From: Candidatus Hydrogenedens sp.
Lineage (GTDB): Bacteria > Hydrogenedentota > Hydrogenedentia > Hydrogenedentales > Hydrogenedentaceae
Reading direction: 5' to 3'
Assembly: GCA_035378955.1 (NCBI GenBank)
Contig: DAOSUS010000008.1
Location: forward strand, 6,668-70,667
Length of the DNA stretch: 64,000 nucleotides
Part shown: in pieces, positions 1-64,000 of the stretch
How positions within the stretch are numbered: the stretch's first letter is position 1
How the letters are laid out: each line of letters opens with the position of its first letter
The notes under the pieces: generated by a model
What the model saw: only the letters and a program-made list of their open reading frames with translations
Database searches by the model: none
What the model was told of the DNA's origin: nothing
Made by a program: the position numbers and the translations under genes

Positions 1-49
1 GAAGCCTATTGTTTTTTAGATAAATATTTAGGTTGGAACACTAAATAAA

Positions 50-2356
50 TTAATTGTCTCCACCTGCTAATTTTTTAGTTAGATACTCCTCAAAAAAGGA
101 TTCCACAAAAATCCCTTTATTCTTCAAATCATAATATTCCTGCAATGCTTTTTTATAGTCTTTTTCTATAAAAATATCATCGAGGAGGTATTTCCATGAC
201 TGATATAGTCCATTTTCACTTTGTATAGCAGAATAGAACCATTTCTTCGCCTCCTCCTCATTATTTTCAGATAGAGCAATCACACCTAAGGCAATTCGAG
301 GAAGAGCAATATCAGGATTTATATCAACAATATGGTAAAGTTTTTCTTTTGTAATTTTAATATCTCCATTTATAGATGTCATAATAGCATCAAAACAAAG
401 GTATGCTAACTCCAAATTCTTATCCAACTGAATTGCTTTCTTAAGAAAATATTCTTTATATCTCGGACTTATACTTCTCTGGCTTGTTTGGTAATACCTC
501 AGAGATTTTGTAAGTTTTGGCACATCCCCTCTATCTTTTAGAGCATTATATAAATTTTGAAATTGCAACTTTTGTAATGGGTCATTACTTATTAATCTTT
601 CAATTAGATACATGGCACATTCTTTATGGTCTGTTTCAACATTAGCAAGAGCAAAATCAGATATTGTGAACTTTAAAAAATCGTTCTCTAATTCTTTGCC
701 CGTCCAACAAGAATATGTAATTTCTTCTTGAGGTAAAATTTTATATAACCGAATAGGTTCTATCCCATAGAAATCATAAGTCTCATATCGGATTTTGTTG
801 CTATTTAACAATTGCTCTAATTCATGAGAACCAAATTCCCCAAAATAAAAAGAAACATAAACAAACCAAATCTTATCCGTAAAACAACCTGATTTTTTCT
901 GAAACAGTTCCTGGGCAATTGAAATAAATGAATCTATATCTTCGACAAATGATATTGGTATGTTTTTATTTTTAAAGTTAAATGTAAAAACATCTTTATT
1001 TATTGCTTGATATACAAATACAGAAACCTTTTCTGTATTCAATGACTGTTGTTCTATAAAACGAGCCGTATTTCGCCAATTTGTTCTTTGAGGTCCAGGA
1101 AGAGTAATCAGTAATTGATAAAAAAATATGAGTATCAAAGAAAATATGAGAATATAATTTAATCTCCTTTTTTTATTTATCTTAATCAAATAGCCATAAA
1201 GAAAATATATTGCCAGGCTGCTATACAATGTGTATCGTGGAAAAATACATGGTCTCCATAAAATAGAAAGAATATATAAAAATATCGGGGGAACGAATGC
1301 TATCAGCAATAAAAGTATTACCTTGTTTTTTGTATCTAATTCTTCATCATTTCCTACCCTTTTGAAAATATACCTAATGGATAAAACAATCACCAGGATA
1401 GTTATTGATAACAAAAACAAATCCATAACTGGATGTATATTTATTAAATATTGGGGCAATACCTCTTTTATAATTCTTACCTGATATGTCATTCCTACAG
1501 CATCATCTGCAAACAAATCTCCGATGAATTCATATAAAGTTGGCTTTTTAAACCAGAAAGATTGTTCTTTAGAGTAATAATTTATGCTCATTACATACAA
1601 AACAGAAGGAATGCTAATTAATATTTGCAGAATAACAGGTAAATATTTTTCTTTGTTATCAATGTAAAAGATATAAAACAACCATAAAACTTCTATACCA
1701 ACAATAATCACAGCAAAAGGATGTGTCCATAATAGAAGTGCATTTACTAATGTTAAGGCAATCCAATTTTTCCTATTACTATTCTCAGCACATAAAAGCA
1801 AATAGTATATAGACAAAGCGAATAAAAAAGTCAGTAAAACATACATTCGTATTCCCTGACCAAAAAAACGATGTATCGGGGATATAGCAAAAAATAATCC
1901 TGCCACCAAACCTATCTTTTCTAAATTTAATTTTCTACCTATAAGAAATAGAACAGGGATTGTTATCACACTTAACAGAATAGAAAACAAACGAAGACCT
2001 AGAATAGACGGGGATACATAATGCCAGAAAAGGTATTCGAGTACATAATAAACAGGCATGGTTGCAGGGTCATAAAGGGGATTTAAATAAATAAACTCCT
2101 TTAAAGAGTCCGAATTAATATGAACTAAACTTGAATACTCATCCCACCAAACCGACTCATCGGAAATTTTATATATACGAACCCCAAAGGCTAATAAAAC
2201 AATAAGTAACCCAAAAGCAAATAGTTGTATATTATATTTTTGTTGTTCTTCTTTTCTTTCCACAGTATTGCCTTCAATCGTGATATTAAAAATAGAATTT
2301 TTATACTCACAGTTTAGCAATTGAATATTCGCAAATTCCATAGCCTTTTGTAGCAC
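50..2356 (-). CDS. GT-C fold membrane glycosyltransferase (PMT/ArnT-like, GT39/GT83-type) with C-terminal TPR repeats
   Basis: 768 aa. The N-terminal ~420 aa are polytopic membrane with the aromatic-rich loops typical of PMT/ArnT-type GT-C enzymes. The C-terminal ~300 aa are TPR-like helical repeats. It is a paralogue of the protein encoded at 10033-13803. Confidence 0.55.
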   Translation of the reverse strand: MLQKAMEFANIQLLNCEYKNSIFNITIEGNTVERKEEQQKYNIQLFAFGLLIVLLAFGVRIYKISDESVWWDEYSSLVHINSDSLKEFIYLNPLYDPATMPVYYVLEYLFWHYVSPSILGLRLFSILLSVITIPVLFLIGRKLNLEKIGLVAGLFFAISPIHRFFGQGIRMYVLLTFLFALSIYYLLLCAENSNRKNWIALTLVNALLLWTHPFAVIIVGIEVLWLFYIFYIDNKEKYLPVILQILISIPSVLYVMSINYYSKEQSFWFKKPTLYEFIGDLFADDAVGMTYQVRIIKEVLPQYLINIHPVMDLFLLSITILVIVLSIRYIFKRVGNDEELDTKNKVILLLLIAFVPPIFLYILSILWRPCIFPRYTLYSSLAIYFLYGYLIKINKKRRLNYILIFSLILIFFYQLLITLPGPQRTNWRNTARFIEQQSLNTEKVSVFVYQAINKDVFTFNFKNKNIPISFVEDIDSFISIAQELFQKKSGCFTDKIWFVYVSFYFGEFGSHELEQLLNSNKIRYETYDFYGIEPIRLYKILPQEEITYSCWTGKELENDFLKFTISDFALANVETDHKECAMYLIERLISNDPLQKLQFQNLYNALKDRGDVPKLTKSLRYYQTSQRSISPRYKEYFLKKAIQLDKNLELAYLCFDAIMTSINGDIKITKEKLYHIVDINPDIALPRIALGVIALSENNEEEAKKWFYSAIQSENGLYQSWKYLLDDIFIEKDYKKALQEYYDLKNKGIFVESFFEEYLTKKLAGGDN

Positions 2357-2489
2357 ATTGAGGAAATATAGAAACGCTAATACTATTCAAGGATGGGGAT
2401 AAAGATATATTAGGGATTTATCTAATGAATATTTTCCATTTGTCTTACCCCAAAAATGTTAAGATTTCACATCAAATACTTTTATCATT

Positions 2490-3641
2490 TCAGATAGCAT
2501 GAAAATATTTTTCATAAGTATGTGCTGGTATAGTGTGCAATTTACACAAAATCCACACAAACCATTTAAATTTTCGTAATAAAGGATAATATGAAGGATA
2601 GTCTGTGAAATATTTGTTTGGAGCATTAACAATTGCCTCAAACTCTTCTCGGCTTATACCCTGTTTTCTCAAACAATGTTCAATTCTTTCTTCATCCTCA
2701 AAAAACGGAATTTCTTGTAATGCTTTTAATGCGGATTCGCGTGATATTACACCTGTTCTGACTTTTGCTGATAATTCTACAACACGCCAATCAAAGCCAA
2801 ATTTCCTTCGAGCATAGTAATAAACAAGAGTAAACAGTTCATTATCTAAGTGATGTTGTCCTGTATCCTGCCAATCGAACTTTTCCTTAAGCAAGGTTTC
2901 GATTTTCTCTCCTGTATCATCATAATAATTTGTAATGTTAATTACTCGAATTCTTTTCCATAATATCCAATAAATCATATCCCAAAGTTCAACATTCTTA
3001 AAATGTTTTAATGGGATTTTACAATATCGTTCAATAATAGCCCTTGTGTATTTCCCATCAATATAATTCCACATAAGTGGGGTTACCCCTTCTTCACGGA
3101 AAGAATGGCTTAAAATAATATAACGAACATTTTCTGCAACTGCAGTCCTATATAAACTGCTTGCAATTCCTATATCATCTGTCAGGTCTATATAAGGGAC
3201 GCAGGCACGGATAGTTGCATTGGTTAATTCTCGTGATTCAGGCCAATCCATAATTATGGTATGTAATTCCACATCCAATTTATCGCAAAGTTTTGCGAGA
3301 TTGCTTTTGGCAATTTCTGAATCCCAACCATTATCGAAGTGGACAGCCAGAGGGCGTAAATTCATAATTTCTTTTACATAATACAAACAATAGGAAGTGT
3401 CTCTTCCTCCACTGACACCCACCACACAATCATATTTTTTCCCCCGTCCATCTCTTCTTATCTTCTCTGCTATCTTTTGTAATATCATGGCTCCTTGTTC
3501 CCCAACAGGGAACCGTTTATCTAACTTATCATGCATGTGGCAGAAATTACATACTCCTTGATTATCCAAATAAACCCCGGGAATAGATGTATCCATTACA
3601 CATCGCTTACATAATATTTTATCTTCATTTTGACGAATCAT
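2490..3641 (-). CDS. N-acetyl sugar amidotransferase (WbuX/LfnA-like PP-loop ATP pyrophosphatase)
   Basis: N-terminal Cys-rich motif (CKRC...CNFC) followed by a PP-loop (VGVSGGRDTSY). This matches the N-acetyl sugar amidotransferase family found beside HisH/HisF paralogues in O-antigen and legionaminic-acid clusters. Confidence 0.7.
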   Translation of the reverse strand: MIRQNEDKILCKRCVMDTSIPGVYLDNQGVCNFCHMHDKLDKRFPVGEQGAMILQKIAEKIRRDGRGKKYDCVVGVSGGRDTSYCLYYVKEIMNLRPLAVHFDNGWDSEIAKSNLAKLCDKLDVELHTIIMDWPESRELTNATIRACVPYIDLTDDIGIASSLYRTAVAENVRYIILSHSFREEGVTPLMWNYIDGKYTRAIIERYCKIPLKHFKNVELWDMIYWILWKRIRVINITNYYDDTGEKIETLLKEKFDWQDTGQHHLDNELFTLVYYYARRKFGFDWRVVELSAKVRTGVISRESALKALQEIPFFEDEERIEHCLRKQGISREEFEAIVNAPNKYFTDYPSYYPLLRKFKWFVWILCKLHTIPAHTYEKYFHAI

Positions 3642-3658
3642 ACATATACTACCTCTAT

Positions 3659-4477
3659 TTATAATCGTGATAATTCTAAATCAATAGGCTTTTTGGGGTC
3701 TCTTTTTCGAACATGCTCGGGTTTAAAATACTCTAATAGTTGTTCTTCTGTGGGATAAGTGATCAAAACAGTCCTCCGCGGACCGTAAAAAAGGAAAAAG
3801 GCTCCACATGCCACTGCAGAAACTCCCGATTGGTAATAGGCATCTGCCAAATCCTTAACAGAACCTGCCCCTCCACATGCGATTACTGGAATTTGAACAT
3901 TATCTGTAATCATTTTTATTAAGTCTAAATCATACCCTTCAAGTGTGCCATCTCTATCAATGCTTGTAATCAATATTTCTCCTGCACCCTCCGCCTCTGC
4001 TCTTTTTGCTAATTCCACAGGATTCAGACCTGTCGATTTTCGTCCTCCATGTGTAAACACTTCATATTTACCATTTATTCTACGAACATCCATTGACACT
4101 ACGATACACTGTCTCCCAAATTGTTCGGCTGATTTCTGCAATAAATTAGGAACCTCTACTACTGAAGTATTAAGGACTACTCTATCCGCCCCTGCATTCA
4201 GCAATTCTCTTATGGTATGAATATCGCGAATTCCACCTCCGACGGTAAACGGCATGGATGTTTCTGCCGATATTTGTTTAACAACTTCTATTTCTGGAGG
4301 GCGATTTTCAAGTGTCGCCACAATATCTAAAAGTATTAATTCATCAACATTATGTTGATTAAAAACACGAGCCGCGTTAATAGGACAACCCACATATTTC
4401 GGATTTGAAAACTGAATGGTTTTTTCCAAACCCCAATGTCGCAATAAAAGGACTGGTATTACTCTAACTTTTAGCAT
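3659..4477 (-). CDS. imidazole glycerol phosphate synthase cyclase-subunit paralogue (HisF-like, WbuZ-type)
   Basis: Start MLKVRVIPVLLL is HisF-like. Contains GGGIRD...AGADRV and a (beta/alpha)8 HisF signature. It overlaps the upstream HisH-like gene by 14 nt, which suggests translational coupling. Confidence 0.75.
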   Translation of the reverse strand: MLKVRVIPVLLLRHWGLEKTIQFSNPKYVGCPINAARVFNQHNVDELILLDIVATLENRPPEIEVVKQISAETSMPFTVGGGIRDIHTIRELLNAGADRVVLNTSVVEVPNLLQKSAEQFGRQCIVVSMDVRRINGKYEVFTHGGRKSTGLNPVELAKRAEAEGAGEILITSIDRDGTLEGYDLDLIKMITDNVQIPVIACGGAGSVKDLADAYYQSGVSAVACGAFFLFYGPRRTVLITYPTEEQLLEYFKPEHVRKRDPKKPIDLELSRL

Positions 4478-5129
4478 TTAACACCTCGTTCAAAAAATTT
4501 TGTAACAATAAAGCACCACCTATATAACTCTTTTCAGGATGAAACTGTGTTCCGTAAATGTTTTTATTTTGATATAAAGAAATAAAAGAAGTGCCGTATT
4601 CTGTTACCCCCAGATTTCCATCAATTTCTTTGAAAGGGACAAAATAAGAATGGGCAAAATAAAAATTAGGATTTTCTATCATTCCGGATAATAAAGACAA
4701 TTCATCTTTATAAACCTTTACATCGTTCCAACCGATATGAGGCACTCGAATAGGGCTTTTAACTACATTTCGTATATGGCAAACATTTACGGGTATCCAA
4801 CCTAATCCTTTCGACGGACCTTCTTCACTAAATTCTGTCATAATTTGAAAACCTAAACAAATACCTAAAATAGGTTTTTTTAATTCCAATACATAATAAT
4901 TTAATCTTCGGATCAAACCTATCTTTGTTAGAAAATCCATAGCACTACCACAAGCACCAACCCCTGGCAAAACAATACCATCAAATACATCCAGTTCGGT
5001 TTCTTTATTAACAATTTCAATAGAAACTCCTTTTTTTGCAAAAGCCTTATATACAGAATGTATATTTCCTGCCGAGTAATCAATAATCCCAATTTTTATT
5101 TTGTTATTTTGTGTGTTTTCCGTTTTCAT
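4464..5129 (-). CDS. class I glutamine amidotransferase, HisH-like (WbuY-type)
   Basis: Has the GICLGFQ catalytic Cys motif and a C-terminal QFHPEKS His/Glu pair. The likely start is MKTENTQ.. (the ORF track extends to 5159). Confidence 0.75.
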   Translation of the reverse strand: MKTENTQNNKIKIGIIDYSAGNIHSVYKAFAKKGVSIEIVNKETELDVFDGIVLPGVGACGSAMDFLTKIGLIRRLNYYVLELKKPILGICLGFQIMTEFSEEGPSKGLGWIPVNVCHIRNVVKSPIRVPHIGWNDVKVYKDELSLLSGMIENPNFYFAHSYFVPFKEIDGNLGVTEYGTSFISLYQNKNIYGTQFHPEKSYIGGALLLQNFLNEVLNAKS

Positions 5130-6849
5130 TAAAATTATCCTGACTTTGTGCCACCACAAAGTTATTTAAAAATAGATAATCCAATCCTGATTCTTTAAAT
5201 GTTTGTAATGCTTCTTCTGGAGTTCGAACAATAGGCGATTCATGCATGTTAAAACTTGTATTCAGCACTACACTGGTTCCTGATAAATTCTTGTAATGCT
5301 TCAATATTTCGTAAAAAGTCGGATTATTTTCTTTTTTTACAATTTGGGCTCGTGTTGTTCCATCTATATGAACGACCGCCTCATGTTGTTCTTTCATTTT
5401 TGGGGTACTTCGAAAACAGCATGTCATAAATTCACCTGCATGCATTGCCTTTTCATATCCTACCAAAAATTGTTCCGTATCCTCATCTAAAAGAGCAGGA
5501 GCAAAAGGCATAAAATCACTTCGTCTTAACATAGCATTTAATTTTTCCGTTATATTCCGCATTGTTGAATCACATAAAATAGAACGATTTCCCAAAGCAC
5601 GCGGTCCCCATTCCATTTTATCATAAAATCGTGCGATAATTTTTTTATGGTAAATACATTCTGCTATAAACGAAAATATTTGCTGACTATCAAGTTCCTT
5701 AAATGGAAGACCCAATTTAACTATTGCTGTTTTAATATCTTCATTACTAAAGTAATCTCCCCAAAATGCGTGAGGAAGTGATTTGGGATAGAATTGATAT
5801 TGCGAACATATCGCTCCTAAACTCAATCCTCCATCTCCCATATTGGGATATACAAATAATTCTTCGACTTCTTGCAACTCATGTATTCTTTGATTTAGCA
5901 ACACATTAGCAAATACCCCCCCTGCAACCGCTACTTTTTTAAGTCCTGTTTTATTTAGCCAATATCGGATTAAAGAGCAAATTGTCTGTTCTAAAATATT
6001 TTGGGACCATGCACATAAATCCTCTCGTGAATATTTATTTAATAAATGCAAAAGCCATTCTCTTAACTTTTTACCATAAGGGCCTTTATACGAAAGGAAA
6101 TCCTCGTTCCATGAAAAAGGGTTTTCATCTTCAATTTTGTTTGCATCTCCATGGGCGGAAAGTCCTGTAAGTTTTCCTTCATCTCTACATGGGACAAAGC
6201 CTAACACTTCTGTCAGATTTTCAAAAAACAAACCAAAAGAACTTTTTGCAGAGGATTTCCATAATCTCGTTACTGTATTTTCTTTTCCTTTAGAAATAGT
6301 CAAGGATAAACCGTCTCCCATTCCATCGGCAGTAACAATAAGGGCTTCATTATAACCTGAACAGAAATAACTTCCCCATGCATGGGCCTCGTGATGTTCA
6401 ATAAAATGAATAGGGATATTAGCAGGAAGAAACGGTAAGCGTTTGCGAATTATTTTTCTTAAAACGATAGATAGATTTTTTTTCATCCCGTCTGAAGGAT
6501 TGATATAGCTGATAGGATTATAGGAAACCGCCCATTCTGTAATGTTATTCCAGTAGGTCTCACTATTTTGATTTTTCTCTCTTCTGGAAAGAAATGCTTT
6601 TTTTTGCAAGTTAGGGAATAAACGGAAAAAAGGGAATGGGGTTACAAAACCTGAAACACATACTCCCTCTATGTCTTTCCATGTTAAACCTGTTTGCTTC
6701 AAAGCATTTTCCAGAGATAAGTATGGAAATCCTCCCTCATTTTTTCGTCGAGTGTATCGTTCCTCATTGGACATAAATAATATTTGGTCATCATTGCAAA
6801 TAGTAACACCTGCATCGAAAAAATCTTCACTAATTCCAAGTATTATCAT
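5104..6849 (-). CDS. carbamoyltransferase, NodU/CmcH family
   Basis: N-terminus MIILGIS..DAG...NEERYTRRKN is a Kae1/YgjD-like fold typical of NodU/CmcH O-carbamoyltransferases. There is a C-terminal YrdC-like region. Length is ~580 aa. Confidence 0.7.
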   Translation of the reverse strand: MIILGISEDFFDAGVTICNDDQILFMSNEERYTRRKNEGGFPYLSLENALKQTGLTWKDIEGVCVSGFVTPFPFFRLFPNLQKKAFLSRREKNQNSETYWNNITEWAVSYNPISYINPSDGMKKNLSIVLRKIIRKRLPFLPANIPIHFIEHHEAHAWGSYFCSGYNEALIVTADGMGDGLSLTISKGKENTVTRLWKSSAKSSFGLFFENLTEVLGFVPCRDEGKLTGLSAHGDANKIEDENPFSWNEDFLSYKGPYGKKLREWLLHLLNKYSREDLCAWSQNILEQTICSLIRYWLNKTGLKKVAVAGGVFANVLLNQRIHELQEVEELFVYPNMGDGGLSLGAICSQYQFYPKSLPHAFWGDYFSNEDIKTAIVKLGLPFKELDSQQIFSFIAECIYHKKIIARFYDKMEWGPRALGNRSILCDSTMRNITEKLNAMLRRSDFMPFAPALLDEDTEQFLVGYEKAMHAGEFMTCCFRSTPKMKEQHEAVVHIDGTTRAQIVKKENNPTFYEILKHYKNLSGTSVVLNTSFNMHESPIVRTPEEALQTFKESGLDYLFLNNFVVAQSQDNFNENGKHTK

Positions 6850-6879
6850 GAACAATCATTCCTTTGAAATAAAAACAAT

Positions 6880-7872
6880 TTATATCCAGAGAGCATTCCA
6901 GATTGCTGAAGGATTTAAATTCCATATTAGAGCAAGTTCCACTATCGGTGCACACCAACAAGTGGCACAACCTGTGGGTACAGTTAAATGAGTTATTAAG
7001 TTTTCAAAATCTTTTCCATTATCTTTATCTTTTTTCTGTTTATACAATTCTCGGGTTCCAAACAAATGACAAGAAAGTATGGTTCCATCTGGCTCAATTG
7101 TATATGTTAACCTACCAGCACAGCACCATATTTTTGTTGGATGAGGCCAGTTACTTAAATACTTTAAGCCTGCAAATGAATTACGGACAGGTGCCCCTTC
7201 TTTTTTCTTTCTTATTATATCCTGCATCGCATTATAATACGCTTCTTTATCAGGAGCAATAGGATTGGGTTTTAGCGATGAATCCAGATGTAATGTTGCA
7301 GGCTGAAACATTACCTTTGTATGTTCTTCCTGAGCCTTCTGTAAAACAAAATCTATTGTATTTATGTTTAGTTTGGAAATTACACATAAAAAAGAGGTGG
7401 ATATATTTTTCATCTTGCAATATTGCACTACTTCAAATAAACGCTTATAAGTACCCTTTCCCCGTATTTCATCATGTATTTCTTCAGGACCATCAAAACT
7501 CAAGTTAATATGGTCTATATACTTTTCAATCCCATCATATTTTTCTATATTAACACCCGTTGAACTTAAAAAAACATTTAATCCCAGTGATTTTGCATGT
7601 TCCAGAATTTTCATTATATCCTTTTTAATTAAAGGTTCTCCTCCACCAAATGTAATCCATCTCACCCCTGTTTTATATAAAATCGCCAATCGTTCTAATA
7701 TTTCATTTGTATCCAATTCATTCACAGATACTTCTCTTGAACCACAATAAAGGCATTGATAGGGGCAACGAAAAGTTATATTCCATTCCACAAATAATGG
7801 CGAATTTACTCCTAAAACCTTTGTTTTTATCCATGATTTTAATATGGTAGGAATATTTTTTATTTTATTCAT
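6880..7872 (-). CDS. radical SAM protein with C-terminal SPASM-like Cys cluster
   Basis: CxxxCxxC motif (CPYQCLYCG) with a GGGEP glycine-rich SAM motif. The C-terminus carries CCAG...C...CATCWC, an auxiliary Fe-S (SPASM/twitch-like) motif. Confidence 0.65.
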   Translation of the reverse strand: MNKIKNIPTILKSWIKTKVLGVNSPLFVEWNITFRCPYQCLYCGSREVSVNELDTNEILERLAILYKTGVRWITFGGGEPLIKKDIMKILEHAKSLGLNVFLSSTGVNIEKYDGIEKYIDHINLSFDGPEEIHDEIRGKGTYKRLFEVVQYCKMKNISTSFLCVISKLNINTIDFVLQKAQEEHTKVMFQPATLHLDSSLKPNPIAPDKEAYYNAMQDIIRKKKEGAPVRNSFAGLKYLSNWPHPTKIWCCAGRLTYTIEPDGTILSCHLFGTRELYKQKKDKDNGKDFENLITHLTVPTGCATCWCAPIVELALIWNLNPSAIWNALWI

Positions 7873-8801
7873 TGAATACTACTTCCCAAATCAATCTTTT
7901 TATACAATTTTAATCGGATTAATGCTACCCAACCAACAGGAATCCATATCCAGAATGTAAGTATACGAAACAGTCCTATAACAAGGATTATTTCTGGTAA
8001 TTGAACCTGTAGCCAGTGTAGGGAAATACTCATTGTCGTTTCAACAATTCCAATCCCTCCCGGAATACCACTACATATCGCAAGTAGCAGATTCCCCAAA
8101 ACAGTAATTTCTGCTTGACTTAAATAGATTCCCGATTCCTTTCCTCCTAATAATAAATAAAAGATAAAACCATTAATAGTCCAACCTATTGAACAAGCTA
8201 CACAAAATACCATAAGAAATAAAGGGCGAATTAAATCTTCTGATATCCATATTTTAAATTTCGTTAGCCAGGGTTTAAATACTCTAAGCATCCATGGAAA
8301 CATAATTAATAATAATAACGAAAGAATTATTGGCAATAACAAAGTATTCGCATAAAATCCCAAAGATATAATTGTTACTACAAACGCTCCTTCAAAAACA
8401 CATAATAAAAATAAAAATTCTAAAGACATTGCTTTTGAAAGGGGAATATCTGTTGTTTTTGTAATTACATAACCTCTTAATGCCCGCCCCAACTGTGCTG
8501 GCAATACAATGCCTGCTCCCGCACTAAGGTAAATCCAAACAGATTTTATTACAGGAACATTTGCAGAATATTTCTTAAGCATACATCTCCACAAATAGTA
8601 ATCCAATATCCAATCTAATAATCGTAAAATACATGCAAATAAGAATAATCCCCACCTATTTATGATTAAATTCTTTATATCTGTCAGATTCTCTTCTCTT
8701 ATCTGATAGATTCCAAAACAGGTTATTATAATCAGAAGAATAAAACCAAATATATGAAGTAAATTTAATATTTTGTCTTTATTTTTTATAAAATTAAACA
8801 T
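7869..8801 (-). CDS. polytopic membrane protein, flippase-like / lysyl-PG-synthase-TM (UPF0104) family
   Basis: ~8 TM helices with the GxxxG-rich pattern seen in UPF0104/flippase-like accessory proteins of glycosyltransferase loci. It overlaps the downstream radical SAM gene by 4 nt. Confidence 0.4.
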   Translation of the reverse strand: MFNFIKNKDKILNLLHIFGFILLIIITCFGIYQIREENLTDIKNLIINRWGLFLFACILRLLDWILDYYLWRCMLKKYSANVPVIKSVWIYLSAGAGIVLPAQLGRALRGYVITKTTDIPLSKAMSLEFLFLLCVFEGAFVVTIISLGFYANTLLLPIILSLLLLIMFPWMLRVFKPWLTKFKIWISEDLIRPLFLMVFCVACSIGWTINGFIFYLLLGGKESGIYLSQAEITVLGNLLLAICSGIPGGIGIVETTMSISLHWLQVQLPEIILVIGLFRILTFWIWIPVGWVALIRLKLYKKIDLGSSIQ

Positions 8802-8825
8802 TGCTTAAATTATCTTTAATTAGGA

Positions 8826-10022
8826 TTGTATATGATACCACGAAGATGGATACATATTTTACCCTCTGAATATAACGAAGTTCTAAATCCTTCCCACCCA
8901 TTACTATCGAATTACAATATTGTTTCTCAATGGGAAAAAGAGTTTGGTAATTTCATAGGTTCTCCCAATACGGTTGCACTTCCCTCCGGAAGAATTGGAC
9001 TTAAACTTATTTTACAATATTTGAACCTTCAAGAAAATGATGAAGTAATTATTCCAGCCCTAACATTGAAGGCATTGGTAAGTATTATCAAATCATTAGG
9101 TCTTAAACCCGTTTGTGCCGACATAGACCCTAAAACATTAAACATAGACCCCGAATCGGTACGCAATTTAATTACACCTCGAACCAAAGCCATTATCGCA
9201 TTACATACCTTTGGCAACCCCTGCCTAATTGAAGAAATATGTAAAATAGGACAGGAAAACAATATCCCTGTTATAGAAGATGCTGCTCATGCATGTGGCG
9301 CTAAAATACAAAATAAATTCGTAGGAACATTTGGATATGCGGGCTTTTTTAGTTTTGATATATCTAAACCTATAAATACATACGGTGGGGGAATGCTTGT
9401 TAGTGAAGACTTATCACTAATTGATTTCGTAAGAGAATATAATAAAAAACTAATTTTAGACACAACTGAAATAACCAAAAAAGCAAAGTCTATTAAGTTA
9501 GAACAGGCACTATATAAATTAAAACTTATGTATCCCATTCTCTTTTTAAGACTGTTCCGATTTTTCTTCAAGTCTCTGGAATTTGTATACCGTAAAATTC
9601 AAAGTGTTCCCCCTGAAAATATCCAATTTACACCTTTACAAGCAAGTATAGGTATAGAAAAGTTATCTTTACTAAATTCAAGAATAGCGCAAAGAAATGA
9701 AGTAGCACAATTATACCGCAAATTATTATCCGATAAAATTGATATTCCTTATGTAACTTCTGAATGTATACCTTCTTATTACATGTTTGTTGTTATTCTT
9801 CCTAAAAAATCTCATAACATCTGTAGATCTCTCCTTTTCCATGGAATAGATACCGCATTTAAAGAAGAGGTTATAGATGATGTGTCCCTATTAGTTGAAA
9901 AATCACATTGTCCAAATGCGAATGGAGTTTATCCCTATTTACTTGCGTTACCTTTCTATGATGTTATTTCAAAAGATACCATTGAATATATATGTAATTG
10001 CCTGAACGAACTTGTAGAATAA
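8826..10022 (+). CDS. DegT/DnrJ/EryC1/StrS family PLP-dependent sugar aminotransferase
   Basis: Motifs DAAHACGA and the lysine-containing SFDISKPI; fold-type I sugar aminotransferase length and layout. Confidence 0.75.
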   Translation: MYMIPRRWIHILPSEYNEVLNPSHPLLSNYNIVSQWEKEFGNFIGSPNTVALPSGRIGLKLILQYLNLQENDEVIIPALTLKALVSIIKSLGLKPVCADIDPKTLNIDPESVRNLITPRTKAIIALHTFGNPCLIEEICKIGQENNIPVIEDAAHACGAKIQNKFVGTFGYAGFFSFDISKPINTYGGGMLVSEDLSLIDFVREYNKKLILDTTEITKKAKSIKLEQALYKLKLMYPILFLRLFRFFFKSLEFVYRKIQSVPPENIQFTPLQASIGIEKLSLLNSRIAQRNEVAQLYRKLLSDKIDIPYVTSECIPSYYMFVVILPKKSHNICRSLLFHGIDTAFKEEVIDDVSLLVEKSHCPNANGVYPYLLALPFYDVISKDTIEYICNCLNELVE

Positions 10023-10032
10023 GTAAAAACTG

Positions 10033-13000
10033 TTAATCTGAAAATCCCATTTGTTTAAGCCTTTGTTTTACATCCTCGTTTTGAGGATTGAGTTCTATAA
10101 CTTCTGAAAATATCTTCTTTTCATTATCCTTATCACTTAATTTTATATATGTTTCCCCTAATTCTATTAATACCTCTGTAATTATCTCTTTTGGAGCCTC
10201 TTTTTCTTTTAGTTCTTTAATAGCCTTTTGATAAAGTTGTATTGCCTGTTGATAATCACCTATCTCTTTTTTAAATCCAGCATAGATTGCCCAACCTTCA
10301 CCATCACTGGGATAAATTTCTAATGCGGTCTTGTAAGCCTTTTCGGCTTCTTCATATCTTTTCTGCTTTCTATATAAGTTCCCTAAATTTCTCCACGCAA
10401 GAGGAAATCTATATTCTAAATTTACCGCCTCTTTTAAATGTTTTTCTGCTAAATCATATCTGTTAACCTGAAACGCATAAAAGCCTAATGTATTATGAAG
10501 ATTATGGTCCTGAGGTTGTTTCTCTAATGCCTTTTCAAAATATGGAATAACTTTTTCTAATTCACCTTTTGCATAAAAAGCTTCAGCAATATTATAGAGA
10601 GCATTTATCAGGTCGGGTTTTATAGACAAGGATTTTTGATAAAGTTCTATTGCTTTGTCAACATCCCCCGACAAAAAAGCATGATACCCTAAATTGTTAT
10701 ATGCCAGTGGATTTTTGTCATCTATTTCCAACGCTTTGTTATACATATCTTCCGCTTCTTTTGATTTTCCCATTCGGTCGTATAAAACCCCCAGGTCATA
10801 AGGGATATAAGAATTATTGGGGCTATTTACCATCGCCTTTTGATACAACTCTATTGCCTGCTCAGTATTCCCTTTCTTTTCTGCCAACTGAGCCAGATTA
10901 TAGTATGCCAATTCATCATTAGGTCTTATTTTTAATGCTTCATAAAATTTATTTTCCGCCTCGTCCCATTTGTTTAACTTAACTAATAAACTCCCCCAAT
11001 TATTTAATACTAATGTAAAATCAGGAACAACTTCTAATGCTTTTTTAAAGTGTTCTATGGCGTCTTCTGGTTTATCTTCCTGTATTAAGATAGCCAATTC
11101 TCGATGTGCCCGTGCATCTTTGGGGTTCATTTCTATTGCTTTTTCAAAATAAGAAATCGCTTCTTCTTTTTTCCCCATTCTCGACAATACCTGCGCTATC
11201 ATATAATAAACATTTTGAGAATTCGGGTCAATATTTAACGCCAACTTCAACTTTTCTAACGATTTTTCATATTCTCCCCTATTGGCATAAATAGCACCCA
11301 TTTTGGCAATCACATAACAAAATTGGGGATAGGCTTCTAATGCTTTTTCATAGCAGGTAATCGCTTGTTCGTAGTCCTTCTTCAATTCCATAATCTCCCC
11401 TAATTCATTCCATGCCCGAGCATCTCGAATATTTAATTCTATCGCCCTTCGAAAATAATTCTCTGCTTCATCTATTCTTTCCTGTTTCTTTAAGACACAC
11501 CCTAAAAGATAAACACTATCTTGATACTCCGAATTTAGTTCAATGGCCTTTTTAAAGTTATTTTCAGCCTCTGTCAAATTATCTTTGGCAAAAAGAATTC
11601 TTCCTAATTGTTCATAAGCATAGGCAAAATCAGGTCTGACGGACACTGCTTGCCGATAATATTTCTCTGCTGTGTCCCATTCCCCTTCATCTGCATGAAT
11701 GTTCCCCAACTCACAAAGTGCTCTTGCATCCTTAGGATTTAACTCTACCGCTTTTAACAAAGTATCTCGTGCTTCTTCAATTCGACCCAAATTTTTCAAC
11801 TCTCGACCTATAAGAAAGTATACATCCTGATAGGAAGGGTCTGTTTCTAATGCCTTCTGGTAAAAAGCCAAGGCATCTTCTGACCGTCCTTGTGATGAAA
11901 GTATTCTGCCATATTTATCCAGGACATAAGTAAAATCAGGAACGATTTGTAAAGCCTTCTCATAATGAGAAAGGGCTTCCTTCCAATTTCCCTGATGTTC
12001 TAAAATTTCTCCTATTTCATTGTGAGAACGGGCATCATTCGGATTTAATTCAAGAGATTTTTTAAAATATTTTTCCGCATTTACTTCATCTTTCAAGGCA
12101 AGATAGGTTTTTCCAAGATAATAAAACATATCCTGATAACTCGGGTCTAATCGGATACCTTTTTCAAATTGTTCTTTTGCTTCTTTAAAGTAACCCGATT
12201 TAAATAAATCTTTACCTAAACGATGGTGCATATAGGGCAAACTTTTAGGCATGTAAAGAAGGGTTTGTGCTTCTTCCAGAGCCTTTTGAACTTCACCCCT
12301 CCTTAAATACGAATCTGCTCGTTGATAATGCCATCGTGCTAAATCAGGCTCAAAGGGAACCCATCGGACAGAAATTAAAATAAAACTTATAAGGAGAATT
12401 GACAACCAACGAGTTAAGGATAAAGCATTTTTATTTTTAATGCACAACCCTAAGAAATAAATAAAGTTAGCACCTATTAAAAAGAATAGGGGAAGAACAG
12501 GAACTCTTGCTCTCCCGTTCACAAAAAACATTAAGAAACTACCTAAATAGGTAATAATGAATAAATAAATTAATAACAGCAATTCAACGGAATAAGAACC
12601 ACTCGAACAAAAAAGAAGATTAGAAATACTTTCTTTGTTCAACCCAGATCTCATATTAAAAAGAAGGAGAAGGGTCCCTGCAATAAAAAGTCCTCCCGCC
12701 CATGGAAAAGTAGGGAGATATTTCAACGGAGGGTAATGCTTTATCTCATAATACACAACTTTATTACAAGTAATTTCGATAGGGCACCAGAGAAGAATTG
12801 CTTTTTTTAATACCTGTATAATCGTTTCCTTAGGATGTGTTTTAATATATTCTATTGCTTTTTGTGTAAATATTTTCGAAGCATCTGCATGTTTCAAATT
12901 TTTTATCCCCAATTCTCTACCTAATCCTTTCACCACATTCACATAATCACGGGCTGTCCAGTTCCCGGTTCCTTCTAATTTCTGCAAATATTGGTTCCAT

Positions 13001-13803
13001 GGCGTTGTCCCATCGGATTCCGGGTTATTACCTATAAAAAGATTTTCACCAAAATATGTAGAAATAAGGACCCATTCTCCTGAAGCAATATAGTTGCGGA
13101 GAGTAATCGGTATAATGGGAACAAAAGTAAAAATAAAAAGAACAATCCATGATGGAATAAACAAAAAATATTTTTTTTTCTTAAATGTAATCCATGCCAT
13201 CCATAAGGCTATAAAAGGTCCAAAAGATAATATATTGGGTCTCATACTTGCATAAGCACCAATGGATAACCCTAAAGGAATACACCAATACCATTTTTTA
13301 TGAATACTCCAACGATATAGTATATAAAAAATAAGAACAACCAAAAAGACGAATAAGGCAGGGTCATTTACTTCTCCTTCCCAGTAGATAAAAACACTAT
13401 ATGTAGCAACTAAAAAACTAAAAATGAGCCCCACAACTTCATTAAATATAGCCCTCCCTAAATAAAATGACAAAAGGACCGTTAATATACCTGCTATGGC
13501 ATTAACAATACGAGGAGTTAGATAACTATCGGAAATAAAACGATAAAGGAAACTTAAAAAATACCCATGACCCGGTGGACGAAAAAAAGGAGTCGTTCGC
13601 ATTTCTGGGTCGGTTACACCTTCAGGAACACTCCAATCCCCCGTTACTATAGCACGAGCAAAATAATCCTGTACTTCCGGGTCCTGTTGAAGGGCTGAAT
13701 AATCAGGAGCGTATTTATATACTTCATAAAGATACCAAACTCTTAAAATTGTTGCGATGAGAAGGATAAGGAATAAAACAAACCTGACTTTATTTTCCTT
13801 CAC
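10033..13803 (-). CDS. GT-C (PMT/ArnT-like) membrane glycosyltransferase fused to a long TPR array (~18 repeats)
   Basis: 1256 aa. The N-terminal ~480 aa membrane domain resembles PMT/ArnT. The remainder is a continuous run of 34-aa TPR repeats with the W-LG-Y-A-F-P pattern. Confidence 0.6.
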   Translation of the reverse strand: MKENKVRFVLFLILLIATILRVWYLYEVYKYAPDYSALQQDPEVQDYFARAIVTGDWSVPEGVTDPEMRTTPFFRPPGHGYFLSFLYRFISDSYLTPRIVNAIAGILTVLLSFYLGRAIFNEVVGLIFSFLVATYSVFIYWEGEVNDPALFVFLVVLIFYILYRWSIHKKWYWCIPLGLSIGAYASMRPNILSFGPFIALWMAWITFKKKKYFLFIPSWIVLFIFTFVPIIPITLRNYIASGEWVLISTYFGENLFIGNNPESDGTTPWNQYLQKLEGTGNWTARDYVNVVKGLGRELGIKNLKHADASKIFTQKAIEYIKTHPKETIIQVLKKAILLWCPIEITCNKVVYYEIKHYPPLKYLPTFPWAGGLFIAGTLLLLFNMRSGLNKESISNLLFCSSGSYSVELLLLIYLFIITYLGSFLMFFVNGRARVPVLPLFFLIGANFIYFLGLCIKNKNALSLTRWLSILLISFILISVRWVPFEPDLARWHYQRADSYLRRGEVQKALEEAQTLLYMPKSLPYMHHRLGKDLFKSGYFKEAKEQFEKGIRLDPSYQDMFYYLGKTYLALKDEVNAEKYFKKSLELNPNDARSHNEIGEILEHQGNWKEALSHYEKALQIVPDFTYVLDKYGRILSSQGRSEDALAFYQKALETDPSYQDVYFLIGRELKNLGRIEEARDTLLKAVELNPKDARALCELGNIHADEGEWDTAEKYYRQAVSVRPDFAYAYEQLGRILFAKDNLTEAENNFKKAIELNSEYQDSVYLLGCVLKKQERIDEAENYFRRAIELNIRDARAWNELGEIMELKKDYEQAITCYEKALEAYPQFCYVIAKMGAIYANRGEYEKSLEKLKLALNIDPNSQNVYYMIAQVLSRMGKKEEAISYFEKAIEMNPKDARAHRELAILIQEDKPEDAIEHFKKALEVVPDFTLVLNNWGSLLVKLNKWDEAENKFYEALKIRPNDELAYYNLAQLAEKKGNTEQAIELYQKAMVNSPNNSYIPYDLGVLYDRMGKSKEAEDMYNKALEIDDKNPLAYNNLGYHAFLSGDVDKAIELYQKSLSIKPDLINALYNIAEAFYAKGELEKVIPYFEKALEKQPQDHNLHNTLGFYAFQVNRYDLAEKHLKEAVNLEYRFPLAWRNLGNLYRKQKRYEEAEKAYKTALEIYPSDGEGWAIYAGFKKEIGDYQQAIQLYQKAIKELKEKEAPKEIITEVLIELGETYIKLSDKDNEKKIFSEVIELNPQNEDVKQRLKQMGFSD

Positions 13804-13870
13804 ACACTTTTCCTTATATATCTATCTGAGCAAGATAACTAAATTAAAAAATATAAAAAACCCAACAAAA

Positions 13871-14023
13871 TTACAAAGCGTATATAAATGGCGAGATTAC
13901 TCCAGCATTTCCCGCGAAGATAAATAAGGCAGCCAGTAATAACAGAGTAATAATAATAGGAGCCAGCCAATATCTCTTTCTAACCTTTAAGAAATCCCAG
14001 AACTCTTTTAATAATTCTTTCAT
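13871..14023 (-). CDS. small single-TM protein (50 aa), DUF5989-like
   Basis: ORF found by hand (below the 60-aa cut-off of the track). It translates to MKELLKEFWDFLKVRKRYWLAPIIITLLLLAALFIFAGNAGVISPFIYAL, which resembles a conserved small membrane protein family often encoded next to carbamoyltransferase or glycan genes. Confidence 0.4.
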   Translation of the reverse strand: MKELLKEFWDFLKVRKRYWLAPIIITLLLLAALFIFAGNAGVISPFIYAL

Positions 14024-14108
14024 GAATAATGTCTCCATAATCGTATTTTATAATTTATTATACAAAATTTGATTATTCTCATGGGAAAGGAATAAATAAA
14101 CAGAAAAA

Positions 14109-14723
14109 TTATTTATCGATACTCTTCACTTTCATTAAAAAAGGCATAATAAGTTCCTGTATTTTTATTCCTATTTCTTCAACCCTTCTTAAATATAGAT
14201 GATAGGCTACTAATGATGGAATTGCAATAATTAATCCAACTACCGTTGTTATAAGTGCTTTGGATATCCCTTGTGCCAACATCTGTGCATTTCCAATTCC
14301 ACCTACTGTGATTACATTGAATATATCTACCATACCTAAAACAGTCCCAAGTAAACCCAATAAGGGGCTAATCACAGATATTATCTGTAATACAGTTAGA
14401 CCTCGTTCTAAATATGTTATTTGAGTTCGACCTAATGTATTAATATGTTCAACAAGAACATCTTTGGGCTCACTACGAAGATTGATTATTTCATTTACAA
14501 GTATGCCGAGAGGTGAAACATTCCGCTGAGATACAGAACGGATAGTTTCTAAATCTTTTAACATATTAGGATAAGAAAGTAATTGAGTAAGGTTCTCAGG
14601 GATATTCTTTTTCATCCTTAATGCAAAAAAACGCTCTAATATTATGGCTAAGGCTATTACAGAGCATATCCCAAGTGGAAACATAACCCACCCACCTTGA
14701 TATATCATATTCATCCAATTCAT
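14109..14723 (-). CDS. MotA/TolQ/ExbB proton-channel family protein
   Basis: 3 TM helices and the conserved C-terminal GLLGTV.GM...A.GI..ALITT motif. Confidence 0.8.
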   Translation of the reverse strand: MNWMNMIYQGGWVMFPLGICSVIALAIILERFFALRMKKNIPENLTQLLSYPNMLKDLETIRSVSQRNVSPLGILVNEIINLRSEPKDVLVEHINTLGRTQITYLERGLTVLQIISVISPLLGLLGTVLGMVDIFNVITVGGIGNAQMLAQGISKALITTVVGLIIAIPSLVAYHLYLRRVEEIGIKIQELIMPFLMKVKSIDK

Positions 14724-14738
14724 ATAAAACTCCTTTTA

Positions 14739-15713
14739 TCAATACATAAAACTAAATGTCCACCGAATTTGCAAATTTTTATTGCTATATATATCTGATA
14801 CCTGAAACGGAAAAGGCGAAAAGGGTGCCGATTTTTGTAACGATTGTTTACAAATAGCTAAAAATAATGGGTCTTCAGGTTCTCCAATTACATCTATTCT
14901 AACAATTTTACCCTCTGGATTTATCTCACAATCAATTACAACTTCTGTAGGTTTTGTTCCAGAATAGCGTGTATATAAATAGTGACGCCAATATTTTTCT
15001 ACCCTTTGCTGGATTTCTTTCAAATAGGGCGCCAATTGGTCTTGAAGTGCTTCGTAACCCAGTATTCCTATTTTTTTTACTTGATTATAAATTTTCCCTT
15101 GTGGTTTCTGGAGTGCCTTTCCTGAATATTCAGGTTCTAAAACTTCTTCTGGATTTTGCTTTTCTATTAATGGGTTCTCGTCTATTTTATCCTCTTTTTT
15201 TAATAGTATTGCTTCCTCCTTTTCCTTATGAGGTGTTCCCTCAACAGGGAGTTCATTTTTCTTTTTCTCCGTTTCCTTAGCTTGTATTTTAGGCGGTTTC
15301 TTCGTCTGAGGAATAACATTAGCAACCTGGATTTTTTCCGTTTTAGAACCTAATGTTTCAATTTTTGAATTTTCAATTAACGGAGGTCCAGGAGTATCTC
15401 CTTCTTTTGTAACAGGACCAGAAGATATCGAATTAGCCTCTGCAATATTTTCAGTTTTTGAGGGAATTTCATCTGTTGGTTCTACAACTTCCACCAGTTT
15501 TTTAATTGATTCTTGTTGTTCTTGTTTTAAAAATTCTACCCTTATAATTTTTTCTTTTGAAATATAGGGGGTTAATTTTGAATAGGAAGAGGTTCCCATG
15601 AAAAGCCCAAGAATAAAGCAATGAAATATTAATGAAAACAATAGATAAACAAACATTGTTTTCGTATAATTCATTTGCTTTCCGTTTGGGCTTAAGGAAA
15701 AATGGTCATTCAT
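14739..15713 (-). CDS. TonB-like energy transducer (N-terminal TM anchor, Pro/Lys/Glu-rich spacer, TonB C-terminal domain)
   Basis: The layout is TM (aa ~20-40) then a PEK-rich linker. The C-terminus VVIDCEINPEGKIVRIDVIGE...PFSPFP matches the TonB C-terminal domain pattern. No exbD/tolR gene is adjacent. Confidence 0.5.
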   Translation of the reverse strand: MNDHFSLSPNGKQMNYTKTMFVYLLFSLIFHCFILGLFMGTSSYSKLTPYISKEKIIRVEFLKQEQQESIKKLVEVVEPTDEIPSKTENIAEANSISSGPVTKEGDTPGPPLIENSKIETLGSKTEKIQVANVIPQTKKPPKIQAKETEKKKNELPVEGTPHKEKEEAILLKKEDKIDENPLIEKQNPEEVLEPEYSGKALQKPQGKIYNQVKKIGILGYEALQDQLAPYLKEIQQRVEKYWRHYLYTRYSGTKPTEVVIDCEINPEGKIVRIDVIGEPEDPLFLAICKQSLQKSAPFSPFPFQVSDIYSNKNLQIRWTFSFMY

Positions 15714-15735
15714 TAGAAGTTAGTTATTTTCGGGT

Positions 15736-16782
15736 TTATTTGCCCAATTTAGTAAAAATAATTTTTTCATTTTCAACAAGATATGAATATGATATATCCA
15801 ACCACTGAAAAGTCAACAAATCAAGGGCTAATTTGAGTTTCATTTTATTTAAGTAACATGGGTTCACAGGTAAATTTTCTGTCCCGGGCATCATTTCAAT
15901 GGTCAGTCCTGTTTGATTTGCAAGAACTGGAGCCACTTTAGATAATGGTAATGCTCCTTCATAAAAAGGAAGAGAAACTTTTCTATCCAACGGAACGGAT
16001 TTGGGTAAGGAAATTATTACTTCTTTATCCAATAAGGATTGTTTTGTCTCTGGGTTGAAGATTTTACAATCAACAAGTTGGTCCATTCGCATATTTAATG
16101 TAGTATAGAAAAATATAAAATCGTCAGTAGCACACCACCGAATATTCTGGGGAACAATACGGGCACTCTTTAATATCATTTCCAATGCTATACTTAAAGG
16201 CTTCTGAGAAATAACCACCTCCCCTACGGGTAACTCTGCTATGCTATTATCGGCAACAATATTACAACCATAAGTAAAATTCAGACTATTGAGAACATTA
16301 AATAATTTCGTCCCTGCTCCGAACCCTGCTGTTACTGTTATATGTTCATATTTTGAGGGAAATTTACCCATTAAAGACAATCGTGTCAGGTTTTCGTATA
16401 TAGATTGTTCCGTCGGGTATAAAAAATAATAATCATTTACTTCCTGCAAAGACATATTTGTCTTTTCAGATATTTGCTGAATTAAATTAGCCATTTCCTT
16501 TTCAGGTTTATCAATTTGAACCCATCGTGTTTCAGCACCATTAACAATGGAAATAGATATAGGGTATTCTCCTCCTAATCTTCTGACAATAACATTTAAT
16601 AAAGCCGATTCCTTAATAAGGTCAAAAACATTTTCATTTTGTATCATCTCATCAAGGGAATTACTTCGTTCTTCTTTCGGAGTAGATTTGCAAGATAGGT
16701 TTACAAAAATAAGAAGAATACATATCCCAATGAAATATAATATTTTTTTCTGCATAGATTTTCTCATAAAGTAATACAACAC
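15736..16782 (-). CDS. hypothetical secreted protein / possible lipoprotein
   Basis: N-terminal signal (MQKKILYFIGICILLIFVNLSC). No recognisable catalytic motif. It is the first gene of the minus-strand cluster; an alternative start at 16755 is likely. Confidence 0.35.
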   Translation of the reverse strand: MLYYFMRKSMQKKILYFIGICILLIFVNLSCKSTPKEERSNSLDEMIQNENVFDLIKESALLNVIVRRLGGEYPISISIVNGAETRWVQIDKPEKEMANLIQQISEKTNMSLQEVNDYYFLYPTEQSIYENLTRLSLMGKFPSKYEHITVTAGFGAGTKLFNVLNSLNFTYGCNIVADNSIAELPVGEVVISQKPLSIALEMILKSARIVPQNIRWCATDDFIFFYTTLNMRMDQLVDCKIFNPETKQSLLDKEVIISLPKSVPLDRKVSLPFYEGALPLSKVAPVLANQTGLTIEMMPGTENLPVNPCYLNKMKLKLALDLLTFQWLDISYSYLVENEKIIFTKLGK

Positions 16783-16869
16783 TTTTTAATTATGTAATTA
16801 AAGGTCAAATATCATACAATCTTATATCATATAACGAAAAAAAGTAAAAATTCTTTTCTTATTAAGGCT

Positions 16870-17472
16870 ATGTTTCAATTATCTGTTTATATTATACTTT
16901 GGTGCTTGTCTAATGGAGCACAAACTTTTTACGGAGAAATCCCTGAAAATATCCCAACATTCTTAATAAAAATTCAACGAGAACAATCTGAGTTTTATGG
17001 GGGTATTATTATTCAGGGGCAATGGGTAGATAATGCTTCTCTTCCTGAATTAAAAAGTAAATCGGTGGAAATTGTTGTAGATACTCCATGGGAAACACCG
17101 CAAATTCATCGCCGAGAATTAGGACATCGGATTGAACTTTCATATGAAGCACCTGTACTGCGGAAAAAAAGACTGGAGGAAGGTTGGAAAAAAGCAGGTT
17201 ATGTGCTTTTAGATAATCCTCAGGGGAAAAAGGTGTTAAAAGAGGCTATTTATAAGCAAGCAATACGAGCAATCGAAATGGCTCAATCTATTTATCAGCA
17301 AAATCAGCCTCCTGAATTACTATATAGCCCGAGTGGAATAGAACTGGATTCAAACACCAACAGGAATACTTTTATAAAACAGTGGATTTTTCATATTTTG
17401 ATAATCATTTCAGGTGTTTTGTGTTTATCCTTTATTATCTGGAAGTTCCTATTAACTCCCCATTCATCATAA
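16870..17472 (+). CDS. hypothetical protein with N-terminal signal and C-terminal TM anchor
   Basis: 200 aa with hydrophobic N- and C-termini and no recognisable domain. Confidence 0.3.
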   Translation: MFQLSVYIILWCLSNGAQTFYGEIPENIPTFLIKIQREQSEFYGGIIIQGQWVDNASLPELKSKSVEIVVDTPWETPQIHRRELGHRIELSYEAPVLRKKRLEEGWKKAGYVLLDNPQGKKVLKEAIYKQAIRAIEMAQSIYQQNQPPELLYSPSGIELDSNTNRNTFIKQWIFHILIIISGVLCLSFIIWKFLLTPHSS

Positions 17473-17494
17473 GATAAAAAACTCCCATTTATTT

Positions 17495-19135
17495 CTAAAT
17501 CAGCCCTTTAACCTCATAAGCCACAATGAATTGTTCTTTATTTTTTACTTTAAAGGTACCAATAGGAGAACCTCTAACCCTTCCCTTTAACTCTGCCCAT
17601 GCTCCACTTCCCACAACAATTGCCCCTGGATTTGCCATATCACACAAACGCTTTGCAGAATTTACCCTATCCCCTACAACAGTATATTCCATTCGTTTCG
17701 GAGAACCAATAAATCCCGCGACTACCTCTCCCGTTTCGATACCAATACCCAATTGAAAAGCAGGTTTTCCTTCAGAAACTCTTAATACATTCAGTTCTTC
17801 GTTTCTTTTTAATATATCTAAAGAAGCACACACAGCAGAATATGTATCATCTCCTGTGGAAATAGGTGCACCAAATATAGCCATAATCTCATCGCCTATA
17901 TATTTGTCCAATGTTCCATTCCAGGCAAAAACGATTTCTGTCATTGCCGTAAAATGTTCATTTAGCAAAAAGAGTAATTCTTGTGGAGAAAGTCGCTCCG
18001 CCATCTGTGATGAACCCCGAATATCACAAAACATTGTGGCAACTTTTTTCTTTTCACCACCCAATTGAATAGCAGAACCTTTGCTTATGATTTGCTCAAC
18101 AACAATATCGGGCAGAAATCGTCGGAAATTATCCCTCTTTCTTTCTTCTTCAAGCATCTTCATATTTAATTGAGCATTTTCTATAGCAAGGGCAATTTGA
18201 TTAGCCATAGAACAGAATAAATCTAAATCTCCCTCATCAAAAAAAGCCTTCTTTTTAATCGTATCAATATAAATAGAACCTAATATCCTATCTTCGATTC
18301 TTAGGGGAACACACATAGCACTTGTTATTTTGCGGGCAATAACACTCTCCCTATTTCCAAACTCCACATCTGCATAACGGTCTATCATAAGTACGGGTTC
18401 ACCATCTATGGCAGACTTTCCTGCTATACCCATACTCGGTAAATTCGCTTCTAATCCAGAACCCATTGCCCGTGCAACTTTCGTTACTAAGGTATTTTTA
18501 TTTTCATCCTTCAAAAGGATAAAGCCTCGTTCCGCACCTAAAACTTCTATCACAAGGTCTAAAACTTGTTCAAGTTTTGAATCCAAGTGATGTGCAGAAC
18601 CCATAATTTGTGTTGCTTTATATAACGCATCTAACCGACGATAAGTACGAGTCAGTTTCTTTATATCAATAGAGGGGGTAACGACTTCTTTCGTCTTTTG
18701 TAGGGTCGGTTCCGCTTCTTCCTTGGATATTTTAAATAAAGTATTTTTGACCTCTTCTATTTCCTCACGAACATGTTCCATCTGGTCTATATACTTACTT
18801 TCATGTCTGTCCTTATCCTGAAAAGTTTTGGAATCTTTTTTAGGTATGTCATCTCTGAAAACAATTCTGCATTTACTGCCAAGCCATATTTCATCCAAAT
18901 GTTTGAGTTTATGTTCCACTATTCTTTGACGATTTACATAAGTGCCATTCAAACTTTTCAAATCAGCAATAATATACGCTCCATCTTTAATAAAAATCTT
19001 TGCGTGATGTCGCGATATTTCTTCCGTGAATAAAATCACATCACAGTCATTCGACCTGCCTAAAACTATCTCTTTGTCTTCAATAGGAACCGTCTGTGTA
19101 GAAATTCCCTGTTGTTCAATAATCAATAAAGGCAC
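17495..19135 (-). CDS. FHA domain - GAF domain - class III adenylate/guanylate cyclase
   Basis: N-terminal FHA (GRSNDCDVIL...SRHHAKI...NGTYVN). The central region is GAF-like. The C-terminus is a CHD cyclase domain (FCDIRGSS...DKYIGDEIMAIFGAP). Confidence 0.75.
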   Translation of the reverse strand: MPLLIIEQQGISTQTVPIEDKEIVLGRSNDCDVILFTEEISRHHAKIFIKDGAYIIADLKSLNGTYVNRQRIVEHKLKHLDEIWLGSKCRIVFRDDIPKKDSKTFQDKDRHESKYIDQMEHVREEIEEVKNTLFKISKEEAEPTLQKTKEVVTPSIDIKKLTRTYRRLDALYKATQIMGSAHHLDSKLEQVLDLVIEVLGAERGFILLKDENKNTLVTKVARAMGSGLEANLPSMGIAGKSAIDGEPVLMIDRYADVEFGNRESVIARKITSAMCVPLRIEDRILGSIYIDTIKKKAFFDEGDLDLFCSMANQIALAIENAQLNMKMLEEERKRDNFRRFLPDIVVEQIISKGSAIQLGGEKKKVATMFCDIRGSSQMAERLSPQELLFLLNEHFTAMTEIVFAWNGTLDKYIGDEIMAIFGAPISTGDDTYSAVCASLDILKRNEELNVLRVSEGKPAFQLGIGIETGEVVAGFIGSPKRMEYTVVGDRVNSAKRLCDMANPGAIVVGSGAWAELKGRVRGSPIGTFKVKNKEQFIVAYEVKGLI

Positions 19136-19222
19136 AATATACCAACTCCTTTTAATAACATATAGTTATAGAAATTGATATTTAAATTTAATTTAACAAA
19201 AAGTTTTTACTTTCTTTGTCAA

Positions 19223-21760
19223 TTATGGGATATAAGGTTCTATAGATATTTTATCTGAAGCAATTCCTTGAAGTTTCATTGTAAATTCCCAGGCTGCTCC
19301 TTGATTGTATACAGCCATCAACAACACATTATCTTTTTGTAATTTAACAGGGAACTGGTCCTGGTCAGGTGTCATGGTTCTTCCCTCTGCAAATGAGTGA
19401 ACCAGATTTCCATTAAGCCACACTTTAACACCATCATTACTTCCCAATAATATCTTTGCTTCAGCAGGTTCAGGCACTGTAATCTTACATGCTACATAAT
19501 CTACACATTCCACTGCACCACCAGAGAACTCTGCCAAATCTGCATAAATCAAACCATCTCCACGGACTTTTATTGGTAAAATACGCCAATCTTTAACAGA
19601 ACTCATATCCGTTTCCGGTGGGAAAGAAACTTCATCAAATAATCTTCTGGCTCCGTAATCTTCCATGCGGTAAGGACCACTTACACTCCACGAGCCAATA
19701 TATTCTCCTTTATTCTTCAGGCCATTTAACAAATACTCTAACTCTTTTGCTTGATTATCTTTTAGGTTAGGAAGCATTTCTTCCAAAATCGGTATCGTTT
19801 TTGAAGGATAAGAAAAACAGATATTCTTTGCTACACTAAATCTTGCGTTTGCCCAATCTGCTTTTACCGCATTGTTAATATTCCTTCCTTCTATAAAATC
19901 CAATACTTCTAATAAACTCAATTTTGCAAGTCCACCCAAAATATTTTTTTGAAGCGATGGATTGTCACCTGCCATTTTCCAGAGACTTACATAGTAATCA
20001 TATTTTTGTCTATCTGCCATATTTAAGGTCCTCAATATATTTAAGGAACTTAAAATACCGACATTCTTAACCTCTTCATTGGCTTCCTGCGAAATTTCAT
20101 CTACTATCTTTTGCAAAGTATTTGCATCATCACACTGTCCTATGGATTGCAAAATACTTACCTTTAAGTTAGGTTCATTAGACCATAAACTTTCAAGCAT
20201 TGCACATGCTTCCGGGCTTTTAATATTCCCTAATAAAGTTATTAAGGATTTCTTTTGTAAATCATTCTTACATTTTTTCCATTGATCCGTTATAAGCGTT
20301 ACTTTGCGTCCTTCATCTCTTACCCTATCAATAATTAAAGAAATAGCCGGAAGGTAAGCAGAACTATTCTCTGCATCTGCCATAAGTTTATCAAAGAGAA
20401 AAGATAAATCTTCTTCATTTCCTAAAACGGCATAATAATTAATCGCCCCATCCAAAATATCTTTATCATTCTTTGATAGGGCATTCTTAATAATTTCTTT
20501 GGCTTCTATTGACCTGCGTTCTGTTAATAAATCAACGGCTAATTTTTTAACCTCGGCATTTCCTTTCTGAACTTTTTCTATCAAGTACTTGTTGGTATCA
20601 GGATTATCCAATTTAATTAACGCATCTTTGGCTATATCTTTAATTTCACGAGGACCATTTAATACGATATTCACTAATGGCTCTACGGCACGGTTGTCGC
20701 CTATTCGACCTAAACATTGAATTGCAGATATTTTTACTTCTCCATCTGCATTCTCGGCAAGGTCTAAAATCTGAGAAATAGCCCCTGAAATCTTACGAGA
20801 GGCAACAACCTCCAATATTCCTAACTGAAGTCTTGGATTTGCTGTTTTTAATGTATTTACACATTTCTCTAAAAGCAATTCATCAGAAAAAGATTTGTCT
20901 TTTAATAAATCAATAGCCGTCGACGAAAGTATGGCATCTTCACTATCTACACTCTGCCAGACTTCATTAAAGGCTTCCTTACCCTTCAACTGAACCAGTC
21001 CTCTCAGAGCATACCCCCTACTCACAGGAATTACTTTGTCATTATTAAATAATGACGAGTAGATTTCCAAAGCCCTATCTTTTTCAGATAATTCCAATTG
21101 GCTTGCAATCTTTAAAAGAGAAGACTGAACATCCAGATTTTCCAGCATGGACTTATTTTTTGCCCAGTTCCATAATACATTTCCAGATTCTTTTCCACCG
21201 ATAGAACCTAATGCGATTATCACCGAACTTTGTATTTTCGGTGATGGATTATCCAGATATTGTGCTAATGTTTCAACAGATGAGTCATCCTTCCTTCTCC
21301 CCAAAGAATTGATAATAGCGACTTTGTCATCTTTTGATATAGATTCTTGTTTTAATACCTTTATAAGGGATTGTGTCGCTTCCTTACCGGGGATTTGCTC
21401 TAAAATACGACAAGCAATATCAATCGTTTCTTTATCTTTCAATAAAGGTTCTATTCCCGGAACAACGGATGGAGTTGCTATTACAACTAATTGACGAGCA
21501 ATAAATCTCTTGCCATCAATAAAGCATTTGGGCAAAATCGCTACAAGTTGTTTTGATAACTGCTCTTGTTTTGCGGGGTTATTTTGTGTCGTTTTTATTG
21601 CTTCCAGAATAGGCTCTAAGGGTTCCCGATTCATTCCAAACTTATAGGTTTGCAAATAATTCAAGGCATCGTTAATGTTCGGAATTTCCTGAGCAAAGGC
21701 AACCGATACCAAAACTATTAATGTCAGGAATATATTAATCAAAATATAATTATTTTTCAT
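19223..21760 (-). CDS. secreted HEAT/PBS-lyase repeat protein with C-terminal jelly-roll (LamG/DUF1080-like) domain
   Basis: Signal peptide, then multiple HEAT-like repeats (..LG.IG....V..L...L.D......). The C-terminal ~150 aa form a beta-rich domain. Confidence 0.5.
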   Translation of the reverse strand: MKNNYILINIFLTLIVLVSVAFAQEIPNINDALNYLQTYKFGMNREPLEPILEAIKTTQNNPAKQEQLSKQLVAILPKCFIDGKRFIARQLVVIATPSVVPGIEPLLKDKETIDIACRILEQIPGKEATQSLIKVLKQESISKDDKVAIINSLGRRKDDSSVETLAQYLDNPSPKIQSSVIIALGSIGGKESGNVLWNWAKNKSMLENLDVQSSLLKIASQLELSEKDRALEIYSSLFNNDKVIPVSRGYALRGLVQLKGKEAFNEVWQSVDSEDAILSSTAIDLLKDKSFSDELLLEKCVNTLKTANPRLQLGILEVVASRKISGAISQILDLAENADGEVKISAIQCLGRIGDNRAVEPLVNIVLNGPREIKDIAKDALIKLDNPDTNKYLIEKVQKGNAEVKKLAVDLLTERRSIEAKEIIKNALSKNDKDILDGAINYYAVLGNEEDLSFLFDKLMADAENSSAYLPAISLIIDRVRDEGRKVTLITDQWKKCKNDLQKKSLITLLGNIKSPEACAMLESLWSNEPNLKVSILQSIGQCDDANTLQKIVDEISQEANEEVKNVGILSSLNILRTLNMADRQKYDYYVSLWKMAGDNPSLQKNILGGLAKLSLLEVLDFIEGRNINNAVKADWANARFSVAKNICFSYPSKTIPILEEMLPNLKDNQAKELEYLLNGLKNKGEYIGSWSVSGPYRMEDYGARRLFDEVSFPPETDMSSVKDWRILPIKVRGDGLIYADLAEFSGGAVECVDYVACKITVPEPAEAKILLGSNDGVKVWLNGNLVHSFAEGRTMTPDQDQFPVKLQKDNVLLMAVYNQGAAWEFTMKLQGIASDKISIEPYIP

Positions 21761-21779
21761 TTTTTATCTCCTTTTTTGT

Positions 21780-23108
21780 TTAACCTAAAGTCCAGGGTGC
21801 TCTCATAGAAGGTTGCATCATACGGTTGGCTTCATCATCATGGATAAACATTTCCTTTTCAGGGTCCCAATTCAATTTGCGTCCAAGTCTCATCGCAATA
21901 TTTGCCATATGACACATGGTCGCTGTGTGATAACCCACTTCAACAGGAGCCGTGGGGTCTTTACGGGACTTAACACATTCGATGAAATTCTTATGATGTC
22001 CCTTGCTTCTGCCCAAATGAATTTCATTAGGTCCTATGGTCTCTTGCAGTAAAGAAGGAGGATTGGCTCGCAGGTCACCTCTATGAATATAAATAAAAAT
22101 CCATCCTTTATCACCCTCAAACTTAATTCCGCGAGGACCAACACTCTTCCCTAACAATTCAACACCGTTAGCATACTCAAATCGGAATTCATAACTCATT
22201 GCCGTGTTAAACAGTCCTTCTTTGGGGAAGAAACCTTTTCCTTCCACAGAGATGGGGAAGGTATCATCGGTTCCATTACCTAACTGACCTAAATCAATAA
22301 TATGCGCACCTCGGTCTGTCATTTCCCCGCCACTATAGTCCAAAATATAGCGGAACCAGAAATGACACCTCTTTTCTGTATAAGGCTCTTTTGGAGCAGG
22401 ACCTAACCAGAAATCATAATCAAAACCGGGAGGAATCGGCATTTCAGGTTGGGGAGGAATAGGAGTATGATTATCCACAGGCATGTTTACCCGTATAGTA
22501 TGCAATTTTCCTATCCTTCCATTCCTTACCAATTCACATGCATACCTTGCATTATCGCGAGAACGCTCATGACTACCTGTTTGAAACACTCTGCGATATT
22601 TACGGACTGCTTCCACTACTGCTTTCCCTTCTGGAATGGAATTGGCCAACGGTTTTTCGCAATAAATATCCTTCCCCGCTTTTGCCGCAGCGATAGAAAT
22701 AATAGGATGCCAATGGTCAGGTGTTGCAATCATTACCGCATCAACATCTTTACGAGCAATTACATCCCGAAAGTCATGATATACATCACAGCCTTTATAA
22801 TCCGGTATATTTTTATTTTGGGCGTAGAAATCATTCACTATCTTTTGGGCTTCCTGCGCATGATTATCATCCACATCACAAACAGCAACCACTTGGACTT
22901 CAGGTAGACTTAAAAAAGCCTTCATATCATACTTACCCTGACCTCCAACGCCAATACAGGCAACGGTAATTCGTTCATTAGGCAAAGCAGAAGGTTCGGC
23001 TCCCCAAACATAGGAAGGAATAATTGCAGGTGCAACCGTTATTCCTGCTGTTCCCATAAGAACATTTTTTATAAATGTTCTTCTTGAGTAATGATTTGAT
23101 TTATTCAT
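21780..23108 (-). CDS. Gfo/Idh/MocA family oxidoreductase with twin-arginine (Tat) signal
   Basis: N-terminus SRRTFIKNVLMGTAGITVAPA is a Tat signal. It is followed by a Rossmann GxGxxG (IGVGGQG) motif and a Gfo/Idh/MocA C-terminal domain. Confidence 0.75.
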   Translation of the reverse strand: MNKSNHYSRRTFIKNVLMGTAGITVAPAIIPSYVWGAEPSALPNERITVACIGVGGQGKYDMKAFLSLPEVQVVAVCDVDDNHAQEAQKIVNDFYAQNKNIPDYKGCDVYHDFRDVIARKDVDAVMIATPDHWHPIISIAAAKAGKDIYCEKPLANSIPEGKAVVEAVRKYRRVFQTGSHERSRDNARYACELVRNGRIGKLHTIRVNMPVDNHTPIPPQPEMPIPPGFDYDFWLGPAPKEPYTEKRCHFWFRYILDYSGGEMTDRGAHIIDLGQLGNGTDDTFPISVEGKGFFPKEGLFNTAMSYEFRFEYANGVELLGKSVGPRGIKFEGDKGWIFIYIHRGDLRANPPSLLQETIGPNEIHLGRSKGHHKNFIECVKSRKDPTAPVEVGYHTATMCHMANIAMRLGRKLNWDPEKEMFIHDDEANRMMQPSMRAPWTLG

Positions 23109-23279
23109 AGGGCAAACTCCAGTTAGATGTTAAATAACCAATATCCTACTTTTATTATTCAACCAAAAATATATAGCAATTCTAATGCAAACAGAGGTAT
23201 TAATTAAAGTGAGAAACGAACCAAAACAAATCATAAAAAGGAAGGGGGCAACTTGACAAAGAATTTCACATTTTAGGGA

Positions 23280-24827
23280 CTATTTTAATTCTAAGAGGGA
23301 CTGTGCCGTAGCGGTCTTTATTTGATACCATGCTCGGAACAAAGCGACCCGTGCGGAAGCAAGTCTTCCCTCTGCTTCAATCAAATCTTTTTGAGCCTGA
23401 TTTAATCGAACCAATGAAGTTTGCCCTGCTTTGTATTCCTGTTCCACCAAATCCCTATTTTTCCTAACATATTGTGCATTTTCTCGTTGTAATTTTAGTT
23501 GTTCCTGTGCCGATTTTAGTTCTTGCAGAGTGCTTTGGACATCTGTTATAACATCAATTCTACCTGCATAATAATTTTGCTCTGCTTCACGAAGTTTTGC
23601 CCTTGCTTCTGCCCGCAATGCACGGTATTTACCACCCGAAAAGAGATTATACGAAACATCCACACTTACCGTTGTAGCAAAATCATCGGAACCAAATTCG
23701 CTATCTACCGTCCTCGTTGCTGAACGGGATAAGGATACATTCATTTGGGGATATAGTGTAGAACGACTTTGTCCAACCTGTGCTTCGGATTGCTGAATAA
23801 TCAAGGTTAACATCTTTAAATCAGGTCTGTTTTGTAAAGCAACTGATAACAATTCATCAACATTCGGATTTTTCAAATCTTCATCGGTCTCATCTTTCAG
23901 AGGTGTTAATTTTACATAGTCTGGAAGGATACCTGCATTCAAACCCATTACACCAGCTAATGATATACGAGCAATTTCTCGATTCTGTCGAGCATTGATA
24001 ATCTGTGCTTCTGCCGACCTCAATAGAACTTCAAAATTCAGGACATCACTTAAAGAACCGGCTCCTAATTCTTGTTTTACCTTTGCCTCATAAAGGAGTC
24101 TTTCATTAAAGGCTTTGTCCGCTTCGGCTATTCGAATATTTTCTTCTGCTAATTGCACAGCATAAAAACTATTTGCTACCGCTGATAACAACATGCGTAC
24201 GGCTTCCTGCTGGGATTCTTGCGTTGCTTTTTCACCTAATTTTGCAAGTGCAACAGAATATTTACGAGCAAAACCATCAAATAAGGTGTATCGAATAATA
24301 AAATTTATCGCATAATTATTCTGTGATTCGGGAATACTATTACTTGCTTGATATGCAGAAATCCATGAATTTAAAACAGTTTCCCAGGGGATTGAGGATA
24401 AAATATCCGTGCTAGTCCCTCCCGTTCCTCTAAACATAGATTGAGAAATAGCATTGGAACTCTGTTGCCAAACAGCGTTCTGTGAACGCCGTATAGCCGT
24501 ATCTGATAAGTCTGTGTGTGAAGCCGTATAATTGGCAATGATTTGGGGATAGTATTGGGCTAATGCCTGTTTAACTTTCTGCCTTGCTTGTTCTATTCGT
24601 TCGGACACTGCTTTTAGTGAAGGATTTTGCTCTAATGCTATTTTTTGTGCTGTTTGTAAGTCTAAATATTCAGGGAGTTGCTGACTGACTTGAGTTGTAT
24701 CTTCAGATTTTAATGGGAAAGTATCTGCACCTGTATCTCGAGAATAGGCTACAAAACACATAAAAATACATATACCTGTAATACATACACTTAAATATTT
24801 TTTAATACCGAAACTTGCGAATGCCAT
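23280..24827 (-). CDS. TolC-family outer-membrane efflux channel
   Basis: Signal peptide, two repeated coiled-coil/beta-barrel halves, and the characteristic length and repeats of the OEP family. Confidence 0.7.
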   Translation of the reverse strand: MAFASFGIKKYLSVCITGICIFMCFVAYSRDTGADTFPLKSEDTTQVSQQLPEYLDLQTAQKIALEQNPSLKAVSERIEQARQKVKQALAQYYPQIIANYTASHTDLSDTAIRRSQNAVWQQSSNAISQSMFRGTGGTSTDILSSIPWETVLNSWISAYQASNSIPESQNNYAINFIIRYTLFDGFARKYSVALAKLGEKATQESQQEAVRMLLSAVANSFYAVQLAEENIRIAEADKAFNERLLYEAKVKQELGAGSLSDVLNFEVLLRSAEAQIINARQNREIARISLAGVMGLNAGILPDYVKLTPLKDETDEDLKNPNVDELLSVALQNRPDLKMLTLIIQQSEAQVGQSRSTLYPQMNVSLSRSATRTVDSEFGSDDFATTVSVDVSYNLFSGGKYRALRAEARAKLREAEQNYYAGRIDVITDVQSTLQELKSAQEQLKLQRENAQYVRKNRDLVEQEYKAGQTSLVRLNQAQKDLIEAEGRLASARVALFRAWYQIKTATAQSLLELK

Positions 24828-25401
24828 ATTTTTTCATTAACTCCTCTGTTTGTTGTAATTTTTCAGGAGAAACATTTTCAATACGATGACCCACTTTTCG
24901 TGCGGGGACTCCTGCCCATACCTCCAAAGGTCCTACCTTTGTATCCTCTGTAAGGACACTTCCTACACCAATAATAGCGCCATCTCCAATTTCTACACCC
25001 GGATGTATATAACAACGACTACCCACAAGGACATTATCTCCAATAATTATCGGCTTAGCGATATGTGGTGTTAAGGCAAAATGTTCTTTTGTTCCCCAAA
25101 AAACATGGTGAGTATCTCTTATAACTGTAAATTCAGCAATAGCCGTATTACTTCCAATTTGTATTAATGCAGTAGATTCTAAAATTGTATAGTAACTTAA
25201 TACGGAGTGAGTACCCATTATTATTTTTCCATCTCTATGGGTACGAAGTATCACATAATCTCGAAAACGACAATAATCCCCACATTCTACATGTCCCTCT
25301 ATAGTAAAGTGTTTCCCCTGAATACGACATCTCTTCCCTTTTTTGGCAAATTTTAAGCCATGATAGAAACTTCGCCAGCGAACTAAAAAAGGTTCAAACA
25401 T
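24802..25401 (-). CDS. hexapeptide-repeat (LbH) acyl/acetyltransferase
   Basis: Imperfect [LIV]-G-x-x-x-x hexapeptide repeats (IGDNVLVGSRCYIHPGVEIGDGAIIGVGSV). The gene sits inside the RND operon and overlaps the tolC-like start by 26 nt. Confidence 0.65.
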   Translation of the reverse strand: MFEPFLVRWRSFYHGLKFAKKGKRCRIQGKHFTIEGHVECGDYCRFRDYVILRTHRDGKIIMGTHSVLSYYTILESTALIQIGSNTAIAEFTVIRDTHHVFWGTKEHFALTPHIAKPIIIGDNVLVGSRCYIHPGVEIGDGAIIGVGSVLTEDTKVGPLEVWAGVPARKVGHRIENVSPEKLQQTEELMKKYGIRKFRY

Positions 25402-25425
25402 GTTTTATTATTCCTTCATCCATTC

Positions 25426-28400
25426 TTATAGTGAACTATTTTCTAATTGCCGTTTTTGTTCTAACATTGAAAATACGGGTTCCACTTCTTCAGGTTTGGG
25501 AATTTTTCGAGTTTTAATTATATAAAATAATCTTCGAATATCATTTAGTACACCAATAATAGTAGGTATAAATAAAAGCGTTACTGTAGTGGAAAATACT
25601 AAACCAATTGCTAAAGAAACGGCCATCGGCTTTATGAATTGTGCCTGCATATCACGCGTAAAGAGCAATCCAACAAGTCCTCCGAATGTAGTACTTGAAG
25701 TTAAGAAAATAGCCCGAAATCTTCTCTTCCCAGCTTGAAGGATTGATGAAATAAAACTATTTCCTTCGCTAAGGTTTGCATTAAAACAATCTACAAAAAC
25801 AATGGCATCGTTAACAACCACCCCGGAAAGAGCAACAATCCCGAATAAGCTCATGAGTGTTACAATTTGTCCGAATAATAAGTGTCCAATTAGTGCTCCC
25901 ACAATTCCAAATGGAATTGTAAGCATAATCAGTATTGGCTGAGTATAGGAATGGAATATGGATGAAATAATCAGAAAAATCAGCAATAAAGCAATCGGAA
26001 ACCCTACTTTTAATGAAGCCAGAGCATCTCTACTGCTTTGTTGGGGTCCTTCAAATGACCATATTAATCCCGGATATTTCTTTTGAAGAGATGGGAGAAA
26101 AGTATTTGTTAAATCATTAATAATTTCTGTTGAATTAGTCTTTGTTGAGTCTATATCTGCTGTAACAACCACTCTTCGCATCCCATCAACGCGTGTTATT
26201 GAAGAAAATCCAGGAGTAAAATCTACATCGGCAACAGCAAATAGAGGAACTTCATATCCTTGATTGGTCCTTATACGGACTTGATTTAATATAGAAAGGT
26301 AACTACGGTCTTCACGAGGATAGCGAACCCGTATGCGGATATCATCCCTACCCCTTTGTATTCGGACAGCCTCTTCCCCAAAGAAACCACCGGCTAATTG
26401 TCTGCCTAAGGAATCCAGGGTTATTCCCAATGTTTGTGCTTCAGGTTTCAAATAAAATCTCGCTTCAATTTTTGCAGGACGGTAATCATCTTCAATCTGA
26501 TATACCCCTTCATAAGTCTTAAGTTTTTCTTTTATCTCTTGACTGGCATGAATTATATCTTGAAGATTTTCACTTCTTAACCATAATTCTATCCCCGTTC
26601 CCCGTGGACCTCCACCACTTACATCATATTTCTGTTTTAATGTCCCCGGAATTATCCCCGTCTCTTTCGCCCACATAGAACTTATTTTCTTCGCATGAAT
26701 CCCCCTTCGTTCTGTAGGTAATAACTCTACTCGAATTTCACCCACATTACTTCCACCCTGAGCAGAAAAGCCACTGCTACTCTGCCCTACGACACTATAG
26801 ATATTCTGAATTAATGGTTCACCGCTTATTGTAGTTGTCTTTTCTGCTAACCTTTTAAGAGCCTCCTCCATCCTCTTTACCGCATCTTTGGTAACATGAA
26901 AAGGTGTCCCCGCTGGGAACTCAACTTGTGCCATTAAAGAATCTCCATCAGCGTCAGAAAAGACTTCAAATTTAATAATCTGTCCTCGGACAAGTCCCAG
27001 TACCGTTAATAATATGGCTATAAAAGCAGTTAATGAAATATAACGATGTTTTAACATAGTATTTAAAATCGGGAGATATATTTTATCAATAAAAGCATCA
27101 AGAGAATCGCTAAAGAACCATCTTAGTTTTCTCAAAGGATGTTTCCGATTATCGGAATTTGAAATAGTATGAGATAAATCAGGGAGGTCATTGAGATGAG
27201 CAGGAAGTAAGAAAAGAGCTTCAGATAATGATATACTTAATGCCGAAATAACAACTATTGGTAAAATGCGGATAAACTTGCCCATAATTCCACTCACAAA
27301 CATCAATGGTAAAAATGCCGCTATTGTTGTGGTTACAGCCCCTATGACAGGCAATCCCACTTCTTCCACACCTGTTAACGCTGCCTTCATAGGTGGTAGT
27401 CCTCGCTGACGATGGTAATATATCGCTTCACCAATTACTATCCCATCATCAACCAACATACCTAACACCATGATTAACCCAAATAATGACATCATGTTTA
27501 TGGTACTTCCAAGATAATACATAATGCTAATAGCCCCTGCAAAGGAAATAGGAATGCCTAAAGTAACAAAAAAGGATAAACGAGCATTCATTAATAACAG
27601 CAACATTAAAATTACAATAATTAACCCTTGAATTCCATTTTCTTCAAGTAACTTCAATCGGGCTCGAATTAACCGGGCTCCATCGTTCCATAAAGAAATT
27701 TTTACGCCGGGAGGCAACTGTTTTTGTTTCGCCTCTACATATTTATGAACTGCATCGGATATGGCTATATCATCTTCTTCTTGTGTTTTGAAACACGAAA
27801 TTAAAACGGACTTCTCCCCATTAAAATCTGCCTCTAAGGGGTCTTCGTTAAAATCATCTCGTATTTCCGCTACCTGGTCCAGTGTAATAACTTCACCCGT
27901 AGGTTTGGCAAGCACAACTATCTTAGCCAGTTCATCCGCATAATATTTTCTTCCTATTGTTCGAACTCGTATTTCCGCTCCTTTCGAACGAATAAGTCCC
28001 CCGGAAATATTTAAGTTTCCAGAACGAATTGCTGATGCTACCTGTGAAAATGTTAGTCCTAATTTTTGAAGTTTTTCTTCCGAAATCTCAATTCCTATTT
28101 CGTACTGTTTCGCTCCAAAAATAAAAACTTGTGAAAGTTCCGGTAGGGCTTGTAATTCATCTTTTATTTGTTCCGCCCACTCTTTTAAGATTTTATCCGG
28201 CAAATTCCCTGATAAGGCAACTTGAATAACCTCACGGCGGATAGTTACTTCATTAGTTATAGGTTTCTCGGCATCTTTTGGAAATGTAGAAATAGAATCA
28301 ATAGCATTGCGAACCTTATCATAAACCTTGCTTAAATCATAACTATCCATCACCTCAATATTTGCCATTCCCATATTTTCTGAAGCAACCGTTGTATATC

Positions 28401-28638
28401 GTTTGATTCCTTCCACAGTGTCTAAAGATTCTTCAATCTTTCGACAAATTCCTTCTTCGACTTCTTCGGGGTCTGCACCAGGATAAAGCACCTGCACGGT
28501 TATCATATCCAACGAGAACTCCGGGAATAACTCTCTTCGGATTAATAACAAAGAAATTAGTCCCGCAATAAGAATAACAGCAGTTAGTATATTTGCAAAA
28601 ACACGGTTTCCGACAAAATACCCTAAAAACTGATTCAT
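25426..28638 (-). CDS. RND superfamily efflux permease (AcrB/CzcA-like)
   Basis: 1070 aa with 12 TM helices, two large periplasmic loops and conserved RND motifs. Confidence 0.85.
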   Translation of the reverse strand: MNQFLGYFVGNRVFANILTAVILIAGLISLLLIRRELFPEFSLDMITVQVLYPGADPEEVEEGICRKIEESLDTVEGIKRYTTVASENMGMANIEVMDSYDLSKVYDKVRNAIDSISTFPKDAEKPITNEVTIRREVIQVALSGNLPDKILKEWAEQIKDELQALPELSQVFIFGAKQYEIGIEISEEKLQKLGLTFSQVASAIRSGNLNISGGLIRSKGAEIRVRTIGRKYYADELAKIVVLAKPTGEVITLDQVAEIRDDFNEDPLEADFNGEKSVLISCFKTQEEDDIAISDAVHKYVEAKQKQLPPGVKISLWNDGARLIRARLKLLEENGIQGLIIVILMLLLLMNARLSFFVTLGIPISFAGAISIMYYLGSTINMMSLFGLIMVLGMLVDDGIVIGEAIYYHRQRGLPPMKAALTGVEEVGLPVIGAVTTTIAAFLPLMFVSGIMGKFIRILPIVVISALSISLSEALFLLPAHLNDLPDLSHTISNSDNRKHPLRKLRWFFSDSLDAFIDKIYLPILNTMLKHRYISLTAFIAILLTVLGLVRGQIIKFEVFSDADGDSLMAQVEFPAGTPFHVTKDAVKRMEEALKRLAEKTTTISGEPLIQNIYSVVGQSSSGFSAQGGSNVGEIRVELLPTERRGIHAKKISSMWAKETGIIPGTLKQKYDVSGGGPRGTGIELWLRSENLQDIIHASQEIKEKLKTYEGVYQIEDDYRPAKIEARFYLKPEAQTLGITLDSLGRQLAGGFFGEEAVRIQRGRDDIRIRVRYPREDRSYLSILNQVRIRTNQGYEVPLFAVADVDFTPGFSSITRVDGMRRVVVTADIDSTKTNSTEIINDLTNTFLPSLQKKYPGLIWSFEGPQQSSRDALASLKVGFPIALLLIFLIISSIFHSYTQPILIMLTIPFGIVGALIGHLLFGQIVTLMSLFGIVALSGVVVNDAIVFVDCFNANLSEGNSFISSILQAGKRRFRAIFLTSSTTFGGLVGLLFTRDMQAQFIKPMAVSLAIGLVFSTTVTLLFIPTIIGVLNDIRRLFYIIKTRKIPKPEEVEPVFSMLEQKRQLENSSL

Positions 28639-29984
28639 GAAACGGCTTCCTTATCTCCCAATTTTTGAACTTCCAGTAATGAATTTTCTATCGGATTAAT
28701 TAAACGGGTTGTAATAACTACAGTCCCTGCTTTAAGACCACTCACTATCACTTCATCGCCTTGAATATATAACCTCTCTACTTGAACTGATTTCAATCGG
28801 TTATTTTCTGCCGTATAAACTATCCCTTCAAAACTTACAGCCGTATCCGGCAACCGATATACTCCCGACAATACTTTTCCCGGAATTTTTACCTGACAAA
28901 ACATACCCTGAACCAATGGGATTTTATCATCCGTTATTGAAAAAATATTTTCCTTCTCAATACGAATAACTGTATAAACTGTCCTCGTTTTCTCATCATA
29001 CCTTTCGATACGGTTTAATAATCCTTTCCATTTATGATTTTCCTTGTCTTCTGTCCACAAAATCTCGCATTCTTTAGGCTCTAATGGTGGAAACCATGCA
29101 GAATCAATATTTATATTATCTTTCTGAAACGGAAGCCATTGGGTCGCTTGTTTTGCATCTAAGGGAACGGATATTTCCAGAATGGAATCATCTGAAAGAG
29201 TCATTACAACAGCACCAGGGTTCACATACTGCCCTGCCTCAAGATTAACTGTTTTAATCCGTGCATTAAAGGGAACTTTCACCTGGGTCCGTGATAAATT
29301 AATCTCAGCCTGAGATAATTGGGCTTCTGCGCTTTTTACTGCTTCCTCGGATTCTCTAACTTTTAAAGGATATAACTCAACGGATTGAACCAATAGGTTA
29401 TAAGCATCCAATGCCTGATTATAAGCCCTCTCTGTTTGTTCAACATTGGATTGTGTCCCTACTTTTTCTCTTTCAAATAACTGCTTTACACGCTGAAACT
29501 CTGAATAAGCCAGGTCTTTTGTGCGTTCTAATGTTTTTAGTCGTTCCTTATCAGAGGCAAACTGTTCCTGTATTCTTTTCAATGTTTGTCTCGATTGCTC
29601 TAAACCTGCTTGTGCAGACTTTAATCGCACCTGATAGTCACTGGGGTCTATTTCAAATAAAACTTCTCCCGCCGGAATAACTTCACCGGCTTCAAGTCTT
29701 GGATGTATGCGAATAACGCGTCCTGATACTTCCGGGGATATAGGAACAGTCGCTAAGGTCCGAACTTCTCCAAAACCGTTCAATATAATCGGGACATCTT
29801 CGGGCTGAGCCTGAATTACATTAACAGGAATGGGAATTTCTTCCTGTTCCGCTTGTGCAGGCGGCTTGCGAAGGGAGGAAAAGAAAACGAATGAAATAAT
29901 CCCTAATAACAAAATTAAAATAGCGATAAAAAATGAGAATAACTTTGCTATTGTTAAATATCTTTTTACTTCATCATTACTCAT
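28635..29984 (-). CDS. RND efflux membrane fusion protein (HlyD/AcrA family)
   Basis: N-terminal TM, coiled-coil hairpin, lipoyl and beta-barrel segments. It overlaps the RND gene by 4 nt (ATGA). Confidence 0.75.
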   Translation of the reverse strand: MSNDEVKRYLTIAKLFSFFIAILILLLGIISFVFFSSLRKPPAQAEQEEIPIPVNVIQAQPEDVPIILNGFGEVRTLATVPISPEVSGRVIRIHPRLEAGEVIPAGEVLFEIDPSDYQVRLKSAQAGLEQSRQTLKRIQEQFASDKERLKTLERTKDLAYSEFQRVKQLFEREKVGTQSNVEQTERAYNQALDAYNLLVQSVELYPLKVRESEEAVKSAEAQLSQAEINLSRTQVKVPFNARIKTVNLEAGQYVNPGAVVMTLSDDSILEISVPLDAKQATQWLPFQKDNINIDSAWFPPLEPKECEILWTEDKENHKWKGLLNRIERYDEKTRTVYTVIRIEKENIFSITDDKIPLVQGMFCQVKIPGKVLSGVYRLPDTAVSFEGIVYTAENNRLKSVQVERLYIQGDEVIVSGLKAGTVVITTRLINPIENSLLEVQKLGDKEAVS

Positions 29985-29998
29985 AAAATTTCCTCTCT

Positions 29999-30472
29999 TT
30001 ATTTATTGGTATTCTGAACGGTTATTAAATATTCTCTTATCTTTTTATAAACATCAACCCATTGAGATGCCGTTTCATCGCCTAAACCCTTTAACAATTC
30101 ACTTATCCCCGTTAAAATCTGATTTTCATGCCATTTTAGAGTTTCACTGGCTTCCGGTGTTAAGCGTATCTGTATCTCACGACGGTCCTCCGACGACTGT
30201 TCGCGAACTACTAAACCTAATTCTACCAATCGGTCTAACATCAAACTTGCTGCAGAAGGTGATACATATAAATATTCTGCTAACTCTTTTAATTTTAATG
30301 GCTCACAGTCCTTTATTGTAATCAACATCTGGAACTGCGGCATTGTCAGGTCATGCCCTAACTTTATTTTTTCTTTATCGGCAGAACAACAATGGAACCT
30401 GTTATGCATCCACCGTTGTATCATCTGAATTGTTTTGAATATTTCGTAGACTAACTCATCATAGCGTTCCAT
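29999..30472 (-). CDS. MarR family transcriptional regulator
   Basis: Winged-HTH MarR pattern (LTMPQFQMLITI...LAEYLYVSPSAASLMLDRLVELGLV). Confidence 0.75.
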   Translation of the reverse strand: MERYDELVYEIFKTIQMIQRWMHNRFHCCSADKEKIKLGHDLTMPQFQMLITIKDCEPLKLKELAEYLYVSPSAASLMLDRLVELGLVVREQSSEDRREIQIRLTPEASETLKWHENQILTGISELLKGLGDETASQWVDVYKKIREYLITVQNTNK

Positions 30473-30499
30473 TATTTATCTCCAAAATCTGCGAAAATC

Positions 30500-30868
30500 C
30501 TATTTTTGAATTTTTTCTTTAATTACTTCCGTCATCTGTTGAACCAACTCATCGGTAACAATTGTTTTCCCTTTTTCTACGCCTAAATCTGTTATTACAA
30601 TATGTTCAAAGGGTATTTCTCTCTTCTCAAATATTTTCTTCCCACAGGCAACAGAGCAACCATCTATTACCACATTCTTGTTTGCTGCTAATGCAGACTG
30701 TATAAAACCAGATGCATCAGATGCAACGCCTGAAAGACACGAACCACGACAAACTTTTTCTCTTACTAAATTTCTCATAACTCGGTCTGCTATCAGCCCC
30801 GTATTTGCGACACCAGAACAAGAGTAAATAAGAGTAACACCTTCTTCATTAGAACAATTACATTGCAT
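30500..30868 (-). CDS. DGC-domain putative zinc-binding protein
   Basis: Conserved D-G-C motif (VIDGCSVACG) plus additional Cys pairs. It is the first gene of the MarR-RND operon. Confidence 0.5.
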   Translation of the reverse strand: MQCNCSNEEGVTLIYSCSGVANTGLIADRVMRNLVREKVCRGSCLSGVASDASGFIQSALAANKNVVIDGCSVACGKKIFEKREIPFEHIVITDLGVEKGKTIVTDELVQQMTEVIKEKIQK

Positions 30869-31071
30869 AAACTCAATCCTTATAGTAATAGTTTTTTAAT
30901 TATTTTACCATAAAATAATTTAATAATCAAATTATTTTTTTTATTTATTATTTAATTATTAAAATATTTTATATTCTTATTAATAAAACACCAAAAATAA
31001 AAGGAAAGTTCCCTTCATGTGGTTTTTATCGTTATAATATAAACTAAAGTAAATAACTATCTTTGATTAAA

Positions 31072-32049
31072 ATGACTGCATTAGTAAAATGTGAACTTTG
31101 TCCGCGTTATTGTATTCTTGACAATGGTCAAAAAGGCGAATGCCGTATCCGCGTCAATATAGAGGGGAAACTTTATACTCTTACATATGGTCATCCCTGT
31201 TCTATCCATATTGACCCTGTAGAAAAAAAACCTCTTTATCATTTTTTACCGGGAACACCTATTTTATCGCTTGCCACTGTAGGTTGTAACCTTCATTGTA
31301 AAAATTGCCAGAATTGGGAAATATCTCAGACAGAACCTTATCAATTGGAAACAGAATTTATAGAACCTGAAAAAATTTCTACATTGGCTATCCAGTATCA
31401 ATGTCCTTCCATCGCTTATACTTATACAGAGCCATTGGCTTACTATGAATATACCTACGAGTGCTGTAAAATATCCGCTGAAAAAGGCTTAAAGAATGTT
31501 CTTGTAACCGCAGGATATATTAACGAAGAACCTTATAAAAGATTATTACCTCTTGTCCATTCTGCAAATATAGATTTAAAAGGCTTTTCAGAGGAATTTT
31601 ACAGGACGGTATGCGATGGAACTTTAAAGCCTGTATTAAAAACTTTGGAACTAACTAAAAATGCGGGCGTTGAATTAGAAGTTACAAATTTAGTTATTCC
31701 TACAATGAACGATAAAGATGAAGATTTTCAAAAACTATGCGAATGGGTAGTAAGTAATTTAGGAAAAGACACCCCATTACATTTCTCCCAATTCTATCCT
31801 CGTTACAAAATGACACATTTACCCCCAACACCTTTAGAAACCCTTCTGAAAGCGCGTCAAATTGCCTTAAATGTAGGTTTGCAATTTGTGTATATTGGGA
31901 ATATTATTCATAGAGAAAGTTCTAATACCTATTGCCCATCATGTAAAAGTTTACTTGTTGAACGATATGGCTTCAATGTTCTTCAAAATAATATTTCACA
32001 GGGGAAATGTCCCAAATGTAACACGGAGATATACGGAATATGGCAATAA
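31072..32049 (+). CDS. AmmeMemoRadiSam system radical SAM enzyme (PFL-activase-like)
   Basis: KCELCPRYC...GECRIR N-terminal Cys cluster and the CNLHCKNCQN radical-SAM motif, with the family length and layout. The ORF track starts at a TTG at 31063; ATG at 31072 is more likely. Confidence 0.75.
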   Translation: MTALVKCELCPRYCILDNGQKGECRIRVNIEGKLYTLTYGHPCSIHIDPVEKKPLYHFLPGTPILSLATVGCNLHCKNCQNWEISQTEPYQLETEFIEPEKISTLAIQYQCPSIAYTYTEPLAYYEYTYECCKISAEKGLKNVLVTAGYINEEPYKRLLPLVHSANIDLKGFSEEFYRTVCDGTLKPVLKTLELTKNAGVELEVTNLVIPTMNDKDEDFQKLCEWVVSNLGKDTPLHFSQFYPRYKMTHLPPTPLETLLKARQIALNVGLQFVYIGNIIHRESSNTYCPSCKSLLVERYGFNVLQNNISQGKCPKCNTEIYGIWQ

Positions 32050-32231
32050 ATAGACGAAGATTTTTATCATATTTTTTAACTGCTGTAATCACGAAATATG
32101 GTGTAAAAAAGCCTTCTTTAATTCGACAGACTTATGCTATACCACTACCTAATAAGAAAGTTCTTATTCATTTTACTACCAAAAATAAAAATAATATTTT
32201 TTCACCCAAACCTTCATCATGGATAGGTTGA
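32040..32231 (+). CDS. doubtful small ORF with twin-arginine-like N-terminus (MAINRRRFLSYFLTAVIT...)
   Basis: 63-codon ORF whose ATG lies inside the last codons of the radical SAM gene. It carries an RRRFLS Tat-consensus motif. It is out of frame with the downstream Memo gene. It may be spurious or a remnant. Confidence 0.15.
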   Translation: MAINRRRFLSYFLTAVITKYGVKKPSLIRQTYAIPLPNKKVLIHFTTKNKNNIFSPKPSSWIG

Positions 32232-32271
32232 AATTTAATATAATAATAAAAGGTCAATAAGGGGATATTCG

Positions 32272-33807
32272 ATGAGAAATTATTCCTATATAATTTTATT
32301 CCTTCTATTCATTGTTGTTATTCCATTTGCATGCGGAGAAAATTCCACTTCGAATAAGGAGAAAGAAGTTGGTTCTCCAAAAGTTTATAAATCACTAATA
32401 GCCGGCCAATGGTATGACGCATCTCCTCAAAAACTTACGCAGCAGATTTCGGAAATGTTTAATAAGGCAGATATAGAACCTATAGAAAATGTAATAGGAC
32501 TTATATTACCTCATGCAGGTTATATGTATTCTGGACTAACTGCATGCAAAGGGATTAAGGCAACAGATAAATCTTTATATTCCAGAATAATTATCTTGGG
32601 AACCAGTCATAGAGCACCCTTGGAGAATATTATAAGTATTCCCTCCGTAGATTTTTATGAAACACCCTTAGGACAAATACCTATTGATGTAGAAATTATT
32701 CAGGATTTAAAAAAATTTCCGTATTTTAAAGAAGTCCCTTTGGCTCAACAGGGAGAACATAGTATTGAAATTGAGTTGCCATTACTTCAATACGTTAAAA
32801 AAGACTTTAAATTAATTCCTCTAATTTGCGGAAAATTAGATTTAGAAACTACACAAAAAATAGCACAGATATTACAAAACTACATTGATGAAAAAACATT
32901 AGTCATTGCCAGTAGCGATTTCACTCATTATGGACCGAATTATAATTACATACCTTTTAGTGAGGACATTCCTAAAAATCTTAAAAAACTGGATATGGGA
33001 GCATATCAATATATAGAAAAACGGGATGTAAAGAAGTTTTATGAATATATTGAAAAAACAGGGATTACAATTTGTGGTCCGTATGGAATTGGAGTTTTAA
33101 TGTATCTATTACCCGAAAATACTCAAGTAAATCTTGTAGAATATAAACAATCCGGTGAAATTGTAAACGATTATCAGAATTCCGTAAGTTATTTCGGGAT
33201 TGCTTTCACTGGGACATGGGAAAAGAAGGAAAGAACACCTATGAATACTTCAACAACATTAACACCTGAAGAAAAAAAAGACTTATTAAAATTAGCACGC
33301 TGGACACTTGAATATGTGTTAGAACACAACAAATTGCCATCTGATAACGAAATACCCATCAAAGTAACAGAAATAATGAAAACACCACGAGCCGCCTTTG
33401 TTACTTTGAAAATAAACGAGGACCTTCGAGGTTGTATCGGCGAAATTTTTGCAACAAAACCTATGTATAAATCTGTTCTTCAAAACGCATATAATGCAGG
33501 TTTTAAAGATCCTCGATTTTACCCTATTTCAAAAGAGGAGTTACCTAAAATTAAAATTGATATATCCCTTCTTACCCATCCCCGAAAAATAAATCATTAT
33601 AACGAGATTGAATTAGGCAAACACGGAATTATTCTTAAAAAAGGTTATTATCAGGCTTTATTCTTACCGCAGGTAGCCCCTGAACAAAATTGGAATTTGC
33701 AGCAGACATTAGAACATCTGTCCATGAAAGCAGGATTACCACCTGATGGATATAAAGAAGGTGCTGAATTTGAAGTTTTTGAAGCAGAAGTATTCCACGA
33801 AGAGTAA
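32272..33807 (+). CDS. AmmeMemoRadiSam system proteins B+A fused (Memo-like domain + AMMECR1 domain) with hydrophobic N-terminal signal/anchor
   Basis: aa 1-25 hydrophobic (IILFLLFIVVIPFAC). The Memo fold motifs are AGQWYDAS, LPHAGYMYSG and GTSH. The C-terminal AMMECR1 motifs are PRAAFVTLKINEDLRGCIGE and KDPRF. Confidence 0.7.
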   Translation: MRNYSYIILFLLFIVVIPFACGENSTSNKEKEVGSPKVYKSLIAGQWYDASPQKLTQQISEMFNKADIEPIENVIGLILPHAGYMYSGLTACKGIKATDKSLYSRIIILGTSHRAPLENIISIPSVDFYETPLGQIPIDVEIIQDLKKFPYFKEVPLAQQGEHSIEIELPLLQYVKKDFKLIPLICGKLDLETTQKIAQILQNYIDEKTLVIASSDFTHYGPNYNYIPFSEDIPKNLKKLDMGAYQYIEKRDVKKFYEYIEKTGITICGPYGIGVLMYLLPENTQVNLVEYKQSGEIVNDYQNSVSYFGIAFTGTWEKKERTPMNTSTTLTPEEKKDLLKLARWTLEYVLEHNKLPSDNEIPIKVTEIMKTPRAAFVTLKINEDLRGCIGEIFATKPMYKSVLQNAYNAGFKDPRFYPISKEELPKIKIDISLLTHPRKINHYNEIELGKHGIILKKGYYQALFLPQVAPEQNWNLQQTLEHLSMKAGLPPDGYKEGAEFEVFEAEVFHEE

Positions 33808-33809
33808 TT

Positions 33810-36800
33810 GTGAAAAAATATCTATTACCCATTTCATTAGGTTTGTTTTCAATTACTGCACAAGCATTGCTTGTGCGTGATTTCTTACATTGTATCGAAG
33901 AAAACGAACTTACATTAGGTATTCTTTACTTCTTTTGGTTTTTATGGATTATTCCCGGCTCTCTTGTTGGAAAACTTTTTTACAAATATTCCTACCTTTT
34001 TCCGATTACCTCTCTTCTCTATATTCCATCATGGTTATGGGGTCATTTTCTGGTTCGTAATTCACGATATATCTCGGATATCCCAACATATGAACTCTTT
34101 AACATCCACGACCTCTTTTTATATTCTGCAATAGCACCCGCAGGGATAAGTTTCTTTACAGGATTTTTATTTACCCATTGTGTCTTATGGTGGGAGAACA
34201 ATTTTATCCATAAAACAAGTAATTCCCAACCTTCGACAATAGTTCGTCATGTATATGCTTATGAGGCTTTAGGTGCAGTATTGGGTGGAGTTATTACCTC
34301 TATTAGTATTTTTTTGGGACTTTCTCATTGGATACCCTTTTGTATTTCCGTATGGTTTCTAATTACTTCCTCTCTATTATCATTAGATTATCCATTCTTG
34401 GAAAAAGTATTACCTATTGCTCTTCTTCCATTACTCCTACTATCAACATTCCTTCTGGAATCGTGGGAAAACAAATCCCTGTGGAATCATATTACAAAAA
34501 ATGAAAATTTTAAAGGGAAAATAATTACTCAAAAAGGGGAATATTTATACGGGTATGATAATAGCCAATTTATCCTTCTACGAAACCTCAAGCCCGTATT
34601 AAGTTTTCCAAATCAGGAATACGGTTTGCATTTACTATCTACTTTCCTTGCCCAGAAAAATGATGCAAAAAACATTCTACTTATAGGAGAACCTTTTCTT
34701 TATACATTACCCTATTTAATAAATATCAACAGTATAGAAAAAATTTTATGGATACCTTTTGACTTTGAACTATCCACAAAAATTATTCCATTATTATCTG
34801 AAAATTCTCTTTTTAATAATAAAAAACTCGTATTTCCACAAGCCGAACCCCATTCTTTTTTGAAAAATACGGACGATAGATTTGACATTATCCTTGTCTA
34901 TACAAGTGACCCACAAACTATTTCTTCTAATCAATATTTAACGGATAGTTTTTTTACTTTGCTCAAAACTCATCTTGCAGATAAAGGTATAGGAGGTATT
35001 CGAATTTCGGGGGGAGAAAATTTTTTAGGTGGTGAAATAGCCACACTTGGCGCATCCATATACTTTACTTTTCAGCAGGTATTTAAAGTTAATGCATTGA
35101 AACCCGGTAATGAAACATGGTTATTCGGCTCTTTAACTCACCCTATAAGCGAGCATATACCAACCCTTGAACAACGATTGTCCGTCATATCTCAACAAAT
35201 TTCAGAAATCAAACCCAATATTGTAAGAGACTTATATCCCGCAGATAGAATTATTTTTCAAAAAAATCGTTATGAAGAAGTAAAGAAATTTATCCATGAA
35301 GACTACTTAATTGCCACAGAGAACAAATATCTCGGCTTTTTATATAGTAATCTTTTATATCTCTGGAAACAGGGTTATTCGGGATTATTAGATAAAATTA
35401 TTACCATTAAACAAATTACCCTTTTTCTTATAATCTCATCTCCCTTATGTTTCATATTAGCCCGCGGAATATATAAACGAAAATCTATTCAGAAAGGAAA
35501 AGAAAAATATCTTTCTACTACATTAGAGACATACTTTGCTATTTTTGTTATTGGCACCATTGGCATGGGGATTACTATCCTACTACTTATACAATTTCAA
35601 TACCGTTATGGGACTCTTTCAACTTATATCGGGCTATTATCATCTATGTTTATGCTGGGACTTTCAATAAGTCCTATTATTTTTAATTTTCTGTATGCAG
35701 ACAAAAATAATAAACGACCTTTCTTTGTTCTCCTCTTTCTTGTTTCTATTTGTATTTGCTATACCCTTGTAATACTGTTTGTTTTACCTCCCTATTTTTA
35801 TACTTACCTCGCTATATTCTTTTTATGGGGGCTTACTTTATCTTTTCTTCTCTCCCTGTTCCTGAATAACTTAGATAAAGAAGCAGAAACCGCTCAAATT
35901 GCTGTAAATTTAGAGGTATGGGACCACCTCGGAGCAGGAATAGGGGCTTTTATATTCCCTATTATTCTACTTCCGATTTTAGGATTACAATATGCCATCG
36001 GATATATTCTTTTTTCTCTACTCCTAATTCTTCTATGTATTCCCCTTCTTCAAAAAATCCCCACATCCCAGTCTCCGTCATGGGGAAGAATTTATGGATA
36101 TACGCTATTCCCTATTCTTGTATTATGCTTTATCTCTACAGAGATATATTACCGTTCTACAGTTCCTTTACCCGAAGATACATTTACAAAAATCGCACAG
36201 GAATTATCTGATGGGGGAAAACTCCAACCGGAAACAACAACTCTTCCTGATAACAGGGAAATTCGTTACTATTCCGTTATAAAAAAGGATGAAAACCAGA
36301 ATGAAATTATTTCCTACATCTTTTCCACTGCCTCTCTTTTCAAGGTAATTGGATATGGTGGAGAAATAGACATTGCAGTTAAAGTATCACAGGAAGGAAT
36401 CATTGAAAATATTAAGGTCATTCAATCCAATGAAACTCCTGATTATCTATCTCTTGTTGAAAATTACTTCTTTTCATATAAAGGGAAAAATATATTCCGA
36501 CCCGAAACTATATCGGTAATAGATGCCGTTAGCGGAGCCACAACAACCTCTGATGCTGTAAAAAGAGCTGTTCAGTTTGCGGGAAAGGAATTTGCTCAGA
36601 TTATCCAGAACAATAACATAAATCGCTCGGAAACATTATTTACCTATGGGACCTCTACCCCAACAACATATTCCGTATATATCTTTCTATTATTTATTCT
36701 TCTGGCAATAATCTTTCGATTTTTCTATAAAGACTTGCTTCGAACATTATGGTTAATTTCTGTAGTAGTCATTTTAGGCTTCTGGTTAAATATTCAATAC

Positions 36801-37367
36801 GGACTTTACTCTATCGTTCAATTATTATCTGCTGACAAGTTACAATTTCATTTTACTATCTCAACCCTTTTAACCATCGGCATCCCAGTTCTTGTTCTTA
36901 TTAATGGAAATATTTACTGCGGATATTTATGTCCATTCGGGGCACTGTCGGAACTAATAAGTAAATTTAATTGGATAAATAAAAGAATAACTCCTACGAA
37001 AAAAACATGGTATACAGCCCGACAATTTAAATTTATTCTTGCCTTTTTATTTTTCTTAATATACTTTTTTATACGAAAAAATAAACTCATTAGCATTGAC
37101 CCTTTACTTTCCTTTTTCACCCTGGATATGTCAAACTATATAACAATATTTGGAATTTGTGTTTTGCTGGCAAGTCTTTTTTATAACCGTTTCTGGTGCA
37201 GGGTGCTTTGTCCCACAGGTGCTTTTTTAAGTTTAATCCAATCCTTTCGGATATTTTCATTCTTCTGGCAAAGAACTTTCCCTGCACATTGCGACCTTGG
37301 AATATCAAGAACTGAAGAAATAGACTGTATTCAATGTAATCGGTGCTACAAACATGAAAAGAAATGA
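33810..37367 (+). CDS. large chimeric membrane protein: N-terminal TM + spermidine-synthase-like (PABS) domain + polytopic TM block + FMN-binding (NosR/NqrC/RnfG-type) domain + NapH/NosR-like 4Fe-4S polyferredoxin membrane domain
   Basis: GTG start 2 nt after the Memo-AMMECR1 stop. aa ~280-480 carry a PABS-like core (FDIILVYTSDPQT, cf. SpeE FDVII.D.TDP). aa ~800-930 carry an FMN_bind motif (VSGATTTSDAVKRAV). aa ~1000-1185 carry two CxxxCP motifs (CGYLCPFGA, CRVLCPTGA) and a terminal Cx11CxxCxxC. Confidence 0.6.
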   Translation: MKKYLLPISLGLFSITAQALLVRDFLHCIEENELTLGILYFFWFLWIIPGSLVGKLFYKYSYLFPITSLLYIPSWLWGHFLVRNSRYISDIPTYELFNIHDLFLYSAIAPAGISFFTGFLFTHCVLWWENNFIHKTSNSQPSTIVRHVYAYEALGAVLGGVITSISIFLGLSHWIPFCISVWFLITSSLLSLDYPFLEKVLPIALLPLLLLSTFLLESWENKSLWNHITKNENFKGKIITQKGEYLYGYDNSQFILLRNLKPVLSFPNQEYGLHLLSTFLAQKNDAKNILLIGEPFLYTLPYLININSIEKILWIPFDFELSTKIIPLLSENSLFNNKKLVFPQAEPHSFLKNTDDRFDIILVYTSDPQTISSNQYLTDSFFTLLKTHLADKGIGGIRISGGENFLGGEIATLGASIYFTFQQVFKVNALKPGNETWLFGSLTHPISEHIPTLEQRLSVISQQISEIKPNIVRDLYPADRIIFQKNRYEEVKKFIHEDYLIATENKYLGFLYSNLLYLWKQGYSGLLDKIITIKQITLFLIISSPLCFILARGIYKRKSIQKGKEKYLSTTLETYFAIFVIGTIGMGITILLLIQFQYRYGTLSTYIGLLSSMFMLGLSISPIIFNFLYADKNNKRPFFVLLFLVSICICYTLVILFVLPPYFYTYLAIFFLWGLTLSFLLSLFLNNLDKEAETAQIAVNLEVWDHLGAGIGAFIFPIILLPILGLQYAIGYILFSLLLILLCIPLLQKIPTSQSPSWGRIYGYTLFPILVLCFISTEIYYRSTVPLPEDTFTKIAQELSDGGKLQPETTTLPDNREIRYYSVIKKDENQNEIISYIFSTASLFKVIGYGGEIDIAVKVSQEGIIENIKVIQSNETPDYLSLVENYFFSYKGKNIFRPETISVIDAVSGATTTSDAVKRAVQFAGKEFAQIIQNNNINRSETLFTYGTSTPTTYSVYIFLLFILLAIIFRFFYKDLLRTLWLISVVVILGFWLNIQYGLYSIVQLLSADKLQFHFTISTLLTIGIPVLVLINGNIYCGYLCPFGALSELISKFNWINKRITPTKKTWYTARQFKFILAFLFFLIYFFIRKNKLISIDPLLSFFTLDMSNYITIFGICVLLASLFYNRFWCRVLCPTGAFLSLIQSFRIFSFFWQRTFPAHCDLGISRTEEIDCIQCNRCYKHEKK

Positions 37368-37677
37368 TTTTATTTTTTTAACTGTTTCATTACTCTACAC
37401 CACTACTTTTATTGTTATCCTTCTTTACCATGTCTTACCTGAAAAATCATCAGCAGAATTATCTTCTATACAGACAGAAGGAACTTCAATTAAACCTACA
37501 GGAACCGCAACCGATATTGAAAAAATTAAAAGCATGATAAAAACTAACAAACTTTCAGATAAGGAAGCCCTGTTTTATAAAAAGTTGACAGAGGAAGAAA
37601 ATAATAAAAATGCAAACCCTAAAGAACATCAACAAATTCGCAAGCGATGGAGACGAGGTAGGCAAGGAGAAAATTAA
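37354..37677 (+). CDS. small membrane-anchored protein with charged C-terminal tail
   Basis: 107 aa with an N-terminal TM, then a K/E-rich tail ending RKRWRRGRQGEN. It overlaps the preceding gene by 14 nt and is probably the last gene of the operon. Confidence 0.3.
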   Translation: MKRNDFIFLTVSLLYTTTFIVILLYHVLPEKSSAELSSIQTEGTSIKPTGTATDIEKIKSMIKTNKLSDKEALFYKKLTEEENNKNANPKEHQQIRKRWRRGRQGEN

Positions 37678-37678
37678 A

Positions 37679-37698
37679 ATTTATATTTAAATATAAAT
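37679..37698. repeat. 20-bp perfect palindrome ATTTATATTTAAATATAAAT
   Basis: Seen directly in the sequence. It lies 2 nt after the stop of the 107-aa ORF and 60 nt before the acyl-CoA synthetase start. It is AT-only. Confidence 0.3.
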
Positions 37699-37759
37699 CC
37701 TTTTTAAAGATTTGTTAATATAAACCCAGTTTTCAAATACAGACATAGGAGTTGCCTTA

Positions 37760-39931
37760 ATGAAGCAAAAACAAACAAATATCCTTTCTGATATACAAAC
37801 ATTAGACTTATTAGAAAAATATAAAATACCTGCTGCTGATTTTCGCATCTGCCATAATTTAAATGAAGTTATTTCAGCCTCGAAAGAATTAGGATTTCCA
37901 ATAACAATTAAAGGGATGGTAGAAGGGATTGCCCATAAAAGCGATTTGGGATTGGTAAAAACAGGTTTAAAATCGGAAGAAGATTTATTAACAGCAACAA
38001 AAGAAATACAGAACAACTCCCAAAATCATTGTTTATCAGGCTTTTTATTACAAAAACATATTTTTGGGAAACGAGAACTTATTGTTGGAGGAATGAAACA
38101 TAATGAATATGGTTTATGTGTTTACATTGGGATAGGAGGTATTTTTGTAGAAGCGGTAGAGGATGTGGCTTTCCGTGCTGCCCCTATCAGTGAAATTGAT
38201 TTACAAGAAATGATTTCAGAATTGCATTTCAAAAAAATCTTTCAATCTTTCCGCGGAGACCCTCCCATTGATACACAAAAACTTTTTGCCATAATAAAAT
38301 CTATTGAAAATCTATTAGGTAATGAAACAGAAATTAGTCAATTGGAATTAAATCCCATTTTAATACATCATGATGCACCTATTGCCGTAGATGCACTTAC
38401 GGTTAAAGGAAATACCCCTGTAAAGGATATTCAGCCGAGAATTACCTCACTTGATTTTAATAAATTATTAAAACTATTTGAACCAGAAAGTATAGCCATT
38501 GTTGGTATAACAGATACCCCAATCAAATGGGGTTTTCGTGTTCTATTTAATACTCTGGAAGGCGGATATACAGGAAAAATATATGGTGTCAATCCGAAAC
38601 GGAGTGAGGTCTTAAATATTCCTTGCTATCCTTCAATTTCTGCCTTGCCTGAAGTAGTTGATTTAGCAGTTATTATTGTTCCGCCTCCAGCTGTTCAGCC
38701 TTCGGTTCAGGAATGTATTCAAAAAGGTATCCAAGTTGTATTGGTCATAACAGCAGGTTTCGGGGAATTAAATGATGAATTGGCTCAAACCGCTCAAGAT
38801 AAATTAAAACAAATTGCCCTTGAAAATGACCTGTATCTTATCGGTCCCAATTGTGCCGGCGTCGTTAGTCCAGACCCTAAAAAACTGTATTGTTCTATGA
38901 TAGGAAGATATCCACAACCCGGAGGATTAGGCATCTTATCTCAGAGTGGGAATATCGGTAATACAGCAATGAGTTGGGCTATGGAGCATCATTTAGGACT
39001 GTCAAGGTTTATTAGTACAGGGAATGAAGCCGTCATTAAGAACTATCACTACCTAAACTTTTTAGGTTCTGACCCCAAAACGAAAGTAATTTTTTCTTAT
39101 ATTGAAAGTGCAAAAGATATTCATCTTTTCTTCAACGAATTAAAACATGTAACGCAGAAAAAACCAGTAATAATATTGAAAGGTGGTAAAACACAAGCAG
39201 GTTCTCGTGCTGCATCCTCTCATACCGGAGCATTAGCCACGGATTACCGATTATTTCGTGGAATTTGTGTCCAACAAGGAGCCCTACTAACTGAAGATGT
39301 TTATGAAGCCGTAGAGACAGCCCACCTTCTTTCTAATGTTCCACTACCCCGAGGAAGGAATGTAGGTATTTTATCGCAGGGAGGTGGTTGGGGTGTGATT
39401 TCTGCAGATGTATGCACAAAAGCAGGATTAAATGTTATACCTCTATCTGAAAACACATTAAAAAGATTAGATGCCATTATGCCTAAATGGTGGAACCGAA
39501 CAAATCCTGTAGATATGGTAGCAGGGACAGATATGGACTTATTCAAAAATTCTATGGAAATACTAATTCAGGACGAGGAAATTGATATTCTGGTTATTTT
39601 AGGTATTGGCTACATTGGCAGTGCCTATATCCGTTTACAAAATTCAGAACGGGCAAAAAATTTGGGACTTAACAAGCTATCTGAAATCGGAACTCAATTT
39701 GAGATAAAAGATGCAGAAGAAATTGCAAAACTCATGCAAACCTATCAAAAACCTATTATTGTAGCTTCCGACACAACTATTCTATCTCACGGTCAAAATA
39801 TAAACCCCGTGCTAAAAAGATTAGAAGAAATGAACATTTATGTTTTCCAAAATCCAACCAACATGGCCAAAGCTATTGCCCACCTCTGCCGATATAGCGA
39901 ATACATCAGAAATACACCACGAACTTTTTAA
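37760..39931 (+). CDS. acyl-CoA synthetase (NDP/ADP-forming) family, fused ATP-grasp (beta) + CoA-binding/ligase (alpha) domains
   Basis: N-terminal ATP-grasp followed by a CoA-binding Rossmann (IAIVGITDTP...VNPK) and a phospho-His loop region (ASSHTGALA). Length is ~720 aa. Confidence 0.65.
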   Translation: MKQKQTNILSDIQTLDLLEKYKIPAADFRICHNLNEVISASKELGFPITIKGMVEGIAHKSDLGLVKTGLKSEEDLLTATKEIQNNSQNHCLSGFLLQKHIFGKRELIVGGMKHNEYGLCVYIGIGGIFVEAVEDVAFRAAPISEIDLQEMISELHFKKIFQSFRGDPPIDTQKLFAIIKSIENLLGNETEISQLELNPILIHHDAPIAVDALTVKGNTPVKDIQPRITSLDFNKLLKLFEPESIAIVGITDTPIKWGFRVLFNTLEGGYTGKIYGVNPKRSEVLNIPCYPSISALPEVVDLAVIIVPPPAVQPSVQECIQKGIQVVLVITAGFGELNDELAQTAQDKLKQIALENDLYLIGPNCAGVVSPDPKKLYCSMIGRYPQPGGLGILSQSGNIGNTAMSWAMEHHLGLSRFISTGNEAVIKNYHYLNFLGSDPKTKVIFSYIESAKDIHLFFNELKHVTQKKPVIILKGGKTQAGSRAASSHTGALATDYRLFRGICVQQGALLTEDVYEAVETAHLLSNVPLPRGRNVGILSQGGGWGVISADVCTKAGLNVIPLSENTLKRLDAIMPKWWNRTNPVDMVAGTDMDLFKNSMEILIQDEEIDILVILGIGYIGSAYIRLQNSERAKNLGLNKLSEIGTQFEIKDAEEIAKLMQTYQKPIIVASDTTILSHGQNINPVLKRLEEMNIYVFQNPTNMAKAIAHLCRYSEYIRNTPRTF

Positions 39932-40147
39932 TTCATTTATCAATATACTTACAGCAAAACTTATCGTATCTCTTTTGATAATAAAATCTTGTTTTCAATA
40001 GTAGTTTAAATATACCCGTATTTCTCTAATAAACATAATCTTTCCACTCACATAATCCAATTAAAATATTATCTGCACCCGATACAGAACTATCCCCATG
40101 GAAAGATTATCCTTTTTAGAATAACATTACAACCGAATATTTAAAAT

Positions 40148-41011
40148 TTATTTTTTGGGAATTCGAGGTTTGATAATGTGTTCTATCCAATTAATAAATT
40201 CACATTCACGAATTTTATCATCAATTAAATCGTCATCAATTTTATATTGCCAACGAATATACTTCAGGGAGGGATTTTCATGTACCATTTCGAGACGCGT
40301 TACATATATCATCATATCTTCATGGTCTCGAAACATCCCTTGCTGGATAAGTTTTGGCTCACGAGCAATAATCAACCGTGCGACTTCATGAAGATTGTAT
40401 TCAGGGTGGTATTGTGTTGCCCAAAAAACTCCTTTTTTATAATGTACTTCACATGCCTGAACAGTACTCCAATCGTTCCCTGCCAATAAGATTGCGCCAT
40501 CGGCTAATTTTGTTACCTGGTCATCATGACTGACAAAATGAGAATATACTTCAGGCTTCCCCTGAAACATGGGATGTTTTTTCCCTTCTTCCGTCAGTCG
40601 GATTTTTGTAGCAATTCCCATTTCGCGTCCTTTGGGGTGAGGTTCAACCTTTCCACCTGCAGAATAGTTGGCTAATTGAATTCCCCAGCAACTTCCAATT
40701 TGTGGAATTCCTGCTTCATAACAACGCTGACACAAGCGTATATGGGCTTGAACTCTTGGGTCATCTTCATGATAAATTGTCAGATTACATCCGGGCCAGA
40801 TAACCCCAGTGTATTGACTTAATTGTTCATCGGTCGGAGGGACAGCACCTTCATCACTGCTATACCAAATATCATATTCTGCCTCTGGCAAGTATTTTAT
40901 AAGTAAATCAGCATAAAGCACTCCGGCAAGTTTCATGCCTACCTGTTCAAATTGTTCACGGCTTTTCACAGAATAGCCATCTACTATAAGAAATCGTGGG
41001 GCTTTACTCAT
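40148..41011 (-). CDS. class I glutamine amidotransferase-like (GATase1/MetA-like fold) protein
   Basis: Nucleophile elbow GSCWGIQ and downstream QYHPEY His/Glu motif. Confidence 0.45.
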   Translation of the reverse strand: MSKAPRFLIVDGYSVKSREQFEQVGMKLAGVLYADLLIKYLPEAEYDIWYSSDEGAVPPTDEQLSQYTGVIWPGCNLTIYHEDDPRVQAHIRLCQRCYEAGIPQIGSCWGIQLANYSAGGKVEPHPKGREMGIATKIRLTEEGKKHPMFQGKPEVYSHFVSHDDQVTKLADGAILLAGNDWSTVQACEVHYKKGVFWATQYHPEYNLHEVARLIIAREPKLIQQGMFRDHEDMMIYVTRLEMVHENPSLKYIRWQYKIDDDLIDDKIRECEFINWIEHIIKPRIPKK

Positions 41012-41065
41012 ACGAACTACTCCTTATACTACAATTTTTATTTTTATATTCATTAGAAACATCAC

Positions 41066-41827
41066 TTAATTTTCTATATCTAATTCTTGAATAATGTCAG
41101 GCAAGTCCTCATATTTTTTACAAATAGCATCCGGACAGGCACCATCTAAAGGTCTTTCTTTCACTGCTGTCAAAAGCACACCTCTTGCTCCTACGGCTTG
41201 CGGTCCTAAAATATCATTATGCGGACGGTCTCCAACATGGACAATATTTTGTAGTTCAATATCAAAATGTCGGGCTACTGCTTCAAAAACTGCTGGATGG
41301 GGCTTTGATACACCTATTTCATCAGAAAAAACAAAGTAGTCAAAAAAGGGATACATACCCGCTTCTTTTAATAGGATTCGCAAATTTCTGCCAGGTGTAA
41401 AAATAGCATCTGATATGATAGCCAACTTGTATTGTTCCCTCAATTTTCTTAATGCATCTACGGCACCTGGTACAGGGTCGGGCATATATTGAACTTCCAT
41501 ATCTTCGTAAGATACAACTATCTCATCAAAAATATTCTTCGGGAGGGAACGACCTAATCCTTCTAATAAAACCGAAACCCGTTCGGCTACCGTCCAGGTT
41601 ACAAGTTGGTCATGCCATACTTTACGAAAGGCAGCATCCACCACATCGAAAGCAGTATCAACAAGAATACGGTCAATCGGTGCAATTTTTGATAACGCAT
41701 TATAGAGTATTTCTCGCCGTGAAACTTTTTTAGTTTGTAAACCCGCCTTTGCTCTTTTGGGTTCATCACTATCATCAATAAAAAGGCAATCCCATAAATC
41801 AAAGGTAACTACCTTAACCTTTGCCAC
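41066..41827 (-). CDS. HAD superfamily hydrolase
   Basis: N-terminal VVTFDLWDCLF (motif I-like), SKP (motif III Lys) and VGDRPHNDI (motif IV). Confidence 0.6.
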   Translation of the reverse strand: MAKVKVVTFDLWDCLFIDDSDEPKRAKAGLQTKKVSRREILYNALSKIAPIDRILVDTAFDVVDAAFRKVWHDQLVTWTVAERVSVLLEGLGRSLPKNIFDEIVVSYEDMEVQYMPDPVPGAVDALRKLREQYKLAIISDAIFTPGRNLRILLKEAGMYPFFDYFVFSDEIGVSKPHPAVFEAVARHFDIELQNIVHVGDRPHNDILGPQAVGARGVLLTAVKERPLDGACPDAICKKYEDLPDIIQELDIEN

Positions 41828-41919
41828 AATTTATTCTCCAGTTTGTAATATTTTTTTGTTATTTAAATACAATTTTAATGTTTATAGTTATAGAGGGGAA
41901 AGATGTGTAATTATAACAA

Positions 41920-42792
41920 TTATGAACCCCATTTGAAAACAGTTATAACAGGGAAATGGTCTGAGGGATATTTGCCATTCTTGTTATAGACAATTGTCTC
42001 GCATCTTAATGGATGGTAGGGTCCTTTATACAAAATCCAATCAATACGATAATCGGAATTTGAATCCGGGTCTTTAAATCCACACCATGTAGTCAAAGGA
42101 CCTATTTTTTCATCTGCTTTCAACCAAGAATCGTTAAAACCATTACTCATAAAAATCTTCCATGGTTCTGATTTTTCACCTACTGCATTAAAATCGCCTG
42201 TAATTATAACAGGTAAATTTTCACCTTCCTTTTTTACTCTCTCACAGATAATCTCTGCCCCTTTTTGCCGAGCAATCTCACCTTTATGGTCAAGGTGCGT
42301 ATTGATATAAAGAATTTCTTTGCCTGAAGGTTTATGCTTCAATTTTAACCATGTAACAATCCGTGTGCAAACAGTATCCCATGATTTCGAACCGGGTTCT
42401 TCAGGAGTTTCTGAAATCCAGAAATATTTTGTATCTAAAACTTCCCATAAATCTTTCTTATAAAATACTGCTGTTTGTTCACTGGAACCGTCTTTTTCTC
42501 TACCTTTTCCCACATATAAATAAGATGGAATTTGTTCTGCAATATATTTCGCCTGAAAATCAAGACACTCTTGAGTTCCTAATAAATCAGGGTCATAATT
42601 TCTAATTACCTCGACAAGAATATCTTTTCTTTTGTCCCAGTGGTTAGGACCATCCATTGCAGTGCCATAACGAAGATTAAAAGTCATTACTTTAATTGTT
42701 TCTTCTGCAAAACCTTGTTCAGCAAAAAAACAGATATTTGAAATCACGAGGAAACTAAAAGTTAAAAGGACTAAAAATAAAGTCTTTTTCAT
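41920..42792 (-). CDS. secreted endonuclease/exonuclease/phosphatase (EEP) family protein
   Basis: Signal peptide, then VMTFNLRYG, GTQE, and the C-terminal SDHFPV motif of EEP enzymes. Confidence 0.7.
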   Translation of the reverse strand: MKKTLFLVLLTFSFLVISNICFFAEQGFAEETIKVMTFNLRYGTAMDGPNHWDKRKDILVEVIRNYDPDLLGTQECLDFQAKYIAEQIPSYLYVGKGREKDGSSEQTAVFYKKDLWEVLDTKYFWISETPEEPGSKSWDTVCTRIVTWLKLKHKPSGKEILYINTHLDHKGEIARQKGAEIICERVKKEGENLPVIITGDFNAVGEKSEPWKIFMSNGFNDSWLKADEKIGPLTTWCGFKDPDSNSDYRIDWILYKGPYHPLRCETIVYNKNGKYPSDHFPVITVFKWGS

Positions 42793-42890
42793 ATCATTTT
42801 CCTTTTATATAATGTTTTTTTCTTAGACTTCAATATTACGAAATGACTTTTTAAATTATCAAATTTAGAAAAAAACAATCATTCATAGGA

Positions 42891-42931
42891 ACAATAAAAA
42901 AGCACAGGTCACATCAAAATGTGACCTGCGC
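42891..42931 (-). terminator. rho-independent terminator for the small AKKA-peptide gene
   Basis: Minus-strand hairpin GCGCAGGTCACAT-TTTG-ATGTGACCTGTGC (12-13 bp GC-containing stem) followed by TTTTTATTGTT. Confidence 0.55.
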
Positions 42932-42959
42932 TTGAAAGAGTAGTAACTATTGTCCTACT

Positions 42960-43055
42960 TTACTTTTTGCATCCTGCTTTCTTTGCAGGAGCCTTCTTTG
43001 CGGCGGCTTTCTTCGCAGGAGCCTTCTTTGCAGCGGCCTTCTTTGCTGTAGCCAT
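42960..43055 (-). CDS. 31-aa lysine/alanine-rich basic peptide (MATAKKAAAKKAPAKKAAAKKAPAKKAGCKK), histone-H1/HU-tail-like repeats
   Basis: Found by hand. There is an AAGGAGA RBS 6 nt upstream of the ATG. Two near-perfect 30-nt tandem repeats encode AKKA/PAKK units. Lys is encoded mostly by AAG despite the AT-rich genome. The gene has its own terminator and is flanked by ~600 bp of AT-rich non-coding DNA. Confidence 0.5.
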   Translation of the reverse strand: MATAKKAAAKKAPAKKAAAKKAPAKKAGCKK

Positions 43056-43101
43056 TTCCATTCTCCTTTTTATTAGTTTACATAAATTGTAAGTTGCCCA
43101 G

Positions 43102-43131
43102 GGTATACACAACTTTTATATTGTGTATACC
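43102..43131. promoter_or_regulatory. 11-bp perfect inverted repeat GGTATACACAA-N8-TTGTGTATACC upstream of the AKKA-peptide gene
   Basis: Seen directly. It is centred ~60 nt upstream of the ATG at 43055 and no T-tract follows it on either strand, so it is a candidate operator or 5'-UTR stem-loop rather than a terminator. Confidence 0.35.
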
Positions 43132-43472
43132 GATAATATTTATACTACATATAGATACCCTTTGTCAACATAATTTATACTATTCATTAAATACTTTTAT
43201 TTTTATATAAAATTATTATTTTATCTATGTTCATTTTTTTCATTAATTCAATTCAAAAACAGTTTTATTTATATTTTCTTGAATATCAATAACTTATGAA
43301 ATCAAATTTTCTATCACATATAAATTTTATTTTTTGAAAAAGATATAAAATAAGTTATAAGAAAAACTTATAGAGATTATAAGAAATATTTATATAATTT
43401 TTTAGAGGAATAAAATAAAAAACCAATCAAAAATAGTAAAAAACTGATGATAATTAATTATAGTCTGAAAAA

Positions 43473-45005
43473 TTAAACGATAGGCATACTTCGTAATTGG
43501 CGTTTTAAGATTTTTCCGGTAGGACCTTTCGGTAATTGAGGCAGAACGACAACATCTTTAGGCCATTTAAACTTCGCTATTTTCTCTTGTAAAAATTGCA
43601 TAATTTCTTCGGGATGAATTTCTTCTCCTTCCTTTGGAGAGACATAAACACGGACTTCTTCTCCCCGTAATTTGTCAGGAATACCAACTACAGCCGCTTC
43701 TAAAACTTTAGGATGTGTATATAAAATTTCTTCAATCTCCCGTGGATATATATTCATTCCTCCCCGAATAATCAATTCTTTCTTGCGGTCAACAATATAG
43801 AAATATCCATCCTTATCCGTTCGTCCCATATCTCCTGTGTGGAACCAATCATTTAACATAACTTCTGCTGTTGCTTCCGGGCGTTTATAGTATCCTTTCA
43901 TTACATTGTGACCCCGAATTACAATCTCACCTATTTCATCCGGTCCCGCAAATGTCCCATCATCTCTCATAATCCGCATGTCCACACCCCAAATAGGTTT
44001 ACCTATCGAACCAACACGAACTTCTTCTCCTAAAACAGTAAAGGATGCTACAGGACTTGTTTCTGATAAACCGTATCCTTCAAGAATTGTAATCCCATAC
44101 CTTTCTTGGAACCTTTGATGAATATCTGCAGGCAATGCAGCACCTCCAGACACCGCCAAAGTAACACAGGAAAAATCGAACTCCTGCCAATTGGGCGCAT
44201 TCAAAATAAATGCATACATGGTTGGAACCATAGCAAGCACATTGATACGGTCTCTCGCTATGACTTCCATTGCTTTTTGTGTTTCAAATCGGGGAAGCAT
44301 GGACATGGTTCCGCCTCGCATAATACAGGCATTCATAACACAAGTCTGACCGAAGGAATGAAACAGCGGTAAAACGACCAGAGACACCGTACCTGGTTTT
44401 ACTCGGACAATTTCGTGTGAAGCATAATAAGCATTAAAAAACATATTGAAATGGGTTAACTCCGCTCCTTTGGGTGCTCCTGTTGTTCCTGAAGTATAAA
44501 GAATAACAGCAGTGTCATCGGGCATAGTTTGCACAATGTCGAATGTATCGTTTGCTTCCATTAGCAACTTATTAAAATTCTCCCCGGCTTCTAAATCTCC
44601 CATATTATCCATCGGAGGAATAATAATAAGGTGCTTGCAGGAATCCACAGATTGGAATGCTTTTATTGCCTCTTCAGAACAACCATGATATACGAAGAAA
44701 GCAACGGCTTCTGAATCACGAATATAATGTTCAATTTCCATTTTTTGGTATAAAACATTTACAGGAACCACAACTCCTCCTGCTTTTAAAATCCCATAAT
44801 ACACCATAGGAAAATAAGGAAGATTCGGTATCATTACTGCAACTTTATCTCCCTTTTTGAGTCCTTTTTGCTTTAATATATTTGCTACGCGATTGGAGTA
44901 TTTATTCAATTGTTCATAACTGATTTTTATCTGGTTTAAAATTACAGCAGTAATATCTGGATGAGTTTTCGCTGTTTCTTCCAATACATAACCGAGATTA
45001 AGCAT
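43473..45005 (-). CDS. AMP-dependent synthetase / long-chain fatty-acid--CoA ligase
   Basis: AMP-binding motif YTSGTTGAPKG, the GYGLSETS motif, and C-terminal GWFHTGD...K. Confidence 0.8.
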   Translation of the reverse strand: MLNLGYVLEETAKTHPDITAVILNQIKISYEQLNKYSNRVANILKQKGLKKGDKVAVMIPNLPYFPMVYYGILKAGGVVVPVNVLYQKMEIEHYIRDSEAVAFFVYHGCSEEAIKAFQSVDSCKHLIIIPPMDNMGDLEAGENFNKLLMEANDTFDIVQTMPDDTAVILYTSGTTGAPKGAELTHFNMFFNAYYASHEIVRVKPGTVSLVVLPLFHSFGQTCVMNACIMRGGTMSMLPRFETQKAMEVIARDRINVLAMVPTMYAFILNAPNWQEFDFSCVTLAVSGGAALPADIHQRFQERYGITILEGYGLSETSPVASFTVLGEEVRVGSIGKPIWGVDMRIMRDDGTFAGPDEIGEIVIRGHNVMKGYYKRPEATAEVMLNDWFHTGDMGRTDKDGYFYIVDRKKELIIRGGMNIYPREIEEILYTHPKVLEAAVVGIPDKLRGEEVRVYVSPKEGEEIHPEEIMQFLQEKIAKFKWPKDVVVLPQLPKGPTGKILKRQLRSMPIV

Positions 45006-45205
45006 AGCCTGTCTCCTTATTAAATTCTATAATTCTGTAAAAAACATAATACCGAAAAATAATGCGATAAGCAAATTGACATGTATGGGATATTCCATTA
45101 AGTATTGGGAATCTCTTCCTATAAATGTTATATAATCTTGCTTTATTATTTGTTCGTATAGACTTAAATTTTTTTAATTTAATAATATATTTTTCGGATT
45201 ATAAT

Positions 45206-46060
45206 ATGAGAACTCTTTTGACTGCCTACGCTTTGCCAGATATTCCTGTTGTTTTATTTTGGATTTTCATTGCACTGGGTGTTCTTATTCAAGGGATTAG
45301 CAAATCGGGCTTTGCTGGTGGTGCCGGTATTATTTCTGTTCCACTTATGATGCTTGTAATGCCCCCGGATAAAGTTGCTGCCACCTTACTTCCCCTTCTA
45401 ATCCTATGCGACTTAAACGCTATTTATATACATCGAAAAAATAAAATTTGGAAACCTATAATGGAAATTTATATTCCTGCAATTGTTGGAATTCTTATAG
45501 GTTCTTTTATGTGGTGGTATATGGGAGAAAAAGGAATTAAAGAATATGAAAAAATATTGAAGCAATTTGTAGGAATCATCGCTATTACTTTTGCCTTCTA
45601 TATATATGGAAGAGAATTTTCTTTAAAATGGGTAGAGAAAAAGAGTTTTGGAGTTCGTGCCGGGATTATTGCAGGAATTCTTGCGGGCATTACTTCAACA
45701 CTGGCTCATGCTGCAGGGCCTATTGTAAGTCTTTTTCTATTCTCAAAAAATTTAGGGAAAACTTTATTTGTAGGAACAGTTGCATGGACCTTTACCCTCA
45801 TTAACATTACCAAACTACCTTTTTATATTGCGGTAGGACTTGTAGATTGGTCGGTATTAAAATTTGATGTATTTCTAATTCCATTTATCCCTATAGGCTC
45901 ATTCCTTGGGGTATGGCTTCATAATAAAATTTCAGAAAGAACATTTAATTTTGTTATTATGGTATTAACTATCATAATAGGTATTCAATTGTTAATAGGA
46001 ATAAATCCCATTGAAATAATAATAAAAGCATTTGTAAGCACATCATCTTCTGTTACATAA
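45206..46060 (+). CDS. TauE/SafE (DUF81) family sulfite/anion exporter-like membrane protein
   Basis: Two repeated 4-TM halves with GxGGG-like motifs (GFAGGAGIISVP; AGILAGITSTLAHAAGP). The start is placed at ATG 45206 (the track ORF begins at 45125). Confidence 0.6.
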   Translation: MRTLLTAYALPDIPVVLFWIFIALGVLIQGISKSGFAGGAGIISVPLMMLVMPPDKVAATLLPLLILCDLNAIYIHRKNKIWKPIMEIYIPAIVGILIGSFMWWYMGEKGIKEYEKILKQFVGIIAITFAFYIYGREFSLKWVEKKSFGVRAGIIAGILAGITSTLAHAAGPIVSLFLFSKNLGKTLFVGTVAWTFTLINITKLPFYIAVGLVDWSVLKFDVFLIPFIPIGSFLGVWLHNKISERTFNFVIMVLTIIIGIQLLIGINPIEIIIKAFVSTSSSVT

Positions 46061-46068
46061 GAAAACAA

Positions 46069-47079
46069 ATGGAAAACAACAGACCTATAAACTACAAACT
46101 ATCCATTGTAGCCCCTGTGTTCAATGAAGGTTCTTATATAAAAAATTTTGTATCTGAAATTATTGAAGTATTGGATAAGTTAGAGATAACCCAAAATAGT
46201 GAGATTATCCTTGTAAATGACGGGAGCACAGATGAGACCGAGAAGCATCTGGATACTCTGACTGAAACATATCCAGGACTTGTTTATGCTATTCACCTTG
46301 CAAGAAACTTTGGTCAAGCATCCGCTATAACTGCTGGATTGCACTACTCTTCTGGTGATTGCATGATTATTATGGATTCGGATGGACAGGACGACCCGAA
46401 ATGTTTTTCCGAATTTATCGAGTTATGGAAAAAGGGATATGATGTCGTTTTTGCAAAAAGAGCAAACCGAAAAGAGGGCGTCCTTTTTCGTTTTTGTTCC
46501 TGGCTTTTTTACAGACTTTTATCCATTAGTGCTCAAATATCTCTTCCGATAGATGCAGGAAATTATGCACTGATTGACAAAAGAGTAATTGAAGCCATTA
46601 AATTATGTCCTGAGCGGAACCGTTATATTCCGGGTTTACGGAGTTGGGTTGGCTTTAAACAAACGGGCCTTGTTGTTGAGAGAAGAGCCCGTTATGATTT
46701 GAAACCCCGTGTGGGTTTTCGTGGTCTGTGGACACTTGCCATGAATGCTTTCTTCTCTTTTTCTTATGTCCCCCTATTCTTTTTCCGATTTGCAGGTGTT
46801 GTCAGTTTGCTATTATGTTTTGCTCTGATTCTTTTCGCTCTTTACCATAAGTTAATAACAGGGCTTGCCGTAACAGCATGGGCTTCTCAACTCATATCTA
46901 TCTCCTTCTTTGGAGGAATTAATTTGATAGGAATTGCTCTTTTAGGCGAATACATAGCACGGATATACGATGAAGTGAAACAAAGACCTTTATACATTTG
47001 CGCTCGGACTTCAGGTTTACAGAAGGGAAATAAGTCGAAGATTAATAGTCCAAACGATGGAAATCATGATAAAATATGA
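46069..47079 (+). CDS. GT2 family polyprenyl-phosphate glycosyltransferase (Dpm1/ArnC/GtrB-like)
   Basis: SIVAPVFNE...LVNDGSTD...DSDGQDDP (DxD) and two C-terminal TM helices typical of lipid-phosphate sugar synthases. Confidence 0.75.
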   Translation: MENNRPINYKLSIVAPVFNEGSYIKNFVSEIIEVLDKLEITQNSEIILVNDGSTDETEKHLDTLTETYPGLVYAIHLARNFGQASAITAGLHYSSGDCMIIMDSDGQDDPKCFSEFIELWKKGYDVVFAKRANRKEGVLFRFCSWLFYRLLSISAQISLPIDAGNYALIDKRVIEAIKLCPERNRYIPGLRSWVGFKQTGLVVERRARYDLKPRVGFRGLWTLAMNAFFSFSYVPLFFFRFAGVVSLLLCFALILFALYHKLITGLAVTAWASQLISISFFGGINLIGIALLGEYIARIYDEVKQRPLYICARTSGLQKGNKSKINSPNDGNHDKI

Positions 47080-47112
47080 ATATGAACTTAACAACGAAAT
47101 AAGGAAGAACCT

Positions 47113-48042
47113 GTGGGCGATTTCCAACATAATATCCTGAAAGAAATCGGACCTAAAGACGAGAAAAGATACACTTATGATTTAACTAATGAAACTATTG
47201 AAGTCTGCATGATTTCTGATATTGGAAGCCGCAGAACCAATAATGAAGACCATTGTCTCTTTTCAAAGGCTAATGATAATGACTACCGTGAACGATTGGG
47301 TATATTAACTGCCGTTGCCGATGGCATGGGAGGTGCCGTTGCCGGAGAACATGCCAGTAAAATGGCTGTTACTCTTCTATCCGATTTTTATTTTTCGTCA
47401 GAAGGAGAAAATATACCCGAAATATTATTCAATTCTATTCAAAAAATTAATGAAAATATTTTTAATTTGAGTGAAAATGACCCTTCTTATTTTGGAATGG
47501 GAACAACCCTATCTGCCTTAGTTATTCATGGGGATGTAGGATATGTTGCTCAGGTTGGAGATAGTCGCATTTACCTTTATAGAAAAGATTATCCTGTAAA
47601 ACAAATTACTGAGGACCATTCCATTGTTGCCGAGCAATTAAAAGAAGGATTAATTAATGAAGAAGAAGCCCGAAATCATATATTAAAAAATCTTATAACA
47701 AGAGCCTTAGGAATTAAAGAAATTGTTGAAACAGATTTATATGCATTCACAATAAAAACGGGTGATACATTACTTCTCTGTTCGGATGGATTAAGTAACA
47801 TGGTAACGGAAGAACAAATACAACAAGGTTTATCATCTGAAAAACTTGTTTTAGGTTTGAATTCTCTCATAGATATTGCTATCCAAGAAGGAGCCCCCGA
47901 TAATATAACCGCTGTTGCTGTGCGTATTATTGGTGAATTGGAACACAAAGATATCATTCAACATGAAAAAATGACTATTGTATCTCCTGAAAAGAAACTC
48001 TCATTTCTCAAAAAAATATTTAATCTTTTCTCGTTTAAATAA
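47113..48042 (+). CDS. PP2C-family Ser/Thr protein phosphatase
   Basis: ADGMGG, GTTL and LLCSDGL motifs. Confidence 0.75.
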   Translation: MGDFQHNILKEIGPKDEKRYTYDLTNETIEVCMISDIGSRRTNNEDHCLFSKANDNDYRERLGILTAVADGMGGAVAGEHASKMAVTLLSDFYFSSEGENIPEILFNSIQKINENIFNLSENDPSYFGMGTTLSALVIHGDVGYVAQVGDSRIYLYRKDYPVKQITEDHSIVAEQLKEGLINEEEARNHILKNLITRALGIKEIVETDLYAFTIKTGDTLLLCSDGLSNMVTEEQIQQGLSSEKLVLGLNSLIDIAIQEGAPDNITAVAVRIIGELEHKDIIQHEKMTIVSPEKKLSFLKKIFNLFSFK

Positions 48043-48046
48043 ATCC

Positions 48047-48388
48047 TTATCTTCTTTTTCGAGGACCTCGATGCCGAGCATGGGGATGCTTCTTATGCGA
48101 AGGATTCCGACGAGGTTCTATAATCTCTTCATTTTTTTCTTCTCGAATTGTATTTGTTACAGCAGGATTAATGTTGTAACTATAACAACGAGGGCATTGA
48201 GATATTTCTTCTGCTTCGGTATCCAGATATACAAAAGCGCAATATTTACATTCCCACACATTTTGGTTTTTAAAAGCAGTATAAATTCTTCGTGTGCTAA
48301 CTTCGGATAATCCCCATAAAATAATACCGGAAATAGCAATAATAAACGAATAGATGATAAATGCTCCCGTTATTGATATTTCAATCAT
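48047..48388 (-). CDS. small membrane-anchored zinc-ribbon protein with Arg/Lys-rich C-terminal tail
   Basis: N-terminal TM, CKYC...CPRC ribbon, and tail HKKHPHARHRGPRKRR. The start overlaps the TonB-like stop (ATGA). Confidence 0.4.
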   Translation of the reverse strand: MIEISITGAFIIYSFIIAISGIILWGLSEVSTRRIYTAFKNQNVWECKYCAFVYLDTEAEEISQCPRCYSYNINPAVTNTIREEKNEEIIEPRRNPSHKKHPHARHRGPRKRR

Positions 48389-49377
48389 AATGAAACTCCG
48401 GATATATGGTAACGAATAGTTACCTGCTGTTCTCCAGAATCAGTATTTATCAAAGGCTCAAAACGAATTTTATTGATTTCCCCTTCTATATATCTTGACA
48501 TTTCATCTTCAATTATATTCAAATCTATCACCCGCGAAACTGTTCCATCTGGTAATACAGTTAACATAAAATCGTAATTCTTTTCACCCTCTACCGTAGA
48601 TTTTTTTGACATTTCCAACAAACCCGGGAAAAACAGAATTGTTCTATTATAAGGAGGGGTAATCCAACGGAAAATAATCTCTGTTCCATTCCCTATATTT
48701 TGTTTCATCAAAGGGGCTGATGTATGGTCTTCCGATTCTTTATTTTGAAGCTCTGTAGATGGAGAAAAGGGACTTAAAGCAGTAATAGATTCTCTTATTC
48801 TATTTATCCCTGCCCCAAATTGTGCCCAGCTGTCCCTATATTCTTCAGCCAAAGGTTTTGAAGGAGATTCATCCTCTACCAGAGTTCTACGAAGTTTTAA
48901 CTTTTCTAATTCTTCAAATTCAATTTTAGGGAGTTCAAAACCACTTGACTGTTTTAATTCATTTATGTCAAACTCGTTGTTTTTATTATCATCTTCCAGA
49001 TTCTTAGATAATCTTAGCCTCGATGTTAAAATAGAATCGGTCGTTTTATCTGTATCTGCCTGAACAACACGAATATCCAGATATTGAAGATCAGAACGAG
49101 GAATATAGACTACAATCTTAAAAAGAGTTACCGCAGAAAGATGCAGAAGGAAAGCAAAAATAATCGTTTTAAAAAACCGATTACGGTCCTTTTTTATCTG
49201 GAGCAGTAAATCTCCCTGATGGCTTGTTGAAATATCATATTGGAATATCTCTGCATCGGTCTTCGGTAAGACAAGCGACTCTGAAATTTTAGAAAAATCA
49301 GGATTCTCCTGTATATTTTCTTCCATCTCGTAATTTTTCTCGTGCTTGCGCACGGATTTTCGCGTGCGCCTTTTCAT
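48385..49377 (-). CDS. TonB-like protein (TM anchor + acidic linker + TonB C-terminal-like domain)
   Basis: TM at aa ~70-95. The C-terminus LTVLPDGTVSRVIDLNIIEDE...IRFEPL resembles the TonB C-terminal domain. The start is moved to MKRRTRKS to avoid overlapping exbD (the track gives 49467). Confidence 0.45.
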   Translation of the reverse strand: MKRRTRKSVRKHEKNYEMEENIQENPDFSKISESLVLPKTDAEIFQYDISTSHQGDLLLQIKKDRNRFFKTIIFAFLLHLSAVTLFKIVVYIPRSDLQYLDIRVVQADTDKTTDSILTSRLRLSKNLEDDNKNNEFDINELKQSSGFELPKIEFEELEKLKLRRTLVEDESPSKPLAEEYRDSWAQFGAGINRIRESITALSPFSPSTELQNKESEDHTSAPLMKQNIGNGTEIIFRWITPPYNRTILFFPGLLEMSKKSTVEGEKNYDFMLTVLPDGTVSRVIDLNIIEDEMSRYIEGEINKIRFEPLINTDSGEQQVTIRYHISGVSL

Positions 49378-49393
49378 GGTATCAATCCGTGTG

Positions 49394-49858
49394 TTATTGA
49401 GTTTTTTCTTCAGTAGTTGATGGAATGGCTGCAATCCCGTAATGTTTAATCCCAACAGAATTAGCAATACCTAACACCTTAACCAATCGCTCTGTAGGTA
49501 CCCGACGGTCAGGACGAATAAGCAAAAGCCCTTCGGGTCTTCTCTCATAAAAACTTTCCATGGCTCTTGTTAATTCATACCAACTTTTAATTGGGATTTC
49601 ATTATCTTCCGTGTAAAAAATTTCTCCCTGATTATCCGGTCCTCCTTCCCCGTAGGCCAGGGTTACCGCAGCATCTTTTTGTTCTAATTGTTCCGATGAA
49701 TCACTTTTAGATAGTTCTACAGGGATAGATGCCTGCACTACAAAAGTAGATGTCAACATGAAAAAGAGAAGTAATTGAAATACAACATCAATAAGTGGGG
49801 TCAGGTCAATTGTCGCTTTAACAAATTTATTTTGACTTTGTTTCCGTTTAAATTTCAT
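49394..49858 (-). CDS. ExbD/TolR biopolymer transport protein
   Basis: N-terminal TM with IDLTPLIDVVFQLLLFFM and a periplasmic domain. Confidence 0.75.
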   Translation of the reverse strand: MKFKRKQSQNKFVKATIDLTPLIDVVFQLLLFFMLTSTFVVQASIPVELSKSDSSEQLEQKDAAVTLAYGEGGPDNQGEIFYTEDNEIPIKSWYELTRAMESFYERRPEGLLLIRPDRRVPTERLVKVLGIANSVGIKHYGIAAIPSTTEEKTQ

Positions 49859-49859
49859 A

Positions 49860-50495
49860 TTAAATCTCCTTGTCTCCCTGATGCCGTGTTAGCAAATCTA
49901 CTAATTCCGAAGAACTAATCTCCATTTCTACAATCATATTATCTACTCTTGATACAAAATAGTTATAAAACACTAATAGAGGAATGGCTACGGTTAATCC
50001 TGCGGCGGTAGTAATTAATGCATTGGAAATACCCTCTGCAAGGTCTGAAGGATTGACCTGTCCCCTTTTATTCTGAATAGCAGCGAAACACTTTATCATC
50101 CCTTGCACTGTTCCCAACAATCCCAATAAAGGGGCTATACTTGCACATGTTGCCAGTGCGGATAGATACCTTTCCAAACGGGGAATTTCCATCTGTCCTG
50201 CATCTTCTATGGATTCTCGAATTTCCTCCTTCGATTTCTTATACTTTAAGATTCCTGCTTTTAATATTCTCGCTACGGGGGCATCTACGCGATTACAAAT
50301 ATCTACGGCGTCCTGGATACGATTCTGGCGAAGCACCTGACGAATTGTGTCCATAAATTCACTCGTATCAATTCCTGCCTTTCGTAGAAACCAAAATCGC
50401 TCAATAATAATACAAACACCTATCACAGAACAAAGCAGGATAGGCCACATTAAAATCCCACCTTTAAACATAATTTCAAGAGGGTCCATTGGCAT
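49860..50495 (-). CDS. MotA/TolQ/ExbB proton-channel family protein
   Basis: GLLGTVQGM...ALITTAAGL motif and 3 TM helices. Its stop abuts the exbD start. Confidence 0.8.
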   Translation of the reverse strand: MPMDPLEIMFKGGILMWPILLCSVIGVCIIIERFWFLRKAGIDTSEFMDTIRQVLRQNRIQDAVDICNRVDAPVARILKAGILKYKKSKEEIRESIEDAGQMEIPRLERYLSALATCASIAPLLGLLGTVQGMIKCFAAIQNKRGQVNPSDLAEGISNALITTAAGLTVAIPLLVFYNYFVSRVDNMIVEMEISSSELVDLLTRHQGDKEI

Positions 50496-50565
50496 TAGAT
50501 AATCTCCTTTTCAGATAGATTTATAACTTTAAAGTTTTTTTAACAATATTTATTACGACAAAATA

Positions 50566-51435
50566 TCAAGAAAGATATACAAGGGTTCCTAATCCCTCTC
50601 GGGTAAATATTTCAAGCAATAAACTATGAGGAATACGTCCATCTATAATATGAGTTTTGCGTACCCCATGGTCTAATGCTTTAAGACATGATTCAATTTT
50701 AGGTATCATTCCGCCACTAATTATTTTTTCTTCCTTCAAACGCTGAACTTCATTAGAGGGCAATTGATGAATTAATGTTTCCGGATTGGAAGGGTCCCGA
50801 AGCAAACCGGGAGTATCGGTTAAAAACACTAATTTTTCTGCCCTCATTGCAGAGGCGATATCACCGGCTACGGTATCGGCATTGATATTCCATACTCCTC
50901 CAAATTCATCTGTTGCCAGCGGAGCAACCACCGGGATAAAACCTGATTCGCATAAAACCTGAATAATTTTGGTTTCCACCTTTGTAATTCTACCTACCTG
51001 ACCAATATCTGTCCCATCATCTGCGTATTTTTTTACAGCATAAAGCAATCCGCCATCTTTCCCACTGATACCGACAGCAGAACCTCCCACACAATTTATT
51101 AAAGCGACTATATCTTTATTTACTACTCCAGAAAGAACCATTTCCACAACCGATATAGTCTTATCATCCGTAATTCTAAGTCCCTGAGGGCTAAATTGGG
51201 GTGTAATCCCTAACTTCTTGAGCATTTCATTTATTGAAGGACCACCTCCATGAACAACTATCGGATTCATTCCAACATATTTCATTAGAACAATGTCTTC
51301 TGCTGTACTTTGCCGTAATCGTTCATCTATCATTGCAGCACCACCGTATTTTACAACTACTGTCTTACCCCAGAACTCACGGATATAGGGCAATGCTTCA
51401 ATCAGGACATTAGCTTTTTCTATAAGTTTGTCCAT
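50566..51435 (-). CDS. argB: acetylglutamate kinase
   Basis: VVKYGGAAM, VVHGGGP and the AAK family signature; argCJB gene order. Confidence 0.9.
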   Translation of the reverse strand: MDKLIEKANVLIEALPYIREFWGKTVVVKYGGAAMIDERLRQSTAEDIVLMKYVGMNPIVVHGGGPSINEMLKKLGITPQFSPQGLRITDDKTISVVEMVLSGVVNKDIVALINCVGGSAVGISGKDGGLLYAVKKYADDGTDIGQVGRITKVETKIIQVLCESGFIPVVAPLATDEFGGVWNINADTVAGDIASAMRAEKLVFLTDTPGLLRDPSNPETLIHQLPSNEVQRLKEEKIISGGMIPKIESCLKALDHGVRKTHIIDGRIPHSLLLEIFTREGLGTLVYLS

Positions 51436-51453
51436 AAACTTTCCTTGTAAAGT

Positions 51454-52665
51454 TTAGGTTCTATAATCTGCATTTATTTTTACATAATCATAACTTAAAT
51501 CAGAAGTCCAATAATAGATTTCCTCCGACCCCATACCTAAATCTGCCCGAATAACAAACTCTTTGTTTCTCATTATTTCTGCAACTTCTTTCTCTTCATA
51601 GTTAGTGGGGAGTCCTTTTTCAAAAACAAGTATATTCCCTATCCATAGTTTGATTTTTTCAGGCTCTATAGGGACACCGCTATATCCTATGGCACATAGT
51701 ATTCTACCCCAGTTGGGGTCGCCCCCAAAAAAGGCTGTCTTGCATAACTGGGAAACCGCAATGGATTTTGCTATCTTTTTTGCATCATCTATGGTATCTG
51801 CTCCAGTTATCTTAATCTCAATGAATTTAGTTGCCCCCTCTCCATCAGCAACAATATTTCGTGCTAATCGCATACATACTTGAAGTAAACCTTGATAAAA
51901 GGACTCTTCATCCTCCGTGCCTGATTGGATTTTTATACCAGAGGCTCCATTAGCCAATAATATCACCGAGTCGTTTGTACTCATATCGTTATCAACAGCA
52001 ATACAATTAAATGATTTCTGGACAGCTCGCAGAAGTAATTCTCTGAGTTTTTCTTTGGCTATTCCTGCATCTGTAGTTATAACCGATAACATAGTAGCCA
52101 TATTAGGACAAATCATTCCTGCCCCTTTTGCCATTCCACCAATACGAACTATACCTTCGGATAATTGCACAGCCACTGCATATTCTTTGGGAACTGTATC
52201 TGTAGTCATAATCGCTTTTGCGGAATTTAAATGATTTTCCGACGACAAAGATTTCACACATTCATTTACCCCTTTTTTAATTCTATCCATAGGTAAGGGA
52301 ACTCCAATAACCCCTGTGCTCATAACTAATACTTGTGTCTTATCAATCTTTAATAATGTTGCTACTTCTTCTGCTATTTTTTCTACATCATTTAAGCCGC
52401 GTTCTCCTGTGCATGCATTGGCATTTCCGCTATTAATAAATACAGCCTGAGCCTCGCCCTTTGCACAAATCCTCTGACACCATAATACGGGAGCGGCCTT
52501 AACACGATTTGTTGTAAATGTTCCTGCAACAGTTGCTTTATCTTTAGAAAAGACTAAAGCACAATCCAATCTCTTATTTTCTGGATTTTTTATACCCGCA
52601 GAGGCTGCCGATGATTCAAATCCTAAACTCGCACATATACCACCATCTATAGGGACTATATTCAT
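51454..52665 (-). CDS. argJ: bifunctional ornithine acetyltransferase / N-acetylglutamate synthase
   Basis: Autoproteolytic ATMLS site and ArgJ family conservation. Confidence 0.9.
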   Translation of the reverse strand: MNIVPIDGGICASLGFESSAASAGIKNPENKRLDCALVFSKDKATVAGTFTTNRVKAAPVLWCQRICAKGEAQAVFINSGNANACTGERGLNDVEKIAEEVATLLKIDKTQVLVMSTGVIGVPLPMDRIKKGVNECVKSLSSENHLNSAKAIMTTDTVPKEYAVAVQLSEGIVRIGGMAKGAGMICPNMATMLSVITTDAGIAKEKLRELLLRAVQKSFNCIAVDNDMSTNDSVILLANGASGIKIQSGTEDEESFYQGLLQVCMRLARNIVADGEGATKFIEIKITGADTIDDAKKIAKSIAVSQLCKTAFFGGDPNWGRILCAIGYSGVPIEPEKIKLWIGNILVFEKGLPTNYEEKEVAEIMRNKEFVIRADLGMGSEEIYYWTSDLSYDYVKINADYRT

Positions 52666-52697
52666 ATTTACTTTTCTCCTTTAATTTAAAACTTATA

Positions 52698-53708
52698 TTA
52701 TGGCATCATTCCTGGGAAACGAAGTCCTGTATCTTCGGGAAATCCAAAGCGAACATTCAAACATTGGATACCCATACCTGCTGTTCCCCCTACCAGATTA
52801 TCTATCGCACTAACAATAACAATATTTCCTGTTCTATCATCATAAGTCCAGCCAATATCACAAAAGTTGGAATTACGAACATAGTTAATCTCTGGAAACT
52901 GCCCTTGCGGCAAAACACGAACAAAAGGCTCGTTATCATAACATTTATATATTTCAGATGGGTTTACTTCTTTTGTGGGTCTCAATGTGATCGTAGATAA
53001 AATTCCACGCGTAAGAGGTGCTACATGTGGAGTAAATTGTACTTTATATTTTCCACCAATTTCTTGTTCTATCTCGGGAATGTGTTGATGAGTTCCAATT
53101 CGATATGCCCGCATATTTTCATTCATATTGGGGAAATGAAACAGCTCGTTTAAACTCCGTCCTGCACCGGAAACACCCGAAACAGAATCAATAACTATTG
53201 GAATATCGGGTTCCGCATAGGGAACTAAAGGACGCAAGGGCAATATATTACTAATCGGGAAACATCCTGGAACAGCAACTATATCTGCTTTTTTAATTTG
53301 TTCTCGATACCATGGGACCAAACCATAAATCGAACGAGATACCAATTCTGGATGAGTATATTCCAACTTATAAAACTTTGAGTATTGTTCCGCATCTTTT
53401 ATTCGGAAATCCGAACCTAAGTCCATCACTATCACACCTCTTTTTACCAACTCTGAAGCCAATGGCATAGATTTTCCTGCTGGTAAAGCAAAAAATACTA
53501 CATCACATTTTTTCGCAATGACATCCGGGTCAAATATTTCTAATTCTATATCCACCAATTTACGAAGATTGGGAAGAACATCCTGTAATTTTTTGCCCGT
53601 TTCCATTTCTACAGCGCAAACTAATTTTGCCTGAGGATGTGCCACGAGAAGACGAATAAATTCTCTTCCCGCATAACCTATTGCTCCGACAATTCCTACT
53701 TTTATCAT
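52698..53708 (-). CDS. argC: N-acetyl-gamma-glutamyl-phosphate reductase
   Basis: N-terminal GAIGYAGRE Rossmann motif and the catalytic Cys motif PGCFP. Confidence 0.9.
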   Translation of the reverse strand: MIKVGIVGAIGYAGREFIRLLVAHPQAKLVCAVEMETGKKLQDVLPNLRKLVDIELEIFDPDVIAKKCDVVFFALPAGKSMPLASELVKRGVIVMDLGSDFRIKDAEQYSKFYKLEYTHPELVSRSIYGLVPWYREQIKKADIVAVPGCFPISNILPLRPLVPYAEPDIPIVIDSVSGVSGAGRSLNELFHFPNMNENMRAYRIGTHQHIPEIEQEIGGKYKVQFTPHVAPLTRGILSTITLRPTKEVNPSEIYKCYDNEPFVRVLPQGQFPEINYVRNSNFCDIGWTYDDRTGNIVIVSAIDNLVGGTAGMGIQCLNVRFGFPEDTGLRFPGMMP

Positions 53709-53933
53709 GTTTAACTCCTAAAAGGTATAGGTTCTTACATTGAAAAACTTCCCCTTATTCATTTAAACTATCATTCCGATAAATATTTATTGGGGGATTA
53801 AGTGGATATTATACTCTTAATTACCGTTTTTTTTAAAATATAGATTTTATATGTGTTTATCATCATTTGAAAATACAAAAATTAAAGTTATATATCATTA
53901 CTTCAAAATATCATAGGCAGGAGAAAAAATAAA

Positions 53934-55709
53934 ATGCATCCATTTCGCACACATAACTGTAATCAATTAAGAAAATCCGATGTTGGTAAGGTAGTAAAAC
54001 TATCAGGTTGGGTACATACAAAACGAGACCATGGAGGAGTTATTTTTATTGATTTGCGTGACCATTATGGAATTACACAAATAGTTGTAAATCCAGACCG
54101 TCCTTTTTTCTCGGAGGTAGAAACTGTAAGAAATGAAAGTGTAATTACTATTGAAGGGGAAGTTGTTGCTCGAACCCCTGAAACAGTTAATCCAAATATT
54201 GATACTGGCGAAATTGAAGTGGTTGCAACCAGTTTCCTTCTGGAATCTGCCTGTGAACAATTGCCTTTCCCTGTTAATAAAGAAATAGATGCGCCCGAAG
54301 AACTTCGATTAGAATACCGATTTTTAGACCTCCGGAGAAATACCCTTCATAAAAATATTATGTTGCGTACTCAATTGGCAAAACTTGTTAGAGAACACCT
54401 TATTTCTCGCGGTTTTAATGAATTTCATACACCTATCCTTACAAGTTCCTCACCAGAAGGTGCTCGTGATTTCCTTGTGCCCAGTCGAATATATCCAGGG
54501 CAATTTTACGCACTACCTCAGGCTCCTCAGCAATTTAAACAATTATTAATGATTTCGGGTTTTGATAGATATTTCCAGATAGCCCCCTGTTTTCGTGATG
54601 AAGATTCCCGTGCAGACCGTAGCCCTGGGGAATTCTACCAGATAGATATTGAAATGTCGTTTGTTACTCAGGAAGATATTTTTGACGAACTTGAATTATT
54701 AATGGTTCGTATATTTAAAGAACTCTCAAATAAAAATATTATCTGGGAAAAATTTCCACGAATTCCCTACCGAGAGGCTATGGAAAAATATGGTACCGAT
54801 AAGCCTGATTTGCGTTATGGATTAGAAATGCATGATTGCACAGATATTTTTGCACATTCAGACCTTAAGGTTTTCAGTGCACAGGTGGCTACTGGAGGGG
54901 TTATCAAGGTAATTCATTTACCTCATGCAGACCAACAACCTCGAAAATTCTTTGATGATGCAGAAGAATATGCAAAAAGCGAAGGTGCAAAAGGTTTAGC
55001 ATGGCTTATCCTAAAAGAAGGTGATTTCAAAGGTCCTATAGCGAAATTCATGAAAGAAGAAGAGAAAAAAGCCCTTATACAAAAACTTCAGATGAATGAG
55101 GGCGATGCCGTTTTCTTTGGGGCAGGTTCCAGAAATGAAACCAATACACTTATGGGTAAGGTTCGCACATATCTTGCTCGTCAATTGAATATGATAGATT
55201 CTAATCAAGTAGCCTTCTGCTGGATTGTGGATTTCCCTATGTTCGAATGGAATGAGGAAGAAAAACATTACGATTTCTCTCATAACCCATTTTCTATGCC
55301 TCAAGGTGGAATGGATGTATTACTCAACAAAAACCCGCTGGATATATTGGCATACCAGTACGACATCGTTTGCAATGGAGTGGAACTTTCTTCCGGTGCT
55401 ATTCGTAACCATAAGCCAGAAATTATGTTAAAAGCATTTGAAATTGTTGGTTATCCTCCTGAAGTTGTTAAAAATAAATTTCCAGCATTATGGAAAGCAT
55501 TTCATTACGGAGCTCCTCCTCACGGAGGTATAGCCCCTGGTTTTGACCGAATATTAATGCTTTTGACAGACTCCCCCAATATTCGTGAAGTGATTGCCTT
55601 CCCACTAAATCAAAAAGCACGCGACCTTCTTATGGGCGCACCCAGTGAGGTTACACCAAAACAACTTCAAGAACTGCATATTACTATCGTCCCCCCTAAA
55701 AATAAGTAA
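53934..55709 (+). CDS. aspS: aspartate--tRNA ligase
   Basis: N-terminal OB-fold (GWVHTKRDHGGVIFIDLRD), class II motifs FRDE and GGIAPGFDRILM, and the GAD insertion domain. Confidence 0.9.
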   Translation: MHPFRTHNCNQLRKSDVGKVVKLSGWVHTKRDHGGVIFIDLRDHYGITQIVVNPDRPFFSEVETVRNESVITIEGEVVARTPETVNPNIDTGEIEVVATSFLLESACEQLPFPVNKEIDAPEELRLEYRFLDLRRNTLHKNIMLRTQLAKLVREHLISRGFNEFHTPILTSSSPEGARDFLVPSRIYPGQFYALPQAPQQFKQLLMISGFDRYFQIAPCFRDEDSRADRSPGEFYQIDIEMSFVTQEDIFDELELLMVRIFKELSNKNIIWEKFPRIPYREAMEKYGTDKPDLRYGLEMHDCTDIFAHSDLKVFSAQVATGGVIKVIHLPHADQQPRKFFDDAEEYAKSEGAKGLAWLILKEGDFKGPIAKFMKEEEKKALIQKLQMNEGDAVFFGAGSRNETNTLMGKVRTYLARQLNMIDSNQVAFCWIVDFPMFEWNEEEKHYDFSHNPFSMPQGGMDVLLNKNPLDILAYQYDIVCNGVELSSGAIRNHKPEIMLKAFEIVGYPPEVVKNKFPALWKAFHYGAPPHGGIAPGFDRILMLLTDSPNIREVIAFPLNQKARDLLMGAPSEVTPKQLQELHITIVPPKNK

Positions 55710-55715
55710 GGTAGG

Positions 55716-56504
55716 TCATTTACATAAACAAAAAGGCGAGTTCTTTTCTCTCCAGACCTCGCTTCCTATTTTTATATGGTCTTCCTCAACCCAGAAAAAA
55801 TCTACTTCTTTTGATAACTGCATATTCGGTCTTCGATAAACAAAAAATGGCAGGTCGCGTTTTTTTATTTCTTCTGTTTTATCGAAGTATTCATTTTTAG
55901 AGATATTCAGCATATCTGCATTTTTAAATCCATTCCTTCCCAGAGGCAGAAAACGATATAAATGCCATGCATGAATCTTCGCTCCTTTTTCCCATAAATG
56001 AAGTAAAAAAGCAGTTATCTCATTTAACATATCTAAATTTATTTTGCAAACAACGGTAGAAACAGTAAAAGGAATTCCCTTTTCTGTTAAATATTTCAAC
56101 CTTTGCTTTATTAAATCGTAGTGTTTTCGAAAACCTTTTCGCAGATAATTATGAACCTGAGGATTATTTGAATCAAGAGGTAGAACATATCGGTCAGCAT
56201 TCAAGTTTTCTATCACATTAGGAGTTAAACCAACCCCATTTGTTCCTACTTGAGTATGAAGACCCATTGTTTTTGCTAAATTTATTGAATGGGATAAAGG
56301 ATATTTCCATTGCAAAGGTTCTCCTCCACCAAAAACAACACTTTCCATTTCTCGCCCTTTAACTATTTCCAGGACTTTTTCTACCTGTTTCGGCGTCATT
56401 TCTGATAGGGTATTTTCTGTAATACAGAATAGGCAACTCATGGAACAGGCACCATGAAACATAATTACTCCTACCCTGCGATGTTGAATATTTATTTCTT
56501 GCAT
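55716..56504 (-). CDS. radical SAM protein (small, 262 aa), partner of the B12-radical SAM enzyme
   Basis: CxxxCxxC (CSMSCLFC) and GGGEP motifs. Two Cys residues occur at the C-terminus (FCLCK). Confidence 0.6.
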   Translation of the reverse strand: MQEINIQHRRVGVIMFHGACSMSCLFCITENTLSEMTPKQVEKVLEIVKGREMESVVFGGGEPLQWKYPLSHSINLAKTMGLHTQVGTNGVGLTPNVIENLNADRYVLPLDSNNPQVHNYLRKGFRKHYDLIKQRLKYLTEKGIPFTVSTVVCKINLDMLNEITAFLLHLWEKGAKIHAWHLYRFLPLGRNGFKNADMLNISKNEYFDKTEEIKKRDLPFFVYRRPNMQLSKEVDFFWVEEDHIKIGSEVWREKNSPFCLCK

Positions 56505-56507
56505 GTT

Positions 56508-58634
56508 TTACTTCATCCGAACTGCTGATATGGCAAATCTCAATCCTGTAAAAATTTCAAAAAACAATACTCCTGGTATATAAAACATCTTTTGCCATCG
56601 AAATCTTCCAATAGATAAATCATGTTTTAATCCTATCCACCAACGATTAATTTTTCTTCGATGGGCAACTGATTTTATCATTATTTCTTCGTAACTACAA
56701 ATTATCTTCTTCTTTACCAGGGAATCAAATCGGATTAAGTTTTCAAAATTAGGTACACAGGACTTGAAACTGTTTACCTGTTCTTTTAACCCACTTAATT
56801 GCTGTTCCAACTTTCTCTGTATTTTACGATTCATCTGTCCCGATGTTTGGGATAATTGTAATAGCAACTCGTTGGTCTTTTGAATAATTTGTTCATACTC
56901 CTGAGATACAAATTGGGCATATTGATTGGACTGCAATATTTGTATTAAATGGGCACGAATTTCCTGAAGATAAGAATAAGCAGAGGCTAAAGAGTCCCTT
57001 TTCTCTTTCAACTGTTTCCGTGTTAATAACCATATTTCCTGATATTCATAAAATACCTGCATAATTACTTTAACTTGATTAACAAAATCTTTTATTCTTC
57101 TGTGTAAAAAAGCACCGATACTTTCCATTTCCATTGTTTGACGACGCTCCTTCCGCCCCTTTTTTCTTAAAAATCCCATACTCATAGGATGATTGCTTAA
57201 TAGAGTAGAATAGCGATTCCACAAGGTCAACCAAAAAGCATTCCAGTACTGTTCCGGCGGGCAACGAAGTAATATATCAATAATATTGTCTTTGGAATAA
57301 AAAAGGGACCATGCTTTTAGCCATGATTTTTTTAACTCTCCTACTTTGAAATTAGGATGCGGAAAAGTTTCATGACAACTATCATAGTTGTTGTAATCCT
57401 CTGATATTTGTTCCCCTCTTTCTAACCTCTCTTTATGGTCTTTAGAACCTGGAAGTGGCGTCATAATGAAAAAAGAGGCTTCATCAACCTTTACTTCAGT
57501 TTTTAACAATTTAACATCATGGAGAATGCTTTGTGGAGTATCACAAGGCATACCTAAAATATAACCCACATGGACAAGAACCCCTGCCTTATGCCATGTT
57601 TCTACCATCTCCGCATATTCGGATGTTTTATTTTGTGTTTTTCCCATCAATACAAGATTTTGTGGATTAACACTTTCCATTCCGATAAAAACAAGATAAC
57701 ATCCTGCTTCTGATGCCATACGAACAAAATCAGGGATTTTCCATGATTGCGTATCAATTTGCATCATGAATCGAATTTTTTTACCTTTTTGTTTTAATTC
57801 TATAAGTCCCATAAAAAGTTCTTTCCAGATAGGAGAACGGGACATATTGTCATCTGTAAAGAAATAACTGAAAAACCCGTTGTCATAATTTTGCTCAACT
57901 ATTTGTAAAATCTTTTCTGCAGAACGACACCTAATTTTCCTACCCTGAACATTAATTATGGTGCAGAAAGAACAATTAAATGGACATCCACGGCTTGTAT
58001 CTATCGTACACATTGGTTGCATAAAGTGTTTTAAATATTCGGGGTCTGCTACAGGGATAGGGGCATCCTGAATATCAGGAGATTCTAACACCCTATAATA
58101 CGGTTGTAGTTTGCCATTTATAGCATCATTCAATATATTAGAAAGGACACCGTCTCCTTCTACTTCGCCACAAACGAAACTCACACCCTTATCCATTAAA
58201 AATTTCAAATCAGGGGCATCAGGTCCGAACAGTTTCATAACCCCACTAACATGAAAGCCTCCTATTATCACGGGCACTTGATATTTGCGAAACATTATAG
58301 CCAAATCACTTGCCCGTGCGAACATATTGGTCTGCACACCTACCAGCCCTACTATCAAAATTTCATCTCGTTTTTTACTTTCATGGACAATTTTATCTAC
58401 ATCTATCCTTTGAACAAATTCATCTCTTATTTCGACATGAACCTCAAATTGTTCCTCAAATTTCTTTTCATTAATCAACTTTTGTGTCAGAGCCCTCATA
58501 CATACAAGTGTATTGGATGGCAATAATCCTTTCCAGAAATGATAAGGATAACCATCATCATCATAATGTGAAGGAAGAATATAAAGAATTTTTACATTTT
58601 TCTTTTGTGTTTTTTTATACGAAAACAATTTCAT
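56508..58634 (-). CDS. B12-binding radical SAM protein with ~250-aa C-terminal coiled-coil extension
   Basis: N-terminal cobalamin-binding Rossmann (ILIVGLVGVQT...VIIGGFH) and a radical SAM core (SRGCPFNCSFC). After ~aa 460 comes a Q/E/K-rich heptad-type region ending in a hydrophobic/amphipathic segment. Confidence 0.7.
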   Translation of the reverse strand: MKLFSYKKTQKKNVKILYILPSHYDDDGYPYHFWKGLLPSNTLVCMRALTQKLINEKKFEEQFEVHVEIRDEFVQRIDVDKIVHESKKRDEILIVGLVGVQTNMFARASDLAIMFRKYQVPVIIGGFHVSGVMKLFGPDAPDLKFLMDKGVSFVCGEVEGDGVLSNILNDAINGKLQPYYRVLESPDIQDAPIPVADPEYLKHFMQPMCTIDTSRGCPFNCSFCTIINVQGRKIRCRSAEKILQIVEQNYDNGFFSYFFTDDNMSRSPIWKELFMGLIELKQKGKKIRFMMQIDTQSWKIPDFVRMASEAGCYLVFIGMESVNPQNLVLMGKTQNKTSEYAEMVETWHKAGVLVHVGYILGMPCDTPQSILHDVKLLKTEVKVDEASFFIMTPLPGSKDHKERLERGEQISEDYNNYDSCHETFPHPNFKVGELKKSWLKAWSLFYSKDNIIDILLRCPPEQYWNAFWLTLWNRYSTLLSNHPMSMGFLRKKGRKERRQTMEMESIGAFLHRRIKDFVNQVKVIMQVFYEYQEIWLLTRKQLKEKRDSLASAYSYLQEIRAHLIQILQSNQYAQFVSQEYEQIIQKTNELLLQLSQTSGQMNRKIQRKLEQQLSGLKEQVNSFKSCVPNFENLIRFDSLVKKKIICSYEEIMIKSVAHRRKINRWWIGLKHDLSIGRFRWQKMFYIPGVLFFEIFTGLRFAISAVRMK

Positions 58635-58775
58635 AGCGAAAATCCTCTCTGAGTTGTATTAAAATTAGTGAGTTTCTTCTTCAAAGTTATATTATAATAT
58701 TTCTGTTTTAATATTCTGAAAACATAAACCATGTTACTTTACACTTATTAACGATTAACAAAAGGAGAAAAAAAT

Positions 58776-60005
58776 ATGACAAAGGTAATGTTCGTTATAG
58801 GTTTATCTTTCTTAATGTTCTTTTTATGCTCTTCTTATAATACCGCTTTTACTGATTCTCGTTTCAAAGATGATGTAGAATTTTTGAAACAATATGTAAC
58901 CGTCATTCTATTAAAAGATACAGAATCGAATGGAGAAGTAGCCATTGTTCCTGAATATCAGGGTCGGATAATGACAAGCACAGCGGAGGGACCTGAAGGG
59001 TTAAGTTTCGGCTGGATTAACCGTGAATTAATTTCTTCAAAAAAATTTGAACCTCATATTAATGTCTTTGGAGGTGAAGACCGTTTCTGGATTGGTCCAG
59101 AAGGTGGACAATATGGTATTTTCTTTCCTCCCAATGCACCTTTTGATTTAGAACATTGGCAAACACCTGCTGTTATTGATACAGAACCGTATGAAATAGT
59201 TTCTCAAAATGATAAACAAGTTTCTTTCCGAAAAGATGCGAAATTAAAAAACTGGACAGGAACTGATTTTCAGATATCAATCGAACGCACCGTTAGCATT
59301 TTATCTAAAGAACAAATAGCAGGAGCCTTAGGAGTTAGAATCCCTTCAGGTGTCAAATATATAGGTGTTGAATCCAAGAATAAAATTACCAATACAGGCA
59401 CGGAAGATTGGAATAAGGAAAAAGGTTTGCTCTCTATCTGGATATTAGGAATGTTCAACCCCTCCCCCGAAACAACCATCGTTATACCCTTTTTACCCGG
59501 TTCCGAAGAAAATTTAGGTCCGAAAGTAAACGATGCTTATTTTGGCAAAGTTCCAGCAGACCGACTAATTGTAAGGGATAATGTGGTTTTCTTCCGTGGC
59601 GATGGTCAATATCGCAGTAAAATTGGAATTTCACCTAAACGGGCATTATCTGTTTGTGGAAGTTTTGATGCCAAAAATAAAGTTTTAACTATTGTTCAAT
59701 ATAGTAAACCCGATGTTCCAAAACCCTATGTAAATTCTATGTGGGAACTGCAAAAAGAACCGTATGGAGGTGATGTAATCAATTCGTATAACGACGGTCC
59801 GTTAGGTCCCGGGAAAAAGCCCTTAGGACCCTTCTATGAACTGGAAACTTCTTCGCCAGCAGAAGAATTGAAAAAGGGAGAACATGTTGAACATACCCAT
59901 CGCACATTTCACTTTATAGGAAGTGAAAAAGAATTAAATTATCTGACAGAGGAAATATTAGGTATTGATTTACAAACCATCCAGAGTGTTTTTGCAAGTA
60001 ACTAA
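58776..60005 (+). CDS. hypothetical secreted protein
   Basis: Signal peptide (MTKVMFVIGLSFLMFFLCSS). It is beta-rich and has no recognisable motif. Confidence 0.35.
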   Translation: MTKVMFVIGLSFLMFFLCSSYNTAFTDSRFKDDVEFLKQYVTVILLKDTESNGEVAIVPEYQGRIMTSTAEGPEGLSFGWINRELISSKKFEPHINVFGGEDRFWIGPEGGQYGIFFPPNAPFDLEHWQTPAVIDTEPYEIVSQNDKQVSFRKDAKLKNWTGTDFQISIERTVSILSKEQIAGALGVRIPSGVKYIGVESKNKITNTGTEDWNKEKGLLSIWILGMFNPSPETTIVIPFLPGSEENLGPKVNDAYFGKVPADRLIVRDNVVFFRGDGQYRSKIGISPKRALSVCGSFDAKNKVLTIVQYSKPDVPKPYVNSMWELQKEPYGGDVINSYNDGPLGPGKKPLGPFYELETSSPAEELKKGEHVEHTHRTFHFIGSEKELNYLTEEILGIDLQTIQSVFASN

Positions 60006-60019
60006 TTTATCCATAACAC

Positions 60020-60062
60020 AAAACAGGGCAACCATTTTTTATTATGTTTGCCCTGTTTTTTA
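60020..60062. terminator. bidirectional rho-independent terminator between convergent genes
   Basis: AAAACAGGGCAA-N16-TTGCCCTGTTTT (12-bp stem) followed by a T-tract on the plus strand and preceded by an A-tract, so it can serve both strands. Confidence 0.55.
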
Positions 60063-60074
60063 TTTATGAATTTG

Positions 60075-61286
60075 TTAGACGCTGGCGTTTGTTATCTGTT
60101 CTATCATACTAATCATCGGATAGAACAATGAAACAAATAGAGTAACCACAATAATACCTACAACAATTGTAAATATAGGTTGCAAGGCTTCCCCTAAAGA
60201 ATCAACCGCTACTTGAACTTCGTTATCGTATATATCGGCGATTTGTTCTGCTATCTTATCTATACTTCCAGATTCTTCGCCTGTTATCAACATATCGGCA
60301 ACCACAGGAGGTATTACATCAGCAGAAGCCCGTAAAGGTGCTTCCAAACCACCTCCGCGTTCAATAGAATCTCGCAAAGATTGCAAACTTTGAGCCACTG
60401 CTTGATTATGAATAGAGTATTTTGTGAGTTCCAACGATGACATCATGGAAAGCCCACTTCTTAATAGCAATGACCATGTTCTCATCATTTCGACGATAGC
60501 ATATTTATGGATTATTTTTCCTATAATAGGGATTTTTAACTTGAAACGGTCCGCAGATAATCGGCGAAGTGGATTTCGGATGAACCATACCTGATAAAAC
60601 AATATCAGAATAAGTATTAATACAATAGGCAACCACCACCAAACACGGAACCAATCAGAAACCCTAAAAAACAGTTCTGTGGCAGGGGGAATTTTAATAC
60701 TCTGTTTTTCATACATATCTCGAAATTGTGGAACGACGAAATTAGTAAGTAGCAACAACACTCCCAAACATGCAATTACAAGGACTATCGGATAGAAAAG
60801 AGCACCACGCACTTTTCTTCGAAGCAAATCTCTTCTCTGGCGATAATCCACTAATCGTTGTAGAACTGTAGTAAGGGTACCACTGGCTTCACTGGCTTTG
60901 ATTAAATTTACAAAAACGGTATCAAAATAACGCGGATGTCTATCAAATGCTTGCCATAAGGGATTACCCTCTTCTACATATAACGCCATATCATTAATCA
61001 ATCCTCGTATGGCTTCCGATTGACCTCGTTGAGCCAGAGTCTTTAATGATTTCAACAAAGGCGTACCGGACTCCAGAAGCATTATCAATTGTCGGAGAAA
61101 ATCTGTAATTTCCTGATAACGAACGGTACTTTTTCTCATAAAAGATAAACTCATTGAGAAAGTATTACTAACTCCAGGTTCTCGTCGAATTACTTCTTCC
61201 TCACTGACGATTTGAGAGAGACTCTGTACCTTTCCTTTTGTGGATTTCCGAATTTTTTTAATTCCTTCGGCGTTTTTCTCAGCCAT
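60075..61286 (-). CDS. type II secretion system / type IV pilus platform protein (GspF/PilC family)
   Basis: Two repeated GspF domains, each with 3 TM, and conserved Gly/Pro-containing loops. Confidence 0.8.
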   Translation of the reverse strand: MAEKNAEGIKKIRKSTKGKVQSLSQIVSEEEVIRREPGVSNTFSMSLSFMRKSTVRYQEITDFLRQLIMLLESGTPLLKSLKTLAQRGQSEAIRGLINDMALYVEEGNPLWQAFDRHPRYFDTVFVNLIKASEASGTLTTVLQRLVDYRQRRDLLRRKVRGALFYPIVLVIACLGVLLLLTNFVVPQFRDMYEKQSIKIPPATELFFRVSDWFRVWWWLPIVLILILILFYQVWFIRNPLRRLSADRFKLKIPIIGKIIHKYAIVEMMRTWSLLLRSGLSMMSSLELTKYSIHNQAVAQSLQSLRDSIERGGGLEAPLRASADVIPPVVADMLITGEESGSIDKIAEQIADIYDNEVQVAVDSLGEALQPIFTIVVGIIVVTLFVSLFYPMISMIEQITNASV

Positions 61287-61308
61287 CGCTGTTCTCCTTA
61301 TGTCGTTA

Positions 61309-62307
61309 TCAATTTTTTATTTTTTCTGCCGGGATATTTCTATTCCAAACAACCATCGGATTACCTTCTACAAACACAATACCTGCTTCTTTTGAAGCAA
61401 AAACACGGTTGTATTTCTTGCCCGAAACTTCTCTACTAAGTTCTGCTATAACTGAAACCTTAAAACTGTTTGACTTTTCTGTAAACGGGAACTGCCAATT
61501 CGAGGACATATTATCAACTTTTATATTATACCCCGTTGTAGGTTTCCCCAATATTGTAATTAGGTCATTCATTGATTTTATCGGACGGGCATTTGTAATT
61601 TTCTGTGCTTCATCAGAATTTATGTTAAACAAAGCCATTAAAACTTCGACAGGTGCTTTATTAATATTCAAATAAGGAACAGGATTATTGGGATTGCCCG
61701 CATTCCATGTGGAAACAAAATTTATTATTTGTTCATTAAACTCTCCCTGAATGAACCCCTTTGTACCATATAGTTCTTCTACCAGATAAAACCATTCCCC
61801 TGTGGACGAGGATACTCCTGAATTTGGCAAATTTGAAACAATTCTTCTCGCTATTTCGCCATTTGTATTTAATATTTTCTGCAGCACACTTGCTGGACTG
61901 CAATTTAAATTTATTTTTCCACTTTCGTCTGTTATCCAGACTTTCACATTAACACTTATTGTATCCGATGGTTCTAATGCAAAAGTCCCATTTCCCTTAT
62001 ATTCTTGTTTATAGTAAGGGTAACTAAACTCAAGAGGACATTTATCTATTAATTCCGAAACTGTATCCGTTCGCCATGCCTTTTCTAACTCTACCAATGC
62101 GGAACTTATACCCGTTTTTGCATATTCTCTTACCCTCATTTCATCTAAAAGCAGGACAGTCCTTCTCATTTCAGTTTCTGCATCACGCACATAATACATT
62201 CCTAATAAGGCAAAAACTCCTAATAAGGATATGGCTATCATTAAAGCCACACCTTTTTTACTTGAAGTATAAAACGATTTTTGGTTTTTATTGAACATAG
62301 ATTTCAT
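61309..62307 (-). CDS. minor pseudopilin-like protein, GspK-like (C-terminal helix-hairpin-helix)
   Basis: N-terminal hydrophobic anchor (GVALMIAISLLGVFALLG). The C-terminus INKAPVEVLMALFNINSDEAQKI is HhH/SAM-like as in GspK. The start is placed at MKSMFNK (the track gives 62355). Confidence 0.4.
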   Translation of the reverse strand: MKSMFNKNQKSFYTSSKKGVALMIAISLLGVFALLGMYYVRDAETEMRRTVLLLDEMRVREYAKTGISSALVELEKAWRTDTVSELIDKCPLEFSYPYYKQEYKGNGTFALEPSDTISVNVKVWITDESGKINLNCSPASVLQKILNTNGEIARRIVSNLPNSGVSSSTGEWFYLVEELYGTKGFIQGEFNEQIINFVSTWNAGNPNNPVPYLNINKAPVEVLMALFNINSDEAQKITNARPIKSMNDLITILGKPTTGYNIKVDNMSSNWQFPFTEKSNSFKVSVIAELSREVSGKKYNRVFASKEAGIVFVEGNPMVVWNRNIPAEKIKN

Positions 62308-62936
62308 AGAATATTCCCTAACCAAAAAGTGCTTTCGCGCACTACTTGTTCCCATATCCTGTTTTCATCTACTAAAACGAAACTCACTTTCACTGCTTTT
62401 GGATAAAAAGGTTTATCCCATTGCTCTAACCAATTATTCCCATCATAGCAATGAATTTTCATTGCAAGAACACCTGTCATGATAATTTCCCTGGCTCCAC
62501 TTGGCTCTTTTTGTCCTAAAGGACTTACTACCCTAACAAGAGCAGGAACACCCCCCAAACTTCGGTCTATATAGTAAAACACCCGCATAATTGTATTCTT
62601 ATCTTCAGAATTTACATAAAGGATAGGAAACGATATTTTATCGTTATCTAAAGGAACGGATTGGTATCGTTTTTCATTTTCAATATGTCGAATTGAAGTT
62701 AAACAGCCTTTTGTAAATGTTGGAGGAACTATCTGGTCAAAATCTAATTGTAACCGATTTATTAATCTTAAATAATTAATATTAATAGCCTGCCGAATCT
62801 CAGATTGACGCCGATAATCCATAATCTTACCGAACATAACTACGCCAATAGTAGACAGCACGGAAAGAACAGCTAGAACTGTAATAATCTCAATTAAAGA
62901 AAAGCCTCTATTATATGTTCGTTTCGTTTTCTTCAT
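62304..62936 (-). CDS. pseudopilin with prepilin-type N-terminal cleavage/methylation domain
   Basis: NRGFSLIEIITVLAVLSVL matches the G-F-[ST]-L-[IL]-E motif. Confidence 0.6.
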   Translation of the reverse strand: MKKTKRTYNRGFSLIEIITVLAVLSVLSTIGVVMFGKIMDYRRQSEIRQAININYLRLINRLQLDFDQIVPPTFTKGCLTSIRHIENEKRYQSVPLDNDKISFPILYVNSEDKNTIMRVFYYIDRSLGGVPALVRVVSPLGQKEPSGAREIIMTGVLAMKIHCYDGNNWLEQWDKPFYPKAVKVSFVLVDENRIWEQVVRESTFWLGNIL

Positions 62937-63484
62937 TTCTTAATTACCTTATCAATCTGGAAACGAGGGATAATTGAATTGATTGTATAATATTTCGTTC
63001 GCCCAAATTCTTTATATATTACAGTAACTACTATTTCGTAATAACTATTATCTTCGGGCAATAATTTTCCGAATGCTTTCCATCGAAATTTTTGTGAGAT
63101 ATTTTTATAATTTCTAAAACTTGCCCAATCTGGGGGCGCTATAATAGGTATATCCGCAACATTCCCCGCCTTGGCTTCATCTTCTGATGTTAAAATAGGA
63201 AAAACTCCTTCTTTATCGTTAGCCTCAGAAATTTTCCAGATAAATTTCTCTGGGCAATTTTTCAAATAATTCAATTTTTCATTTGCTAAATTACTGGCTA
63301 ATAGGGCATTTTGAGATGTTTGTGCCAGATTTAAACTTAATGTAAACATCTGCACTAATGCAGTTATTGCTATGCTTACCACAGCCAGTGCAACAATTAA
63401 CTCGATTAAAGTAAAACCTCTTGTTCTCTTCAACCATAACATTTTATTCTTATTATAATTTTTTCTTGCCATAAGAAATACCAT
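62933..63484 (-). CDS. pseudopilin with prepilin-type N-terminal cleavage/methylation domain
   Basis: RGFTLIELIVALAVVSIAITAL. The probable true start is at M15 (MLWLKRT.., ~63442). Confidence 0.6.
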   Translation of the reverse strand: MVFLMARKNYNKNKMLWLKRTRGFTLIELIVALAVVSIAITALVQMFTLSLNLAQTSQNALLASNLANEKLNYLKNCPEKFIWKISEANDKEGVFPILTSEDEAKAGNVADIPIIAPPDWASFRNYKNISQKFRWKAFGKLLPEDNSYYEIVVTVIYKEFGRTKYYTINSIIPRFQIDKVIKK

Positions 63485-63552
63485 TACCCACTCTTTAATG
63501 TTCTATAATAATTTATCATTTAAATAATATTCTTATTCAAATCTACACTTAT

Positions 63553-64000
63553 ATGCAAAAAAAATATAACACAAATAATTTATTAAATAAAATACCCATT
63601 TCTCTATTTTACAACAATCAAGAGATAAAAACATCTCTTCCACAGGAAGGATTTAAGGGAATTTTTGAATTGCAATTTTCAAAAACACAAAATTTGCCTG
63701 AACAACTATTTGAAAAAGCGGTTCAAAATCCTATCGGTAATCCCCTAAACCCCTTCTATCAAAAAATAAATAATCTAAATATTTCTATTGCTATTTCGGA
63801 TACTTTCCGATATACAGGTCTTGAACAGTTTATTAAAGTAATGATGGATAAACTATTTGCTTGCGGAGCCAGTCCTGAAAAATTAAAGTTTTTAGTATCT
63901 GTAGGTTCTCATCGTCCTCCAACAGAAACAGAGTTGCAATCACTTTTGACACCTGAAATATATAATACTTTCAAACAAAATATATTTATTCCGAAACCAG
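63553..64000 (+). CDS. LarA-like (nickel-pincer-dependent lactate racemase family, DUF2088) protein, 5' partial
   Basis: NPIGNPLN, ISDTFRYTG (DxTR-like) and VGSHRP (cf. GTHR) motifs. It is truncated by the window edge. Confidence 0.55.
   Translation, partial: MQKKYNTNNLLNKIPISLFYNNQEIKTSLPQEGFKGIFELQFSKTQNLPEQLFEKAVQNPIGNPLNPFYQKINNLNISIAISDTFRYTGLEQFIKVMMDKLFACGASPEKLKFLVSVGSHRPPTETELQSLLTPEIYNTFKQNIFIPKP

Follow-up and report, generated by a model that had tools for sequence, protein, structure and literature searches.

The locus considered here raises two connected questions: whether a reading frame of 31 codons, situated in an AT-rich intergenic spacer of Candidatus Hydrogenedens sp., is a gene, and, if so, what its product and the perfect palindrome next to it may do. 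We analysed it within a window of 64 kb (the whole stretch of DNA under study). The frame, read directly on the minus strand, occupies positions 42960..43055 including the stop codon, with the ATG at 43055-43053 and the TAA at 42962-42960, and encodes the 31-aa peptide MATAKKAAAKKAPAKKAAAKKAPAKKAGCKK. The peptide comprises 13 Ala, 12 Lys and 2 Pro residues, one each of M, T, G and C, and zero acidic residues; K, A and P together account for 27 of the 31 positions, and the net charge is approximately +12. It contains five AKKA motifs and ends with AGCKK. At the protein level the repeated unit is the decapeptide AKKAAAKKAP, present in 2.5 copies, and at the DNA level the frame coincides with a 30-nt tandem repeat in 2.6 copies. 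All six frames of the window were scanned, and a second Lys/Ala-rich stretch was not found.

The frame is preceded on the minus strand by the Shine-Dalgarno (SD) sequence AAAGGAGA (43062-43069), the gap between GGAG and the ATG being 7 nt. AAGGAG is the strongest SD class of the window, observed at about 10 of the 43 long ORFs. An alternative in-frame ATG is located two codons upstream; it is unlikely to serve as the start, since it is only 1 nt away from the SD. The spacer separating the frame from the preceding acyl-CoA synthetase gene is 417 bp long, with a GC content of 12-23%. A first-pass annotation of this DNA had described a stand-alone gene for a 31-aa basic AKKA/PAKK peptide, with a consensus ribosome-binding site, its own terminator and some 400 bp of AT-rich upstream DNA. 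The peptide sequence proved to be exactly as quoted, the strongest SD class of the window and the spacer are in place, and the terminator consists of a 15-pair stem and a T run; the stand-alone character is borne out by the own promoter, SD and terminator and by the coding pattern in orthologs described below.

To collect related loci, we combined an exact-peptide look-up, a genome scan and one metagenome pattern scan, which yielded 13 orthologous loci including the window, representing ten distinct sequences. The same gene order, TauE / acyl-CoA synthetase / micro-gene / EEP / HAD, was observed in all of them. The EEP-family protein encoded downstream assigns the DNA to Candidatus Hydrogenedens (Hydrogenedentota, formerly NKB19), with Ca. 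H. terephthalaticus as the closest genome. Gene callers had predicted the micro-gene in three public assemblies, and the exact 31-aa peptide gave no match in a collection of approximately 15 billion proteins.

Six of the ten distinct sequences encode exactly the same peptide. Among these are L049 and L053, where it is 100% conserved although the neighbouring proteins have diverged: the HAD protein of L049 is 83% identical to that of the window, and in L053 the identity is approximately 78% for the EEP protein, 78% for TauE and 93% for the acyl-CoA synthetase. The coding region of L053 differs from that of the window at 10 of 93 positions, and all ten differences are synonymous changes in third codon positions. 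Over all orthologs, 18 distinct synonymous changes in the sense frame stand against four non-synonymous ones, the latter being A4E in L007 and a C-terminus reworked to TAGKK in L008, and the sole indel in the coding region is an additional in-frame AAA (Lys) codon in L005. The comparison of synonymous and non-synonymous changes, proposed by the first-pass annotation as a means to reject the reading frame, thus came out in its favour. The synonymous excess, the only indel being in frame and the identity of the peptide despite diverged neighbours together argue that the micro-gene is protein-coding on the minus strand and is under strong purifying selection.

In the alignment of nine orthologous loci, the conserved unit is 355 bp long and has sharp edges. 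At 43247 the column identity jumps from 0.5-0.6 to 0.84-0.99, and at 42894 it collapses. The segment that opens the unit, at 43169..43247 on the minus strand, is an 80-bp AT-rich block (column identity 0.84-0.94) directly adjoining the -35 box on its upstream side, and is probably an UP-element-like or activator-binding region. It is followed by the -35 box TTGACA (43163..43168, read directly) and, 18 nt past it, by the -10 box TATAAA(T) (43139..43144), both on the minus strand. The -35 box and the segment TAGTATAAAT containing the -10 box are invariant in all orthologs, as are the SD, the ATG and the TAA. The -10 hexamer TATAAA lacks the usual final T, and it was missed by our promoter scan because the scan demands T at position 6 of the hexamer. 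Given the promoter position, the transcription start is predicted at approximately 43134-43131. The A/U-rich part of the 5' UTR that holds the SD (43056..43101) shows column identity of 95-99% across orthologs, whereas in the short 3' UTR (42934..42959) it is moderate, 0.78. The promoter and the UTRs are more conserved than the wobble positions of the coding region.

The unit ends with an intrinsic terminator found by the terminator scan on the minus strand (42894..42933), with a 15-pair stem spanning 42933-42900, a 4-nt loop and a T run. The scan yielded four terminator-like sites, compared to 0.2 expected. Over the ten sequences, 98.7% of the cells in the stem are paired, compared to 22-58% in slid controls, and compensatory double changes were observed at three stem pairs. 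Several G-U wobbles in the stem pair only on the minus-strand RNA; read from the opposite strand, they would become C-A mismatches. Compensation in the stem and the strand-specific wobbles thus settle the minus strand independently of the reading frame, and a compensated GC-rich stem with a U run after it, on the strand that is transcribed, is what characterizes a Rho-independent terminator. Past it, the downstream gene, which encodes a secreted enzyme of the EEP family, has its own promoter TTGATA-N18-TAATAT, retained in the orthologs. Hence the micro-gene, as judged from these signals, is monocistronic, with a predicted transcript of approximately 240 nt.

Between the promoter and the SD lies the palindrome GGTATACACAA-N8-TTGTGTATACC (43102..43131, minus strand), a perfect inverted repeat with an 11-bp stem and an 8-nt loop, which is unique in the window and occurs in none of 100 shuffles. 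The first-pass annotation had correctly noted the perfect 11-bp repeat at this position; it had also placed the repeat upstream, as a candidate operator, while in fact it lies downstream of the -35 and -10 boxes. In every ortholog the palindrome begins 7 nt past the -10 box, that is, where transcription would be expected to start, which speaks against an upstream operator. Most likely, the predicted transcript carries it at roughly +1 to +30, as a 5'-terminal mRNA stem-loop. The predicted RNA fold has an energy of -16 kcal/mol (z = -6.9), and the hairpin folds in all eight sequence variants found in the orthologs, with energies from -11.6 to -16 kcal/mol.

There are two principal possibilities for what is conserved here. 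If the DNA sequence matters, a dimeric repressor could bind GGTATAC-N16-GTATACC over the transcription start and silence the micro-gene. This would agree with the perfection and uniqueness of the inverted repeat, with the near invariance of the outer half-sites GGTATAC and GTATACC, and with the position adjoining the -10 box, which is typical of repressor operators. Moreover, no clean double compensatory substitution was found in the hairpin among the orthologs, and the changes observed in the arms could therefore also be read as conservation of sequence rather than of pairing. The other possibility is that the RNA fold matters. Five orthologs have an inserted C in the 5' arm, which the hairpin tolerates as a bulge; L049 and L053 pair this C again by way of a GUG-to-UGG change in the 3' arm. 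The insertion shifts the spacing of the half-sites by 1 bp and leaves the hairpin intact; such a shift would be tolerated less well by a dimeric DNA-binding protein than by a hairpin. Likewise, the change in L008 forms a U-G pair on the RNA and breaks the symmetry of the DNA, while L007 has one A-C mismatch. Neither the palindrome nor its half-sites were found elsewhere in the window or at non-orthologous positions of the locus fragments of the relatives, and hence the search for further copies, which had been suggested as a way to define a regulon, returned only the micro-gene itself; a regulator gene is also absent among the adjacent genes. As the fold survives both the insertion and the arm changes and there is no second copy in the DNA searched, we regard the mRNA stem-loop as the likelier alternative and the operator as unlikely, though still a serious competitor. 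The two roles could also coexist. A second small hairpin in the 5' UTR (UUACA/UGUAA) was considered and rejected, since it is lost in L049 and L053.

By analogy, the most likely role of the 5'-terminal stem-loop is that of an mRNA stabiliser acting against 5'-end-dependent decay. Stabilisation of mRNA by 5'-terminal stem-loops is an established phenomenon (Emory, Bouvet and Belasco 1992; Bouvet and Belasco 1992; both as cited in PMC3997798). If transcribed from its predicted start, the micro-gene would resemble E. coli ompA and papA in that its mRNA opens with a stable hairpin, continues with an A/U-rich leader and has a strong SD.

The codon usage of the micro-gene is also unusual. Nine of the 12 Lys codons are AAG, compared to 23% AAG in other genes of the window (p = 2e-4), which agrees with the AAG bias reported at first. 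The coding sequence had also been described as GC-rich and atypical for the genome. Indeed, its GC3 is 48% versus 27%; the overall GC content of 51%, on the other hand, mostly reflects the Ala and Pro content, since approximately 49% would be estimated for the same amino acids with the host codon usage. The AAG preference had been taken as a sign of high expression. However, there is an explanation that accounts for it at least as well: AAA-AAA occurs at none of the six Lys-Lys pairs, compared to 56% elsewhere in the window, and is absent from the Lys-Lys pairs in nine of the ten ortholog variants. Ribosomes slide on iterated AAA codons, and less protein is then produced (PMC4363877); with six Lys-Lys pairs in so short a gene the avoidance of A runs may be a sufficient cause of the bias. 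High expression of the micro-gene may still be inferred from its sequence signals.

We then asked what kind of protein the peptide represents. By score, it falls outside every defined family. The best Pfam match is PF07382 (HC2), with 15.7 bits and E = 0.017, compared to the gathering threshold of 40; among NCBIfam models, the scores are 13.8 bits for NF038052 (Hc2; cut-off 135), 18 bits for NF038053 (hist_H1_lk_Burk; cut-off 80) and 20.3 bits for NF050153 (the Rv3852 family; cut-off 100). An exhaustive HMMER search against 1.84 billion representatives produced 25 weak matches (the best E = 2.4e-7), nearly all of them AKKA tails of long unrelated proteins, and a homolog search with the 50-aa upstream-extended ORF produced two proteins. 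Since the sequence is of low complexity and the matches are tails of unrelated proteins, homology cannot be inferred from them. The composition, with five AKKA/PAKKA motifs, basic and dominated by K, A and P, nevertheless identifies the peptide as similar to the tail of histone H1, as initially proposed, and the nearest families by score, HC2, hist_H1_lk_Burk and Rv3852, all below their cut-offs, fit this description. Thus, the peptide belongs to a known kind of protein rather than a new one, stands out within it by its unusually small size and strict conservation, and is the shortest stand-alone H1-tail-like peptide found in this analysis.

A functional parallel is offered by mycobacterial proteins. 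The C-terminal fragment 161-199 of HbhA (39 residues, with five AKKA motifs, the same number as in our peptide) is reported to be both required and enough for HbhA to bind DNA, and HupB and Rv3852 also bind DNA by way of this motif (PMC10665949). The tails of these three proteins share AKKA/PAKKA motifs with the peptide; in HbhA, HupB and Rv3852, however, the tail is attached to a folded or coiled-coil domain, whereas the product of the micro-gene is the tail alone. The chlamydial Hc2 (HctB) resembles it in Lys/Ala-rich pentamer repeats and in the DNA-condensing, H1-like composition, and differs in its length of 165-237 aa, variable repeat number (PMC2848022), phylum and regulation. Low-complexity H1-like proteins in general tend to drift in repeat number, as do Hc2 and the Burkholderiales proteins considered below (127-176 aa). 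Disordered Lys/Pro/Ala repeats occur also in AlgP and PhaF of Pseudomonas, where they serve in DNA binding and in the organisation of polyphosphate or PHA granules; in the case of AlgP, binding to DNA was seen with KPAA-repeat peptides, and the repeat domain has a part in organising polyphosphate granules (PMC9239181). In those proteins, however, the repeat unit is KPAA, and the 154-aa repeat domain is joined to an N-terminal helical domain.

As regards size, Hq1 and ScvA of Coxiella burnetii are described as small basic DNA-binding proteins (PMC4766238). They show that bacteria can have DNA-binding peptides that are basic and very small, but bear no sequence relationship to the product of the micro-gene. 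ScvA, of approximately 30 aa, is Arg/Gln-rich rather than an AKKA repeat. Together with eukaryotic protamines and the C-terminal domain of histone H1, these Coxiella proteins compact DNA through charge neutralisation, and the Cys residue near the C-terminus of our peptide recalls the cross-linking of protamines. We know of no developmental cycle in Hydrogenedens, and a literature search on chromatin proteins of Hydrogenedentes yielded nothing relevant.

By these analogies, DNA is the most probable target. The alternative is that the true partner is another polyanion, the peptide being a ribosome-associated protein similar to bTHX, bS22 or bL37, an RNA chaperone, or a polyphosphate-granule protein similar to AlgP. 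A peptide that keeps both its length and its sequence so strictly would more typically be one that occupies a fixed binding site, and the polyphosphate role of the AlgP repeat domain, mentioned above, would fit as well, as would the reported occurrence of AKKA in the ribosomal protein RplV of Mycobacterium tuberculosis (PMC10665949). On the other hand, the neighbours of the micro-gene encode an acyl-CoA synthetase, TauE, EEP and a HAD hydrolase, with no ribosomal or polyphosphate genes among them. To our knowledge, the tiny ribosomal proteins described so far are Arg/Lys-rich, and none of them consists of A/K/P repeats, which counts against the ribosomal variant. We consider a polyanion other than DNA rather unlikely.

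Unlike the H1-like proteins with their drifting repeat number, however, the peptide is fixed in length and sequence across the genus, and this leaves room for a partner more specific than bulk DNA, be it the ribosome, a particular RNA or polyphosphate. An abundant polycation of fixed length might be a previously unrecognised micro-protein bound to the ribosome or RNA, or a protamine-like condenser cross-linkable through its Cys residue, and it might even bind its own 5' hairpin as feedback. Were this so, it would explain why the repeat is frozen genus-wide and why the promoter and UTRs are better conserved than the wobble positions; we consider it improbable, and below continue with the interpretation of the peptide as a non-specific binder of DNA.

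A separate issue is the origin of the micro-gene. Ten high-GC metagenome loci encode NF038053 proteins of 127-176 aa (101.5 bits), in which the first 16 residues, MATAKKAAAKKAPAKK, and the SD with its spacer, AGGAGAATGGAAATG, are identical to those of the micro-gene. These Burkholderiales H1-like proteins (NF038053, BpH1-type) resemble the peptide in being stand-alone, all-repeat Lys/Ala/Pro proteins. They are unlike it in their greater length and variable repeat number and in the C-terminal tail QTTLNPQAAWPFPTASKP, which is conserved in the full-length high-GC loci (e.g. L046, L047, L050-L052, L054, L056, L057) and is not present in the window peptide; in addition, the Burkholderiales-type gene follows nrdB and has a long structured leader that sequesters its SD. 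If the micro-gene were a truncated gene of this type acquired by horizontal transfer, both the common start and the G/C-ending codons would be accounted for. However, the high-GC loci came from the metagenome pattern scan, and its pattern itself required the identity of the start. The coding identity with these loci, 59-64 of 78 positions, does not exceed the 64 of 78 obtained with L045, a control gene that is unrelated, which led us to downgrade the transfer; upstream of the SD there is no similarity, and a phage protein also begins with MATAKKAAAKKAPAKK, hence this N-terminus recurs independently. Finally, in L053 the G/C-ending codons are kept or increased (GC3 of 0.61, raised despite saturating synonymous divergence in a genome of 36% GC), which indicates selection and not a fading foreign signature. 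Hence, the common origin with the Burkholderiales-type loci is a weak, suggestive lead, and the transfer, which concerns only the origin of the micro-gene and not its function, appears decidedly improbable.

Returning to the coding status, one could suppose that what is conserved is a small RNA with no coding function, or that the coding ORF is the antisense one on the plus strand (42967-43092, TTG start, 41 aa, with FFA repeats), the AKKA frame being incidental. The UTRs are indeed conserved to the same degree as the ORF, and the antisense frame shares its wobble positions with the sense frame, so that it also shows an excess of synonymous changes, 15 versus seven. Still, the sense frame fits better (18 versus four) and has an ATG and an optimal SD, whereas the antisense ORF starts with TTG, has no SD, and has lost its stop codon in three orthologs; the promoter, the T run of the terminator and the G-U wobbles all belong to the minus strand. 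The antisense ORF was therefore rejected as a gene based on the missing SD, the non-conserved stop and the strand of the terminator. The Rfam search at a permissive threshold gave nothing credible, the best match being L20_leader with 25.4 bits compared to the gathering score of 58.7, and the 5' hairpin was unmatched. Given the codon-position pattern, the optimal SD with ATG and the lack of an Rfam match reaching the gathering score, a non-coding RNA is unlikely, and we consider this whole alternative very improbable relative to a protein-coding micro-gene.

The least credible variant, to which we attach almost no weight, is that the ORF encodes a leader peptide rich in Lys and Ala, with the terminator acting as an attenuator of read-through into EEP and HAD: the 12 Lys codons and the strong terminator 26 nt further on superficially resemble the his, trp and leu leaders, but there is no conserved antiterminator, the predicted alternative partner of the 5' arm of the terminator being different in every ortholog, the separately promoted downstream gene for the secreted EEP enzyme is unrelated to lysine or alanine pathways, and the non-Lys residues are conserved to the same extent as the Lys residues.

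Thus, we lean, with some reserve, towards a model in which the locus is a monocistronic gene for an H1-tail-like or protamine-like polycation with a stabilising 5' hairpin, DNA being the most probable target. In this model, a sigma-70-type promoter together with the conserved AT-rich block would drive a transcript of approximately 240 nt, whose 5' end would lie at the 11-bp stem-loop or within about 3 nt of it. The hairpin would block RNases that depend on the 5' end, hence prolonging the half-life of the mRNA; the canonical AAGGAG SD would provide for efficient initiation, and the Lys-Lys coding free of AAA-AAA would limit sliding and slippage of the ribosome. The strong intrinsic terminator would stop the transcript ahead of the separately promoted next gene. 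The product, with a charge of about +12 and presumably disordered, would be a minimal polycation whose electrostatic, sequence-independent binding to nucleic acid, with nucleoid DNA as the most probable ligand, would neutralise the charge and compact or shield the nucleic acid.

Genes shorter than the usual length limits of annotation are systematically missed, and the micro-gene may serve as a worked example of how a micro-ORF can be validated from comparative data alone. It also illustrates a pitfall of this approach, as an antisense frame sharing the wobble positions can mimic coding constraint. Should the peptide reach the abundance to which its expression signals point, the uncultured candidate phylum Hydrogenedentota would have in it a major polycation, and it would be the smallest stand-alone H1-tail-like protein described, providing a natural minimal model for nucleic-acid binding and compaction by AKKA motifs.

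The Shine-Dalgarno sequence, spacer and start of the micro-gene (AGGAGAATGGAAATG, window 43053-43067) are identical to those at L004:601-615, a high-GC metagenome locus, and at nine further high-GC loci. The identity extends over the first 16 codons, which the Hydrogenedens micro-gene (35% GC) shares with the Burkholderiales H1-like genes (62-68% GC). The control comparison showed the coding identity to be no more than follows from the common amino acids; this does not account for the identity of the 7-nt spacer.

In the high-GC metagenome loci, these Burkholderiales H1-like genes (NF038053) are preceded by nrdB, with a leader of approximately 170 nt in between (L046:5922-6121 on the minus strand, L004:416-615, L047, L050-L052, L054-L057, L060). 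The leader contains three to four hairpins, with compensatory changes at six pairs, and in the final hairpin the AGGAGAA Shine-Dalgarno sequence is paired with CUUCUUU. No Rfam family reached the gathering score for this leader; the hairpin pairing the Shine-Dalgarno sequence resembles an element of translational control or a thermometer.

Upstream of the -35 box of the micro-gene we observed an AT-rich block of 80 bp (window 43169-43247, minus strand), whose conservation (0.84-0.94) is on par with that of the micro-gene coding sequence. It contains two TTAATGAA repeats separated by about 57 nt, and an 18-codon ORF-like stretch (43243-43187, MKKMNIDKIIILYKNKSI) lacking a Shine-Dalgarno sequence, in which the differences between orthologs are mostly non-synonymous. 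The block probably acts at the level of DNA, as part of the promoter or as an activator element.

Two further elements were found on the minus strand of the flanking spacers. CTTATA-N5-TATAAG followed by TTTTT (window 43362-43383) is present as CTTAT-N7-ATAAG-TTTTT in most orthologs, the surrounding spacer being poorly conserved, and may be either a binding site or a weak, AT-only terminator serving the acyl-CoA synthetase gene. A conserved promoter-like TTGATA-N18-TAATAT (window 42833-42862) separates the EEP-family gene from the micro-gene terminator, with the same 18-nt spacing as in the micro-gene promoter.

In one Hydrogenedens lineage (L008:3742-3837), TAGKK replaces the C-terminal AGCKK and the sole cysteine is lost. 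The peptide can thus do without the cysteine, an argument against any obligatory role of this residue in a disulfide or as a modification site. The N-terminus of the peptide, MATAKKAAAKKAPAKK, also begins a 101-aa phage protein (L061:2438-2484, minus strand; IMG/VR UViG_3300027759_000115), where it is followed by a region without repeats that is probably a coiled coil; this basic N-terminal module is found again on unrelated proteins.

On the opposite strand, a 41-aa ORF (FFAGAFFAAAFF..., window 42967-43092, plus strand) mirrors the AKKA repeats, the wobble positions being common to both frames. It passes the naive test (15 synonymous vs 7 non-synonymous differences) and has neither a Shine-Dalgarno sequence nor a conserved stop. 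Such an antisense mirror ORF is a pitfall for automated small-ORF callers.

Follow-up and report, generated by a model that had tools for sequence, protein, structure and literature searches.

The two adjacent radical SAM genes described here encode, in the interpretation that we hold with moderate confidence, two separate and independently distributed enzymes, both uncharacterised, which form one transcription unit in the Candidatus Hydrogenedens lineage. Their pairing is lineage-restricted and does not represent a conserved two-gene system, since each of the two families is widespread and usually occurs alone. Judged by sequence comparison, neither the large nor the small protein belongs to a characterised family.

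Both genes lie on the minus strand of the 64,000-nucleotide stretch of DNA that was analysed (the window) and are convergent on aspS. The locus, read in the direction of transcription, contains:

58691..58720, minus strand: candidate sigma-70-like promoter, TTCAGA-18-TATAAT, 5′ of the large gene, 10/12 consensus matches

58643..58648, minus strand: ribosome-binding site AGAGGA, 8 nt 5′ of the large-gene ATG, read from the sequence

56508..58634, minus strand: large radical SAM gene, 708 aa, class-B-type architecture, member of a very large family of ~700-aa proteins, uncharacterised

56505..56507, minus strand: intergenic spacer AAC, 3 nt, between the large-gene stop and the small-gene start, the junction reading TAA-aac-ATG

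55716..56504, minus strand: small radical SAM gene, 262 aa, single cluster and viperin-like compact barrel, from an uncharacterised family of its own

The stop codons of aspS (55707-55709) and of the small gene (55716-55718) are separated by 6 bp. These coordinates, together with the open reading frames, their motifs and the TAA-aac-ATG junction, bear out the first-pass annotation, in which two radical SAM genes 3 nt apart had been described as converging with aspS across 6 bp from stop to stop. Both are real genes, since both have numerous homologues: more than 7,900 for the large protein and, in a word-index search, 134 for the small one. No terminator-like site was found in the region 55400-59000, including the junction of the large and small genes, and this, with the 3-nt spacer, implies a single transcript of both. 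The promoter sits in a 141-bp intergenic region shared with a divergent DUF6786 gene and is a candidate only, because the count of such sites in the region is not above that in shuffles. Around the pair are found aspS, the DUF6786 gene, a T2SS-F-like gene, pseudopilin-like ORFs, argJ and argC. Neither a precursor-peptide gene nor a pathway cluster is among these neighbours, as had been noted before, and an Rfam scan of the whole window gave nothing at gathering score.

The AF2 model of the large protein (pLDDT 86, pTM 0.87) is composed of a Rossmann-like domain, a barrel and a helical tail, the first two of which contain the following features:

58092..58601, minus strand: N-terminal Rossmann-like domain, aa 12-181, alternating strands and helices with pLDDT 90-98 and fold matches to class-B enzymes

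57195..58013, minus strand: radical SAM barrel (aa ~208-480) with FFTDDN at 258-263, assigned from PF04055, the model and a profile match to the cores of AprD4, TokK, MgmA and TsrM

57963..57986, minus strand: CX3CX2C motif with C217, C221 and C224, the predicted ligands of the SAM-cleaving [4Fe-4S] cluster, invariant in 57/57 sequences

57357..57398, minus strand: acidic/His loop D413-N415-D418-(H421)-E422-T423-H426, defined by invariant columns, pLDDT <50 at residues 413-420

The cluster motif reads CPFNCSFC (C217/C221/C224), and PF04055 matches residues 213-377 with 55 bits against a cut-off of 29.5 (Pfam). The only invariant cysteines of the family are these three and C312; none occurs in residues 1-200 of the 57-sequence alignment, and conserved cysteines for a second cluster were found in neither protein. 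The Rossmann-like domain is marked in the family alignment by the invariant motifs YDDDGY...LPSNTL, VGVQxNxF, GGFHVSG and GEVE, the last two of which we take to be the GGxHxS/T-like and GExE-like motifs of class-B enzymes. Conserved residues of the barrel are mostly polar or charged, and the loop from D413 to H426 may be a metal or substrate site. Relatives of ~700 aa are 42-93% identical over 98-100% of their length, the more remote full-length ones still sharing 42-49% identity over 98% of it, and most complete ORFs of the family, whether from the metagenome or from loci fetched one by one, encode ~650-780 aa. The family is present in Hydrogenedentota, in a Ca. Binatia branch and in others.

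The class-B architecture is defined by a Rossmann-type domain that precedes the radical SAM barrel, and both the AF2 model and the fold matches (best to AprD4, TsrM, CysS, TokK, MgmA and OxsB) show it in the large protein. TsrM, TokK, CysS, MgmA/QCMT and OxsB have this same layout and are matched by Foldseek with E = 1e-9 to 1e-12; the large protein differs from class-B enzymes in that identities are as low as 12-17%, that PF02310, the B12 domain, stays below threshold, and that its tail is unlike their C-terminal domains, with a query-normalised TM of only 0.40-0.45. In detail, PF02310 has no match in the large protein at E <= 1 (Pfam) and only sub-threshold ones in 13/57 relatives, the best with E = 0.0015, and precomputed Pfam annotation of 240 listed relatives contains PF04055 only. 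The Rossmann-like domain is a distant relative of the domains that bind B12.

The best solved relative by both sequence and fold is the radical SAM 1,2-diol dehydratase AprD4 (PDB 6FD2), matched with E = 1.3e-10 by the single protein and 1.3e-14 by the family profile. It, too, carries an N-terminal Rossmann-like domain ahead of the barrel. AprD4 is only 15% identical, is 457 aa long without the basic helical tail and, unlike the large gene, is encoded in an aminoglycoside gene cluster; the NCBIfam AprD4 model gives the large protein 46.6 bits where the cut-off is 500. AprD4 does not bind cobalamin, AprD4- and ArsL-type relatives are without it, and no sequence motif decides on cobalamin binding, which in solved enzymes is base-off with no histidine ligand (PMC12931638). 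Since its closest solved relative lacks cobalamin, B12 binding cannot be assumed for the large protein. The label "B12-binding" given in the first-pass annotation is therefore supported only as far as the class-B architecture goes, with PF02310 sub-threshold at best and AprD4 as nearest solved relative.

Placement of both proteins by Pfam, NCBIfam and PADLOC yields generic core matches only. Membership of the large protein in HpnJ, HpnR, BchE, PhpK, KedN5, ladderane lipid rSAM, BzaD, MgmA, TsrM-type and AprD4 families was rejected, the scores being 30-68 bits against NCBIfam cut-offs of 360-700. The first-pass annotation had named a HpnR or BchE family and a PFL or RNR activase as placements speaking against its reading, and all of these lie far below the NCBIfam cut-offs. 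No characterised member came out of the literature searches, which covered radical SAM enzymes in Hydrogenedentes, those acting on lipids or brGDGT, and archease in connection with radical SAM. An analogous three-part arrangement is seen in MiaB, RimO and MtaB, which combine a flavodoxin- or Rossmann-like domain, a barrel and a macromolecule-binding C-terminal domain; the large protein differs in being without the conserved N-terminal auxiliary-cluster cysteines and without TRAM (Pfam), and scores 31 bits with the MiaB-type model TIGR00089, whose cut-off is 251. Some of its relatives are labelled "MiaB" by some sources.

The C-terminal part of the large protein comprises two further features:

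56511..57194, minus strand: C-terminal tail, aa 481-708, with HPM motif, basic linker K492/R494/R497/R498 and seven long helices (506-707)

56514..56597, minus strand: last helix, aa 680-707, hydrophobic, with conserved E693, R699 and F700

The tail (residues ~481-708, ~227 residues) is rich in L/Q/I/K/S/E/R and carries a net charge of +20 (pI 10.1). Tails of the family are basic in 57/57 sequences, with a median charge of +19, a pI of 10.6 and a minimum of +11, compared with -3 and pI 6.5 for the core. The AF2 model predicts a compact seven-helix bundle and not an extended coiled coil, which replaces the earlier picture of a Q/E/K-rich coiled coil; nor is the tail an unusual extension, as it had been called, being common to the whole very large ~700-aa family. 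No Pfam family matches the tail, and no known RNA-binding domain was detected in the large protein. A search of 1.84 billion representatives with the tail alone returned just 26 matches, in every case as the C-terminal end of a ~700-aa protein or a fragment of one; because all share the same architecture, the search gave no functional lead.

The maximum of hydrophobicity over a 19-residue window (KD19) falls in the C-terminal helix both here and in 9/10 of the highest-value members listed; it is 1.51 in this protein, has a family median of 1.61 and reaches 2.0. The Eisenberg <H> of the last helix has a median of 0.55 with two charged residues, and the helix is transmembrane-like in 1/57 members. 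With E693, R699 and F700 conserved, it does not clearly qualify as a transmembrane segment, and a classical transmembrane anchor was rejected. Of the earlier suggestion of a hydrophobic, possibly membrane-associated end, the hydrophobic character stands and a transmembrane one does not.

These properties bear on whether the large enzyme modifies membrane lipids, as HpnP/HpnR, GrsA/B and Gmm do, and is held at the membrane by its basic amphipathic and hydrophobic C-terminal helices. The class-B-type architecture, the basic tail with the most hydrophobic window in its C-terminal helix, and weak matches to HpnJ, HpnR and ladderane-lipid models are consistent with such a role, as is the fact that many lipid-modifying radical SAM enzymes are of the B12 type (PMC13459092). 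In the second lineage in which the pair occurs (L002, see below), it sits between Kdo genes and LpxC/FabZ-LpxD-Skp-BamA genes, which fits as well. Against this, the lipid-family scores are 40-65 bits where the cut-offs are 360-650, the terminal helix is transmembrane-like only in that single member and keeps its Glu and Arg, the conserved barrel residues are of the polar or charged kind, and no lipid-synthesis gene recurs beside the large family in about 90 loci. We consider this role unlikely.

The small protein is predicted to be a compact single-domain barrel (pLDDT 93), with two conserved elements:

56424..56447, minus strand: CX3CX2C with C20, C24 and C27, from sequence and alignment

55929..55973, minus strand: family signature HAWHLYRFLPLGRNG, aa 178-192, with invariant A179, W180, H181, Y183, F185, G189, R190 and G192

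The cluster motif is CSMSCLFC (C20/C24/C27), and PF04055 scores 58.4 bits against the cut-off of 29.5 (Pfam). The signature HAWHLYRFLPLGRNG also served as a search pattern. The protein ends in ...FCLCK, so that the terminal CxC noted before is indeed present here; it recurs only in the closest relatives and is not a conserved feature of the family, in which no cysteine beyond CX3CX2C is conserved. A SPASM/twitch maturase was rejected, as there is no C-terminal Cys-rich domain and SPASM models match the core only, far below their cut-offs; a RiPP maturase was likewise rejected, given that the SPASM domain and a precursor are missing and the genes stand alone. That both proteins are radical SAM enzymes of unassigned substrate, co-transcribed, as first proposed, is supported by PF04055, CX3CX2C and the 3-nt spacer.

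Among known folds the small protein is closest to viperins (TM 0.72 over ~250 residues), followed by PFL-AE (TM 0.62-0.65). Its best PDB sequence matches are viperin-like enzymes, to which the family profile adds BlsE among its best solved-structure matches, and the PADLOC pVip models are matched with E = 1e-22 and 78.9 bits. This could point to a prokaryotic viperin, an antiviral enzyme converting NTP to ddh-nucleotides. However, only positions 11-195 of the 262-position pVip profile are matched, and because the match ends there, the C-terminal, substrate-binding part of pVip is unmatched; the likeness is one of compact partial-barrel fold and core, with the C-terminal third of the small protein unmatched. 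The NCBIfam viperin model NF038283 scores the small protein at 53 bits, its cut-off being 180, and the small family has invariant motifs of its own (HAWHLYxF, GRGG). Within the Hydrogenedens clade, seven small-family loci retain the same housekeeping genes beside the small gene, aspS and DUF6786 for example, and no kinase or defence genes were found near the small gene. We regard a viperin function as very unlikely. A generic glycyl-radical activase of the PflA/NrdG type, with its target encoded elsewhere, would agree with the size and the PFL-AE-like fold, but viperin-type folds match better, and the weak NCBIfam matches to NrdG2 (46.2 bits vs 131.15) and PFLA (41.7 bits vs 231.75) are far from their cut-offs. 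With no glycyl-radical enzyme in the window and none recurrent in 72 small-family loci, this assignment appears even less probable.

The distribution of the two genes shows how rarely they meet. The small gene accompanies the large gene in 2/86 large-family loci, the remaining 84 having no partner within 8-10 kb, and the large gene lies within 10 kb in 0/72 distant small-family loci, so that the two-gene module proposed in the first-pass annotation does not hold generally. The two genes are adjacent in only two Hydrogenedentota lineages, namely the Hydrogenedens clade, throughout which it is kept down to 60% identity, and L002, where the large-to-small order is the same and the spacer is 17 nt instead of 3 nt. 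In bootstrap trees made with our own neighbour-joining code, the two paired lineages are united in 9% of replicates for the large protein and 0% for the small one. Both L002 genes group with unpaired relatives in their respective trees, and those nearest to the paired P0016 are unpaired as well.

A dedicated two-enzyme module, in which the class-B and the small enzyme act sequentially on one substrate, be it a lipid, a cofactor or a peptide whose gene lies elsewhere, has in its favour the co-transcription implied by the spacer and missing terminator, the persistence of the pair across the Hydrogenedens clade, and the repetition of order and tight spacing in L002, whose genes group with unpaired relatives in both trees. 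Both families are, moreover, common in Hydrogenedentota and occur together in at least one MAG, GCA_016215105.1. Its two large paralogues (57% identical) and its single small gene are spread over three contigs, however, which counts for their independence. A functional link is plausible because tight pairing in two non-sister lineages is not easily a chance adjacency of unrelated genes. The partner is nevertheless absent from all the distant small-family loci and nearly all the large-family loci counted above, Ca. Binatia carries the large family and is absent among the 80 best small-family species loci, and the large gene is more commonly followed by another gene, archease, which never occurs near the small family. 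We therefore hold a dedicated module to be fairly improbable, and prefer two independently distributed enzymes that share a transcript in this lineage.

Elsewhere, the large gene is found alone or followed by archease, often then RtcB, and the small gene is found alone. Nine distinct loci carry archease downstream in the same orientation, with RtcB next in five, which makes archease a commoner neighbour of the large gene than the small radical SAM gene is; neither archease nor RtcB was found near the small family (0/81 loci). This neighbourhood accounts for ~10% of loci, all among large proteins 52-67% identical to one another. No neighbour is conserved for either family in the 80 GTDB small-family loci or in the 80 metagenome and 12 individually fetched large-family loci. 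Synteny is lineage-specific only, with FtsEX/EnvC/Ctp in a Binatia-like lineage, a HydG-like gene, and ZnuABC.

In the mechanism that we propose, both enzymes would generate the 5′-deoxyadenosyl radical, and the basic helical tail would dock the large enzyme on a polyanionic macromolecular substrate. For the target of the tail we tentatively and narrowly favour RNA, itself less likely than not, over an anionic membrane surface or lipid. The evidence for RNA is the basic tail and the archease neighbourhood in that tenth or so of the loci; the hydrophobic terminal helix and the LPS and outer-membrane genes of L002 speak against it and fit a membrane substrate. The large enzyme would carry out a methylation or C-C/C-H chemistry of the class-B type, with or without cobalamin, and the substrate of the small enzyme would be a polar small molecule, perhaps resembling a nucleotide. 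In Hydrogenedens the small enzyme may serve the same process as the large one, without being its obligate partner. A bolder version, which we think rather improbable, is that the ~700-aa family comprises the first radical SAM enzymes of class-B architecture acting on RNA, docked by their tails and linked to archease-RtcB ligation or repair, and that in Hydrogenedens the large enzyme works together with a viperin-like, nucleotide-type radical SAM enzyme in the synthesis or repair of a modified RNA nucleoside.

For annotation, it would be wrong to treat the pair as a conserved biosynthetic module, to transfer the label "B12-binding", or to name the small protein a viperin or an activase despite its matches to pVip defence profiles. 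Finding the function of the large family would annotate thousands of genes in abundant uncultured phyla, including Hydrogenedentota, which live in bioreactors, sediments and the guts of termites, and the soil-dwelling Ca. Binatia. The substrates of class-B-type radical SAM chemistry might also be extended by a new class, whether RNA or an unusual membrane lipid.

The pair consists of a large and a small radical SAM gene on the reverse strand, with these features in and around it:

55716-56504, (-): small radical SAM gene, 262 aa, CSMSCLFC, C-terminus FCLCK
56508-58634, (-): large radical SAM gene, 708 aa, CPFNCSFC
upstream of the large gene: TTCAGA-18-TATAAT promoter-like site
upstream of the large gene: AGAGGA ribosome-binding site
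58776-60005, (+): DUF6786 protein, Pfam E = 1e-166, hydrophobic N-terminus
6880-7872, (-): third radical-SAM-like ORF, 330 aa, 21% identity to the small protein over 201 residues, E = 7.5e-8

The large and small genes are joined by TAA-aac-ATG, a spacer of 3 nt, and 6 bp separate the stop codons of the small gene and aspS; the two ORFs and both distances are exactly as the first-pass annotation had them. The sequence is most simply read as one transcript for both genes, given the promoter-like and ribosome-binding sites before the large gene and the absence of terminator-like sites in 55400-59000. Both proteins match Pfam Radical_SAM above threshold, and the many homologues of each mark them as real genes. 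The neighbours (aspS, argJ, argC, DUF6786, a T2SS-F-like gene and pseudopilin-like ORFs) agree with the earlier statement that no pathway genes are adjacent, and the genes around the pair in the window give no pathway context. No Rfam family reached its gathering score in the full 64-kb window (1-64000), so the window has neither tRNA nor rRNA genes and the pair is preceded by no riboswitch. A locus 93% identical was found in Candidatus Hydrogenedens terephthalaticus, in keeping with placement of the window in that genus. The DUF6786 gene diverges from the large gene across 141 bp, and seven Hydrogenedens-clade loci share the order DUF6786, large, small, aspS. The third radical-SAM-like ORF adjoins a carbamoyltransferase (5104-6855).

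The large protein reached no curated NCBIfam family, with best scores of 42-68 bits against cut-offs of 250-650 (PhpK, HpnJ, TIGR04013, BchE, the ladderane-lipid enzyme, AprD4 and HpnR), and so lies outside the characterised families, HpnR and BchE included, as first supposed. Of 8,000 candidates scored in the large-family search, more than 7,900 reached significance; among the best 120, almost every match is ~700 aa long, at 42-93% identity across 98-100% of the length, and most complete ORFs from the metagenome loci and those fetched individually measure ~650-780 aa. A distant branch (41% identity), very abundant in soil metagenomes, is Ca. Binatia. Since ~700 aa is the typical length, the tail (residues 481-708), previously described as unusually long, is the family norm. 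The AlphaFold model is confident (pLDDT 86, pTM 0.87) and has three parts:

residues 12-181: Rossmann-like domain
residues ~208-480: radical SAM barrel
residues 506-707: seven long helices

In this model the domain order is that of class-B enzymes, which together with AprD4 are the closest known enzymes. The best Foldseek matches in the PDB are AprD4, TsrM, CysS, TokK, MgmA and OxsB, at query-normalised TM-scores of only 0.40-0.45, the tail having no counterpart in them. The B12 binding originally proposed cannot be asserted: this protein has no PF02310 match and 13 of 57 relatives have one only below threshold, matches of the large-family profile to solved structures are confined to the barrel, and neither AprD4, the closest solved relative, nor ArsL-type relatives contain cobalamin (PMC12931638). 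Across the family, cysteine is invariant at only four positions, the three cluster ligands and C312, which leaves no auxiliary cluster and rules out a MiaB-type identity. An invariant loop (D413-N415-D418-E422-T423-H426), modelled with low confidence, may bind a metal or the substrate.

The tail belongs to no Pfam family, and a single-sequence query against 1.84 billion representatives retrieved just 26 matches, each of them the C-terminus of a ~700-aa protein or a fragment of such a protein. Its helical character is constant despite low sequence conservation. All 57 members have a strongly basic tail (median net +19, pI 10.6, minimum +11), and the catalytic part is slightly acidic (-3, pI 6.5). 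The hydrophobic C-terminal segment noticed at first is indeed the most hydrophobic stretch in this protein (KD19 1.5, against a family median of 1.6) and in most of the relatives examined, but a classical membrane anchor is unsupported, as the helix contains conserved E693, R699 and F700 and is transmembrane-like in only one of 57 members (median Eisenberg hydrophobicity 0.55). The helix may bind the membrane peripherally or pack against the core.

The small protein likewise reached no curated family (bits against cut-off: NirJ2 65/500, viperin 53/180, NrdG2 46/131, PFLA 42/232). Its model is very confident (pLDDT 93) and resembles viperins (TM 0.72 over ~250 residues) more closely than PFL-activase (TM 0.62). 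PADLOC pVip profiles match it (E = 1e-22) over profile positions 11-195 of 262 only, and three invariant motifs in the alignment are particular to the family: GGGEP, QVGTNG and HAWHLYxFxPxGRGG. The conserved cysteines are those of CX3CX2C alone; the terminal CxC pointed out earlier is present, but is confined to the nearest relatives. From these scores, fold, partial match, motifs and cysteines, the small protein is a single-cluster enzyme of viperin-like fold in an uncharacterised family, viperins being its closest known enzymes by fold. Viperin itself was rejected on score, partial match and motifs, a generic activase, in line with the first-pass annotation, on the NrdG2 and PFLA scores and the closer viperin fold, and a SPASM maturase for want of conserved cysteines outside CX3CX2C. 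In one homologue (P0235, 346 aa), an extra region matching PF02416 (TatA/Hcf106 family) may reflect either a genuine fusion or two genes merged in gene calling.

In the less biased sample, the gene found most often next to the large one is archease (PF01951): nine distinct loci (L003, L088, L092, L093, L097, L101, L102, L113, L173) have it directly downstream in the same orientation, at a distance of 7-246 nt, and in five of them RtcB comes next. RtcB is an RNA ligase, and archease activates it. Large proteins at six archease loci are 52-67% identical in pairwise comparison, and the three archease-linked ones included in the family tree fall in three subclades. Neither archease nor RtcB occurs near the small family in 81 loci, and a literature search found no paper that connects archease with radical SAM enzymes. 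Metal-transporter genes (ZnuA and ABC-3) stand downstream of the large-family gene at two unrelated loci (L085, L169).

The canonical SAM-cleaving cluster site is present in each protein, and both enzymes would make a 5'-deoxyadenosyl radical. The large protein joins class-B-type domain order to a basic helical domain, which would dock it on a polyanionic substrate; the small one, a viperin-like barrel, would probably take a small polar substrate. RNA is a tentative candidate for the polyanion: archease and RtcB neighbour the large gene at some loci, the gene stands alone with a housekeeping-like distribution, and its three-part design is analogous to that of MiaB. A membrane surface or lipid, only slightly less likely, draws on the hydrophobic last helix, the envelope genes beside one paired locus (L002) and the precedent of lipid-modifying class-B enzymes (PMC13459092). 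Substrates of other kinds take the remaining probability. Action of the large enzyme on RNA through its tail, tied to archease and RtcB, with the small enzyme teamed in Hydrogenedens, is improbable as a whole.

A GTDB-wide scan of the small family covered its 80 best species loci (Hydrogenedentota, Planctomycetota, Holophagaceae and other Acidobacteriota, Omnitrophota, Bdellovibrionales and others). The large-family gene is directly upstream in only eight, all with a small protein at least 60% identical, and within 10 kb in none of the remaining 72; the survey found no other conserved neighbour. The small gene is present at two of 86 large-family loci (80 from metagenomes, six fetched individually), both close Hydrogenedens relatives. 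The two-gene module proposed at the outset therefore does not hold across the two families. In the Hydrogenedentota MAG GCA_016215105.1, two large paralogues with basic tails and 57% identity (L172 and L174, on JACRLJ010000022.1 and JACRLJ010000059.1) and one small gene (L032, JACRLJ010000016.1) occupy three contigs, so the two families co-occur unlinked and the large one has paralogues.

In 10 of the 72 loci, from Planctomycetota and Acidobacteriota, the small-family gene adjoins one for a generic class-I SAM methyltransferase (PF08241/PF13649), which is either upstream and divergent (L029, L034, L038, L039, L070) or downstream and convergent (L037, L069, L072, L077, L078); this may be lineage synteny. 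A HydG/ThiH-like radical SAM gene with a BATS domain lies ~2 kb downstream in five Hydrogenedentota loci (L014, L020, L025, L044, L073). Record titles reading "uncultured Nitrospirales" (L009, L011, L022, L024, others) are apparently mislabelled; L009 and L011 have the Hydrogenedens-type pair (61-71% identity), and the small genes of L022 and L024 cluster with Hydrogenedentota relatives.

L002 is a second tight pair, with a 17-nt spacer, whose lineage differs from the Hydrogenedens clade in both gene trees (bootstrap for grouping them 9% for the large protein, 0% for the small). The paired homologue P0016 clusters with P0017-P0021 (bootstrap 89%), unpaired as checked for two of these. Membership of named families fails in every case on curated cut-offs, and both proteins represent uncharacterised radical SAM subfamilies, a kind with many examples. 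Their partnership is clearly dispensable, and the same gene order, kept or re-created in two lineages, is some evidence of a functional link.
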